From contig ML978128.1 in NCBI GenBank assembly GCA_010015805.1, positions 1,488,001-1,552,000 of the forward strand: a stretch of DNA of 64,000 nt. Reading direction: 5' to 3'. The position numbers were made by a program, and so were the translations under genes. The notes below the pieces were generated by a model. The model was not told the DNA's origin. It was given only the letters and a program-made list of their open reading frames with translations, and did no database searches. Positions 1 to 64,000 of the stretch are shown here, piece after piece (position 1 is the first letter of the stretch; each line of letters starts with the position of its first letter). The DNA is from Rhizodiscina lignyota (taxonomy: Eukaryota).

Positions 1-1288
1 GGATGTTCGACCTTCAGCCGCGAGGCGTGGGAGATAAATTTAGCCCCATGTTTCGAAACATGTTCACGAAACAGCCAAACAACGGCGGCAAACCTCACAG
101 GGAATAAGTCCGAAATGATTGATGACGGGGTATCGAGCTCCTCCATGGAGTAGTCGTTAACTTCCTGTTCCTATCGAAAGAGAAAAGAGAGTTTGCACCG
201 TGCGCCTCCTTTCAAATGCCGGCACGTCGGCGCAAATCTTGTCAATGCAGATCTGCGGCTCCTCAAAGCTTGAACGCACGTCCTGAGGCTCGACCGTTCT
301 CTTGAGGCTCTGCTTAGCTGCTACTTGGTCTTTTATCCTGTTTCAATAAGTCGGTGAGTTGTTGGAGAAGTCCGAGAGTGGAGGCTGCGGCCGCTGAGGC
401 CGCGATCAATCGCTCACTGATCCAGCAACTTGCGTGACAAGACGTTTATTTCTCAATCATCATGGGCTCTCCCAGATTTCAGCAAAAAATCATTCAGCGT
501 TGTTATTGTACTCAGACCTACAATCCGTTTTGTAGCCCTCAGCACTGGTTTTCCTATTCGAGGATTGGAGCAGTCCTCACCGGTGACATGCTGAGAAAGG
601 CCTTGTTATATTTCAAATTCTCACAATCATTTTCGCAGATACAGGTATAACGAAAGTTGGGATTTAACAAATTTACCATTGATCGGCGTGGTTTATCAAC
701 AAATCCTCGACTCTTTTCAATTTCACCAGTTTAGTACACTCCGAAGAACATTGAACTAAGCTTTCAGAGATAGTTTCGTCTACTTTAACTCGTCCTGAGA
801 CCAGCTGGGAGAAACACCTTCTTCTTTCGCTGCTATCCCACTCTCGGTGATGGATACAGTTAGCAACTATTCTCTCAAGGCCAACCGCCATCGTCCCTGA
901 CACCGACCTCCCGGCTGAGCAATCACGACTTTTACGATGTCGATGCTCGACCCTCGAGCGCAACAATAGCAATGAAGCAGAAGGACGCGCTAGGAATTCC
1001 GCGAGCGACCGAGTATAGTCACTAGTCACGGCGAGTGAAGCAGCAACAGCTCAAATTTTAAGTCTGGCTCTGCCCCAATTGTCATTTGTAAAGGGCGTGT
1101 AGGAGTCGTTGCTCGTGACTTTGCATCCGAAACACCTATATCCAGCGCTGTACAGTGCTCTAATGGCGCTGCCAGGGCCTCTGTAGTCATGACAGTCAGT
1201 CCGATCTAACCACCATGCTCGGTGAAAGTGCTCGGCTAATGGTGAATCGATGCCAAGAAGTTCGGACGCCTTGCCAGTAAAAGGCCAC

Positions 1289-1392
1289 TTGAACACTACT
1301 TGAACACCCTCTTAAACACACCCTCTTAAACACGCCCCCTTAAACATCTCTTGAACATACTCTTTAAACACTACTTGAACACTCCTTGAACA
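1289..1392. repeat. Degenerate minisatellite: nine TTRAACA cores spaced 11-14 bp apart
   Basis: TTGAACA at 1289, 1300, 1351, 1375, 1386; TTAAACA at 1312, 1326, 1340, 1364. Confidence 0.85.
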
Positions 1393-1798
1393 CCAAGCCG
1401 TTGATGCCTAATACACAATGGCACTGCCTGCGGAGGCAGCAAATACGGAGACATAGTTAAATTCGAATGGTGTGTAGTTAGAGCCAAGTTCAGGAAATAT
1501 GTTCATAACATGTTAAGCGGAAGGCTGGGAAACTTGCAGAATAAGGATCGCTGGTGCATATCAACGATCTTCATGGCGAGTCGTTGAGTCAATAGCATGT
1601 ATAGTTATTATTGCATTCTGTATCGCCCATGGGTCCCAGTACGTGCGGAGCGGAAAAGTGATCAACACCTCTGTGAAGACAGATTGCCGTCAGTGGTCGG
1701 CATGTCTGGGTCTAATGCCATAAAACCAAGAGAAGAGTGGAGAAGTCCAATCCATGCATCTGTCATGAAGGCTATGAAGAGATGATGTCCAGCCCCAC

Positions 1799-2899
1799 TT
1801 ATATGTGGATTTGCGGCTTCGCTACAGGCCTACCGTCCCTGTACCCATCCAAAGCTTCATTCACTTTGTCGGCATCCAGCCCCTCGATGACGGAGAATGG
1901 GGTTGGTGTGATAACTTGTCCCTCGATCCACCCTGGCACCATTTCCCAATATGGTTTGCTCAGACCCGGTATGCTTGGGTCTGCCAAAATAGGTCTCCGC
2001 TCGTAGCCTGCTCTCTTCTCTCCAATCTTGGTCTCATCAACACTCGCTGTACGCACAAGAACTGCCAATTTGCCCCTCTTCGAACTGGAAAGAGCCCTTA
2101 CACCGAGCGTGTGCTCTCCTGGACCACTACTAACACAATCCAACGCATACACGAGGTCATCGCCGACAACTTCACGGATCTCGTAATCAATCTCGTCCAA
2201 AGTCCCATGGCGGTCGATGACGTGCGTCGCGCCGAGTCTCTTCAATTCTGCTTCACCCTTGATTTTCGAAGCAACGGCAACAATTGTGCCAATGCCGGCG
2301 TACTTGCTCCATTGGATGGCGAACTTGCCACATGCAGACCCACCGCCGATAATGAGGATTTGTTGAGACGCGTAATCGAATGATCCCGCCTCTGGCGTGC
2401 CGAATGGTGGGGGTATCCCAAGTCCGTCGTTCCCGAACAGTCCTACGAACGCTGTATATGGATTGAGAGCTAGTGTAGCAGCGTCGTCGCCGCTTATGCC
2501 AACCGGGACTTTCGCGGAGACGTCCGCCAAGGCAATGGCGTATTCTTGCGTCCCACATTGGTCAGGATCTGTCGGCCAACCTTGGGTGAAGATTTGGTCG
2601 CCGATTGCAAACTTCGAAACGCCCGGTCCAACCTTGGTCACAGTGCCCACGATGTCAATGGCTAACGGGGTGGGCAGGATGTCGGCTATGAAGAGGCCAT
2701 ATGAACGGGAAGATGAATCATGAGGATTGACTACGGATACCATGTTAGCTCAATGAGTTCTCTTCAGAGTGCGATTCGACTCACGTCCTGCGACTTCAAC
2801 TTTGACAAGAACTTCGCCCTCCTTAGGTTCGGGAATAGCTCGGTCGATGAAGACCATTGGAGCGCCAATTTGGCTGACCACGAGAGATCTTTGTGACAT
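1799..2899 (-). CDS. MDR-superfamily oxidoreductase (enoyl-reductase-like / zinc-type alcohol dehydrogenase-like), 2 exons
   Basis: Exon 1 is 2899-2785 (MSQRSLVV...VKVEVAG). The GTGAGT...GCTAAC...TAG intron at 2784-2731 joins to give VAGLNPHD. Rossmann motif GGGSACG; no zinc-ligand GHE motif. Confidence 0.88.
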
Positions 2900-3599
2900 T
2901 CCGGAACTGTCTTCGAGTCTGCGTTTTGATTGAGAGTATAGTAGTGAGAGATGTAGCGGAGCTGCTTCCGTGTCCATTCTTTTTCGCATTGCGCTGGGCA
3001 ATATATAGACTATCGGACACCGGATTAGTCAAGCGCTACTGTTCTTGATTAATCTTCCAACCAAAGATGCCGTAGGACGCTCGCAAGAGTAAATGCTAGT
3101 TGACTAATCAACTTTAATTTAAATGAGGAACAAGTCTTTAAGTACTGCTCAAAAAGGTGAAGCTGATGATAATGGGAAACGTATGTAATTCGACCAGAAG
3201 ATGGTTGTACAGGAAGATATTGAGATGATTATAATCAAAAGACGAAAACGGTGCTAGCTCTACTTCCTTATATGTTAACGCTACATTTCCATTTACGTCG
3301 AAGCTCTGACGCCACGCCTCAGGCGCCGCAAGGATTGCAGAGACATCCATCTGATGACTGTACGTCTCCACGGCTTGGAAGAAACTCAAGATCCTTGTGC
3401 CGCTATTGCGGTGATGAAAAAGTGGTGGTGGTGGTTTTGGATGAGCTAGCTGGCAATCTTGGTGCCGCTCCCTCGTGAGCTTGAGCGGGCCGCAGCTCGC
3501 AAGCGGGAGAAACAGGTGGAGCAGGTTAGCAGATCGGCGAGAAGAGAATTCTTCGCAGTAAGTGGTACTAACTGCTTCGTATAGCTAACCATCGATGGA

Positions 3600-4260
3600 G
3601 GGCGATGAGGGAGTTTATAGGAGGTCGCCGATGTTGGGCATACAGTTCTGGAGTGATGTGATGACAGATCCCGGATTTGGTAAGGAGCTGTACTTACCGT
3701 ACTTTCATGTTAGGGTTGGCTTGGTTAGTGTTATCCTAGGCCTGATCTGTGCTATCCTGTTTGCGCGCGACAGTATAACTCTAACACGTACTCTAAGTCG
3801 GAATTACGCGTAGGTGTGAGTGACGTCAAAGAGCGTGTCATTTGAGTGCTACGAGAAAGGATACTAAGGAGAGAGGTAGTTATAAGCCGTGCAAAGGACG
3901 AAAGGGAGTGTACGCTTTGGTGGGAGACCACGGCAAAACACCGGCGGACCGTACGCTACCTCGATACGTCTTTCGGGGACAAATCGCGTCCCGAGGTTGC
4001 CCTATCCAGCCTAGCGTATGTTAATAGATATTCGCACTAATCGTGGTAGGACTGAGGACTTTTACGTTGTTCCCTAATATTATAAGCCTTATAGATAATT
4101 CTAGCTAAGAACATGTTTAGCACACTTTTAAGTACCGATAAGGAGCTAATTAGGCGTGCGCGTCCCTGAAGGGAGTTACAGTAAAGAGATTAACGATACG
4201 TAAGACTTATATCATACAGGGCAGGGTAAAGGGGGTGCCTTATAGTGTCCCTAGTCCCTG
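3600..4260. mobile_element. Probable RIP-degraded repeat relic
   Basis: Visibly TpA-rich and CpA/TpG-poor, most clearly at 4020-4250, with no credible ORF. Ends in a terminus-like GTCCCTAGTCCCTG whose partner end was not found. Boundaries approximate. Confidence 0.4.
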
Positions 4261-4408
4261 TGGAGGTCAATCCCAACATGGAAGTGCAGTTTTCTAACAG
4301 CATAGCTCCTTACCAAGCCCTGACAGATCCACATTGGGATACCCCTTCCAAGCGAAATATTCCCGAAACATGGCGTCGAGTAACAAAGACTTATCAACCT
4401 CTTCCAAC

Positions 4409-5084
4409 ATGCCTGCTTTGAAGTTTGTGCGGTCGGTACGTCTCTCCGTAACATTTTCGCCTTGACATTTCGCCAATTGACGCGTAAGAGCAGGTCTGGG
4501 AGAGCTTTAGAGCGAGCTCCGGGTTGGAACCCCGGCTGCTGGATTCTGTATGATCTCAAACCCTACGATCCTTCTCGTGGCGATCTAAATATTGATTCCA
4601 TGCAGCTCAGAGTCACGGCCGCGAGTCCTGGGAAGGTCAACTTCGAGCTCGACATTCTCAAGGAGCACACGAACCGGCTCAACATCCTCCATGGCGGGAC
4701 GATTGCCAGCATGGGTAGGCGATTTCCTCTTTCAGCCATCTATCTGAGTATATATACGGTAACTGACTAATGCCAGTTGATCTTGGTGGGTCTTTGGCTG
4801 TAGCTTCGAGGGGCCTCTTTGCAACTGGCGTATCAACGGACCTCAATGTCACGTATCTCAGCTCCGGTGGCAAGATAGGTGACACTATCAAGGCCGAAGT
4901 GACCTGTGACAAGTTTGGCAAGACGCTTGCGTATACATCAATAAAATTCTTCAACGGCAAAGACGAATTGGTGGCGAGAGGTTCTCATACAAAGTATGTG
5001 GCACTGGCCTGGAAGGATCCGAACAATATCGTGGAGCAGCTCTCGTCAAGGTCTTCTAAAAACTCATCAGCCTCACCTTCATGA
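4409..5084 (+). CDS. Hotdog-fold acyl-CoA thioesterase (PaaI / ACOT13-THEM2-like), 4 exons
   Basis: Exons 4409-4435, 4494-4547, 4606-4714, 4777-5084, all with GT-AG introns. Motifs NRLNILHGGTIASMVD and GVSTDLNVTYL. Confidence 0.92.
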
Positions 5085-5210
5085 GACTCGACTTATAGTC
5101 AGATTCACTAGCACTTCGATAGACCATAATATCTCGTGTTACAACAGTCGAGTGCAGCGGTTTGGTATCTCTGGTATCATTGTCATCTTTTGGGTTCAGG
5201 AGCCTTGAGA

Positions 5211-8200
5211 TCACACATAAGTTTCCTCATCAATCTCGGGTCCCATCTCCTCCTCCACTTCATCATTGATCAACCCCACCTCATCGTCATCCAGATCTGC
5301 ATCTTTCATTGCTACTTCAGCCACTGGCGGTAGCATGCCACCTCCCTCCTTCAAAGCTTTCACTTTTGCCTGTGTCATCTCAAATACATATTGGCCCAAA
5401 TGCTCAACGCCCTCCATCTCCGCCATACGTCCCTTCTCTACCTTATCCACCAGCACCCGGCTCGTGGGATACATCTCGTTTGTCACGACAGTCAACTTGG
5501 TGGGATGCTGAAGGAGGAGATCGAATGCCTCTTTCAACTCGTAAGCGGACTCAAACACTTCGCGGCGACCGAAGACGTAGAGACCAAGACGAGCACGGGA
5601 AAGGGCAACGGTAAGACGGCGGATGTCCCGCAAGTAGCCAACACGACTAGTGCGGACCAGTGAGAGCAGGATGTCTGTAACGATTAGCAAATTGATGACA
5701 GCAGCACTGTCACGTGACTTACAGTCATTTTGCTCGCCCTGGTACTTGTCCACTGTCGCCACGATTCTCGGCATTCCGAACAGCCTGTTGTCTTTGCAGC
5801 GATGGGTCAAGACATCTCTGATGAGCGCCCTTTGCCCGGCATATGTAGTCAAGATACTGATCTTGTTGGCCGGATATCCGAGCAAGCGCATGTACATGTA
5901 CATCGCAACCACGTACTCAGCCTCACCCAAATTCTGTATGAAGTGCGGCGTTGGTTCCATCTCACCACGGCCTTTGTAGTCTGGAACATCGATGAACTGA
6001 TACTCGTATCGGAATCCAGCATTGGCGTTTACGAACTCGGGAAGAGTCTCGACCGTGGGAAGATTGCCGAGTTTCGGATACCTCCACTTGTACAGCTCTG
6101 CAAGACTTGGGCGGGCACGACCCTGTTGATCGAGCATAATAGTCGGTACACCCAGGCGAACAAGGCGCAGGAAGAGGCTTTGCTCAAGATTGGCATACTG
6201 GCGGAAAGCGAGATTTTCGATGATCGGAGAGTTTTGAAGGTGATCCCCACAGAGCACAACACGCTGAAGTGGTACTTGGCCATCTTGGGGCTTCTGCAAA
6301 GCCATAGGAATGAAGTTTTCAATTTCGGTGATTTGTGCCGCTTCTTCCATGACGACGTTGTCATAGTGGAAACCGAGGTCGGAAATTTCTTGGCGACGCA
6401 TAGCCGCATGTGTTGAGGTCATGGCGATGATACGAGCTTCTTTGATGAGGAGGTAGTTCGCCTTGTCGCGAGGGTTTCGGAGAATTTCGAAGGGCCGGAT
6501 ATCTTCTAATTCAGAGAATATCTTCTCAATGTGCCTGTAGCAGCCTGCAGCAATCTCCACAGCCTTCTCTTTTGGGACACCCGGTGGAAACAGCGGTTGT
6601 GGAGCATTTGAGAAGTACGCATGGAAGGGGAATGTCTCGACGATCTGCTGAAGATCCGACTCGTCGGACTGAACGAGATTCCAGTACTTTGTCCAAGCTG
6701 GCTTGATGTAGACAGAGTTGAAGTAGTCTGCCGTCTCGCATGTGCTTCCATGCGCACCTTGTGCACTGATACTAACGGCTAGGCGATGAACTTCCGCAAG
6801 GTACCGCTGTCCAAGTTCCAAGAACGACTCGACGCGGCCATACTTGCTGTAACTTCCCTCAGTCACAAGCTCCTCCTCACCATGTCCCAATCTTAGAAGA
6901 TGGCGTTCGTCGATATCCAGTGCAACAATCTTTTGGAAAAGCTGGTTTAAGGCTTGGTTGCTATGCGCGACTAGGAGGGTGCGTTGCGAGGGAAAGTTGT
7001 GATAGATGTTATTGATGATCTGCGTGGCAACATCCGTCTTGCCGGTTCCAGGAGGTCCGACGATGATGGTTAGGCCGGGCTGTGTGCCAGAGGTGATGGC
7101 TTCAATCTGCGATGGTGTGAAGCGAACTTGATTCGTCTTGGGGATGTCGGTTGGATATGGACCGGTGTTGGGAGGCTTATAAGTAGACACCTTAATTGTC
7201 TCCACAACTGGCGCCGGAGGTGGGTCTTCGTCTCGCCTTCTCTTCTTTGAAGGTCGAGGAGCCGGTGCAGCCTCTTCTGTCTCTTTCGTCTCGAGAACAT
7301 ACGGCGGGCCAAAGCTGCCTTCGACATCCTCGCTTGGTTCAATGACCTTGCCTGGTAAGCTCTCTATCAAGTGCTGCCAATCGGTGAATGTATCTCGAAA
7401 ATCGATAGATTGTAGTCGATTCGGTAGACGCTTGTAAGTAGCACCTGCAGGGTCACCGTAACCGAGGAAGACATCTTGCAGCCAAGCAGGTGCCGGAACG
7501 TCCGAGAGGGTCAGGCGCTTGATTGACTCCAGGATGGGCTTAAAATTATTCTCTCGCCCTCGGCGACGTATGATGAGATTAATCCTTTCATACGGATTTG
7601 TCACCATCTCACCCTTAGCAACTCGATCCATATCATGCTGATACGCAACAGGGTCAAGTTTGAGAATTAATCGGCGTTGGCGCACACGATGTGTGTGGCC
7701 GTTTGCCTGGCCACCTGAGCGTTCTCGTAATGGCCGGCCGTTCTCGTCTTGAATCTGCAGGACTTCTGCCGTCCGCAAGAATTGAAGACCGAGTTTTTCC
7801 TTTTCTGTCTGAAGCTCGGCGGAGCTGCCATTCGTGAGCATCATACGGCTTTGCGCTGCAGGCGGGCGAACAGCGGCCAGGAAGACCACATCATCTGGGC
7901 GCAAACTTTCCCATTCCTGGCGGACCGTGAAATTGAGCCTGCTGACGTCGAGAATCACTTCGCCACGAACTTGTGCGGGAGCTTCCTCGCCAACATCTGC
8001 CGAAGATATATCTTGCACAGCAACCTTAGGAATGGGTAGTGCCATTCGTGAGAAGCCATCGAATCTCACTTCTGTTCCCATCGAGCTGGCTTGGACTCGC
8101 CTTATCGTATCTTCTACATGTTTCCGAATACCGTAGAAGGATTCACTTCGGTAGAGGATGAATGCTCTCCAAAGGAAATCACCCATTGTCAGATATTGCA

Positions 8201-9710
8201 GGTTCAACTTTGGAATAGCCAGGGGTCTCGACCCATTGTACGTGTCATCGCGGAGGAAAGTTTCTTCGTAGAGTGATTGCTCCGTAGGAACAATTGTGAA
8301 GTCTCGAACCTCATCTCGGAATGTGGGTTTCCTCTCGTGGGATGAAATGATCAATTCCGTGAAAAAGTCGCGGTCTCGGGGGATGAGAGAGTTCCGAGGA
8401 TACTCTGTCCGAAAGTCCAAGAGAGTGCACAAACGTTCTAGATCACCCATATCAAGGACGCTGAGATGGTCTTCCAGATCTTTTCTGCTCTCCAAAGCCC
8501 CATAGTTTGCTAAGGCGAGGAGCTTCAATTTTTGGCCAAATTGCTTGATTGCGATCCGTTGGAGTTTTGACAATGCGGCATAATGAGACTGGTGGTCTTC
8601 AATGCTTGTACGTTGCTGACCAGACTGATCCTCAATTGGGAATGACGTATAATGGTCGAAAAGATTGAAAAGGTCTCGGAAGAGTCCGTTCTCTTTGTGG
8701 TTGAAGACGTGTGACAGCCTGACAGCAGCCGATAGATTGAGGTCCTGGATGAGAGCATTCACGTAGCGTCGTGTAGGCAGTTGGCTCTGGAGATCAATGA
8801 GCAGTTCCAAGAGTCGCTCACAGAACAATACCCTTTCTGCAGCGCCCTCCTTACTAGTATCGTAGACCTTGTCCAAGAATTCCAGAAGCAGCGTGAACAA
8901 CCATGATCGCTCAAAAAGCTGTCGAGATTTAGTCTCATCATCCGCGGCATCGAACCTTCGTCCAGATGCTCTCCATGCTCGTTTCAGAACTTGATTCGCT
9001 TCGAGCTTCGCCTCCCTCACGCGCTCGCTATGCAAGTTGTGCCAGATGGAAATGGACACCAGCGGTGCCAACTCTTTTCGCACCAAGCCAATGTCGAGTG
9101 ACTGGAATGCCCCCACGATGAATGATATCAGGTGTATGCGAATGTTCTGGGGAAGGGATTGGTCGAGGATCAGGTTGAGGATGCGGCGGAAGAAATAAGA
9201 GAACTCGTCAGGCCTGTCGCCAAAGAGATCTGTATACGATCAGTGAGAGCCGTACATATATAACTAGCAGATACATACCCCAAGCAGGAAGTCCTTCTCT
9301 GCGCTTAACGTTCACAAAGATTGCTACGAGGAGGATGTGGTAGTTCGATGCCTCTTCAGAGAAACCGGGCCACAGGTATCTGAGCATGTCAGCTCTTCCG
9401 TTGAACTCGTATACCGATTGGAACACACTCACTTCTCCAGAACTTGAAGGTTTTCTAGAATCAACAATGATCCATATGAGAAACCATCCTTCTCCAAGCT
9501 GTCCCAGAGTTCCGACTTGAGGATGTTTGACTTCACCGTCGGCGCTTTCTTCGCTTTGAGCCAATGCTTTCGCGCAAATTGCGCGTATTGGTTCTCGCCA
9601 TGGAGGTCCGACACCGTCGGTCGAGCGTGTAGAGCAGAAAAGTTGCCCTGCGAGGTCACGATTGGAACCGTCGAGCCGTTACTCGATCGTGGCCTCGGTT
9701 CGGGGTCCAT
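5211..9710 (-). CDS. cwf11: Intron-binding spliceosomal SF1 RNA helicase Aquarius (AQR/IBP160/Cwf11), 4 exons
   Basis: Exons 9710-9433, 9379-9279, 9229-5723, 5674-5211. Motifs LEKYLWP, PKLNLQYL, GPPGTGKT, MEEAAQI, TVDKYQG and VALSRARLGLY. Confidence 0.96.
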
Positions 9711-11679
9711 TTTGAACGACGACTGAGAAACTCAGCCTCGCGGTTCTCTTTTGGTATCAAGTAGTAAGTGTCATTGGTGAGCAAGTCGCGTGCTCTCAAG
9801 GCGATGTTTTCTATCGCGTTTTCCTGCTGAAAGGCTTGGCAAAGCATCAAAGATGCGCGACCAATCGGAGACGTGAATTCTCCGCAAACTACCTTAGCTT
9901 AGACCTCTCACAATGAACTCAACCAAGAAGCTAATCATGCGCTGTATTAAAGGTCAATGAAGAGACACTTAAGTACACTAATATTAACTTAGTGATTATC
10001 AATTCTAACATCATATCCAGAGCGCATCTTTTCCTCGACCTCCCTACATAACCATGCGACCTCCCGGACACTTTCGAATTCTTACCTTTATTTCGCTTCC
10101 AAATTGTCTTCAAAAATGAGGACAACTGAAGTTCTCACGGATCGTAATCGTACCGTACACATGCGACAGGTCGGCCATGTGCCTCCAGCGTTCTCGTCTG
10201 CGTTCATTCCAGGAGTCTGGAGGAACAAGAGCCGCGGAGTGACATATTGAGCGCCCTGCAGAGGTAACAAGCGCTATCTATTCTTTTTGCGCGCCAAACT
10301 TCGCCTTAGCCGCAGTCTTGAAGTGAGAGGCTTGCAGCATCGTTTGATAAATATACAGGAACTTCGTCTATTCTGACCAATCATACGTACCAACGGGTCC
10401 CTAAATATGGAATACAGTGCCATTAATCACGTTGGAGAGGAAGAAAGATTACACAGATCGGTGCCATTTTCATAATTTTCGGCTCCTAATTTGGCCTTGA
10501 GTGAGGGCTGGAAATCTAAATGTCTCCGGACGAAAGTTGTGAGATAGGGCGTTCACTCGTATGCTCGTCTCGTGTCGCATGAACATGATGCCAGCCCAGC
10601 CCGGGCCCAGCCTCCACAGTTTTGCGGCGCAGGGGCCGGTCATTTCATGGGGACAAATAGCCGGTTTTCTGGCGATACTCCGGCATAACGAAACTACGAA
10701 AGCAGTGGACAAGATCATCTTCACCTTAACTCTTACATACGGTAAGCAACAGAAGCTGAGCGACAGCTAATATCTATGAAGCACTCAGGGAATGGATCTA
10801 TACGTATACTGATGCCGTCGACCAATGGTTCAAGCCAAGGCTGTTCCCAAGGGCTTCTGCTCTTGCGACTGATAATCTCCAGGCAGTGTCGGCTCCTCCA
10901 AACTCGAGAATCTATTTTTGGTCAAGACATTGTGAATCTTACCACAACTCACACCTCCTAGTAGGACGAGCAGTCGTCTCGTGTGGGGATGCCTATATGG
11001 CCATTCACGCAATCTCTCCGAACTGTTTGCGCAGGAGGCAATTTTATGAACGTCGCAGCGATCTCACCTTGTTGCATTGATGGGCCGCGTGTCCAAGACC
11101 TTATCAACGTGGGTCAACTGTTTCTCACAACTACCTGCGGGTAACAGCGTTATAACGAACATTTCTTTCAACCAGTGCAGCCTGCATTCTTTCATACGTC
11201 ACAATTTCTGCTCACTGCCGTTTCAAACTTGCTCTGAATTCCTTTCGGGGACTTCTGTATACTGCTTACGGTTCATGCGACTCAGTGAGAGCAGGGATTA
11301 CCAACGCCTACTTCCAATTCTGTCATGGACATGGCTGGACAAGGCACGATTTAACATTTGGCACGAGTGAATTCTCCTTCAAGGGCAGTAGCGCCACCCC
11401 ACGTGCGGAGCTCGAGTAGCAGCGCCGCTTTGCAGCCTAAGGGCGCCAGCAAATCGACAAAGCCAGCAGGCTTAGTTTAGCACTGCCGCTACACGATCCC
11501 CGTCAGCCATGGTCTAATTGCTGCCCTGCAAGCAGTCTCCACTGTAGAAGCAGGGACGCTGTAGTTCATATGCCAACTCAACATTCCAATAACATTAAAT
11601 AGGTCCCGGGAACCCCAAAATCCTTGAATGCCAACTCTCTCACTACTATTATTTTCCACTCTCGTTTCTATCGAGCAAC

Positions 11680-12897
11680 ATGGTTCTGTCTAATAAATTC
11701 CGTCATTTGGCACTTCTATTGACCGCTTCTGGTCTGGCCTCTGCGGCGCCTGCGGCATATGGAAACCTTTCAAAACATTACGCGCTTGAAGCTATCCAGG
11801 CAACAAATACCCTCCAGAAACTCTTTTACAATGGAACAAGTGGGCTTTACTTTGCCATCAATTCCACAAACAATTCTACTGCGCCCGTGTGGTGGAACTC
11901 GGCCAATTGTATCACCACCCTTGCGGACTTGACGGCCATCGATGGGTCGGTTAGCAACACGACAAATCCGATTTTCGCAAATTCTTTCGAGAACGCGCCG
12001 GCATATGTCTTGAATCAAAAGAAGATTGATCCTCAGAACACCTGCATCGGGCAATGGCCGTGGACTTGCCCACCTGGCGTTGAGCCGGAAGAGATTACTC
12101 CTGGTGGATTCGATAACGACTTCTTCGATGACGCTGGCTGGTGGGGTCTAGCATGGGTTAGTGTCTTCGACGTCACTCAAGATGAGACATATCTCAATCA
12201 AGCTGTCGACATATTCAACCGGATGCTATCCGAAGGTTACAACGCAACTTGCGGTGCCATGTGGTGGAACAAAGAGCATGAACAGCAGAACGCAATAACG
12301 AATGAGCTATTTTTAAGCTTGGCAGCCCATATTGGAAACAGAGTTGATAACAGCGACTATTACAGAGGATGGGCTACGAAGCAGTGGGATTGGTTCCAAA
12401 ATAGTGGCTTAATCCAACCGTCTGGTCTTGTTGTCGACACGCTGAACAATGCCACTTGCCAGGCAAACACAAATGACCCAAGCTTCTCATACAATCAGGG
12501 CGTCATTTTGGGCGGACTGATTGAGCTCAACAAACTTGACCCGAATGGCACGTACATCGACATTGCCAATACAATAGCGAAGGCCGCGATCGCCAACCTA
12601 TCCGATGCGAACGGCATTCTCACTGAGTTTAATTCGAACGGCAATCCCGACCTTGGACTCGATTTGCCAACGTTCAAAGGTGTCTTCGCCAGGAATCTGC
12701 AATTTCTGCAACAGGAGACGAAAGACTCCAGCTATGCAAGCTACATCAGGAAGAACGCGGACAGCATCTGGAACACTGACCGTTCCACGATCAACGGCAC
12801 CCTTGGCACTGTGTGGGATCAGTACTTTGGCCAAGATCTTCCTCAAGGTCATTGCGCTGCGATGGATATGCTTGTAGCTGCGGCGGCTGTAAGCTGA
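11680..12897 (+). CDS. Secreted glycoside hydrolase family 76 (alpha-1,6-mannanase-like)
   Basis: Signal peptide; motifs WWNSAN, FFDDAGWWGLAW (catalytic Asp-Asp), NAITNELF, SYNQGVILG, FKGVFARNL. Intronless, with no obvious GPI tail. Confidence 0.92.
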   Translation: MVLSNKFRHLALLLTASGLASAAPAAYGNLSKHYALEAIQATNTLQKLFYNGTSGLYFAINSTNNSTAPVWWNSANCITTLADLTAIDGSVSNTTNPIFANSFENAPAYVLNQKKIDPQNTCIGQWPWTCPPGVEPEEITPGGFDNDFFDDAGWWGLAWVSVFDVTQDETYLNQAVDIFNRMLSEGYNATCGAMWWNKEHEQQNAITNELFLSLAAHIGNRVDNSDYYRGWATKQWDWFQNSGLIQPSGLVVDTLNNATCQANTNDPSFSYNQGVILGGLIELNKLDPNGTYIDIANTIAKAAIANLSDANGILTEFNSNGNPDLGLDLPTFKGVFARNLQFLQQETKDSSYASYIRKNADSIWNTDRSTINGTLGTVWDQYFGQDLPQGHCAAMDMLVAAAAVS

Positions 12898-13880
12898 TTA
12901 CCGCAAGCTGTTTAATCCGAGTGTCTATGGTTTTCAGGGTGGCGCTTGGGTCCGGTATGTAATAAGTATATTGGTAATGTTTAGATGTATATGTATGGCT
13001 GTATATATTGGATGATATGATATGGGTCTTATTTCGCGCATAATAGATGTAACTAGTTACTAAACGGTCTAATTGAATGGGATAGGCGCGGAGTTAAAGT
13101 TTCTTGTCTTCGGAATGTTCCTTTATTGTCAGCCTCAGTTCATCCATTCTTCAAAATCGCCGTAAAGAGCTCGAGCCTTAAAAGATTTGAGAGCTAGGTA
13201 GCGATGCTCTACTTCCCCGCAGCTGAACCTTCGCAATGATCCGATATCTATCCCAAAATAGACTAACGCATTACCAAATCAGGAAGTGGCCGAAGTATCC
13301 AGCTATGGGAACATTAGATATTGGCTTGAGAAGAGTTGGCGTCCATTTATCATCCCCGTGCAAGCAGAATTCAGTGAAAAGCAACAGACGACTATCTCTC
13401 GACTTCTCGGTTCAATACAAACGCTGTGACAAACCATCCAGATTGTCACAGGACGCACAACTACCTTCTTTATTGCTCGCAACAGGAGCGAGGCGCTTGA
13501 AGGTTAACGTTCAGCCGTATCACTAAGACCAGTCGAATTGTCCACAGCAAGTCAAACCACCGTCACACGTTCAGTACAGGAATAATTGCTTCTTTGTTGC
13601 ACACTTGCCGTCTTATCCAGCACGCCCAGCCTCCTTGCCCCTCAACGTCTCATATTGGCCCCACTTCACCTGCGCGCAGATTTCGCGCGTCGTGCGGCTA
13701 CGGATCGGTCAAGTGGCTACTGTCTTACCCCAGACCCTGCTGTGTTTGATTGGGCTGTAGAAGAAACAGGTCCAGTCCTTTCTGGCCGCACAAACCACGC
13801 AACAGCGGGATGATGCAGGGCCGAACTAAGGTAGGAAAGTGGCGGGGTCTGGACTGACATGTGACCTCTATTGGCTACCT

Positions 13881-13887
13881 TATATAA
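13881..13887 (+). promoter_or_regulatory. TATA box of the metallothionein-like gene
   Basis: TATATAA 135 bp upstream of ATG 14016, followed by a pyrimidine-rich stretch and a CA-rich leader ending in CACAATG. Confidence 0.65.
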
Positions 13888-14015
13888 GGCCCAACCACTT
13901 CTCTTTGTTCCTTTCCTCCATCAAGCAACGATAAAGATTCAATTGACGTACACGATCAACTTTTCCAGAGAATACAACTCTAGCAACACTTCAGACCAAA
14001 CTACACCACATCACA

Positions 14016-14204
14016 ATGTCTTCTTGTGGAAAGCCCGGCTGCTGCGGCGGTAACTGGTACGTCCCCGCTCGACCTCATTCGGATAGTCCAGAGGCTAACT
14101 CGTATCTAGCTCGTGCCCTCCCGGAAACTGCTCCTGCAAATGTAGGCACTGAAAATCTTCCGCCGTCTTCATGCTCGATCGGAAACTGACAAGCTATCTC
14201 AGAG
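14016..14204 (+). CDS. Metallothionein-like peptide MSSCGKPGCCGGNCSCPPGNCSCK (24 aa, 7 Cys), 3 exons
   Basis: Exon 14016-14056; intron 14057-14109 (GTACGT...GCTAAC...TAG); exon 14110-14141; intron 14142-14202 (GTAGGC...ACTGAC...CAG); T|AG forms the stop. CC and CxC motifs, good start context, TATA box. Too short to appear in the ORF track. Confidence 0.85.
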
Positions 14205-15998
14205 ATGCACAATCAACGCGATGACAAACATATGAAAGTCCACACCGACCGAGTTCGATCCTTCATGAACGACATTGGCATGACGCTTCGTTTCATTTGT
14301 GTATTAAATAAGCGGTTTCGGTAGCGGACGCATGGTGCATGGCAACGAGATGATACCAACAAGCATGGAACGGGTTTTGTGTAGTGAGAATAAACAAGTA
14401 GCAACGAGGAATACAATATCACGGTGGTGACACCCTGATCTCGCTCGCTAAACTGTCCTCTCTGATTGATATAATGGCTTGTGATGAAATGCCCGTCTTC
14501 ATTCTTCTCTTTCAATATGTTCGAATGGCCTGCATCGAGTTATCCCTCTCCCGATCTCACATCCGAGGGCTCGTAAAACGTATGTGGAGGTGGATACACG
14601 GGTTGTCGCTCTGATCTAGCTTCTGAGATGTGCAGGATTGGCCAGTCGGACCAGAGGCCAGACAATAGTCGCAGCGACAAAAGAGTGACGGAAGAGAGTG
14701 CATCGTGGGAACGCCCTATTAATTCAGGAAAGTTGACAATTTCTGAGAGCTTGTGACAAATGAAAATAGCGTAAGACGTATACGGCTTGAGCAAGCCATG
14801 AAGAGAACGCAACAAGACCAGGTTATGTACTCCTTAGACTTAGCTTTAGGAGACATCGCTCACTCAACGGCGGACAGTCTGAATAGGATAGGACGTAAGA
14901 CTCTCTTCGAGCTCGATTGTGCAATGCCGCACTGCCTCTCTTCCTCATCAATCAAAGATTGTTGAAAGACACCGTGAGGAAGAGCGTACACTTGTATACA
15001 AGAAGACTAGCTCCTGCACAAAGCTTCATTCCATTTGAGGCGCAAGTGCAAATCTCATGCGCTCGGTCCTGCCACTTTCGCCATCACGAGGGATCTCCAA
15101 ATTTCTAGATGAGATGATCGAAAGGTTGCAAAGCTGCAGCGTCAGGCACATGATTTCGAACTTTAGACTTTGACAGAACAGGGCGTGATATATGTACTCG
15201 GAACGGCTTACGGAGTATGATGAGAGTGATTGTGGAGAGCCGGAGACCGGGGTAGGTGAAACTGGACCAAAAAATATTAACTACGGTACCATCAGGGCAC
15301 AGGGCCACAGGCTGGCTTTATTTCCGTTTACGACTCAGCCTCGGCTCAGGCTATCGTATCCTACGACTAGGGCGTGGCACGGATACCCTACCACTCCTAT
15401 TATCTCACAGCGCTCGGCTTGCCTGCTTCCAGCAGTCGAATGTCCCAAAACGGACTTTCGGCCTTGAAAGCATCATAATTCTTCAGTCTCTTGAAAGCTA
15501 CGGCTAACTCTCCTTTGTCACAATGGAGTTCCGTAACATGTCAACCTCAAAAACCCCCTCATTGTCAGGCTCGGGGATCCTAAAATAGTTTAGCAAGCCC
15601 AAGTTGTAGTATTGACAATCTTCGCTCCACAACACAAACGAGAGCATATTTGAAAGCTCAGTTTACTATGTTTCCGACAGTGTTTATTAGAACTGCCTAG
15701 TCTCAACATATACCATCTTTGTTAACTGAAGGGGATGATCTTCTTAGCTTTTCAGTGTGTTACGTCTTCTCATTGCCAGGCCTGAAAGGAAGAAATAGAT
15801 ATCGTCCGGGCAAACTTTAACACCTAAGCGCAAGCAGCTCTCCCACTTCAAGAGAAGTGAGTCACTCTTCTGGAAGCTTAGTTTCATGTTCTTCGGGGTG
15901 TATATAATCGCAGTATACCGTTGAAAACTTTTTATGATTCACTGAATCTGGAATGTACATTACATTACTGTTCAACTTGTTGGACGCTGTGGCTAACT

Positions 15999-17495
15999 TC
16001 AACTTAAAGACCGCTTGCAGATCTTCGACATCTCCCCGTCCTCCAGCATCCTCACTACCTGCTCCAGTGCCTTCTTCTCCACATCGCTCCATGACCAATA
16101 CTTGTAATGTCTTTCGACATACCGCAGCTCCGCTCCCAACAACATACACAAATCCCTCCAGGCGCCCGCCACATCTCGTGCTACCGTGACCGCGCTTGGA
16201 TTCGGCACCATACTCGTTATGAACCGATCCCACGCCGCAAAGAACGCACCCTGCGTAGCTGCTTGATTGGTGCTGATGAGGATGTATATCTGCGAGGTCG
16301 AGGAGGGTCGCGCAACCGGCTGCGTGATGATGACGATGTTGACTCTTGCGGCGAAGAGGCCTCCAGTCGCTCGATCCGGGTCGAGAAGGATTTCCGCCAA
16401 CGGTCCGATATGGTCATCGCCGGGGCAGTTGATCTCGCCTGTAGTTTTGGAGAGACGGCCCTTAGCGCGGTCAACGCTGCAAGACCGGTAATTTGATGCC
16501 AGCTTGCATTCATTTGCCCAGCTGCTCGCGCTATTCGGCAGAGATTGATTGATTTTGTTGACGCATTGACTTGTCGGGCAATCGTCTATGGCAGCGTGGA
16601 GCTGGAAAATCGACACCGCAGTGCGATTGAACGATCGACGCACCCTCTCGCGCCATGAGTCCTCGGGCAGCAGTGCTGGCCATGTGCTCGCGAACCTGGG
16701 AAGCTGTCGTAGTCGTGAAATCCTCAGACCGAGTTCTTGCCCTTCGACAAAAATAAAAGGGATATTGTGCAGGGTTGCTTTCGCCAGCAGTCCCTGTAGT
16801 CGTAGTCCGTCGAAGACCGTGTTGAGCGTCCAGCGTGAGGTGCCTTTTTCATTATATAGCGGCCCTGTGATGGTGATTGCCTTGAATGTTGTGGTTGCCC
16901 GCCCGGATGTGACATTTGGAAAAAGGAAATGGTCCAAGAATGTGACTGACGCCGATTCGTGCCAGACGATGCCTTGCAGTCCTGTCGTTCCGAGTGTATT
17001 AGAGATTGAGACCTGCACGCGAGCAGCCGCTGCAGACAGTGTATTGGTGCTGTACTGGTGTGCAGCTCCCGTCCTCCTTGTTGGCAGTCCCCTAACTAAG
17101 GTGACATTGCCCCAACAGAATGCGTTCTCTTTCAATTGTGCGACGCCCCGGGAGCGAAAGTGCTGCCGCAAAAGCGCCAGCGCATGGTCGAAGTGATGTT
17201 GTCGGTCCCATTCATCAACAATAATGACTGCCGCAACTCCCCTCGGCGATCTTGGCCTCCGTTCACTCAGATGGAGCAGTGCCATGAGGATACGAAGCAG
17301 CGACGCGGAGGATGCAGTCGTATGGTATACAGCGAGATTCGAAGTTGAGGAAATGACTGCGTGCAGCCAATCGGACGAGTTCAAGAAGGCATCGGAGGAA
17401 GTGGCTGGAATGTCAAAAATCGCTTTGATCAGCTCTGATGTTGATGAGCATAGTGGTCCTGTCGTGCCACTTTCTGGCTGTTGGAGGGAGGCCAT
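15999..17495 (-). CDS. Hypothetical 498-aa protein (possible nucleoside-hydrolase-like alpha/beta fold)
   Basis: Uninterrupted 1.5-kb ATG-initiated ORF with globular composition; no family recognised with confidence. Confidence 0.7.
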   Translation of the reverse strand: MASLQQPESGTTGPLCSSTSELIKAIFDIPATSSDAFLNSSDWLHAVISSTSNLAVYHTTASSASLLRILMALLHLSERRPRSPRGVAAVIIVDEWDRQHHFDHALALLRQHFRSRGVAQLKENAFCWGNVTLVRGLPTRRTGAAHQYSTNTLSAAAARVQVSISNTLGTTGLQGIVWHESASVTFLDHFLFPNVTSGRATTTFKAITITGPLYNEKGTSRWTLNTVFDGLRLQGLLAKATLHNIPFIFVEGQELGLRISRLRQLPRFASTWPALLPEDSWRERVRRSFNRTAVSIFQLHAAIDDCPTSQCVNKINQSLPNSASSWANECKLASNYRSCSVDRAKGRLSKTTGEINCPGDDHIGPLAEILLDPDRATGGLFAARVNIVIITQPVARPSSTSQIYILISTNQAATQGAFFAAWDRFITSMVPNPSAVTVARDVAGAWRDLCMLLGAELRYVERHYKYWSWSDVEKKALEQVVRMLEDGEMSKICKRSLS

Positions 17496-18080
17496 ATCTG
17501 AGAGCAGTCAAAGAAATTCAGAATTGGCGATACGTTGTACAAGGAGAAGAGTGGAATTCGAGTTGGCTCCGAAATTGCGTATGGCATATAAGAAGCGGGG
17601 CTAGAGACCATTGTATGCAGCTGGTCGTGCATGCGTTGTGAAGCTGTTCGCTCGAACGCATAAGCACGGAAGACTACGACGTGAAGAGCATTATATATAC
17701 TTACAAGCTATGGTTTGGATGTGATTTCGATATCCTTCTGCATGCAAACAGTTTCTGGTGATTTTCTGCATTTCATACTACAAGCAAATGGCACTGAGAC
17801 CCTTTTTAAACTCATGTGGTCCACGCCGCATTCTACTCTGATTATGCGGATAAGCCCAATCAACTGAGAAGTATGATGGTTTTCGTTTAATACTTGCAAT
17901 CAACAAGTTTGAGTTCATCGGTCCAGTCTGTTTATTCACAGCATTTACCTGTATGGTTGTGAGATGCAGTCGCTTCCTGAACGAAGTTGTGACCTCAATG
18001 GCAAGCTCACTATTGCTCGACCAAAGTTGCAGGGACTGAAATGGGTAGATATAGCATCTCTTGTAAGGCCCAAGGGCATC

Positions 18081-18891
18081 TCATCCCGCGTCAGCCATTG
18101 ATGGATCTGCAGTATCCATCTTTTCAGCGGCCTTCTTCGCCTTATCCCGCTCCTTCTTTTTGACCTTCTTTTCTCTATTCCTCCGCGTCCTTTTCTCTCT
18201 CTCAGCTGTTTCTTTCTCTGCAGCCTCCTCTTGCGCTCGTATCCGAGCAGCTTTGGCCGCTGCCGCTTTCTTCCGCACTGCAATTCGATGTTTCTTTCCA
18301 GGCCGCCGACGGTGCTTCAGGCGAGTCTCAGCAGCCTCTTCAACCACATTATGCGCCATTAATCGCGAAAGTTGCTTTCCCGTTGCTGTGATAGTTGTGA
18401 CCCGCCACGGCATCGCGCAACCCGGCCATGGGGACTTTGCGCGTGCAAGAACCTCCTCCCCGCTGACTGCCGACTGCCTAAGTTTCTGCAACTCATGGTA
18501 CGAACGGCTCTCTGCAAAATAATAGCTCTTTGGCCGTTCTGGTACGACAAAACCAGGTGTTCCCTCGGCCAGTGATGGGGATGTCACTCGGATTTTGTTC
18601 GTCACGGAACCCTTTTCACCAGCCGATTTGAACAGGCGAAACGAAACGAACTCATCACGTTCATTATTTTTATCATCTTGTGTAGGCGCTAGATGAGGTG
18701 TTTCACGAATAGTCTCATATTGTTGCTTCGCGAAGGCAATGGAGAGCTCTTCAAGCTCTGGGTCGGGGGAGGTCGTTGGAGAGGCAGAGTAGAGGTGCTC
18801 GCGACGCACGCTGCGCAGATGTTAGTGTAAGCTATGTGATTGGAATCAAATAACTTTGGAGATACCGTTTAGCATTGGGAAGCTCGAACAT
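18081..18891 (-). CDS. Conserved fungal protein, DUF2011-like, 2 exons
   Basis: Exon 1 is 18891-18866 (MFELPNAKR); intron 18865-18811; then FRLF, RPKSYYF, PWPGCAMPWRV, RRRPGKKHRI and EKRTRRNREKK. Confidence 0.8.
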
Positions 18892-19361
18892 TTGGGTGAT
18901 AACTCGACAAATCTCTAGAATTAGCATGCACCCAAGTCCTGTGGGGAATTTCAATTCACCTGGATTAGGACTAGCGTGGTGGAAACTCCTCCCGCGACGG
19001 CTCGACACGAGACCTCCTGAATCACTCCGTGTACCCTCCAACTACCTATTCGACTGAACGATTCGCTGTCTCGTGAGATCGCAGCGCAGCGCGCTGGCTC
19101 AAATGCGAGGGATATTCTCCTAGCAAACTCCGGGACGCCTTAGCCCGATATAGACCGATTGAGCAAGGTGATACTAGAGCAATCACAACATAGTGATGCC
19201 ACTAACGAAAATCTGGAGGAGTGTGCCTCCCAGTGCATCTTGGCAATCACGAACTCGTCAAAGACAGACAGAGCCGTGGACGAGTCAACGAGCTGGGTGG
19301 GTATAAAATCTTCCCTCCGGGAATCATCAATTACAAATCTACGATTGTTATGGGCGCCTCC

Positions 19362-21029
19362 TCAAGCCAATAGCTCCCGCGAAACGTACTGTGTATTAAT
19401 AAAATCAATACCCTCCTTCCTAAATGTGTCTGCCTCAACATGCGGCCAAGTCGCGTTGGGCACCATGTTCGTTGGATGATGGATATCATACTTTGGCCAG
19501 TGTGGCAGCAGTTCATCTGGGCTGTTCGTCATCGGATTGGGATCCAGATTGTACACAAACCTAACGTATGCTTTGCCAACCGCATTCGCTAGTCTCATGT
19601 CCGCATCATATTTCGGCGACGGCCCAAGCCATCCTGTAATATTCTGGAAGCTGAAATAAGTATTATCGAAATGTGGAACACCCAGCTCAGCCGACTGATT
19701 GTAAAGCCGGGTATCGAAGCGGTAGCTGTAGACATCAAGACCAGCCCTGGTGTAGAATTCAGCCGTTTTGCGTCTGCCAGCAATCATGACGAGGTCCCCT
19801 CCTATTGCCGCTGCACGCCGGAACTGAAGGTCTCTGTCCGGGAATATCGTACAGTTCGTAATATAGTATGGCGGTTCATTGCATGGATCGTTCGGATAAA
19901 GCTCTAACAATTTCCAGATCGTTGGCGGAGACAGGTCGTATTGTCTCCAACTATAAAAAGACTGAAAGATCTGCGAGGCATTGTTCGCTGGAGACGGGTT
20001 GAAACTAGTTCCTTCGTCCGAATTCGCTCCGATAAGGAGCGGGACCTTTTTGAAATTGTTGTCAACGAGCAGTTGGCTCGGGAAGCCGCGGAGGAAGTTA
20101 CCATCGACAAGAGGATTCCATGTTAAGCTCGGTCGACCAGCATACAATGCTTCCTGAGAGAGGTCTCTCAGACAAGCTAGTTGATCCTCGGCCGTCCAGC
20201 AGCCGACTGCTCGAGTAAGATTTTCGAAGGGTGTCGAATAGTATCCAAGTTCATGGAGTTGGGTGCCCGTCGGGCCGCCACTCTCCATTATCGCGCCACG
20301 ATACAGTCCATCATTCGTACCGTTGAAACTCAACAACTGGAATGCAATGCTCTGAGCACCAGCGCTTTCACCCCAGATAACAACTCGCCTTGGATCACCA
20401 CCGAAGGCTGCAATGTTATCTTGGACCCACTGGAGTGCCATCCGCTGATCGAGTAAACCGGCGTTGCTAGAACCTTCCAAAAACAATTCCTGTGTCTGGA
20501 GGAAGCCATACATATTTAGTCGATAATTCATGTCAACTGCAATTATCGGCTGTCCCATGTCTTGGCTAACCTTCACGACACCAGAGAGATTGTATCGTGG
20601 GTCAGCGGTACTGCCAGTGTAAAGACCTCCTCCATAGATCCAGACGAGAATTGGAAGTGGCTGTTTCGGAGCTCCGTGAGGGCGAACGACATTGATATTG
20701 AGACAATCCTCGGACATGTTGAAATTTCCCCATGGTTCTCCAGCGTATTGCATGCAGCTGTATCCATACTGTGACGCGTCTCGAACACCAGAAAACGATG
20801 CATTTAGAGGACGTGGCCAACGGAAACGAAGATCACCAAGCGGTGGTTGAGCATAAGGCATGCCCAAGAAGACGTCTTGGTCCCATTCCGGAATATATCG
20901 GCCACCATATGTGCCATTGCGCGTTCTTGCAGTCGGTACTCCTGTGCTTCTTGCCTGAATCGTCTCTGCCAAAGCAGGGACAGCACAGAAAAAAGACAAA
21001 AGTAATGATTGAAAAGCTGGGAGGATCAT
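19362..21029 (-). CDS. Secreted type-B carboxylesterase/lipase
   Basis: Signal peptide; FLGMPYAQPPLGDLRF, SEDCL, WIYGGG, NYRL, nucleophile motif GESAG, NSDEG and VPH triad candidates. Intronless. Confidence 0.95.
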   Translation of the reverse strand: MILPAFQSLLLSFFCAVPALAETIQARSTGVPTARTRNGTYGGRYIPEWDQDVFLGMPYAQPPLGDLRFRWPRPLNASFSGVRDASQYGYSCMQYAGEPWGNFNMSEDCLNINVVRPHGAPKQPLPILVWIYGGGLYTGSTADPRYNLSGVVKVSQDMGQPIIAVDMNYRLNMYGFLQTQELFLEGSSNAGLLDQRMALQWVQDNIAAFGGDPRRVVIWGESAGAQSIAFQLLSFNGTNDGLYRGAIMESGGPTGTQLHELGYYSTPFENLTRAVGCWTAEDQLACLRDLSQEALYAGRPSLTWNPLVDGNFLRGFPSQLLVDNNFKKVPLLIGANSDEGTSFNPSPANNASQIFQSFYSWRQYDLSPPTIWKLLELYPNDPCNEPPYYITNCTIFPDRDLQFRRAAAIGGDLVMIAGRRKTAEFYTRAGLDVYSYRFDTRLYNQSAELGVPHFDNTYFSFQNITGWLGPSPKYDADMRLANAVGKAYVRFVYNLDPNPMTNSPDELLPHWPKYDIHHPTNMVPNATWPHVEADTFRKEGIDFINTQYVSRELLA

Positions 21030-22132
21030 ATTCTACGGAAGTGTTCACTTGCCTTTGGATCTCTTGTCCCGCCGAAAGGACCAATTGCTTATATAGCACC
21101 AGTGGGCCCCTTCGCTCAGCTTCATCATTCATACCTTAGCAAAAATGGATCCGGGGAGCAAACTCTTGAGGATTTCCTCGTGGAAGTAGCGGAAACACTC
21201 TGAGGCCTCATTGCAATGGGTGACCTGATTGGAGGATAAATCGGGTCTTCTGTACTCCAAGTGGAAGATCTCTAGGAACCACCTTGAGACCCCGCATTTG
21301 TCTATAGAGTCGGTACATTCAATACCGCGGGAACACATTCCAACGGACGATAAAGCAAGTTTTTATCTAGAGAGTTTCGTTGTTCGTGTCGTGCAGAAAA
21401 GAATCCTTGATCAGGAGAAATGGTCTAACTTCGGTTTCGTGAAAACTGCGGTTGGGCAAGTAGTCAAATTCCCGAAAATCAACCATCTACGCAATTTCCA
21501 GACGACGTCGGGTTGTGAAGCTGCGGCTACATAAGGACTTCGAACAACGGCAAAAGATTGTTTATATCGCCATTAGCACCCCGCGATGCGAGGTGAGATT
21601 ACTATACTGGGGAGAAATCTGGCTGATATAGTCCAAATACAATGGAACTACGACATGCTGTCCACTTTATCATATGGAGATTCGTCTTCAACTTACCCAT
21701 CCGCCATACATTCCAGAGGGTCTTCAAATGAAGCCGAATACTCTTTTAATTTGTATGAGGCACCAATATCAACTATTTCGTACCGTTTATTCGCGGTTGC
21801 TCGGACAGATCAGACGACCAAATCATCCACTTCGACCTGGTGTTTTCCGCTCGTTACCTTCCCTACCTGGCTTCACTCTTCCTTTCCTCTGATCGTACTT
21901 TGCAAACTTCCTCTCAGACCGGTGTCGGCGGTGCGCCGATGTACTCCGTATACACCGCTAGTTCGTTTATATGAGTTCCAAGATCTCTTTTCGAAACTAC
22001 TTCTTCCTCTGCTTCAAGTACTCCATCTTCTTCAACTACTTCCTCTTCTTCAGCCAGTTGAGTATCTCCGCAAATCTGAAATACCCCAATTTGTGATTGG
22101 GCCCTCCAACTTCATCAGTAACCGTCAACATA

Positions 22133-23608
22133 ATGAAAGTTCGAGAACTCGTCTCTCATTTCTTCCTCTTCACTTTCTGCTTTGCTACCTCAGTACTCGG
22201 TACTATCAATGAGTCTGCCTTCACCGCCTCAGACATCATCACTCGAGATGTCGTTATAATCGGCGGTGGCTCTAGCGGCACGTACACTGCGATACGCCTC
22301 CAACAGCTCGGCAAAAGCGTTGCCTTGATCGAGCGGAAGTCAATCCTCGGCGGTCATGTTGATACATTCTATGACCCGATCACAAGGCAGACTTTCGACT
22401 TCGGCGTGGTTCTGTTCGAGAACATATCTGTCGTGACAAACTATTTCGCACATTTGGACGTCGAGTTAGCGAAATTCAGTAGCCTCGGTGTTACGGTTCA
22501 ATCGTTTGCGGATATCACGAAGATGGAGAAGCTCACCAATGCCAGCTTGCCTTCGCCTAATGCTACAGCCGCCGCTCTTACCAAGTTTGGAGAGATCTTG
22601 AATAAGTATCCTTACCTCTACAATGGCTTTAACGATCTCCAATATCCAGTCCCAGAAGATCTCCTCCTACCATTTGGCGACTTCATGGAAAAGTATCAGT
22701 TGAATGCGCTGGCCTACCAAGTAATGGGATTTCTGCAAGGAGGGGGAAACCTGCTCAATCAAACATCTCTTTACGTGATGAAATATCTCGCAAAGATCGT
22801 GGGCAATTTCCTGAAGGATAACTTCCTCACAACCGCGGCTCACGATAACCACGAGCTGTATGTGCGCGCCCTGGAAAGATTAGGTCCTAACGAAAACGCT
22901 TTCGTGAACGCCAGCGTTACTGAGATCGAGCGTTGCGACACAAATTATGCCTACAGCGGACATGACCAAGGCAGCGCCTCCATCGATGAGTGTGACACCC
23001 CAGTCAATGTGGTATTCAACATCCAATCAGGTGCAAAGCTCGTCAAAGCCTCACAGCTCGTAATCGCGATCCCACCGCTATTAGAGAATCTGCAGTTCCT
23101 TGATCTAAGCTCTGAGGAGCGCTCGCTTTTCGGTCAGTTCGGCAACACATATTACTGGGACGCAGTGGTTCGCAACTCTGGCATTCCTAGGAACACTTCA
23201 ATCTCGAACTTCGATCCCAATGCACCGAGCGGCCTTCCGCGTCTTCCCGGAATCTATGACATCGGGCCTTCCGGCGTGAAGGATTTGGACATTGTGTATT
23301 ACGGCAGCCCTTACCCCGTCGAAAATGTCGAAGTTGCAAACGACATTATGGACAAGATAGCAGGTCTGGTCAAGGTCTACAACTTTCCGCCCAATCGCAA
23401 GAAGCCAGAACTCGTCGGCTTTCATGACCACCGTCCGTATGGGTTGTTTGTGTCTGCGGAGGTGATCAAGAACGGTTTCTACAAGAATCTGCTTGTGCTC
23501 CAGGGACGGAGGAACACGTACTACACTGGGGCTGCGTGGCAGGTGCATGACTCGAGCCGGATCTGGAACTGGACCGAGATGAACATCATTCCCAAGCTCT
23601 CGAGCTGA
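22133..23608 (+). CDS. Secreted FAD-dependent oxidoreductase (flavin amine-oxidase-like)
   Basis: ATG 22133 gives a signal peptide. Dinucleotide-binding motif DVVIIGGGSSG...IER...LGGH; C-terminal QGRRNTYYTGAAW. Confidence 0.9.
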   Translation: MKVRELVSHFFLFTFCFATSVLGTINESAFTASDIITRDVVIIGGGSSGTYTAIRLQQLGKSVALIERKSILGGHVDTFYDPITRQTFDFGVVLFENISVVTNYFAHLDVELAKFSSLGVTVQSFADITKMEKLTNASLPSPNATAAALTKFGEILNKYPYLYNGFNDLQYPVPEDLLLPFGDFMEKYQLNALAYQVMGFLQGGGNLLNQTSLYVMKYLAKIVGNFLKDNFLTTAAHDNHELYVRALERLGPNENAFVNASVTEIERCDTNYAYSGHDQGSASIDECDTPVNVVFNIQSGAKLVKASQLVIAIPPLLENLQFLDLSSEERSLFGQFGNTYYWDAVVRNSGIPRNTSISNFDPNAPSGLPRLPGIYDIGPSGVKDLDIVYYGSPYPVENVEVANDIMDKIAGLVKVYNFPPNRKKPELVGFHDHRPYGLFVSAEVIKNGFYKNLLVLQGRRNTYYTGAAWQVHDSSRIWNWTEMNIIPKLSS

Positions 23609-24019
23609 TAATAACGAGGAACATCAAATGGCTTCTCCCTGATCTAGGCATATCATGGGATTCAGGTGTTGGAGATTCTGGGATGACTTCAATGGGTGGT
23701 TATTATGGAGCTTGGCTGATTTTCTGCTCGTACGGAGGAAGAATCTCATAAAAGATGGCGTTAGTGCTGTCCTTCGATCGGCAGGTAGACCAATTGGGAA
23801 ATGGAAATCTCTTCACTTTCATAGTTGCGGCAATATCTCTTGTGTCTCTAGTGTAACGTGTCGTCCCATGTTTCGAAATGGCCCCCGTTACGAAACAAAG
23901 CGTGGATACTTGATACTCAAGCAATCCCAACTTCGTCAGCGTATCGAGTAGCTACTTCTAGACACTGCCTGCCCTGTGAATTTCAAAAATTACGATCGCA
24001 TCATCGCCTGCGCGCCTGA

Positions 24020-24740
24020 TTATAGAGAGCCTCTTCTATATGGGGGAGATATCTATAGGTAGTACCACCATCGGGCTCCTTTAATACATGAAATTTATAG
24101 AATAATTGAAACTGGATTTGTGAGTCCGATCATGAGGCTTCTCCACCCCACCTACACGGGCAATTCCTTTAGGCAATAAGCTAGCCTCTTCGGGCCTCTC
24201 ACCACTTGAAATTCTGTAAACTTTTGGTGAGCGCTTCTTTACAGCTCTGTAATAATCTCCTACGGTCGAATTCGAAAATCCCTCACGTACGTATCTAGAT
24301 AATGCCATTTTCTACGTAACGATCTGCTTTTCTTCTACTTACGCGTCGTTTTCGCGGAGGGACCGGGAATAGCTTTAAAATTTCTCGCGCGACCGTAGTC
24401 ACGTGGTCATATCGACCACCTGCACCACCTCCCTCTCTACTCCCCTTCCTCCTCCTTTCCTTCTCCTCCCTTAAGCACCGAAGTAGCAAGCCTAAGAGCA
24501 CCGAGCTAGCGAGTACCCAAGCACCCCAGAGAGCACCGAACCAGCGAGCAAGCATCGAAACAACAGGCACACTGGCACCGAATGGGCGGGCACCGAGGTA
24601 CCGAAATAGTAGGCACAGACGGGAGGCACCGAACATAACTGGAATAAATTCACCAGTTCACGTCACGTGCCTTACGACTACCCCTGATCACGTAACCCGG
24701 CATTTGACGCGTAGCGCATGGACATCAGGACAGTACTGAA
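24020..24740. mobile_element. Probable degraded transposon relic containing a GCACCGA array
   Basis: TpA-enriched segments; six exact GCACCGA copies between 24475 and 24632; GTCACGTG motifs on both sides. No intact ORF; boundaries approximate. Confidence 0.4.
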
Positions 24741-24841
24741 AAAAAAATCTGAGTATGTAATTTCGTGGAGTTGATTTTATTGGCGCGAATGTTGGAACAG
24801 GCACGTACTCTAACAACTCCTAGTTATGTAGTTCAGCGAGA

Positions 24842-26251
24842 TTACAGAGTCAAGCCCCATCCTCCCTCCCCGGGGGCATTGCGAACCGTTTTGTGGTTCA
24901 CGAACTCTCCCATACCCATCTCTCCGAGCTCCCTACCGTATCCCGAATTTGCGACGCCCCCGAACGGAGTCTCAGGCCCGGTATACGGTAGACAGTTCAC
25001 GCAGACCATTCCTGTATATATCTTCGACGCGACCTCATGAGCGTGTTTGACATCAGCACCGAAGACCGAGCCGCCCAGTCCAAATTTCGTTGCGTTAGCT
25101 AGATCAATAGCTTCCTGTTCCGTATCGACGACATAGAAGGACGCAATTGGGCCGAATGTTTCCTCGTAGTAGAGCGGGTTTTCCGGAGTTATATCCGTAA
25201 TAATAGTTGGCTCAAGATACCAACCAGGGCGATCAACTCGTTTCCCTCCAAGGACCACACGAGCACCGTGTGATTTCGCCTGTTCGATTTGAGATAGAAG
25301 CCCTGTCAAGGCGTCCTCAGCAACCAAAGGGCCGAGAGATGTCTTCTCATCCTGAGGGTCGCCAGGTTGAAGCCTGCTCATGTACTTGACCATACCATCG
25401 AGGAAGACCTGGCCGCGTTCTTTACCAATGACGATAAAGCGCTTCGAGCATACACATGTCTGTCCCGTCGTTATCATACGGCCTATGACAGCCTGCTTCG
25501 CAGCATTTTCAAGGTCCGCATCAGGAAGGACGACAAACGGGTCACTTCCACCAAGCTCGAGCACAACCTTCTTTAAATTGCGCCCTGCTCTCTCAGCCAC
25601 CGCTGCTCCCGCCTTCTCGCTACCTGTTAAGGTTACTCCACGAACCCGGTAGTCGTCGATCAGCATGTTGACTTGTTTAGGAGTACAAAACAAGTTCGTA
25701 TAAACGCCTTCCGGGGTGTCCGCGTGTTCAAAGAGCCTTGCGAAAGCCAGTGCGCATGCTGGCACGGCTGAAGCGTGCTTGAAGATCACCACGTTTCCCG
25801 ACACCAGCTGAGGACCAGCAACTCGCGCAAGCTGATAGTAGGGGAAGTTCCACGGCTCCACAGCCATGATGACACCAATTGGCTGCGTCAAAATCGTCGT
25901 GCCAGGGGCCTCAGGGACTGGCTTCGGCTGTAAGAATTTTTCGCCATTCTTACTATAGTATTCCAGGATATCGGCTGCAAGAGCAGTCTCGGCGCGGGCC
26001 TGGTCGATTAACTTTCCCATTTCGCGCGTCATGAGCTGGGCGTATTCCTCTGCTCTCTGGCGCAGGTGAGACGCCGCTTTCCTGAGAAACTCGGCTCGCT
26101 CCGCAATAGGACGGGTTGACCACTCCCCATAGGCCGTGTGGGCCTTGTCCAACGCTGCTGTAACTTCCGCATCTGTCGTTTCCGGAAAAACCTTCTCGAC
26201 CTTTCCCGTAGCAGGGTTGATCGTTTTGTACCGGCTCTGTGGCGCGCTCAT
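24842..26251 (-). CDS. Aldehyde dehydrogenase, succinate-semialdehyde dehydrogenase Sad/GabD1-like
   Basis: Motifs EPWNFPYYQ, KHAS, LTGSEKAG, LELGGSDP (catalytic Glu), GQTC (catalytic Cys), EETFGP and SGYGRELG. Intronless. Confidence 0.93.
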   Translation of the reverse strand: MSAPQSRYKTINPATGKVEKVFPETTDAEVTAALDKAHTAYGEWSTRPIAERAEFLRKAASHLRQRAEEYAQLMTREMGKLIDQARAETALAADILEYYSKNGEKFLQPKPVPEAPGTTILTQPIGVIMAVEPWNFPYYQLARVAGPQLVSGNVVIFKHASAVPACALAFARLFEHADTPEGVYTNLFCTPKQVNMLIDDYRVRGVTLTGSEKAGAAVAERAGRNLKKVVLELGGSDPFVVLPDADLENAAKQAVIGRMITTGQTCVCSKRFIVIGKERGQVFLDGMVKYMSRLQPGDPQDEKTSLGPLVAEDALTGLLSQIEQAKSHGARVVLGGKRVDRPGWYLEPTIITDITPENPLYYEETFGPIASFYVVDTEQEAIDLANATKFGLGGSVFGADVKHAHEVASKIYTGMVCVNCLPYTGPETPFGGVANSGYGRELGEMGMGEFVNHKTVRNAPGEGGWGLTL

Positions 26252-27440
26252 GTTGAAGCTTGCAAATTTTCAAGTTGAATATCAATAGTTAGGTAAGTTT
26301 TGACTTTGATCAAGGAGTCAAAAATCTGTGAGGCTTGCTACGCTCATTTAGACGATGTGGTTTCATTGCAACTTATAGGTTCCAGTTCCCATGGTTGCCA
26401 CGCCGAACTAACTCCTAAGGAAAATTCCCGCAAATCAGATGACTTGTCAAGAACTGGTTCAATATTGTCTCTATGATGACTGAGCACTCCATAGTTGCAT
26501 ATCAACATGGTTTGCCGCCAAGTATACTAGTATGAGAAGCATAATGACCTTAAGAGCCTGGAGTTGAACTCGTGATGCAAAGGGTGAGCTTATCTTTGGC
26601 TCGATTGAGAATGACGAAGAAGAGGGATCAGCATTGTCCCAACACTTGATCATCCTGTGACTCTCAGTGGGTATGCTTTGTCACACGATAGATACATTCG
26701 TCAGCATGAAGCTCTCGGGATTTTCACGCTTGAAACACGGCTCTCAAGGCGTCTTGAGTCAAACGCGAGCTATGACGGGAGCTCCCAAGACTTCAAAGAC
26801 CGATCACCAGCTTGGACAGCAATGTCGTATGACGGGTACATTAGCGTTACCCTAATTACATGCGCACGAGCGGCTCTACTCAACAAACACTTGTTTTTCT
26901 CTCCTGATACACTGGTTCTCCTTCCACAAAAGTGCCTCGCCTATTGCCGATGCATCGCTAGCCTCGCCATTGTTGACGTAACGCCGATTCATATCCTCCA
27001 CCAAAGCCGGAGTGGCGGCCTATACGGGACGTTTCTACACGCCAGGACTCGGGTGACTCGCCTACTGGATTCCGGCGTGATGTTGCCCCGTGGAATGGCA
27101 TGTCTGGCACTGGGAGTCTTTGGTACTGGAATATTGACTCCTTGCCGTAGACGCAAGCTAGACATGAACTCGGACAATGCTGCAACACTTGAGAATCCCA
27201 GCTGATCAAAGCACCCGGTAGTTGTTGAGGCCTCTCTCGACACTTTGAAACGACAACATCATTAACATGTCGATATGATTGAACTGATTTCGAAGGACGC
27301 TACATAGCATCTAAAAGTGGCCTTTATAGAAGCAGGAAATGAGACTATGTAGAAGCGCCACATAACACCGATATGAGACGCCCGCCAAACTCTGCACCAC
27401 GCCCAACTTCGCTACTCTTCCCATCCATCGTGATTATGCC

Positions 27441-28451
27441 CTAGTGTTGTTCTGGGATCAACACACCTCTGTACCGCATCTTGCCACTAGTCAAGACATT
27501 GAAAGCCTCCTCAATTCCCTCGACACTGAGGGGGAACGTATTGAGAAGGGGCTTGATCCCATTCCTGGCCGCAAAGTCAAGCATGTGCTGGTGCGCGAAT
27601 CTCGGCGAAACCAAGCTCCCTTGAACAGCTAATCCCCTCATAAGCAGTGGCTCGTAGGGAACCTTGAAATCGCCGTCCGACACTGTGAGTGGTATGATCT
27701 TGCCCTCGGGCGCGAGGAGGGGGAGGTATACGTTCCAGTCGGGGAGGTAGGAGGAGGTTACAATCAAGTAGTCGAGGTGGCTCTGCAGTGCTGGGTCATC
27801 GATCTCGCTCTTGCCCTTCGTGGCGTAGAACTTGTTCGCTCCGAGGCGTTTGGCTTCAGCCTCCTTAGAGTCTGTGCCAGAAAAGACGACTGCCTCCGCG
27901 CCCATCTTAGAGATGAATTGGATAGCAAGGTGACCTAGGCCACCGACCCCGATGACACCGACGCGGCTAGTTGGGCCAATGCCGTAGAGTTCCATAGCAC
28001 TCCATACTGTAGCGCCTCCGCACATTAGAGGAGCTGCCTCAGCGTCGGTCAGGCCTTCAGGAACGCGAAACAGGAAGCTCTCGCGCCACACGCCGTGCGA
28101 AGCCATGCTACCCTGATCGAAGTTGGCTGCTCCGTACGTCTCGCGCTTGGCGCAATAAGTCTCGTGGCCGGTCCAACACTTCTCGCACATGCCACAGCTA
28201 TTGTGGAGGTAGCCCCAGCCGACACGATCGCCCTTTCGAAGATTCTTGACTACAGGGCCAACTTCTTGAACGATACCAACGCCCTCATGTCCGAGAGCCA
28301 TATCCGCGTGGCGATAGTGAACATCGGTGAAGCAGAGGCCAGATGCGGTGATTCGAACGAGCACTTGGTCGTACGTGAGGTCAGGCTTGGTGGTGATAGC
28401 CTCCTTGATGGAGCCATCTTTTTGGGCCTTGAAGACTGTGAAGGATGGCAT
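27441..28451 (-). CDS. Zinc-dependent alcohol dehydrogenase (cinnamyl-alcohol-dehydrogenase-like)
   Basis: GLCFTD, GHEGVG, structural zinc site CGMCEKC...C, APLMCGG, GVGGLG, MRYRGVL. Intronless. Confidence 0.95.
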   Translation of the reverse strand: MPSFTVFKAQKDGSIKEAITTKPDLTYDQVLVRITASGLCFTDVHYRHADMALGHEGVGIVQEVGPVVKNLRKGDRVGWGYLHNSCGMCEKCWTGHETYCAKRETYGAANFDQGSMASHGVWRESFLFRVPEGLTDAEAAPLMCGGATVWSAMELYGIGPTSRVGVIGVGGLGHLAIQFISKMGAEAVVFSGTDSKEAEAKRLGANKFYATKGKSEIDDPALQSHLDYLIVTSSYLPDWNVYLPLLAPEGKIIPLTVSDGDFKVPYEPLLMRGLAVQGSLVSPRFAHQHMLDFAARNGIKPLLNTFPLSVEGIEEAFNVLTSGKMRYRGVLIPEQH

Positions 28452-29285
28452 TGTTCGTATGGTTTGTGTTTGGTGAACTTTGTAAAGAGGATATTAGATG
28501 TTGATAAACACTTGAAAGGCCGTCTTATGCTGGCTTGTTCCTGTTCTTGTGAAGCTGAACTGATTGTGATGATGGAGCCCTACCGAGCTCGAGGAAGAGA
28601 GAGTGATATAGCGAACCCCTGTCCACATGATTGTGCCCATTCTGAATGCTCCATGACGTCCTGTCTCCGTTCGGATATCAACAAACATAACTTACATAAT
28701 GCAACGACATGTAGTGGAGACGAAAGTAATCAAACTGATTGCTAATAACGAGATAGTCGGAGGAAACTTGGGCAATCGAGATATATGGATAGGAATACTG
28801 AGCATACATTCCAGTATCGTGCTGGCAAAAGAAGGCATGGCATCGCTTAATAGGGAAAGGCGCTAGTGCAAGATTTGTTGAGATTCGCCAGATGAGCGGA
28901 GTGATTGGTGGAGTAGCCAGTCAGGCATTTCGTTTGATGTAGGGATGTACTACAGCGGTATCAGGTAAGCGGCTCGGAGCACATGTTTTGACGTCAAAAG
29001 GGAGCGAGATACATAACTCTCAGGGCAGAGTACATAAGTCTGGGGAGCCGAGAAACGCCCGAATCACTGTCGAGCTAGGCGACTGCGACCAGCGTGGCCG
29101 GAGGTTTTTCTGCATCCTAAAAGAAGCTAGCCATGTCTAGCCGCTCCAGCCACTCTAGCCACAGCTCACAGCCACATGGAAATCATGTCATGTACATTGC
29201 GCTGTACCCTTTGCTTAGCGAGAGATTAGTGTCTCGCATCACGTCCAAGGCCACACGATAGCGAAGAGATCCCAGAACCGGGACT

Positions 29286-29406
29286 ATGAGCAGGAGTGAT
29301 CCAGGCTGAGCTATCACTAGGTGTGACTGAGTAAGACTGAGCACGAGTGAGCACAACTAAGCAAGAGTCGGTAGAGCTTGAGCAGTGGCAGCGCAGGACT
29401 GAGCAG
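29286..29406. repeat. Helically phased array of (C)TGAGCA-like motifs
   Basis: Motif starts at 29286, 29306, 29327, 29337, 29347, 29357, 29378, 29399. Confidence 0.6.
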
Positions 29407-30445
29407 AGTAAAGACTGGTTTCCCGGTAGACAAATAGCTGAAGAATAGTAGTGATATATTAGCGATAGCCTTATGAATTGACGTTGGAAATTATCATAGT
29501 GTCTGAACTGAAAATCTGTGATCTGTTCACGCTGTGTTTCTCTACGCGGGGACTCGGGATTTCTAGGCCGGCAAATCTATGGGAGATTTGTCGCTTCGTC
29601 AGCATTTTCCCCCCCGGGTTAAGGGTGGAATCCAACCTCGTTGTGAGGCGTGCTAGTGGACGCAGCGATTTCTCTTCAGAGTACGATCTAAAAGGCAACC
29701 TCATCCTGCATAACAGATGCTTACTAGGACGATGCAAGAAGGGGCAAGGGGGCTTCCTCTCACCTTGCAGAGTTGCTGTGCACGGCTGGTACAAATCATA
29801 TGCAGAAGTGCTGCGCGAATACCTCAGATCAATACTTTTGTTCGGGCCAGTCGGCGAATTCTCTGGTTTAGCAACATCATTGACGCCTCTTATCAAATAC
29901 CGTCACCGCTCCGGCTGTTATTCTCCGACCGTCTACTGATTTGCGCTGCCTTCAAATACCCAGTCGAATATCACACCTCTGACGGTTCGGCCCTAAAATC
30001 GTCCGCAGCTCTATGTTAACAGATCCATACGTGAAGTCAAGTCGCCGAACTGAGGGAACAGAAACATCTCCGCTGGCTGAAATCAACGGTGTCCGGTCGT
30101 CTGCGATGCTATACGCTACATCTCCAACACCGTTTTACGAAGCCAAGATTATTATCTCAGAACCTTTTCCACCAACTACCCGATACGTCTATTCGTGACT
30201 TCGTTACAGCTCTCTTGCCCATTGTCATTGATCTGATCAGTGAATTGCAGTAAGAATTCGCACGATATTTCCAACTAAGCGGAATGCTGCCCTTGCCACT
30301 TTCCCATTTTCTTATTTTGCAATTGTCCGTCCGCCGGACTAAGGCTTTGCTAGGTACGGAGGTGGTATGTCTGAGAAATACGGAGATATAGCTCAGGGTA
30401 TCTTGCACGAGTATCACATGAGTACTCAGGCCATTTCGTACGAGC

Positions 30446-30994
30446 CAGTGATCTAAATAGACTGGATATTACTTAGATTGGAGCGGATATCCGCTTACTA
30501 ATTCCAGATAGATATCTGCTTACGTAATATCTAGATAGATATACCTCTTTAATCTATCTGCTCTATGGATATCTAGTTACTAGCCTTCTTTAGGCTAGCT
30601 TATACCTAAACTAGCTAGTATATACTTAGGTAAATACTACTAAGCTACTTTAGGATTATCGATAAGATAAGATAAGACATTATATAACGCGCTGAGCGTG
30701 TACCTAAGTCCCTTCTAAGCGCTCTTTTCTACTGCCTTATTATAAGGCTTATAAAGTAATTATATACGTATTACACTCTATATTTACTTTTACTTATATA
30801 GGGGTAGTAGAGAAGAGCGGTTTTAACGTATATAGAACGCTCTTTACTAATATCTTAAGCTCGATTACAACTGCCTAATTAGGTAATACCTTACTAGATA
30901 TCTAGTCGGATATCCTGGATATCTATGCTTACGTAATTGGATAGAGATTCAAATTTCAAAAATATCCATCTGCTCCAATCCATTTAGATCACTG
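30446..30994. mobile_element. Non-autonomous hAT-type DNA transposon (MITE-like), 549 bp, RIP-mutated
   Basis: TIR CAGTGATCTAAAT is perfect for 13 bp and matches 19 of 21 bp with two transitions. 8-bp TSD GTACGAGC at 30438-30445 and 30995-31002. Subterminal GGATAT/GATATC repeats; TpA-rich interior. Confidence 0.92.
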
Positions 30995-31200
30995 GTACGA
31001 GCACCTCGGCGATCTCGCACGAGTATCTTGCAAACCGGGATTCGATCATTGGGATGGATCTAATTTGCCCCTGCTGCCAGTTTATAAGCAAGGCAATGTG
31101 CCTAGCAGCTTATGACGACCTCCTATATAAGAACTAGCTCTATTGCAACTCTTCGTGTTACATTCGACTCTTCAGACGTTATTAGCACCTCGTTTACATC

Positions 31201-31751
31201 ATGAGCGGAGACATCGTCACTGGAAAATGCGCCTGCGAGGAGGTCAAGTTCCACGTCAGGGGTAATGCAATCACCACGCTTGCATGTTATTGCCCACAAT
31301 GCAGGAAAGCGAGTGGTGGTTCTGGTCACTTGGTATGTCCCATGAACACTCAAGAACTTCTTTCGACGCTCATGCTAAGTGGTATGTCACAGTTAGCTAT
31401 ATATGACACGGAGCAAGTCGAAGTCGATTCCGGCTCTGAACACCTTGGTACATTCGTGATCGAAGGAGATAAAACCACCAGCGGCCACGATAAGGTCAAG
31501 GTTTTCTGTAAAGAGTGCGGGACAACGTTATGGTATAAGGTTAACGAAGGCGAGAGAACGGTCGTTATCACTGCGACCTTGGATGCCGAGTAGGGCCCCC
31601 TTCAACATCGATACGACAAAGCATGTGCTGAACTCGACGTAGTTACGAAAAGACCAAACCTCAATCGGAGATCTTTACGCGAAACCAACCAAGCTTCATC
31701 CCCAGGATTGACGGGACACATAGATTCGAAGGGATGGTTGCGCCGGTATAG
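31201..31751 (+). CDS. GFA / Mss4-like (glutathione-dependent formaldehyde-activating family) zinc protein, 3 exons
   Basis: Exons 31201-31332, 31393-31589, 31643-31751. Motifs GKCACEEV, CYCPQCRK, FCKECGT and C-terminal PQSEIFTR. Confidence 0.9.
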
Positions 31752-32244
31752 TACGGTGTGTCTTACCCTGGTTGGGCATCGTAAGCTGCCACTCGGAGAT
31801 GCTTCGGCATCCAGTGTCCTGTTCAAGCAAGTTTTGTTGACCAAGAATGCAGACCACACGCTTTTCCTCTTCAATCTATGTCATCATCAAGGAGCGCCGA
31901 TGCTAAGGAAGAAAGCTATGTGGAACAAGGTGTACCGACAGAAGGGATACCGCAATAGCAAATTGAAACTTGTTTTCACATTCTCGAACATCAATAGAAC
32001 ACGTGCACCGATGCAGAATGGTACAATCCCGGACTACGATGGAGGTGTGATAAGCGAAATTAGATTATTGCTACAAGGTTTCAGGGAATGTTCGCCGGGT
32101 CGTCGGAGGGGTCGTCTTGCGTGCAGGTTTGCGAGTCGTTCCAAGTCGCCAACACGCCTAAGTCGATCGCCCGCGAAATTCATCGTCACTGCTAGCCAGT
32201 TCAACACCAGCAAGATGTACGAAAACTGACGCCTTCATATTCAT

Positions 32245-34086
32245 CTACGCCTGATTTCTCTTAAACATAAACTCCTTCGTCCGGTCCGGCATGAGATTAG
32301 AATCCCATAACTGATTTGGGTATCTCTCGTGCGCGCCGTCCAGCATCTTGATCTCATAGTTCAGCAAAAGATTCGCCAGGATAATCTTGATTTCATTGGC
32401 GGCGAAGAATCGGCCAGGACATGCGTGCCTTCCGTATCCGAACTGCATTGCCTTGTCTGATACGGCGACGTACTGCTCCCGCCCTGCCTGAAGACCACTA
32501 TGCTCTTCGCGCATTCGTGCCCAACGGAATCCATCGAACGTTGACGCTGATTGGAGATGCTTGTCATCGTGGGCAATGGCGTCCGATGGAGCAAGAAGTA
32601 CTGTGCCTGCACGGAGTTGAGTTCCGTCTGAGAGTGTAACATCGCGTAAAATTTTGCGGCGGAATGAGGCTGTCAAAGAGAATTAGTTTGCAGCCAAGCA
32701 TAAAATGGCGCACATGATTGATGTTGGAGGGCCATGGATAGAAATATACTGACCGACGGTGACCGGGTTCATTCTATTACATTCTTTCATGAAACTGTCA
32801 AGCTTCTTCAACTGCTCCATCGTTCGCTTTGTGAAAACTCCATCATTTTGGTTTAAAACAGTCCGCAGTTCCTCCCGCAACGGCTGTATGTACTCGGGTC
32901 TTGGTGCCAATTCATTCAGGGCTTGCAAGACTCCCATTGTTGTTGTGTGGATCGCTGCAAGACTAAGGCTAAGCTGTTCGCGCGTCATCTTGTCCAAATC
33001 TCTCCGTTCCGTCTCGGTGGCTCTGTCCATTAACCACTGCAGACTGTCGTTTGGCTTTTGGTAATCTTTACCTCCTTCAGCTTCGGCCTTAATGCGCCTG
33101 GAGACAAGAGGTCCGATTATTCTCTTCGCATCTATGCCAAGCTGCACAGCGCGTCGATAGTCGGACAAGAAACGATAGACGAATGGACGCAGTTGGGGAT
33201 GCCACTTCTTTATCCCAAAAGATGCTGCGAATGCCACGTTCGTGTAGTCGATACTGATACCCATCCATTCCTCGTTACGACAGGTCTCTTCGCCAACAAA
33301 AATACGACCGGAGACCCTCGCAATGACCCGTAGGAGGACGTTGTTCGCATTGATTGCAGTCCAATCTTTACATATCGGCATTTCGTCAGAGAGTGCGCTC
33401 TGAACTTCGTCAACGATCTCCGGCATGAGAGTAGCTATTGCTCAGTGTAAGCCGAAGTCAATGTTGCAGCTGCCGAGTATCTTACCCAGCTGCGGTGTCA
33501 GATCTGCCTTCACGACATGAATACGCAAGGGGCTCTCGACCAGGATTGTAGAATACTTGGCAGCCAACGACTGTATATGTAAGCTTGATGATACAGGACA
33601 GTATACCGCTCGTATTCGTACCTCTTCGAGTGCCTCGACCGCGGATATGGTGCTATCAGGTAGCTTCCTGAGTTCATCGAGCATATGCTGAGGTGGGACA
33701 ACGATGGCACCTTATTCTGGTCAGCCGTTCAAGACAGAAGAGTAGACAAGGCGAAAGTGGTCGGTGAGATACCATCTGCAGTATTGACTGCCCAGAAGCG
33801 ACTAGGAAACTTGACCTAAATTAGCTTGTTGTTTCGTTATTGTATGGAGCAGCGGTCCTACCTTCGTGTAGCCTTCGTTCAACACCTCACGGGTATTGAC
33901 GAGCCATTTGAACTTCTGATCTTTAACACTAAGCTCCTGCTGAATGAAGGGGAAGCCATTGATGGGCCTATCTGAGGAAAGAAAGGTATAGGCGAAGAAT
34001 CCGGCAAAGAGAATCCCCGTTGCCAGGACTATGAGCGCGAATTGCTGTGAGACGAGAGAATAAGTTTGGTTGGAATCTAGATCCAT
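32245..34086 (-). CDS. Cytochrome P450 (ent-kaurene-oxidase-like group), 6 exons
   Basis: Exons 34086-33862, 33809-33773, 33710-33622, 33570-33486, 33434-32754, 32669-32245 join in frame. N-terminal TM anchor, AAIHTT (I helix), KECNR (ExxR), FDGFRW and heme motif FGYGRHACPG. Confidence 0.93.
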
Positions 34087-35238
34087 AGCTAAAAAGAACA
34101 CAAAGATGGACAGATGGACAGGTAGAAGGTAGGAGCTGATGACTCTGAGAACAATATGAATGCAAATTTGCCATCGAATCCAAGCAGCGCCCTTCGGCAA
34201 TACTTGTATAAGACCTCCCACGATCACCACAAGCATCACGAAAACGGAAGGATGCTTTCCAATTCGCGTTCTACCCAATTTTGGGAAAAGCTCAAATGTT
34301 TCATTCTGCAAGGAGTTGCAGGATCTCGGATTTCATCCCACAGTGCAGCTTATGTTATGTCACGGGCACTTTGGAACGTGAGACGGTCGAAATTGGCGAG
34401 ACTGCGAGGCTCGAGAGCATTTGCGGCCAGGATGCCTGGCTCCACAGCTCTCCACTCAGATTCGGCCTATTAGTTCGACCTGTTAGCGCTGCCCTATTGA
34501 AAAGTCTATGACCCGCTTCGGGGTCCCCGTCATTATAAAAACCGGAGGATATCCACCTGGGGCCCTCCAGCTCAGCCCGGCTTTGCGCCCGGATATACTT
34601 CAGCTTCAGACAGCGAGACGCGTAATGGCTGATCTTCCCGCTTTCCATATAGCAGCTGTTCGTTATGGTATTGAACATTAGTCCGAGAAATATATAGCAG
34701 GATAGAGGTTACATTTCCAAGTTGTGCGGAGATTCTGCGGCCGCATGTGCACGATAGCTTACGGACACCAGACCTAAATCGGATAATCTACAATCGACAC
34801 TACGCCAGTCTAGACATAGGTCCCATGGCCGAAGCAATGATACTGAAATAAATATGTCGAAAGAAGAGCCTCGGCTCATACCCATGACCATGAGGTGGCC
34901 TGAAGAATGCGAAGGAATGATGGTACCGCAGTCGGTAGTCACAGAGTGCGATAAGGGCGAATTCTGTATTATGTCAGCTTAACGTTAGGTCCTCACATCT
35001 AAATTGCCATGGCCCACGGGATCTGCGAGGACAAAGTGAGACATTCAATTTGCGTTATCAGGTTTATCGATGCATATTGAGCATTTATGTTGCTTAATAA
35101 TTATGTCTCTAGTTGCATGAACTATACTAAAGTCTAAGTGGATACATACTATCCAATAAGCAATGGCCAAGCTTTTATTTAGAGAACGAGCCCACTAGAT
35201 GGAATCCAAACCTAGAAGCTCGATGAGTAAGATCTTAC

Positions 35239-37113
35239 TCAATACGTGAACGACTCCTCAAAAAAATCAAGACTACACTCAGACATTCTCACTCTTGCTG
35301 CAGCTCTCACGCTATCCGCAAGCGCACCAGGTCCACAAACAGTGACGGCCATCGCGCCCACGCGCCCCCGAACCTCTTCATTTACGACAGCAGTCGCATC
35401 GCACCGCGATCGCCGAACCTCTGCCCAGTACGGTACGGGCTTAGCATTGCTGAGCTCAGCATTCTTCTGGGAGACGTGGACGACTATCCTCAAGACGTCC
35501 GCTGCGCCATAGATATCGAGTATTTGCTCCACCCAGCCCCGGATCCACTCCAGACTCTCAGTCGATGGTACCGCCCATATCAGCCTGAGGCGCTGGATCG
35601 ACGCTGTGCCGTTGGCATGCCTGATGACGAGGTCGCGTACGTAGGGAAGCTGATGAGTTATACCAACGCCACCCGCGAAGAGGACGACAGTACCGTATGA
35701 GTGTAGCGAAGGTGCGGCACCATACGGACCTTCAACTAGCGCCCAAGCCTGATAGACACGTCCGAAAGACTTAGTAGCTAGGCCATGGATACGACGTGTG
35801 AAACCGTTCCTGGCGCGAACGACGAGCGAGATTGTGGATGATTGCGAAGTCGATAGGTTTGGGGACTTTTCGAGGTTGTGAATAGATATGGGAAGTTTGC
35901 CCTCCGCTCCTGACGAGGTCTCACACAGCGTGGTCTCTGCAGTGATTGACGTTTCATCATCGGACCACGCCACCGAGAATGGGTGTGAATTAAAGAGTGA
36001 AATGCGCGGAATGTACAGATGGATGTGTGCACCTGTCCGTGGCTGCCATGGACGGCCAAGTCGCAATGTTACGCGACTCGCATCTCCCGGGAGCGCCTGG
36101 ACTGTGACTCGAGCGATTGTGCGACCGTTGAGGCTGAAGTATGCGATTCGAGTAATACGAAGTCCAAACTCAGTTACAAGGAGCGCGAAGATGATGTACA
36201 TCCATGGTAGCTGTGGAAGATCGTGATAGAGGAGGTGAAGATACAAAGCAAGCATGCTGAGGCCAGTCGCTGGACGATGAATGGCGAGAAAGATGCCATA
36301 TGAGGCACGACGGATTGGGGACCAGGCTTGGAGCCCAATCAACAGGAACAAGACCGAGGACACCATTGCCCAGCGGTATAACAGCGATGAATCCAGAGCG
36401 AGGGAAATCCCGTGGCCACCGCCCGCTGCGTACGTATTACAGAGCCAGCATATGACATGCATAAGACTCTCCACGATCATTATCCGAGCCATCCACCTGT
36501 GACAAAAGTTGAATGCATCGAAGCTGATGCCGAGGAGCCAGATCAGAGGATTATTTCGAAGCGCAAAAAGAACTGTGAAGATTAAATTGAATATTGCTAG
36601 GTGGCCTGAACGGCCGCGGAGAGCTGCGGTGTTGGCATGAACGTCGCTTTTCCATGGAATGACGAGGCAAAACGCAATATTGCAGAGGATATAGCCTCCG
36701 AGAAGCAAAGATTGGTATCTGGAAGCGATCGTGCCGAAACTCAAAACCTTCGAGAGCTGTATATCCCGACTATGACGAAGTCTCCAAAGAGGTGCGTCCG
36801 CGTAATGTTTTCGGAGAACTACCAGCCAGGGAAAATAATTACGCTCCCAGAAGGCTTGTTTTTCGGGTGTCCCTGCAGTAAGCATTCGGCGTACGGCTGC
36901 ATGGAGCATCCGCCAAATTCGGAAGACAAAGGTGACCATGACGACCCCAAGGAAACCAAAGAGTAGTACCGTCGAGGCAAGCCAGTTTCCCGACTGATCT
37001 GTTCCCGTCATGCCATGAGCGAACTTGAACGCGTCGTTAGAAACAATTTCGTCGTGGATATCGTTAAAGTCTGACGCCGCCGGGTTTGTCATAGTGGCAA
37101 TGGTACCTGACAT
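35239..37113 (-). CDS. Ferric/cupric reductase (FRE family) transmembrane component
   Basis: Multiple TM helices with paired His (CHRW...MHV; IHR...LHL), HPFS, EGPYG, AGGVGIT, VCGP and terminal EESFTY. First in-frame ATG is at 37113; the start is uncertain. Confidence 0.92.
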   Translation of the reverse strand: MSGTIATMTNPAASDFNDIHDEIVSNDAFKFAHGMTGTDQSGNWLASTVLLFGFLGVVMVTFVFRIWRMLHAAVRRMLTAGTPEKQAFWERNYFPWLVVLRKHYADAPLWRLRHSRDIQLSKVLSFGTIASRYQSLLLGGYILCNIAFCLVIPWKSDVHANTAALRGRSGHLAIFNLIFTVLFALRNNPLIWLLGISFDAFNFCHRWMARIMIVESLMHVICWLCNTYAAGGGHGISLALDSSLLYRWAMVSSVLFLLIGLQAWSPIRRASYGIFLAIHRPATGLSMLALYLHLLYHDLPQLPWMYIIFALLVTEFGLRITRIAYFSLNGRTIARVTVQALPGDASRVTLRLGRPWQPRTGAHIHLYIPRISLFNSHPFSVAWSDDETSITAETTLCETSSGAEGKLPISIHNLEKSPNLSTSQSSTISLVVRARNGFTRRIHGLATKSFGRVYQAWALVEGPYGAAPSLHSYGTVVLFAGGVGITHQLPYVRDLVIRHANGTASIQRLRLIWAVPSTESLEWIRGWVEQILDIYGAADVLRIVVHVSQKNAELSNAKPVPYWAEVRRSRCDATAVVNEEVRGRVGAMAVTVCGPGALADSVRAAARVRMSECSLDFFEESFTY

Positions 37114-38452
37114 GACTAGCGGATGAAGATTTGATATCCCACAAGCTTGATCCGTGTAGTTTAACAAAGAGACGTCAAGAACAGAAATTAATCAGGAAGC
37201 GATACGCATTGACAATGAAAGTTTACGAGGACACCGAATTTATACCCCATACCTTCATTATTCCGCTTCGTCTTCTGAACCTTCCAGTTTCTCTTGCTAG
37301 TTGCCGAAGCCGCAGTCCTGCAGGATCGGGAGCACATCGTATTACCCCCGTTCAACTTCTTCCGTGTAAAACTTGGTGGTGGCGTATCTGATATCCGATC
37401 TAGCACACTAGATGGTGTAGCTATGCTAGGTTACAACCGTGTCGTATGATCTCATTGGAGCATCACTCGTGTCCCACATGATAGTCGAAAGTGATGAAAT
37501 ATAAAAATAACCGCGACATCGAGTCGAACATTTATTCGTGCAGTCGGATATCACAAGCCGTCTTGACTCTGTACAGAAAGCCACAAGAAGATAATCATGT
37601 AGATTTCCTACTATATGATATTTAGCAGACCGTCTAGACGCTTTTGGGTCAGCCTTCTAGAAGCGGGTTTGCAGGCTTGAACCTCCGTATCGGATTGCAA
37701 CGTGAGTGGAAGCTGCGCCGAATGTCACTACGCGGGACTGTACGGCTGAAAACGTCGTATCGCCCCAAGCATAGTCCTACGATAGTATTGAACTACGGCC
37801 ATGGCAATGAAGCTCGACGCCGCTCCGAAAGTGTGGTGTAAACGCAAAGCTCTGATGCAAAGGTGAACTGCGGAAACGTGGAGTGACATCAACGGCAAAT
37901 TCCAGGTGCGTGACCCCCACCGGGCTTGGCACCTTTAGCAAGGATATCACTGGGCTTGCAAGACTCTGAGACCTATGAAATTATCGAATGTATAGACAAA
38001 CAAAGGATTCGTAAGAATTTTTCTTCAGCTGGTTTGTTGACGATTGTCAGATTGCTTTATTTATCGCGGTCACCTTGTAATGATCGGGAAAGAGCAAGGG
38101 CATCAAAGTTGGACTCCTCACCGGACGAGCGCTGTAACACGAATTCAGCCTTCTCTTGTGCTTTGATATTGAGCCTCAGCCTTCAGCTTTCGCCCTTCGA
38201 TGGGATTACGCCGTCCGCAGCTATCGGCACGCTCCGTCTTCACCTGAATGTCGCCTCGCTGACTGCTTTTTTGTGCGACTCGCTGTGGATACATTCTTAC
38301 GGCCACCGTGCAGGATTTCGGGGCGACTACGTCAAAGGGCCACTCGGAGGCGCGGAATGAGACGTGTAGTCTTGGCTTTGAGTCGAATCGCATTCTAGAA
38401 CAGTTCCAGGAGTGCAGGCAACGGTGCTATAGTTGCACGTGCCACGAGAAGC

Positions 38453-39180
38453 ATGCCTTCTAAGACGAGCGAGCTCGATCTGATCAGTAACAAGGCCAAT
38501 CTACTTAACGCCAACCTGCAGCAGATACTTGGTCGTGTGTCTGGCGCCTCATCGAGCGGAGATGGGAAGCACGACCAAGATAGAGAGGAGGATGAGGCCT
38601 TTGGGGCTGTATCGGAGCTGTGAGTGCCCATACTACCTCTATATCGAATAATATTGCTAACTGATAACTAAATAGTGGAGGTCTAGGCTCTCACAGGGAT
38701 ATTGCGGCAGAATTGAAGCAAAAGGCTCAATCCTCCGAAGACGGATTACGAAAGCAACTGCTGGGAAAGAATGCAAAGGCCGGTCTTCAAAGTACGGTTT
38801 CGAATCAAAAGCACAGTACCGTGTTATCAAGGACAGGCAAGAAACATCGCAATCATGGCCTCTCCAAGAGCGATGACAGCGACGAGGAAACGGGCCGTGC
38901 GTCAAGCTTCAAAAAGAAGCGCACTGCACCCAGGCAGACGAACCACGAGGCTCGTATGAGTACCGAAAAGCTCGACAAAGACCAGAGCTCGGAGGCGAAA
39001 GCTGAATATGACGCTGAACAAGGCTCGCCTTCACTCGCACTCCCTCACGAAGTACCAATGAAGCACAGACCGGCGATGAGCTATCTTGACGAAGTCCTCG
39101 AACAGAAAGCCAAGAAAAGGAAGAAGAAGAAGCGGAAGAATAATAGCGAGCATCAAGGCCCTTTGAATTCAAGTACATGA
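38453..39180 (+). CDS. Conserved fungal protein, DUF3245-like, 2 exons
   Basis: Exons 38453-38619 and 38676-39180 (GTGAGT...GCTAAC...TAG). Motifs ELGGLG, LRKQLLGK, SDEETGRAS, SYLDEVL and a Lys-rich tail. Confidence 0.78.
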
Positions 39181-39272
39181 TCGGTATGCCGATGAAGCGG
39201 GACCTTCCAGTCTATCTACAGCGCTTTTGCATCAAATTGTCAAACACAAAGCAAATGCTATCTGTAGCCAGA

Positions 39273-40567
39273 TCATTCTCTGACAATTAAACTAGCCATA
39301 CCCATTCCCGTCCCAATGCACATGCTGACAACGCCCAATTCCTGTCCTTGTCTCTCCATCTCAGGCAGAAGAGATGCTAGCTGTCTTCCTCCCGTCGCGC
39401 CCAGAGGATGGCCTAGAGCAATCGCGCCACCCTTCGGATTGACCTTGTTTATGTCGATGCCCAGCTTCTTCACACAATACACGGCCTGGCTGGCAAATGC
39501 TTCATTGATTTCCCAGATACCGATATCGTCCTTCGAAACACCGGTATATTCCAAGAGCTTTGGAATCACAACGGCAGGCCCAACACCCATCTCATCCGGC
39601 AGACACCCAACCACTTGCGTGCCTGCCCACTTGCCAATGATCGAAGAGGTCAGGCCCAATTCTGTTGCCGTGCTTCTTCTCATCATTAGCGCCGCCGCAG
39701 CTCCGTCGGACACTTGGCTGCTATTGCCTGCTGTGCTGCTTCCATCTGGTTTGAACGCGGGCTTCATGCCTGCCAGCTTCTCCGGGGTGCTTCCAGCCCT
39801 TATTCCATCGTCTTTCGTGACGGTAATTGTCTCTTCATTCTCGGGAACTTCAGGCTCTGGTATCCACCGCGTCGTGATCGGCACAATCTCGGCGTCGAAC
39901 AAGCCTTCCTGCTGCGCTTTGTGCGCCTTATTGTGCGACCAAGCGGCAAATTCGTCCTGCTCTTGTCTTGTAACCCCATATCTCTCCGCAACATTCTCGG
40001 CTGTCAGTCCCATGCTCATTATGCAATCTTTCGCATCTTTCACTGGGCTGTCCTTCAGCTCATTCCATAATTGTGTAGGAATTGCTCTCGAGCCGTAGTT
40101 TCGCGTCATGCTCTCCATACCTCCCCCAACACCGATGTCTATTTGTCCGACAGCTATAGAGTGCGCAATGCCTGTGATTGCCGCGAGACCGGACGAGCAG
40201 GCTCGATTGACTGTTTGAAATGCGGTATCGGGGGAGTATCCAACGTGCAGGGAAGCCATGCGGCCTGCTTTCGAGCCCCCTAGTTCGCTGAGGACGGTAC
40301 CAATTTGAATGTCTTGTATCTTTGCAGGGTCGAGATTAGGGTTCTTGTCTAGGGTGGCTTTTAAGACCTAGGTAAGCTGTCAGTATACCGCGTTATACGG
40401 GATCTGTGGATAATGCATACGCAGGCAAGCATTTCATGGTCGTAAGCGTGTCGGAGGCCGCCCTTCTTCGACCTTGTGACGGGGGTTCTGAGAGCAGACA
40501 GAAAGACCACATCGTTAGGATTCTTATGGAGAATGTTCTTCACGCCCTTTTGTATGAAGCCAGCCAT
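39273..40567 (-). CDS. 3-ketoacyl-CoA thiolase (peroxisomal POT1-like), 2 exons
   Basis: Exon 1 is 40567-40421; intron 40420-40368. Catalytic motifs NRACSSGL, EINEAF, GHPLGATG and CIGTGMG. Confidence 0.95.
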
Positions 40568-42367
40568 GGTGCTCCCTCTACACCTTGAGCTCTTACCAAT
40601 ATGCACCAGAGAATGTGAAATATACTGCTGTGATGGTTCAAATTAAGGAGAGAATTGAGTATGAAGAGACTGAACGCTGATCAGTAAACTTGCCACGCGA
40701 TTATTACATGGAGGACGCCAGGTCGGTCAACTTGCATATGTACGGGGAGATTATGGATGTTTACGGGAGCTTCAGGGCCATCGGCTGTTAATCGCGGAGA
40801 AAAGTGGCGGCTTCTCTTTCGGCAAGCCGATTTGGATGAATATTCTACCCATTCCACGTGACTTGGAAGAGAATGAAATTCCAAGTATTTGTAGCGGTCC
40901 GCCGTTGGCCTCTTGTATAATAAAGTCACCAGAGATGTCTGCCTCCGAAAAGGGGACAGCAGAATCGGTAGCCATAGCGACCAGGATAATCCAACTTCGC
41001 CACATCTGAAGCGTCGGTACGTTTGCTCAAGGGGGTGGGTGTCTTTTCTTAAGATCAGACGAAACCGAAGTTTTGCCGGCTTGCTTAGGATACTCAGCAG
41101 CTCAGCCTTCTGTGCAATGTTGCCTTGCCATGCTCGGCAGCGTCCCCGAAACATCTCCACATAGATGTTCCTGTCAGCTGTGCGGAGTTTAACCTCATAT
41201 CGCGTGCCTGAAGACCAGAGGCTGCATTAATTGAGCTTCCTGGGTCGTTCCGAACGTGCCCTTTCTTACTCTACCAAGATGGCCACTCGTGCGAGTTCGG
41301 AGGAACGACTTGCAGCATCTCATTCGCTCGATTGATAGCCTTGACAGATTGTGTTACGCATTTCCATCCCTTCTCCTAGCAGGACCAAATCTCACTTTAA
41401 CTTGGCCTTTCCTGATCGTTGCGGTGATTCGGCCGACGGGCCGACAACAAGAGTTAGGAATATCAGCCGGGTCGTGTTCAGAACTAAGATATGTCCAATC
41501 TGGTTCTATTCAGGGATTCTGTATCACTCCACTTTTCAGCATCTCATTCTCTACTCCTAAGGCTGTCGGAATACCGTAATTGCCGCCGTCCAGGGTCTAC
41601 ATTTTGCCCAATCGGGCAATAGTTTCGCACAGAGACCCCTCGTAAAGTGGCTTTGATCCCTCCATGGTATCATCTGCCTCTTAAGGCACTGTCATAGCCT
41701 CTCCGCATAGTCTCTGTCCCTGGCGGTTCCTTGTATCCCCGGACTTACTAGTGCCTGTGAGCAAACAACAAGATACGGTATACATAGTGTCGCTCGGGTC
41801 TCCTGTCCTGGCTTCACCCTATCTAAAACGCTTGGGCATATTCTCAGCACCTTCCTTCAATGATTTTTACGAACCTTTCGTGAGAATCGCAAATTTCCAG
41901 CACTACAACACGGCCCGGTATGGAGTCCACATTTACGTTGTGCAGTACGGTGCTCAGCTCAGTCTATTACTCTATATCTTTCAGCCCTGTCAGATACGGT
42001 CCACATTATCTCGTATACTCTCTCAAAATACTATTGTTAACTCTCTAGTTTGCTCACCTAAACCTTCCATTCGTTGGAATCATGAATATTGAAAGTCAGC
42101 AGCATAGGCATTGGACTTCGTGAGAATGTACACACCATGCGAATAGTGCTCACCATGGCTGTCCACGGCAGCCGTCCTGAAGGGAATCGTCGGCGTGTCC
42201 GTCAGAAACGTCTTCACTTTACAAGCTATTTCTCGAGTATAAATCAGCATCATCCTCTGCCACATCATGGCCTGCCTGGATCAATCTTGTTAAACGTCCT
42301 GTTCAATCTTTAAGCATACTTGCGTTTGTCGCTCCCATTCGATCCACAACCCTCGAAGACCTCAACC

Positions 42368-42855
42368 ATGAAGCCAACCACTCTCCTCGCCGGGCTCCTC
42401 CCCTTCATCGCCACCGCCTCCGCCGAGATCACCTTCCTCGTCAACTGCCACGCTGTCCAAAACGGCCAAAACTTCCCCTTCGCTGGCGCTATCTACTACG
42501 CAAACAACCCCTCCGGTGAAGTAAACCCGAGTACCTCGAACATCGCCATTAGCAACCCTGGCCCGAACGCCTGGAAGAGCGGCAACTCAGGATACGCCAT
42601 CTTCCCCAGCACAGGCGAGGTGTTTAACGTCGGCCCATTGGACCAGACAGTCCGCGGCGTTGGCAGCGTTGCAGGGACCGCGCATAATAAGGAGAAAACA
42701 TGGACGTGCAGGAATGATGATGAAAGTGAATTGTTCAATAACGGGTTTATTAGCTGCAACAAGGACTATTACTGCCAGCCGGTAAGTCTGAGACTGCCTC
42801 GCTCACATCGACGGCATTGCAATGAGAACGAGATGCTAATTCGAAATCTCAGTAG
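42368..42855 (+). CDS. Small secreted 4-Cys protein (138 aa), candidate effector
   Basis: Signal peptide MKPTTLLAGLLPFIATASA; Cys in VNC, WTC, ISC, YYC. Intron 42782-42852 (GTAAGT...GCTAAT...CAG) is followed directly by TAG. Confidence 0.8.
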
Positions 42856-43861
42856 AGCTAGACTCTTGGACGTGAAGATAGGTTAATCGACGGCCTAATG
42901 CGGAAGCGCTGACAAGTTTGTCATCATGGGATGCCCGTCTATATTCCGAAGAACAAGTGCGAACGAGACCAGGGGCTTGGGAAGTCAGCAAATACATCAC
43001 TTAGCTCATCTAAAAAAAGCAAATGTCACATCCCCGACCGGTATACCGTTCACCGATGCAGTGAAATCATCACAGCCGCTCGCCAGATAAAATCGTAGTT
43101 CAAGTCTATGGATCGAACCATGGCGCAAACTATGTCTGAACTGTACGTTTAATGCGCGTCCAAGAGTGGTGTGTTATTAGAGATTACGGTGTACCTGCCG
43201 TGACCAGTCCCATTCCCAGCCTGCCAGCGAGCCAAAAAAGATAAGAGGCCCGACCCAAGGAGAGCCCAAGGAGCACCGTAACAGAAGTATAAAGAGTAGC
43301 GAAGGGTATCTCATATTCAATTGAGCAACTCCATCCACTCCAACTCTTGCAATTGCTTCTTGCTTTATGCTGTCGCTCGCAAACGCCATCGCTTCAATCC
43401 AATATTTTCAAATCCAACGCTCAATAAAGCTCCCTCGTCCGTCTTCTCGCGCCGGAGTTACACCAATCACACTGCTCACACACATTAGTAAGTCTATTTT
43501 GGCAAACGGAGAGGACTGCGAAGACCAAACACGCGGCAAAGGCCACATACCCGCTCGAGGTTCGAGCCCTCGTTGTCGACGAGACAGTATCCGGTGCCGC
43601 AGATCTTGCAGATGCGGCTATAATACGAGGAGCATTCGGCGCACTGCAGCTCAAATCGTCAGCCTCTTTTCACGGTTCTAGAGATGAAGCATGCGATATT
43701 CATCAAACTTAATGAAACGGTGGAAACGTACGGTCGGGCCGCAGCCAAAGCACTCCCTCTTGGACCCCATCTGCCTCTTCAGAAAACAAAAGGTCAGCCA
43801 CATCTGATCCCAAAAGCTCTTTCGCCATGCCTGGTAGATCTCAATCCCAACCCGCTCCTCC

Positions 43862-45328
43862 TCACGTTCCACCCTCCCCCATCTCATTCATCAAGAGATC
43901 TGCAACCAGGCACTGTCGAACACAGAAACCCATATGTACCTTGATGTCCTGATTTCCTTGCGCTCCACCTAGCCATCCCTGACTCGGATCATCCATGATT
44001 GCGGCGGTGAATTGCACTTGTCCCATTGGCGCAGCATAGCATGACTCATCCCACCAGACATTGCAGCGCTCGCACCAGCGGGAGCGCAGACAGTCTTCGC
44101 AGCGCGCGATGAAGCGCGGCGCCTCGGAAACGCCCGTTGAAGGAATCTGTGCCGCCCGCACGGTCGAGGCATGCAGCGGCACCGGCGCGAGAAGAGGTAT
44201 CTCACTCCTCCTGCACTCTCCGAACACCGCTCCTCCTTCCACGCAGTCTCCGCATTCCGCACACCCTTTCAGCGACACCGTCGCAATTGCTGGCGGCAGA
44301 TACCCCTGAGTCGCCGCCTGCCCAGGCGCCGCAACCGGTCCTCCAGCTGTAACTGTCATTGAGACGTCGTGCCGTGGCCCTCGGCACAGCACCGCATCGA
44401 ACGCGATTATGCCCTCGCATGCCGCAATGAGCTCTGCCCACTCCGCCCATTCCGTTGCTTTGTGCCGTGCTTTCTTCAGCACCCTCCCACTGCCTGAATA
44501 CCACTTCTCTCCCTGTCCTTGCTCGAGCGCCGCAGCACTGCGAGCATTCCACTCGGCGCCCAGTTGTGCGCCCTGTGCGCGCATGACGCTGTTGCTTGAG
44601 CTCTGGGTGGGCCATGGGGTCTGATACTGTGAGGATGTTGCCGAACGGTCCAGCAGAACCGGAGGTGGAGGCTTCGCGTCCTTTGGGCCGAAAACGTAGA
44701 GCCCCTTTAGTCTAGGTGTGCCTTCGGGCCGCCCAGGACGAACAGCGTACCGGAGCAGCTGCCGGAGCTTCCGCTCGTTTAGGTGCTTCACTTCTCTGAT
44801 TGAAAGAATCCGGACATTGAATCTGTCCTCTGCGATAATCTCGCGAACGAGATCTGTAGGAACCGTCAAGCCATCAAGAATCAGTGTCGAGACAGTCGCG
44901 AGGATGTTGTTATTGCGTGGTGACGCAAGGCGGTTGAATATCCCCAGTAATGGGCCAGAGTAGAACTCATCCTCCGTGAGCGCCTCGTCCATGCGCTGGC
45001 TTCGCCATGCATTCCCACCAATGTCAATAGGTGCGATATCTGCCGCCGCATTGGCTGATTTGCACGTCGAAAGGTCGAGGTAGCGCAATGTGTCTGGCGA
45101 AGAGAACAGTAAAGTATGAAAGCGGCTATTTGTCCTTGCGAGCGCGAAGAGGGATGCTACGGGGACATGTGGCGCCGTATGATGGAGGATGAGGCTGTTT
45201 GAGAGAAGGTCTAGGAGCGGTATCGGCAGGGGAGCAGGACGCGCAGGAGATGAGCGGCGTGAGCAGCATGGCGAGCTACATGTTGAGGGCGGAGAAGGCG
45301 CTGTGAGTTCTAGGAATTGGCCAGGCAT
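43862..45328 (-). CDS. Conserved fungal protein with an F-box-like N-terminal segment and a Cys-rich C-terminus
   Basis: LLDLLSNSLIL...LFALARTNSRF is F-box-like; CAEC, CEDC, WCERC and WDESC clusters. Start may be ATG 45328 or ATG 45427. Confidence 0.8.
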   Translation of the reverse strand: MPGQFLELTAPSPPSTCSSPCCSRRSSPARPAPLPIPLLDLLSNSLILHHTAPHVPVASLFALARTNSRFHTLLFSSPDTLRYLDLSTCKSANAAADIAPIDIGGNAWRSQRMDEALTEDEFYSGPLLGIFNRLASPRNNNILATVSTLILDGLTVPTDLVREIIAEDRFNVRILSIREVKHLNERKLRQLLRYAVRPGRPEGTPRLKGLYVFGPKDAKPPPPVLLDRSATSSQYQTPWPTQSSSNSVMRAQGAQLGAEWNARSAAALEQGQGEKWYSGSGRVLKKARHKATEWAEWAELIAACEGIIAFDAVLCRGPRHDVSMTVTAGGPVAAPGQAATQGYLPPAIATVSLKGCAECGDCVEGGAVFGECRRSEIPLLAPVPLHASTVRAAQIPSTGVSEAPRFIARCEDCLRSRWCERCNVWWDESCYAAPMGQVQFTAAIMDDPSQGWLGGAQGNQDIKVHMGFCVRQCLVADLLMNEMGEGGT

Positions 45329-46447
45329 TATGCGAGTTCGTAAGATACCGATTTGGGATGGTTGTGGGGTTGTTGAGTAGGTGTGAGCTGGTGGTCGGAG
45401 TCGGTGAGGATGAGCACCGATGGACAAGAATGAAAGATTAAGAGGTCTACTCCGTACAGAAGAGCTAAGCTATTAGCAGGAGGAGAGATACAAACACGAA
45501 CAGAATTGTCCAGGCGCAAACAGACAGCCAAGAGGGTTGGCGCACGTTGCCCGCTGAAAGGCAAGGTGCGGAGTTGTTGGAAGTCACAGTGTGCGTGGAG
45601 ATGCAGCAGCGATTGCTTTTTCTCCTTCCCCAGCTTTCCCAAGCAGACAGGCCAAGCGAGGATTTGAGCTTTCTGCTCGCGTCGCACGCGGAAGCTTGGG
45701 GATCCGTGTGATTTTTTGGCGATGGTGTAATTATTAGTGCTCCCGCCTCCCGCAGAGCCCGTTAAATGTGGTGGAGTTCCACGACGCGATTCACACGTCG
45801 ATCCCCACTGATGACTCGCGTGATCTACTATTACTCCCGCGAGTGCCGTATCATGCCTGGCTCACGACACTGTAAGCGCGGTGTAGGCCATGATGAGTGA
45901 ACTGCTCTGATTCACTGAGCCGGGCGAGCCGCAAGCTATGTACGGAGTAGCTCTTAAGCGGCGAGGACTCAGGAGCAGGTTGCACCGCAGATTTGGGTCG
46001 ACTCGGCGGGATAGGTGGCGTTGACGAGCCAAGTTAGAGAGGTATTTGCAGTTTTGGAGGTGTAATCAGAGCCCCAGCTGTATTTAAAGAATCGATCGTG
46101 CTAAGGCCAATAGGATCTGCTCGCTCAGAGAGTAGCATAGCTGTATTAATTTTGCCAAGTCACTATCGCAAGATGACGTGTAATTAAAGCCACTAGCGTG
46201 CCAAGACCTTTGCACGCCCCGGCCGAATGCAATGCAGGGTCCAGCAGGATGCGGCCAATGACATACATGTCCGTCTCGTGCTTGCTAATGCTCCACTGCC
46301 TTCTCGAAGCTTCAGATGTATAGGTAAACAACTTCACGATAACGCCAAGGTTGAGTACTGTAATCCACTTCCTTTCATTTATTCAGATGCTGCAATAGTA
46401 CGGACCTCATCTTAGATACCCTAGATTTGCTTTCCTTTGCAATCACC

Positions 46448-48853
46448 ATGGACGATGATATGAGTGACATCTCACCTCAAATATCAAGAGTACAGCCGCC
46501 ACAGTTGGAGCTCAAATGGTCGTCTCAGTTCACCGTCTCCTCTTCCTCTCACCCCTCCAGACTACCAGGCGATAAGCTTAACCTTCCTCCCTCCGCCCTA
46601 GAAGCGCTCCTCGCCGCCGCACCAACCACAGTAACCGATGCGCCGAGCAATCGCTCATATACCTCGACCTTTGACCCCGGCAATCCGTACACATATGCTG
46701 CAGAAAGAGCAGCGCGCGCACAGTTTCAAGAGCATCAGAAGCAGCTACCACAACCGCTGACCTTTCGCCTCGTCAATCCACAGAATGACAGGATCATCTA
46801 CGCGGGCATCCGGGAGTTTTCGGCAGAGGAGGGCGAAATTGAGCTGAGCGCATTCTTGAGGGAGGCTTTGGACATACAGAGTGAAGTAGCGGTGCAGGAC
46901 ACAAGCGCGGAACGCAGTGACGGCGAGGATGAAACAATGTCAAATGGGATTCGTGCCACAGGACCTCGGATCACAGTCCATGCAGCACAATTACCGAAAG
47001 GAACATTTGTGAAGTTACGACCACTCGAGGCTGGTTATGATCCGGAAGATTGGAAGGCTCTGCTAGAACAGCATCTTCGCGCCAATTTCACGACGCTCAC
47101 CCACGGCGAGGTTCTAAGCGTCCCGAGCGGCAAGAGTGAATATAGATTCCTGGTCGATGGATTCAAGCCTGAAGGTGACGGCATCTGCATCGTGGACACA
47201 GATATTGAGGTCGACATCGAAGCTTTGAACGAGGAGCAGGCACGCGAAACAGTAAAGCGTATCGCCGAGAAGGCGAGGAAGGCACCGGGAACAGAGCACG
47301 GCAGCAGTGTAGGAGGAGACCTGTCAATACATGGAAAGAGTGTGGAAGGCCAGGTCATCAGCGGAGATTATGTGGATTATCAAATCCCGTCGTGGCCGCG
47401 AGATCATGGCGTAGAGATTGAGTTGAGTGTATCAGACGACGAAGACGAGATTGACCTCTATGTCTCCCCGTTCGGCGCACGACAACGCATACGGCCCCGA
47501 GAAGACGAATATCTGTGGGCGGAGACGAGCAGTCGATACCCTAAACGTATAAGACTTTCTCCCACAAATGTTGAATTGGAAGAAGCCGAGGCGATATACA
47601 TCTCCGTACATGCCTTCCAGCCAGCTTCTCAATTGGACGAGTCTGTAACCTCAGCAGCACCGAAGCGTTTCACTCTACGCGCCTCTGTTTTCGATGCAAA
47701 GTTGTCTCTACCCTCCGAACACTCTGACCCAGCATCCTCTGCTACGCCTCCAACCCCAGGCGATGTTCAATGCAAGAATTGCCATCAGTGGCTTCCTTCT
47801 GCTTCCCTAATTCTCCACGAGAACTTCTGTCTCCGCAACAACATCCTCTGCCCACATGGCTGTGGCCGTGTTTTCCAGAAGCGCTCCGAAACCTTCAAGA
47901 ATCATTGGCACTGCGAAGAATGCCCCGACCCCGCGCACACATATGGCGATACAGCGCTCAGCAAGCTGAAGCACGACCAACTCACTCACACACCCGCAAC
48001 TTGTCCCGACGCATCATGTGGTATGACGCTCCCCAGTGTCGCTGCGCTCGCGCAGCATCGCGTGACAGAGTGCCAGGGCAAGATGATACTATGTCAATTT
48101 TGCCACCTACAAGTACCGCAGGGTGTTGCGGATGACCCTTCTGTGCTAGCAGAATGTCTCATGTCCAATCTAACGCCACACGAGCTCGCGGACGGTGCTA
48201 GGACGACAGAGTGCCATCTCTGCGGCAAAATCGTACGTTTGCGGGATATGCGTACACACCTTCTCAATCACGAACTTGAGAAGAAGTCTCGCCTCGCGCC
48301 AAGGGTGTGCAGAAACGTCAATTGTGGTCGCACGCTAGACGGTGTGAACAAGAGTGGAGATACGCGCGCAGGCACTAGGATGGGCAATGGCCCGGGCAAC
48401 GATGTCGGCCTCTGTTCGACGTGCTTTGGTCCGTTGTACGTCAGCATGTACGATCCTGATGGAAAGGCCTTGAAGCGACGCGTCGAGCGGCGCTATCTGT
48501 CCCAACTTCTCCAGGGATGCGGAAAGTCCTGGTGTCGAAATCAGTTCTGTAAAACGGGCCGCACGCACATGGATGTCTCGCCCGCGGCAGTGCCGACGAA
48601 GGATGCGCTGCCGATGATCAGGCCGTATTTGGATGCGCTGCTGGTCAAGGTGGCTGAGGGTGATGAGGCGGATTTGAAACCGCTACATTTTTGTGTGGAT
48701 GAAGGTAGCCAGAAGAGGAGGGCGTTGGCCGAGATGCTTGCTGCGGAGGGAGTGTATAGATTTGAGTGGTGTGTTGCTGCGTTGGAAGTAGAGGGAGGGA
48801 AGATTGATGGTGCAAGATCGTGGTTAGAGGGATGGGCTCCAAGGAAGGTTTAA
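46448..48853 (+). CDS. UFD1-domain protein with tandem zinc fingers, an AZUL-like motif and a UBA-like tail
   Basis: UFD1 motifs GDKLNLPPSAL, AGIREFSAEEG, LPKGTFVKLRP and LRANFTTLTHG; CKNC...HENFC, CQFC and CHLC...H...H fingers; YLSQLLQGCGKSWCRNQFC; WCVAALE...ARSWL. Confidence 0.9.
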   Translation: MDDDMSDISPQISRVQPPQLELKWSSQFTVSSSSHPSRLPGDKLNLPPSALEALLAAAPTTVTDAPSNRSYTSTFDPGNPYTYAAERAARAQFQEHQKQLPQPLTFRLVNPQNDRIIYAGIREFSAEEGEIELSAFLREALDIQSEVAVQDTSAERSDGEDETMSNGIRATGPRITVHAAQLPKGTFVKLRPLEAGYDPEDWKALLEQHLRANFTTLTHGEVLSVPSGKSEYRFLVDGFKPEGDGICIVDTDIEVDIEALNEEQARETVKRIAEKARKAPGTEHGSSVGGDLSIHGKSVEGQVISGDYVDYQIPSWPRDHGVEIELSVSDDEDEIDLYVSPFGARQRIRPREDEYLWAETSSRYPKRIRLSPTNVELEEAEAIYISVHAFQPASQLDESVTSAAPKRFTLRASVFDAKLSLPSEHSDPASSATPPTPGDVQCKNCHQWLPSASLILHENFCLRNNILCPHGCGRVFQKRSETFKNHWHCEECPDPAHTYGDTALSKLKHDQLTHTPATCPDASCGMTLPSVAALAQHRVTECQGKMILCQFCHLQVPQGVADDPSVLAECLMSNLTPHELADGARTTECHLCGKIVRLRDMRTHLLNHELEKKSRLAPRVCRNVNCGRTLDGVNKSGDTRAGTRMGNGPGNDVGLCSTCFGPLYVSMYDPDGKALKRRVERRYLSQLLQGCGKSWCRNQFCKTGRTHMDVSPAAVPTKDALPMIRPYLDALLVKVAEGDEADLKPLHFCVDEGSQKRRALAEMLAAEGVYRFEWCVAALEVEGGKIDGARSWLEGWAPRKV

Positions 48854-49376
48854 AGTAGCCTGTTGTTCACGCTGCAGAATGGAGACGTTGAGCATGTATG
48901 ATAGGATGAGTTGAGCGTATCGATTTGAATGAAGCTCGGTGCTCCAATTGGAGCACCAAGGGCACTTGAGTAGCAAGAATCGAAGTGGAATACCTCAGAA
49001 AAATACTCCTCTATCATCGCCAGCCGCGTGATGAAGATGTATTCAAGCATGACAAGTCCGCCGCTCTTGGACGGGCTCGCGAGGTGATTCGAGCAACGGC
49101 TCTTTGATGCTACCTTTGAAGAATCTCGGGCGGCGGTTAGGGACTCCAACGTTTTGGACTGAAGAATTGATTGTGAGAGACGACAATACTGCTGAATTTC
49201 TTATCAAAAGTCAGGAGACACTTCTCTTTACGCTTGATCGTGTTAACTTCCTACTTTGATCCGCATATGGCTATCAGCTCTACACTAGCATCACTAAATG
49301 AAGAAAGATACTATTCGTATTATCTTCGTCACGATCTCAAAGACTACCCGTATCCTTGAATAGGCTTCCAGAGCGG

Positions 49377-50329
49377 CTATGAGCTACTGTCTATTCGGTC
49401 AGTAACCTCATAACTCACCTTACTTACCCCCTTCGCCCTTTTGATATTCCTCACTACCACACGGCCCACATCTAATGTTGTCCCTACATGCGTCCCACCG
49501 CAAGGATACGCTCCCAAGCCTACTACCTCCATTGCTCTCGCCTGCTTCTTTCCATCTTCTATCTCCTCAAGCAGACCGTCGATACTCTCCGTTACATTCG
49601 CACATCGTGTTCTTAGCTCCCCTTCCTCCCACCAGTGGCATTGCACCGGTAGGTCTGCTGCAACAATCTCATCACACCGAGATTGGATGGCAGCTTTAGC
49701 ATCGCCTGGGATGAGCCCTTTGAACTCCACAAACGCCGCGCCGGGGTAATGCGATGCTTTCAATTCCTCTATCTCCGGAAGCAGCGCCTTGCCATCGTCT
49801 GGCGTGGGGAACAACACAATTGTCGAGGCAGGAGGCGCACTGGCAGACGCAGAGAGCGAGCGTATCGCCAGGCTCAGGAGGTGTCCGGCGGTATGGATCC
49901 GCGAGTGCAACAGACGCGTTGCCTCGTCCACCCGCTGCGTTATCTCCACCTCGGTCTTGAAGTTCTGTCCGTCCTTGAAGTTGCCCAGATGCAGCACGCG
50001 ATGATTGGGCGCATGCCGAACGGACAGGACGTCGAACTCGACGCCCGGAGCGCTCATGGCGCCCACATCGCTCGGCTGCCCTCCGCCCTGGGCGTGGAAG
50101 ATCGTCGACTTGGTCTCGACTACATAGGAGGACGGACAGACATCTTGGGACTTGAATATGGCGCGGTCCGGGTCAAGGGCGTACGGGAAGGGTGTGCAGG
50201 CGGTGAGAGTGGTGGAGGTCGTGTACAGCTTATCGTCATGCTGGTAGATGAGGTGACATAGTTTCTGAAAAGGATTAGCAGGTCAGTCAGTTGGAGCAAG
50301 GGAGGAAATGGATTTACGTTTGAAGACAT
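49377..50329 (-). CDS. Free-standing alanyl-tRNA editing protein AlaX (AlaXp), 2 exons
   Basis: Exon 50329-50318 (MSSN); intron 50317-50265 (GTAAAT...GCTAAT...CAG); exon 50264-49377. Motifs TIFHAQGGGQPSD, HTAGH (HxxxH) and CGGTH (CxxxH). In-frame upstream ATG at 50389. Confidence 0.92.
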
Positions 50330-50588
50330 GCTGGCGAATGTTCGAGTGAAAGTTGAATTGCAGCAGGCGCGAACCAATCGCGTTGTCATCTGACTGAAAT
50401 GTGCATATGTACGGTGAACACACACGTAACTGAGTCGGATTCTCAAATAGTCACACCGCATGCCCAAATCCTTGTCTTCCGGTGTAGGAAAATTTCCAAT
50501 TTGTGCAAAATCCTTCCTAGGCAACTTCCATATCCTCCCTTACCCTCGAGCTGTTCGTCAATTGAGCAATATCAGATTCCGCTCCAGG

Positions 50589-51373
50589 ATGGCCGCCAGC
50601 TCGACTATCCTGGGCTCGGACCAGGAAAACGGCCCAGTATATTTCTGGAGGGAGTTTGAAGAGCCGCATGGATATCTGTCACAGTGGTATGAATGCTCTT
50701 TCGAGCACCAGGGAACGACTTACCGCTCCACGGAGATGTGGATGATGGTACAGAAGGCAGTTCTATTTGGTGATGAGGTTTGTGCATTTCGATGCCAACA
50801 TGGAGTAGCGGCTTGACCATTCTCTACAGTCATGCCATACGAATATTTCATTTTTACTCGTACTTTACAAGTCTAACAATAAAATTCTGATGTTACTCTT
50901 TGTTCAGGAAGTTGCACAAGCCATCCGTGAAGCTACAACGCCAGGAGAAATGAAAGCGTTAGGAAGGAAGGCCAAAGGCTTTGATAGGAAGAAATGGGAC
51001 GAGCGTGCGTGGCGTCTTCAGGCACTCTTCTGACCTACTGTATGAGTTGCTAATTATTTACTAGACAAGAGCAGGATTGTCGAAGAAGGAAACTGGTGGA
51101 AGTTCACCGTGAGCAAGGAGAAGCATCAAATCAAAGAAGCACTTCTGGCAACTGGGGATCGGGAAATAGTAGAGGTTCGGCTCTTCAATGCCGGATCGAT
51201 TCATTTTCATGCTGACGTTCTCTTCAAAGGCATCACCCGAGGACAGGATCTGGGGCATTGGCTTCCACGCCGCAAACGCACATGAGAATCGCGCGGAGTG
51301 GGGCGAGAATCTGCTTGGGCTCGCGTTGATGAATGTGCGCAGGAGGATAAGGGAACAAGAGTCACATCTTTGA
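50589..51373 (+). CDS. NADAR / YbiA-family N-glycosidase (DUF1768), 4 exons
   Basis: Exons 50589-50777, 50908-51004, 51065-51174, 51230-51373. Motifs YLSQWY, MMVQKAVLFGD, KALGRK, LLATGDREIVEASPEDRIWGIG and WGENLLGLALM. In-frame upstream ATG at 50460. Confidence 0.93.
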
Positions 51374-51475
51374 TGAGAAAGGGATGCAAGCCATGATGCC
51401 AGTGAGCCACTCACTGAAGGTTCCTTAATTTTCCCGCTAATAACGCTACACAAAGTACAACACAAACCAAAGAAT

Positions 51476-52894
51476 CTAGTTCGAAGCTGATGCATCAGGC
51501 TTCTTCAGCGGCTCGACTTCCACTGGATTCTTTTCAAGGCTCTCATAGAGCTGAATCAAAGAGCCAAGCAAAAATGCCCAGCTGCCCCAGAATGTACTGC
51601 AAGCCGCCTGATACTGCGCCCAGTAATGCGTATCGAACCCAAACGCCGGTGAAAGTGTAAAGCCAATACCACCTATGAGATTCCACAGGCCGATGTGCCA
51701 GCCCAGCACGTCTACCGCTGGCAAATACCATTTCTTCTGAGTCTCGATCATGAAGAGAGTGCCTGAGATGATGAAGCCAGTGCCTCCAATAACCTGAGGT
51801 GCCCAGTATACACCGTCAGTCAAGCCGGGGCTCATCTTGTTGAAAATACCGGGGAGGGCAGTGAAGCCAGCTATCCAGAAAATCGTGGCGCCGCAAAGTT
51901 GGGAGAGACACGCCAGAAAGCCTAGCTCGTGCAAATAGTGTGACTTGAGGTCCTGCCAGGAAGGAAACCAGACCCATGCTTTGCCGGCATCTTCCTCTTG
52001 CTGCTCAGCGCGCGCCTCCGCATGCGCTTGGCTTTCAGCAGCAGGTTGCTGTTCTTCGTGCCTCAAATGTCTCTTCGCCTTTCCAACTAAATTGCCCCTG
52101 TTTCGGTGATGGTGCGTACATCCGTCGTCCAGGTCAGGTTCAACCCGCCAGAGCGGTCGTTTCTCCTCATCGGTGCTAGATGGACTCCGTGGCACCTGTG
52201 GAGATTCGGGGGCTTCGTTCTGCATATGGTCCAGTTGTTGTTGCGTCTTCTCGCTCCTGTTATTCTGTTCATATAGTTTCCTAATCGCCCATCCGAAGCA
52301 GCCGGTGCGGTTCTCATTGACGGCTTCCAGCATCAGAAGGAAACTGCCAATTTCGAACACCGTTGCTCCAATAAATGCTGTAATTCCTCCACCATACAGA
52401 GTCTCGTTTTTGAATACGGAATATTCATCAACTTCCGGTAGAAAGGCGAAGAAGCCATTGATGACCCATATTATGCTGCCCCATGTGAAGACATATGCGA
52501 CAAGCCAGGAGATATCCCACACGGGATAATATGTGACCATCCTCCACATCACCCTCAGCATATGTTTGATAGTATTAGTCGACTCGGGGCAAGCATATGT
52601 TGCTTCAGAGGCGGCGGTCGCGGGTTCAATCAGCAGCTGATGTCGCCCCTTGCGGTTGTTTCGGGACGTCCAACTGAAGCCGATATCAGCTGCTGGTTGC
52701 GTAGCATGCTGTTCGTATGCCGGTGGAGGAGGCTCCTCGCCATCTTTCAACTCGTGAAGAGCGGATCCGACGTGGTTGTAGTGTGCTCTTGTCGGATTGA
52801 GAAAAGAGAAAGGTCCGCTTGCGCTGTGTAACCGGAGCGCTTGGTTCGAAGACAGTGGCTCCCGCTCCGGTCTGAATTTGGTGCCTCGAGACAT
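51476..52894 (-). CDS. Conserved fungal integral membrane protein (YrhK-like repeated TM modules)
   Basis: 472-aa ORF with two blocks of Trp/Gly-rich TM helices (WLVAYVFTWGSIIW; WNLIGGIGF; FWGSWAFLLGS) around a hydrophilic loop. Confidence 0.82.
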   Translation of the reverse strand: MSRGTKFRPEREPLSSNQALRLHSASGPFSFLNPTRAHYNHVGSALHELKDGEEPPPPAYEQHATQPAADIGFSWTSRNNRKGRHQLLIEPATAASEATYACPESTNTIKHMLRVMWRMVTYYPVWDISWLVAYVFTWGSIIWVINGFFAFLPEVDEYSVFKNETLYGGGITAFIGATVFEIGSFLLMLEAVNENRTGCFGWAIRKLYEQNNRSEKTQQQLDHMQNEAPESPQVPRSPSSTDEEKRPLWRVEPDLDDGCTHHHRNRGNLVGKAKRHLRHEEQQPAAESQAHAEARAEQQEEDAGKAWVWFPSWQDLKSHYLHELGFLACLSQLCGATIFWIAGFTALPGIFNKMSPGLTDGVYWAPQVIGGTGFIISGTLFMIETQKKWYLPAVDVLGWHIGLWNLIGGIGFTLSPAFGFDTHYWAQYQAACSTFWGSWAFLLGSLIQLYESLEKNPVEVEPLKKPDASASN

Positions 52895-55800
52895 TATGGT
52901 GTCTTATTGCCGTGTTTGAAGGTAGTTGTAGTGCGCGCTGGCGCCTCTCGGCGGGAGGTGGTTTATGGGGTTCAAGATCGTGAGGTGACCGTGAGATGAT
53001 GACGGGGTCGTGAATAATCAGGGGCTCAGGGCAAGCGGGGACCCGCGACTCGCATTAAACACCGGAAATTATCATAAAGAGGACACGTTAGGTCTGATGT
53101 GCAAGCAATTGGAAGTAAAGAATGAAGGAGTTTCCCCGCAGGACGAAGACACTCTAGATCAAATATCGCGACGTCGTTGCGCTTCCAAGGAATTCTCGAC
53201 GTTCTTCGCCGCTTGGCCGGGGCGCTAAAAAGCTTGATTCAGGTCCCGATCGGGGCAAAGGTTAAAGTGTCTGTACCGTCTTGGTGAATATCGTCCAAAA
53301 GAAGCTAAGCGTTTGTTTGTTTCATGATCTCATGTCAGCGGGAGGGCTGGAGCTGCTAAGATGTTCGAAGGTTCTGCTCGCCTTGAAAGTGGATCTAGAT
53401 CTTTCAGCTCAAGAAAAGTGGTTAAGAGACAAGTATAATTAAATACAACGACGAATCAAGAAGATTTCTTTTGAAATCTCCTCAGAATATCCTTGACGTT
53501 TTGGCTTTAGCATGAGAGCGAGGATTGGAAGGCTAGAGCGGGTGGATGGACATTATAACAGCTGCTCATTCTCCATCTCGATCTGGCTTCCATAGGCCGA
53601 AGTTACTCCGATCCTCGACGTCTTTCACAAGCCCTTCACGATTCTGGAGACAACGCACGTCTACCTTCCACCGCGACACGTCCAAATGTTCTCTTACCTG
53701 CTCTGCGTTTTGGAATCCACTGCTGAAGCTGAACATATATGGTATGACAACTGCAAGATTCTACTGACGCGAAGAGACGACTTCTCGTATATGTCCTCGC
53801 GTGGAACCTGACGCGTCACTGGAGTAACCTCTTTTTGGCTTGATTCGTCGAATAGTACTTTCTGTGTCTCTCTATTACGCGACTCGCCTGATTTTCATAT
53901 GCTTCACAGTGTTCTTGTTTGGAATATCGCAACGTCTCTCGTAATTCCAATGGTGTAGGACACATTCGGCACCGAGGGGCGAATCTCACGACTCGATTAT
54001 TCTCGACTCAGCACCGGCCGCTATTTCCGCGCTTCTAAGCATCCCGTGCTATATCACCGGAAGCCTGGAAGCGGATCTGCTACGCCGTGGAGCAGAATTC
54101 CGTGGTACCTGGCGCGTGATCGTTGTCTCCCGTATGCGTACCTGAGGGTCTTCGTCCTCAGAGCCTCATGGTTCGGCCCCGAGAAACAGGATAGCGTTCA
54201 GATTCCTTGACCCCACGATCCGAATCTCGCTGAGTCGCATTATAGAAGTCGCGAAGGGCTATGCCATATGCACGGCTGTTGCATGGCATTGGTGGTGGAG
54301 GCAACGCTCGTCTGCAACTATCGACCTTCGGCACCGAGACACAAACGATGATTCTACTCTTCCAGTGTCACGATGAGAGTTGTTGAGTCAACCCCTGGCA
54401 TATCGCAAAGCGGGTGCTCCCATATGCAGGGCTCGTCGCGTGGCGTCTGCCTGCAACAAGGAGAAGACTCCGAATGATCCTCTTCGGGACCGAGAGCGAA
54501 GGCACAGAGCTTCTTATCCTCAAATCTGGATATCACGGATTTTCTGCAGGGCTCATCGCGTGGTGTGCAGGCTCTGTCAGGGGTTTCCCACATGGCCAAC
54601 TTGCTTGCAGCCAATTTCGGCTCCGAAGCTCTGCTCAACTTTCCGCATCAGAACTTGTCTGCCAAACTGGGAAGTACACGAGAGTCTGGAGAGTCTAGAG
54701 CATCTGCAGAGTGGAGTTAACTCCGGTTGACATCTTACATATCGAACGACTTCATCAACTTTCATGCCCGCTGCACGCTTCGACATTTCTTCAACCTCGC
54801 TGCGGTCCTCGGAAACTTTGGAGCGACAACGGCTGTGTCCACGACATTGCAGAACATGGAGCGATCCAGTTGTTGTTCTGCACGTCTTACGTGTAAAGTG
54901 AATGTCGAATGATTTTCGCTTTAGTTCATGTCCATCGTGCATCGCTTCCACTATTGCGGCTCGAGGAATAACCATTTGCTGGCGATAATGCCAAGATAAG
55001 CACCCGCTGCTATGTGCTATCAATCATCCGGTGGAGACTGCACCAGGCGCCGATAAATTATTAGCTGCGATTTTTGTAATGCTTCTAACATATCTGGCAC
55101 TGATATTCGCAGATTGAAGCCCTGATCGACGGAATGCATGGCAGTCGGCGTGGTGACCCGGAGCGCTTTGAGATCGAAGGCCGACGGTCTCCACAGCCCC
55201 GTCACTCGCCTGTCCGCCCACCAACGAGGCTCTTTGAAGACATTCCAACACCCTGTTACACTTCTGTCCAGGTCGCAACGATGTGCACTTTTGGCAGTCT
55301 ACATTCAAGATGCGATAAGATCTCAAATTCATCATGCAGGCTTCGGAGTCCGTCTCCAGACCCAGAATATTTCCTGCACTATTCTAAAGATGGACTCCAC
55401 CGCTTGAGCCTTGCAAAGATATGATTTCATCTTATACATACATACAGCCTCAGTGTTCGAAAGCATCCTGCAATTTTAGCAGGCGGTCGAGGATATGATG
55501 GCATGGCTGCTTAGAAAGCCAACGTGACCGCATGGATTCGACAGGCACCTGAAACACAGCTACTATTTTCCGCTGTATAGCCATACGATAAACCTCCACT
55601 AATTTCAGCTCGGGGGCACTTAGTGAACAAGGGTTGGCGCATCATTGACCAGGTTACCTGTCGCTGCACGAATAAGCACGCAGTGTGACGACCGCTGACG
55701 ACGGTTGAATGGGATCCGAAGTCTCATGTCAGCACTTTATGTCGCTTTAGACCACGGTCGACATGGCAAAGGCACTCTGGGGCATGCGCGATGCTGCAAG

Positions 55801-58800
55801 TGTTCGTTCGCGAGTCGCAAAGGGCATGCAAATCTGCCTCAAGCGCGCTTGCACCCAGAATAAACTTGGGAAGGATCGCGGTTCGATGCTTGTCGGAAGA
55901 ACGTTGTCACCGGTCTCTGAGCGGTGTGATAAGCGCTTGAAAGAATCCGCCAACAGAGATGTGCAGTTTGCTATTGGCGACAAGCTAAAACTCCATGTTC
56001 CACTCAGCTTGAGAGGAATATCACGATAGGCGTTTGATCATTCGTGGCTGCGACTCAGCTCTATCTTGGGTCCCACAGCGACGCTGCAACTGTACCTATC
56101 TCGGTGGCACAGGCTCACAGCGTCATCCATGCTGAGGACACCATCTTCACGATCCCCCAGCTTGAGTCTTGACAGATGTCGAATGCGCAGTCTACCCCTG
56201 ATGAGTAGAGTCATGTTCCGCCGTAGCCTTCCAATTGGCCTTAGGCGGAAAGGTCGAACAATCCTTGAGGCTTGGGTAGGCCGTTTAAGTCCGACCGCTT
56301 TGGCGACCACTTCCATGGTGGGGTCAAGAGGGGCAGGTTGGTTCGTATCGATAACTCTAAACAAGCGATGCTCGATTGGGCGCATGCAATCACTCACGAT
56401 AGGAACGTCCATGGCGAGCAACCAGGAAAGCAGGGCAGAAAATGGACTCTTTCGAGGCGTGCACCGCGTCCAGTGGAAAAGCTCCTCAATCGCGCAGGCT
56501 GGCTTGCATCGACGCCAGACTCCATTCGATCACCAACAGCAGAGCGACTCTCCACATAGGTGAACTTGTGCATGGAGGAAGGCAGTGCATTGCACACACC
56601 TTGCCGAGATCAGGTTAGGATTAACTCCGCTGTGGCCCGCACATGGCAGCTCACTTTGCTGCGACAAGAAGGTCGCGGAAGCGGCCGGCGCGAACTATGC
56701 AGGTGCTTCACGAAAAGAAGCCAGTATAGCAGCCTTTTGCGGTCCAGAAGCTGCTCCAACGCATGTCCATCGATAGCATCTTGCTTTGACAATTCCTTGG
56801 CCTCAGGGGTCAAAGAAGCATCGTGACGATGGCACCGTTCGAATCTTCGATCCGAAGGGCAAGCTGGGCGCTGTGCACCAATCCAAAGCAATAATGCTCT
56901 CTCGGAGTCAAGGCGGCGCATGCTGCACAACCGTATTGGAGAAAAAGAAAATCTAAAATCTTCGAGGCCTGAGGAACTTGATAGAATGCCTGAATCGTGA
57001 AGGTTGTGGCATATGGCACATGACCTCGGGAAAGCCGCTCTGTAGCAAAAGTTACCAGCGTTTGGGGTTTGAGGCGCACTCGGTAAACCCAAGTCGCGGA
57101 AATTTGATCGCCAACTCTTCGGAGATTCAGGATTGCAGGACTACCACATCACTTCAAAGGCTTCGCTCGGGTCGATCTGGTCAGTGAGGGCTTCGAGCGA
57201 GTGTCTCGTGGCCCTGACTTTGCAACGCCTGTCGACTTTGCTTGTCGAGCCGTGGTCGTTCATTCACAAAGTATTGGCACAGCGGCCAATGAAACGCAGC
57301 AGAATGTCCTGAGGGACACGCGATCCAATGAAGTGGCGCGCTGAAGCAAGGCGGACAGTCCCAAGCCTCACTCGTTTCCACAATTTCCAGAAGACACGGC
57401 GGGCAGGCTGTGTGCGACACCACAGGCCAATAAGCAGGACGGCAGCCATGTGTCGTCATGAAATTGCAACGATCTTCTGCTGAGGAATGAGGAACCAGTT
57501 CAGCGGAACAAGTCTTCTCGAACAGTCCCTTGCTACCACACCGGTGCGAAACCCGGTACAGATTGAGAGGTCGTTTCATTAATGCGAAGATGACTGTCGC
57601 GCCCTACAAACGAATCGCATCACGCCGTCACCACTTTTAGCAGAAAGGAGTCTGTGTAAGAACTTTAGTTACGTGGGAGCATCTCAGCAGCCGGTCAGGT
57701 GCGTGTCCGGAAGCGACAGGGTGCAGTGGAGGATTAGGAGCATTGGCCGAGCCCACAGCGACACGCGTTTGGCAGAGGGAAGATCTGCAGCGCTTTCCCG
57801 CACCTGTGGCTTTTCAGGAGGATTTCCAGTGTGCAAGCGGGCAAGGAAAAGGATGGGGAGAGGAAAAAACAGCGTGGATCTCGTGGCCCTCGTAATCGTA
57901 AGCTTTGCGCCTCCCAAAACGGCGGCTGGGATCCGCTTGGCGGCCGGTGACCTCGACACAAAGGCCTTCGCACTGCAAATCTCGAACGGCGCAGGCGGGC
58001 GGGCGAGTGAGTGTTGAGCGGCTCCAACCACTGCGAATAGTTCATCTCGTGGTGCAGATCTGAGCCCTGCGCCGCCGGCCAACCAGCGGGCAGGAGTCGG
58101 GCAGAACCAGCATGGATGGTGCAGCAGGCCGCTGCTCGTTGGGAGGCGCTGAGGGAGCGGTTGCGACATTTTTTTTGCCTCCGCGGCTGCCAGTGCTGCC
58201 AAAGCAGAGGCTTGCCGCGCATGGCCAAGTTGCGAGAGCGAGGGGACGATGTCGCGCTAGGCCGCTCTGCGTCTGGCACGGCAGGGACGATTGGCGAGGT
58301 GCTGAATTTGGCTGGTCCCGTGCGTCGGCCTTGGCTCATCAGCAGCGCAGCAGCCATGTCTCGCCTGCTGCCCCAGCCATCCAAGCCATTCTTGGGCGAC
58401 GCACACGACGAGAGGCGCTCCGCTTTGATCATCCTTAACAATCAATGCGCCAAACCCTGCGTGGGCCGGCGCTAGGCCAACAAAGCGAAACGACGCATGC
58501 AGCTGCTTTTTGCATGCCTCCCCGTTGGCCGCCGCCAGCTCCCCAGGCCCTGCGCGCCGCTGCAACGCGAGCACCCACCCCGGCCGCGGTTGTGTCACAC
58601 CCTCACACGCCCGGGTGTCGACGAGTGCCGCACGCTGCAAATGAGACAGCGAGGGCTTGCATGCCACCAAGCGATCTTCCACACACGGTTAACGCCTGGC
58701 CGTCCCCAAGCGGCATAGCGCGGCTTCCCAGGATGGGTGCACATGGTGGCATGATTCAAGCCGACGCTTCGCCGCTAGAGCCAACGGGGCACGACCCCAG

Positions 58801-59406
58801 CAGCGCGGTTTGGTGTCAGTGCCGCTGTCTCTCCATCCTCAGAGTCACTGCTGCCGGCCGCCGGCCCTTCTTGCTTGCACGCTAACGCTCCCAGCAACTC
58901 GCGCGCAGGGATTTCGCCCGCCCCAGTTATTATTGCTGAGCACTATGCGTGCGCCTCCATTCTCGTCATGCCCGCCCGAGCAGGGCCATCCTAGCCGAGT
59001 CCTGCCACATTCCATTGCTGGGAAGGCTGAAGCCTTGTCCAACGGCGCCATCAGTTTTTGATAGTCATTCTGCCGCCTAGCAGAAGGCGGGCATACATCA
59101 TATACCACCGACCTCACCACAACGCCTCGACCTCTACCTATATCCTCATATACACTCCTTCGCTGTGCGCATTTTTTTCTCCAACGCTCCTCCAATTCCT
59201 CAAGCCTCATCCTCCCATCGCCTCTTCGCCGCCAATCACTCTTTACGACATTTGTTGTGCCTTTCCTCTTTCTGCATTCCGCCAGAGACCTGGCTGCTGC
59301 CACTCCCAATTTGGCCACTTTGGTAGTATCTGCCCGGATTGTTGTCCTTGGAGCCCTTAACTGGACCACTGAGGACGCCCTGACTATCTAGCGCATCTCC
59401 CACAGC

Positions 59407-60808
59407 ATGTTGCCGACCCCACCGGCATCTCCAACGCTCAATGGATATTTCGCCCCAGAGGATAGAATTGGCCAAGTCCTGGCAGGTTGGCTCCAGTTGA
59501 CCGGCATATTAGGTGTGGGCGCGTATGGAGTAGTCTACACAGCTGTAGACCTCCGAACAAACACGCCATATGCCGTCAAGGCGCTCAACAAGATAGGCCT
59601 GGAGCCCCGCCAGCGGAAGTTCCAGCAGAGGGAGATCCAGCTCCACTACCAGGCCAGCTTTCACCCCAATGTGGTTTCTTTGGTCAAAATCATGGACTCT
59701 CCTGACTGCACTTTCGTTGTCATCGAGTTCTGTCCAGAGGGCGATCTCTTTTCCAATATCACTGAGCGCGGGAAATACATTGGTAATGATGCGCTTGCCC
59801 GGTCTATTTTCCTTCAAATTTTGAGTGCCGTGGAATATTGCCATAATATGGGAATCTACCATCGGGACTTGAAGCCGGAGAACATCCTCGTCACAGACCA
59901 TGGCATGACAGTCAAGCTCGCAGATTTTGGATTGGCCACGACAGACCGAGTCACCTCTGACTACGGCTGTGGATCAACATTCTACATGTCACCAGGTGCG
60001 TGCATCCGTACTTCGTCAATTAGGTATTGCAGCTACTAACCAGCTCCCAGAGTGCCAACAAGCACACCCGAAGCCATTCTCAAGCTACGCTTCAGCACAA
60101 AATGACATCTGGTCACTCGGTGTCATTCTTGTAAACCTAACATGTGGCCGCAATCCGTGGAAGCGTGCATGCTTTGAAGATTCCACTTTCAGGGCATACA
60201 TGCGGGACCGGAAATTTCTCAAGTCCATTCTTCCTCTTTCCACGGAGTTGAACAACATCCTGAGCCGGATTTTTGAATTGGACCCTGCCAAGCGGATATC
60301 CATTCCGGAGTTGAGGGACCTCATCAACAGCTGCGAAAGGTTTACCACCTTCCCGGCACCACCAATGCCAGTGCAGCAGCCAATCACCCCACCATACTCA
60401 CCGGTTGCTTGCGCGCAGGGCATCGTTCCATTCTGCATTCCGGAGCAGATCCCGGCCATCCCCCAACTTCCATCACTAATGGCACCCATCTCTCCAATGG
60501 TCCTGCCACAAACGGAACCACTCACCCAACATCTCTCCCAGCTTTCAGACTCGTCTGCTAGCAGCGGTTCTGATAGTGGATCCGTCTTCTCGGACGCCTC
60601 TTCCACCTCATCAAACTCGTCCACATCATCCTTCTCACAGCTACCTCAGCTGTCTCCGCTGTCTCCTCCTCTAAAAGCAGCAACACCATTAGTGGTGCAA
60701 TCATCATACGTTCCATCGGTGCCGTCTCCCTGGTATGTCCACAAGGTTGCGAACTACATCCAGGGATTCCAGGCTCATACGACTTCGCGCCCGCTCCATG
60801 TCTACTGA
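59407..60808 (+). CDS. Ser/Thr protein kinase, Ran1/Pat1-Sks1/Vhs1 type, 2 exons
   Basis: [33 protein letters not shown] (completed across intron 59996-60050) and [12 protein letters not shown]-terminal MLPTPPASP. Confidence 0.95.
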
Positions 60809-63800
60809 GTAACATGGGCTCGTCGCTTCGGAAACAATCTCCCGGGGAGGCCTTTTCCGCTACTGTGTTCATAATTCACAATTTTTCTGCTCATTTTTAT
60901 TGAAAAGTTTACGACGGAACGATGTACGCAAGGTGTCCAGGTGTCGGATTGCAGTATTCCCAGTTTTCAGCGGATAGACCTGGATTCCACTTTTTCAGGG
61001 GATCGGGATTTCATGGGGACCACGATCAATGTCAAAAACCTGCGGAGTTGGCCCGTTCAAGACCGCGGTTTGCAGGAGCATTAATATTCTTTTCTTGTTC
61101 ATCCTTTTGTTACGAACAAAAATCATTGTAGTCAGGTGCAGTTGGCGAGGAATATGCCTAGAAGGAAGGGAAAGCGTTGTGATCACAGGGAAAAATCAGG
61201 AGTTCTGTAAACCACCTGCAAAGGATGCGGACATGGACACGAGTCAGATTCGTCGTTTTCTCATTAGCATTTTCAAGGAGTCCACGACCATGGCAGATGC
61301 ACCAGGGGGCATGTCTGTTTTTCCAACTTTTTGCGTCTTCTTTGGACGCTGTCCACATTCGTTTCAGAGATACCAGAGCACCACTTGGCTCCCACTTCAA
61401 CGTTATATTCTGTATAATAGCCTGACAAAGAGGGATATGAAAGACGCTGCAAAGCGGCCTGATACGGAGTAAGCTTGTCACAAACAGACACTAGACACAA
61501 ATACATGGCAAAATGCTTGTGGTCCTGACTCCTTCTAGAAGGGAAGGCCTCAGCATCTTGTTTCGAAAGTCCGCAAAACATGGATGTTTGGTACTTCGAT
61601 CGCAAGATTTGCAGGATTCCAATATTGCCGGTCATATGGGCACTCCAAGGGGTTGTGATATCGACGTTGATACGGACCTGTTGAGCCATACAAAGCCCCT
61701 GGAATAATAATCGTGCACGGCAAGTGTACGCAAGCATTTTGCACTAGGTAGGAATCAGGTTCGCCATATCAGGTACATACTCCACGCCTCGCTGCCAATT
61801 GGCAAGAATCGGCGAGGGCAACGATCAGATCAATAAGCTCCCGTCCAGGCCCACACTCGGGTTCATCAAAAGAGTCAGCCTGGCGATCATAGGACGTTGA
61901 ATTAATGGATGAAAGGGAAAATTCACAGCCTTGCACATCCTCCGGGCACCATTGTCGATAGCTCGGACCAAGCTATCGACCATCGCCCACCGGATGACAT
62001 TCTGGAACGAGTGCCTGGCAGCGTTGTCCCTGTCAGAATCGCATCCACCAGGTCGTGCAATTCCACTCATCCCCGGGACGGACTAATGCGCAGTTGCGCA
62101 TTGCCAATAAACACGCTTGCACCGGGGTTGCACCTCGCTCACGTTTTTTGCCACCGTCCAAAGCGACTTGTTGCATCATTCAGCAATCATCGTGCTCCTG
62201 CCCCACCATTCATGTGCCCAGCCTCTCCATGCCGCCATGCGCGCTCTTGCCCAAGCTCCATGCACACTCCATGCCATCAATCTCATCAATTTATCCCGTG
62301 TGGCCAATCACGACGGCCGATGCGGACAAGGCGCGCCGTCGCCAGAGGGCCCTCCGATCGCAGGGCCGTCCGCCGGTGAGAAAATGGAGGGCAGAGCCTC
62401 TGCAGGAGGGCGCGCCTCCCAGCGTTGATTTGATTGTCAGAAAGTCAACCTTAGGCAGGTCTTGAGGCAAAATGCGGGCAGGGCAGCCAATAACGCGACC
62501 TGTTCTTCACCGCCGGTACCACACCCTCATGTGCTGCGCACGCGTCCTGCGGGTACCAGCGGGCCCATTGGGGAGGGCGAGCTGGGCTGGGAACGCCATC
62601 TTCGATGAGTCCATCTCCTGTCCTCGCGAGAGCAGTCTCGGACCGCAGACGTTCAGGTTCATCGCTGGGCGCCCGCCTCGCGAGGCTGGCTTTGTAGCCT
62701 GTTCTGCACCTAGGCACTTCCCGTCTTGTCGCGCATGTCAGCACGGCTAGAGGTGCGCGCATCATGAGCCCGTCAAAAATCACCCTCGGTGGGTCAGGCC
62801 ATTGTCACTTGGGTTCGCCCCACGGGTAAAGCTGAAAGCCATGGCCATATGACGCTTCTTTGCGCGCACTCTACACGCCATGCTCACCCTCTGCGGAAGT
62901 GGCAGGCGAAGTACGTACCCCGTCCAGCCGGAAGTACGAAGCCCATCCACCAAAAACGTGGGACCACTCTCACGCACAAGCGCAGACAAGACGCCTTGTT
63001 TCTGCTCTAGTCCCAGGGTTCAGATTGACAGCAAAGACTAAAGAGGGAAGCAGACAGGGTCAGATCCTTGAGAGATCCTCTAGGATGACATGTGCGCCTC
63101 GAGATCGATCTCGAAGAAGAATGTAAACGATAAACGATATCCCACATCGCGGCTGATATCGATCGTCGATGAGACAAAGGAAAACGTGCTTGCTGATCCG
63201 GAGGGCTCTGCTTCTGGATGGATCTGTTAATTTCCTTCTCGGCGAATCTCACGGAGCCGATGAGGATCGTTAATTGCTATGCTAAGATTTCACCTCGATG
63301 TTCCACGTGACACTGCTCGTTTCACGTTCATGCTCTCGTCATGCGCAGCTCGTCTCTGTTATCTGTTGCACTTGCCAAGGATCCGTTTGGTGAAAGTTCG
63401 ATACAATTGCTCTCTATCTGGGACATCGCTGTTCAGAAACGAAGTATTGGATTCCGCCAAGTGGACGATATTCGGTTCATCGCAGGCTGCATGACACAAA
63501 GGATTCCAGACTGTTTCTCCTTGAACATCTACCGGATCTACGGGGTATCGGTCCACTGCGTGTGTCTCAAGTGGAAACATTGAATCTCGTGAATGCAGCT
63601 GAGACTGTCGCGTGTCCTTGCCTCTGCTGTCTAGCAGCTCAGAACTGCATCGTGCCTCTGAGCATCTACAGTGCATTGAGACAGCCATCGTATTCGCAGT
63701 AGTCTAGCCAGAATCTTCAAGAATTGCAGCAATATTCTGAACCGTGGCGAATTCAATATTTTCGTGCTCGACGGGTAGGCACTTGATCGCACATCTTGTG

Positions 63801-64000
63801 TGATTCCAGGTCGTTGCCTTGTACTTCGTGTGGACTTGCCCCGAAGCCTCGTCGATGGCGCAGGCATAATTCGTGACACCCGACCAAACGCCTCCTCGTG
63901 CAACCATATCTCCAACGGGCCCAGCTGTTGACTCCTACCCTGCGTCTATCCGAGAACGACTCGAAACCGGGAAGTGGTACAGTGTCGGCTACTGGCGGCA

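What the first reader, a model, noticed from the sequence alone, without database searches (positions are those of the whole stretch)
14016..14204. Hidden 24-aa metallothionein-like gene whose stop codon is assembled by splicing
Seen: two canonical introns give MSSCGKPGCCGGNCSCPPGNCSCK (7 Cys). The second intron splits the stop codon (T|AG), so retaining it yields the 27-aa ...CSCKCRH, with one more Cys and a terminal His. Known: very short Cys-rich Cu-thioneins occur in filamentous fungi (e.g. Neurospora Cu-MT, Magnaporthe MMT1) and are often missed by gene callers. Inference: splicing versus retention could change the metal-ligand set (7 Cys versus 8 Cys + His), making a splicing-tuned metal buffer.
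Basis: partly seen in the sequence, partly recalled or inferred. Interest (0 to 1): 0.72.

Follow-up and report, generated by a model that had tools for sequence, protein, structure and literature searches.

The report
Tiny twice-spliced fungal metallothionein gene
A fungal genome carries a real, transcribed, easily overlooked gene for a 24-residue cysteine-rich peptide of the metallothionein kind; its stop codon is completed by splicing, but nothing shows that keeping that intron works as a metal-tuning switch.

Summary
The gene is real. Both introns lie where stated, and one soil RNA contig covers 13951-14398 with both removed at exactly these junctions. The mRNA seen is therefore the 24-aa, 7-Cys form. 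Its Cys spacing is the Agaricomycete hepta-Cys metallothionein motif with CC for the first C-x-C, and residues 10-23 match the core of the Tremella Cu-thionein unit. Best reading: an ordinary short fungal metallothionein, probably Cu(I)-binding; binding is untested. The switch is unsupported but not excluded. No retained-intron contig was seen, though contigs drop rare forms. The extra Cys is forced by T+GT (83 of 83 control introns). The donor is weaker than intron 1's but within the normal range. The full Cys-Arg-His-stop tail is uncommon by chance (0 of 85), which keeps a small chance open. No genomic homologue could be reached to test conservation. The scan noted similar tiny spliced fungal metallothionein genes before, on other DNA. 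New member of a known kind; interest 0.25.

The parts
13511..13520 (-). Ace1-type consensus site (HTHNNGCTGD), distal; function not shown
   Evidence: consensus from PMC6337107
13598..13604 (+). MRE-like heptamer (motif recalled); function not shown
13671..13678 (.). MRE-like palindrome, counted on both strands; function not shown
13749..13758 (+). Ace1-type consensus site; function not shown
13802..13811 (-). Ace1-type consensus site; function not shown
13881..13886 (+). TATA box
   Evidence: 70 nt upstream of the 5' end of the RNA contig
13951..14015 (+). 5' UTR (minimum extent; no upstream ATG)
   Evidence: RNA contig X1 record 1 begins at 13951
14016..14056 (+). Coding part of exon 1 (41 nt; C-x4-CC and two bases of Cys14)
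14057..14109 (+). Intron 1, 53 nt, phase 2, strong donor
   Evidence: joint skipping 53 nt GT..AG in X1; donor rank 2 of 256
14110..14141 (+). Exon 2 (32 nt; C-x-C-x4-C-x-C-K and the T of the stop codon)
14142..14202 (+). Intron 2, 61 nt, phase 1, splits the stop codon T|AG; weaker donor
   Evidence: joint skipping 61 nt GT..AG in X1; donor rank 99 of 256, about 37th percentile
14141..14152 (+). Read-through tail Cys-Arg-His-stop, translated only if intron 2 is retained; not observed in RNA
   Evidence: no RNA depth in the intron body
14203..14409 (+). Exon 3: two bases that complete the stop codon, then 3' UTR (minimum extent)
   Evidence: X1 record 1 to 14398, X2 record 3 to 14409
14389..14394 (+). 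AATAAA, candidate polyadenylation signal
   Evidence: the near-identical RNA contigs end 4 and 15 nt after it

Best explanation
A single-copy three-exon gene for a 24-residue, 7-Cys fungal metallothionein. SHOWN: the locus is transcribed, and both introns are removed in the RNA seen, the second excision completing the stop codon. The product has 29% Cys, no aromatic residue and no His. INFERRED from family knowledge: the cytosolic peptide folds around a metal-thiolate cluster, most likely 5-6 Cu(I) on 7 Cys as in other 7-Cys fungal units, and buffers or detoxifies copper, perhaps also Cd or Zn. INFERRED, weak: a copper-fist factor induces it through Ace1-type sites. Intron 2 is an ordinary terminal intron that happens to fall in the stop codon. 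Any retention is low-level and harmless, because translation stops three residues later.
For: Both junctions in one RNA contig, no intron-2 depth. Only such micro-gene model in 664 kb. Cys spacing C-x4-CC-x3-C-x-C-x4-C-x-C; the last five Cys fit the hepta-Cys motif of PMC12508003, and residues 10-23 fit the Tremella unit core of PMC4755600. The spliced form ends one residue after the last Cys; 8 of 8 genes in the PMC12508003 supplement end 0-1 residue after it (read by eye). A second organism's spliced homologue in X1 keeps C-x-C-P-x-G-x-C-x-C while other residues change (record 2 and its loose end). 7-Cys Neurospora and Agaricus MTs bind about six Cu (PMC13107397); Cryptococcus units form Cu5 clusters. 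3 Ace1-type sites in 505 nt upstream, against 16 of 1140 control windows with 3 or more. Two copper-fist matches in G000.
Against: No metal binding, induction or translation shown. Strict family patterns are not met. Hepta-Cys Agaricomycete MTs also protect yeast against Cd, so the metal is not fixed (Table 1 of PMC12508003). The promoter window was chosen after seeing the sites, and the motif occurs at chance level over the whole window (66 found, 63.8 expected). RNA evidence is one contig of one run from a slightly different strain (4 other letters and 2 gaps in record 1). The Cys-Arg-His-stop tail is rare in controls (0 of 85).
Confidence: 0.8

Rival explanations
1. One reading: intron 2 is retained in a regulated way (by metal or stress), giving a 27-aa form with 8 Cys and a terminal His and a different metal preference, for example towards Zn or Cd.
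For: Intron 2 has the weaker donor. Short His-ending read-through 0 of 83; Cys-Arg-His-stop 0 of 85 with the donor hexamer fixed. Intron retention is the commonest alternative splicing in the fungi studied in PMC6176087 (passages). An 8-Cys small MT of Heliscus lugdunensis exists, and a paper title reports a His that treats Cd and Zn differently in an aquatic-fungus MT (title only).
Against: No retained form in X1; the spliced contig runs unbroken across both junctions. Cys is forced by T+GT (83 of 83) and Arg by the donor. His follows in 11 of 85 controls once the donor hexamer is fixed, so only His plus stop, about 1% by my estimate, is left, and this site was picked from a very large scan. 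Donor score is near the 37th percentile of inferred donors. Pairing over the donor is ordinary (23 of 85 controls equal or higher). No unusual fold (z 0.86) and no Rfam match.
Confidence: 0.07
2. Relic tail: the ancestral gene ended in Cys-Arg-His, and intron 2 arose later when these codons became a donor site (intron gain by recruitment of coding and 3' UTR sequence). The 24-aa form is derived and the tail is unused.
For: Would explain both the non-consensus donor and the ligand-like tail. None of 8 Agaricomycete MT genes has an intron in the stop codon. The eighth Cys falls near where the Tremella unit has its last Cys, though at C-x-C rather than C-x2-C.
Against: The 7-Cys form already ends like the hepta-Cys family. 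Intron length (61 nt; control median 56) and branch-to-acceptor distance (18 nt; common in controls) are ordinary. No genomic homologue was available to polarise the change.
Confidence: 0.08
3. The peptide is not a metal buffer: it serves another thiol role (redox or NO scavenging), or the RNA is not translated.
For: No translation or binding data. No protein homologue found, though those queries could use only part of exon 1's frame.
Against: First ATG in good context. Cys pattern kept in a second organism's transcript. Match to characterised metal-binding units.
Confidence: 0.05

Closest known systems
Agaricomycete hepta-Cys metallothioneins (AcMT2, PiMT1, HcMT, HmMT, LbMT; PMC12508003)
   Same: Seven Cys with spacing C-x4-C..C-x3-C-x-C-x4-C-x-C at the C-terminus; 0-1 residue after the last Cys; short introns, one of them phase 2 next to the C-x-C-x4-C-x-C block.
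   Different: CC in place of the first C-x-C; 24 aa against 32-59 aa; intron 1 lies inside the Cys codon, one codon later than their last intron; an extra intron in the stop codon, absent from 8 of 8 of their genes shown.
Tremella mesenterica TmMT and Cryptococcus CnMT1/2 seven-Cys building block (PMC4755600)
   Same: Core C-x3-C-S-C-P-P-G-x-C-x-C matches residues 10-23 exactly, including the proline doublet.
   Different: A single free unit rather than a tandem array; CC instead of the first C-x-C; an extra N-terminal Cys; no A-x-C-P tail (full pattern not met).
Neurospora crassa / Agaricus bisporus Cu-MT (Binz and Kagi family 8, fungi-I)
   Same: About 25 aa, 7 Cys, no aromatic residue, filamentous fungus.
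   Different: Cys pattern CxC-x5-CxC-x3-CxC-x2-C not met.
Heliscus lugdunensis small MT (8 Cys; His role known to me from a title and recall only)
   Same: The hypothetical retained form would have 8 Cys plus a His.
   Different: That form is not shown to be made here; no sequence comparison was made, and the His paper was not held.
Aspergillus fumigatus CmtA
   Same: A metallothionein of a filamentous ascomycete with a minor role in copper protection beside the AceA-CrpA export system (PMC6514546 passages); a guide to the likely phenotype.
   Different: Sequence not compared; no call gave it.

Membership tests
Metallothionein superfamily | Low molecular weight, Cys-rich, CC / C-x-C motifs, no aromatic residues | tested here: met
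   24 aa, 7 Cys (29%), 0 aromatic
Metallothionein superfamily | Expressed, spliced gene | tested here: met
   RNA contig with both junctions; translation not shown
Metallothionein superfamily | Binds Cu(I), Zn or Cd in metal-thiolate clusters | not testable with these tools
   needs recombinant or synthetic peptide and ESI-MS / ICP
Metallothionein superfamily | Metal-responsive expression or protection of metal-sensitive cells | tested here: inconclusive
   only promoter motifs: 3 Ace1-type sites, 16 of 1140 control windows reach this, window chosen post hoc
Family 8 (fungi-I, Neurospora / Agaricus bisporus) | Seven Cys in about 25 residues | tested here: met
Family 8 (fungi-I, Neurospora / Agaricus bisporus) | Cys pattern CxC-x5-CxC-x3-CxC-x2-C (PMC4755600) | tested here: not met
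   both forms
Agaricomycete hepta-Cys MTs | Strict motif C-x4-C-x-C-x2,3-C-x-C-x4-C-x-C (PMC12508003) | tested here: not met
   fails by one residue (CC); met when CC is allowed; last five Cys met
Agaricomycete hepta-Cys MTs | Motif at the C-terminus, 0-1 residue after the last Cys | tested here: met
   spliced form 1 residue, retained form 2; 8 of 8 reference genes 0-1 (read by eye)
Agaricomycete hepta-Cys MTs | Phase-2 intron in the codon before C-x-C-x4-C-x-C (my reading of the supplement, not a published criterion) | tested here: inconclusive
   intron 1 is phase 2 but one codon later; sliding or independent gain cannot be told apart
Tremella / Cryptococcus seven-Cys unit | Core C-x3-C-S-C-P-P-G-x-C-x-C | tested here: met
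   residues 10-23
Tremella / Cryptococcus seven-Cys unit | Full unit, and tandem repetition in a long protein | tested here: not met
   single unit
Regulated intron-retention switch | Retained isoform present as RNA | tested here: inconclusive
   not seen in X1, but contigs drop rare forms and no raw reads were offered
Regulated intron-retention switch | Read-through tail conserved in relatives | tested here: inconclusive
   no genomic homologue reached: 0 of 46 metagenome matches
Regulated intron-retention switch | Isoform ratio changes with metal | not testable with these tools
   needs raw-read RNA-seq or RT-PCR under metal exposure

The most novel reading that the evidence does not exclude
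Intron 2 is a conditional switch: when its weaker donor is skipped, the ribosome reads three more residues and turns a 7-Cys Cu-type thionein into an 8-Cys + His thionein with another metal preference, so one 189-base coding span makes two metallothioneins. Because a stop split as T|AG, T|AA or T|GA always gives Cys on retention, this would be a cheap and general way for Cys-rich peptides to gain a ligand. My paper searches (listings only) showed no title on such a case.
Probability: 0.07. Interest if true: 0.65.

Novelty: new member of a known kind. Interest (0 to 1): 0.25.

Why it matters
As it stands: a correct gene model, with RNA support, for a class that automatic annotation often gets wrong (PMC4755600 says so). 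It also shows a free 24-aa unit, in what is probably an ascomycete, that resembles basidiomycete hepta-Cys and Tremella units more than the Neurospora type, which bears on the origin of the fungal seven-Cys unit. The split stop means that a model missing intron 2 would report a false 8-Cys + His peptide. If the switch were true, it would be splicing control of a metal-ligand set, cheap to test with one RT-PCR and two synthetic peptides.

Tried and rejected
Metagenome pattern scan for exon 1: by inspection, none of 46 matches has a start codon and metallothionein gene structure; all listed contigs exceed 1.2 kb, so short transcripts may be absent from that collection. Word-index protein search with 40 residues of the unspliced frame: no candidate. 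HMMER search of representatives with 30 residues of that frame: 1 hit, an unrelated tandem-repeat protein. Atlas search with residues 1-20: no usable hit. Pfam on the 57-aa unspliced frame: 0 families. None of these used the spliced peptide, so none shows absence of homologues. No relatives are held for this genome. Paralogues: one DNA match in G000; an exon-2 pattern gave 8 matches, 1 this gene and 7 without a metallothionein model by inspection; a looser pattern gave 689 matches and was uninformative. More distant MT genes are not excluded. Run X2 covers only the 3' UTR and says nothing on splicing; X3 is near-identical DNA and may be this genome's source, so it is not independent. A structure-based switch: a 5-bp hairpin covers donor 2, but its pairing is ordinary (23 of 85); intron folds have z 0.86 and 0.83; Rfam 0 matches. 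Alternative acceptors at 14193 and 14204 would give 67 and 30 aa; neither was seen in RNA. Five short peptide motifs of this gene and its homologue: 0 papers. Earlier-findings look-ups by sequence, by relatives and within this genome found no metallothionein note. PMC7075258 passages held nothing on a fungal MT. I made no structure prediction (peptide under 30 aa and metal-folded).

Full report
Verdict. The gene is real and spliced as described. It is best read as an ordinary short fungal metallothionein. The proposed splicing switch is unsupported but not excluded.

1. Observation. The ATG is at 14016. Intron 1 (14057-14109, 53 nt) and intron 2 (14142-14202, 61 nt) both have GT donors, branch motifs (14094, 14185) and YAG acceptors. 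Exon 1 gives 41 coding bases and exon 2 gives 32, so intron 1 is phase 2 and intron 2 is phase 1, splitting the stop as T|AG. The spliced product has 24 aa, 7 Cys, no His and no aromatic residue; with intron 2 kept it has 27 aa, 8 Cys and 1 His. A scan for spliced Cys-rich micro-genes over 664,000 bases (the window plus 600 kb of G000) returned 2 models, both at this locus. G000 is 33.4 Mb in 33 contigs and holds one DNA match. Neighbours include a GH76 gene upstream, an Aquarius helicase and a fungal DUF2011 gene.

2. RNA evidence. Three runs were offered and laid, all as contigs. In soil RNA run X1, one 332-nt contig (depth 15.9) covers 13951-14398 and skips exactly the two introns, both GT..AG. 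X1 has no depth at 14155-14191. The contig carries 4 other letters and 2 gaps, so it comes from a near-identical strain. A second X1 contig, from another organism, matches 14010-14056 with 6 differences and continues without an intron; I read its 30 displayed letters as C-x-C-P-x-G-x-C-x-C-Ser. Its last 12 letters are not shown, so its stop context is unknown. X2 covers only the 3' UTR, to 14409. X3 is near-identical DNA and may be the genome's source. Contigs drop rare variants, so this shows that the spliced form exists and probably dominates in one sample; it does not show that retention never occurs.

3. Gene anatomy. TATA lies at 13881, there is no ATG between 13880 and the start, and AATAAA lies at 14389. 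Three Ace1-type sites (consensus from PMC6337107, passages) lie within 505 nt upstream; 16 of 1140 control windows have three or more. That window was chosen after seeing the sites, and the motif is at chance level over the whole 64 kb (66 against 63.8), so this is a weak hint. G000 has 2 copper-fist matches, not typed as Ace1-like or Mac1-like.

4. What the peptide is. The spacing is C-x4-CC-x3-C-x-C-x4-C-x-C. PMC12508003 (abstract, section 19, first part of the Discussion, whole supplement) defines a C-terminal hepta-Cys motif, C-x4-C-x-C-x2,3-C-x-C-x4-C-x-C, for Agaricomycete MTs. Our peptide fails it only by CC for the first C-x-C. PMC4755600 (parts 1 and 3 of 7 and passages) gives the Tremella Cu-thionein unit, whose core matches residues 10-23 exactly; the full unit and the Neurospora pattern are not met. 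Seven-Cys Neurospora and Agaricus MTs bind about six Cu (PMC13107397, passages). So it likely works like a Cu-thionein, but it is not a member of family 8 by pattern. The metal is not fixed: the hepta-Cys MTs in Table 1 of PMC12508003 protect yeast against both Cd and Cu. In A. fumigatus the metallothionein CmtA plays a minor part beside export (PMC6514546, passages), so a knock-out phenotype may be small.

5. The switch. For it: donor 2 is weaker than donor 1. Its hexamer is not enriched before strong acceptors (3 seen, 2.5 expected; rank 99 of 256), while donor 1 ranks 2. Among 83 candidate introns set behind a T, 9 stop within three residues, none of the short ones ends in His, and 2 stop within six residues with a further His or Cys. 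With our donor fixed, 0 of 85 give Cys-Arg-His-stop. Retention is the commonest alternative splicing in fungi (PMC6176087, passages). Against it: the Cys is automatic (83 of 83), the Arg is set by the donor, and His follows in 11 of 85 once the hexamer is fixed. What remains is roughly a 1% coincidence by my estimate, at a site picked from a very large scan. A rough profile puts donor 2 near the 37th percentile of inferred donors. The control introns are predicted, not annotated, use only five donor types and include false calls. A small hairpin covers donor 2, but 23 of 85 control donors are paired as much; neither intron folds better than shuffles and Rfam finds nothing. The spliced form ends like the family: 8 of 8 genes in the supplement end 0-1 residue after the last Cys and none has an intron in the stop codon (read by eye). 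No retained RNA was seen.

6. What could not be tested. Conservation of the split stop and tail is the key comparison, and no genomic homologue was reached: none of 46 metagenome matches was a homologue, and protein searches could use only the unspliced frame and found none. These blanks do not show that the gene is rare; the second organism in X1 shows that relatives exist.

7. Literature. Five motifs gave 0 papers. Searches for metallothionein with intron retention or alternative splicing in fungi listed no title on such an isoform (20 of 21,864 listed; 3 of 3, all rice; 30 of 124). The search on split stop codons listed no title on introns in stop codons (30 of 64). I saw these as listings only, and most subscription papers on fungal MTs are not held. 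The Heliscus His paper was seen only as a title in the reference list of PMC8003315. That introns sometimes fall in stop codons is my own knowledge, not from a call. Two earlier notes of this scan report similar tiny spliced fungal MT genes in other genomes; they are unchecked and are not support.

8. Odds. Ordinary spliced metallothionein 0.80; relic tail with later intron gain 0.08; regulated switch 0.07; other role or untranslated 0.05. Shown: transcription, both junctions, composition and pattern matches. Inferred: translation, metal binding, copper preference, induction. Novelty: new member of a known kind. Interest 0.25; 0.65 if the switch proved true.

Noticed in passing
run X1 record 2, laid on window 14010-14056: A spliced homologue from another soil organism: exon 1 matches with 6 differences and the next 30 letters keep the Cys pattern with other spacer residues. 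Its stop context is not displayed.
   Followed up: partly
run X2 record 4, laid on window 14286-14306 and 14387-14432: A contig matches two short 3' UTR pieces with 73 other letters between them; possibly a more distant relative with conserved UTR elements, possibly chance.
   Followed up: no
window 14016-14189: The fully unspliced frame is open for 57 aa, so retention of intron 1 would give a 4-Cys peptide; no Pfam family.
   Followed up: partly
window 14200-14204: Tandem acceptor (CAG then AG two bases later); use of the second would remove the stop and give a 30-aa product with one Tyr. Not seen in RNA.
   Followed up: partly
window 14133-14146: Five-pair hairpin (-4.8 kcal/mol) pairs the end of exon 2 with donor 2; not unusual against control donors.
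   Followed up: yes
window 14057 versus the PMC12508003 supplement: Intron 1 sits one codon downstream of the last intron of 8 Agaricomycete MT genes, in the same phase; intron sliding or independent gain.
   Followed up: partly
window 15999-17507, minus strand: A 502-codon open frame, convergent with the metallothionein gene, with no Pfam family.
   Followed up: no
window 11599-12897, plus strand: GH76 glycoside hydrolase gene directly upstream; a synteny anchor for finding orthologues.
   Followed up: partly
L056 (G000:C2) and L057 (G000:C7): Two copper-fist domain matches in the genome, not typed as Ace1-like or Mac1-like.
   Followed up: no
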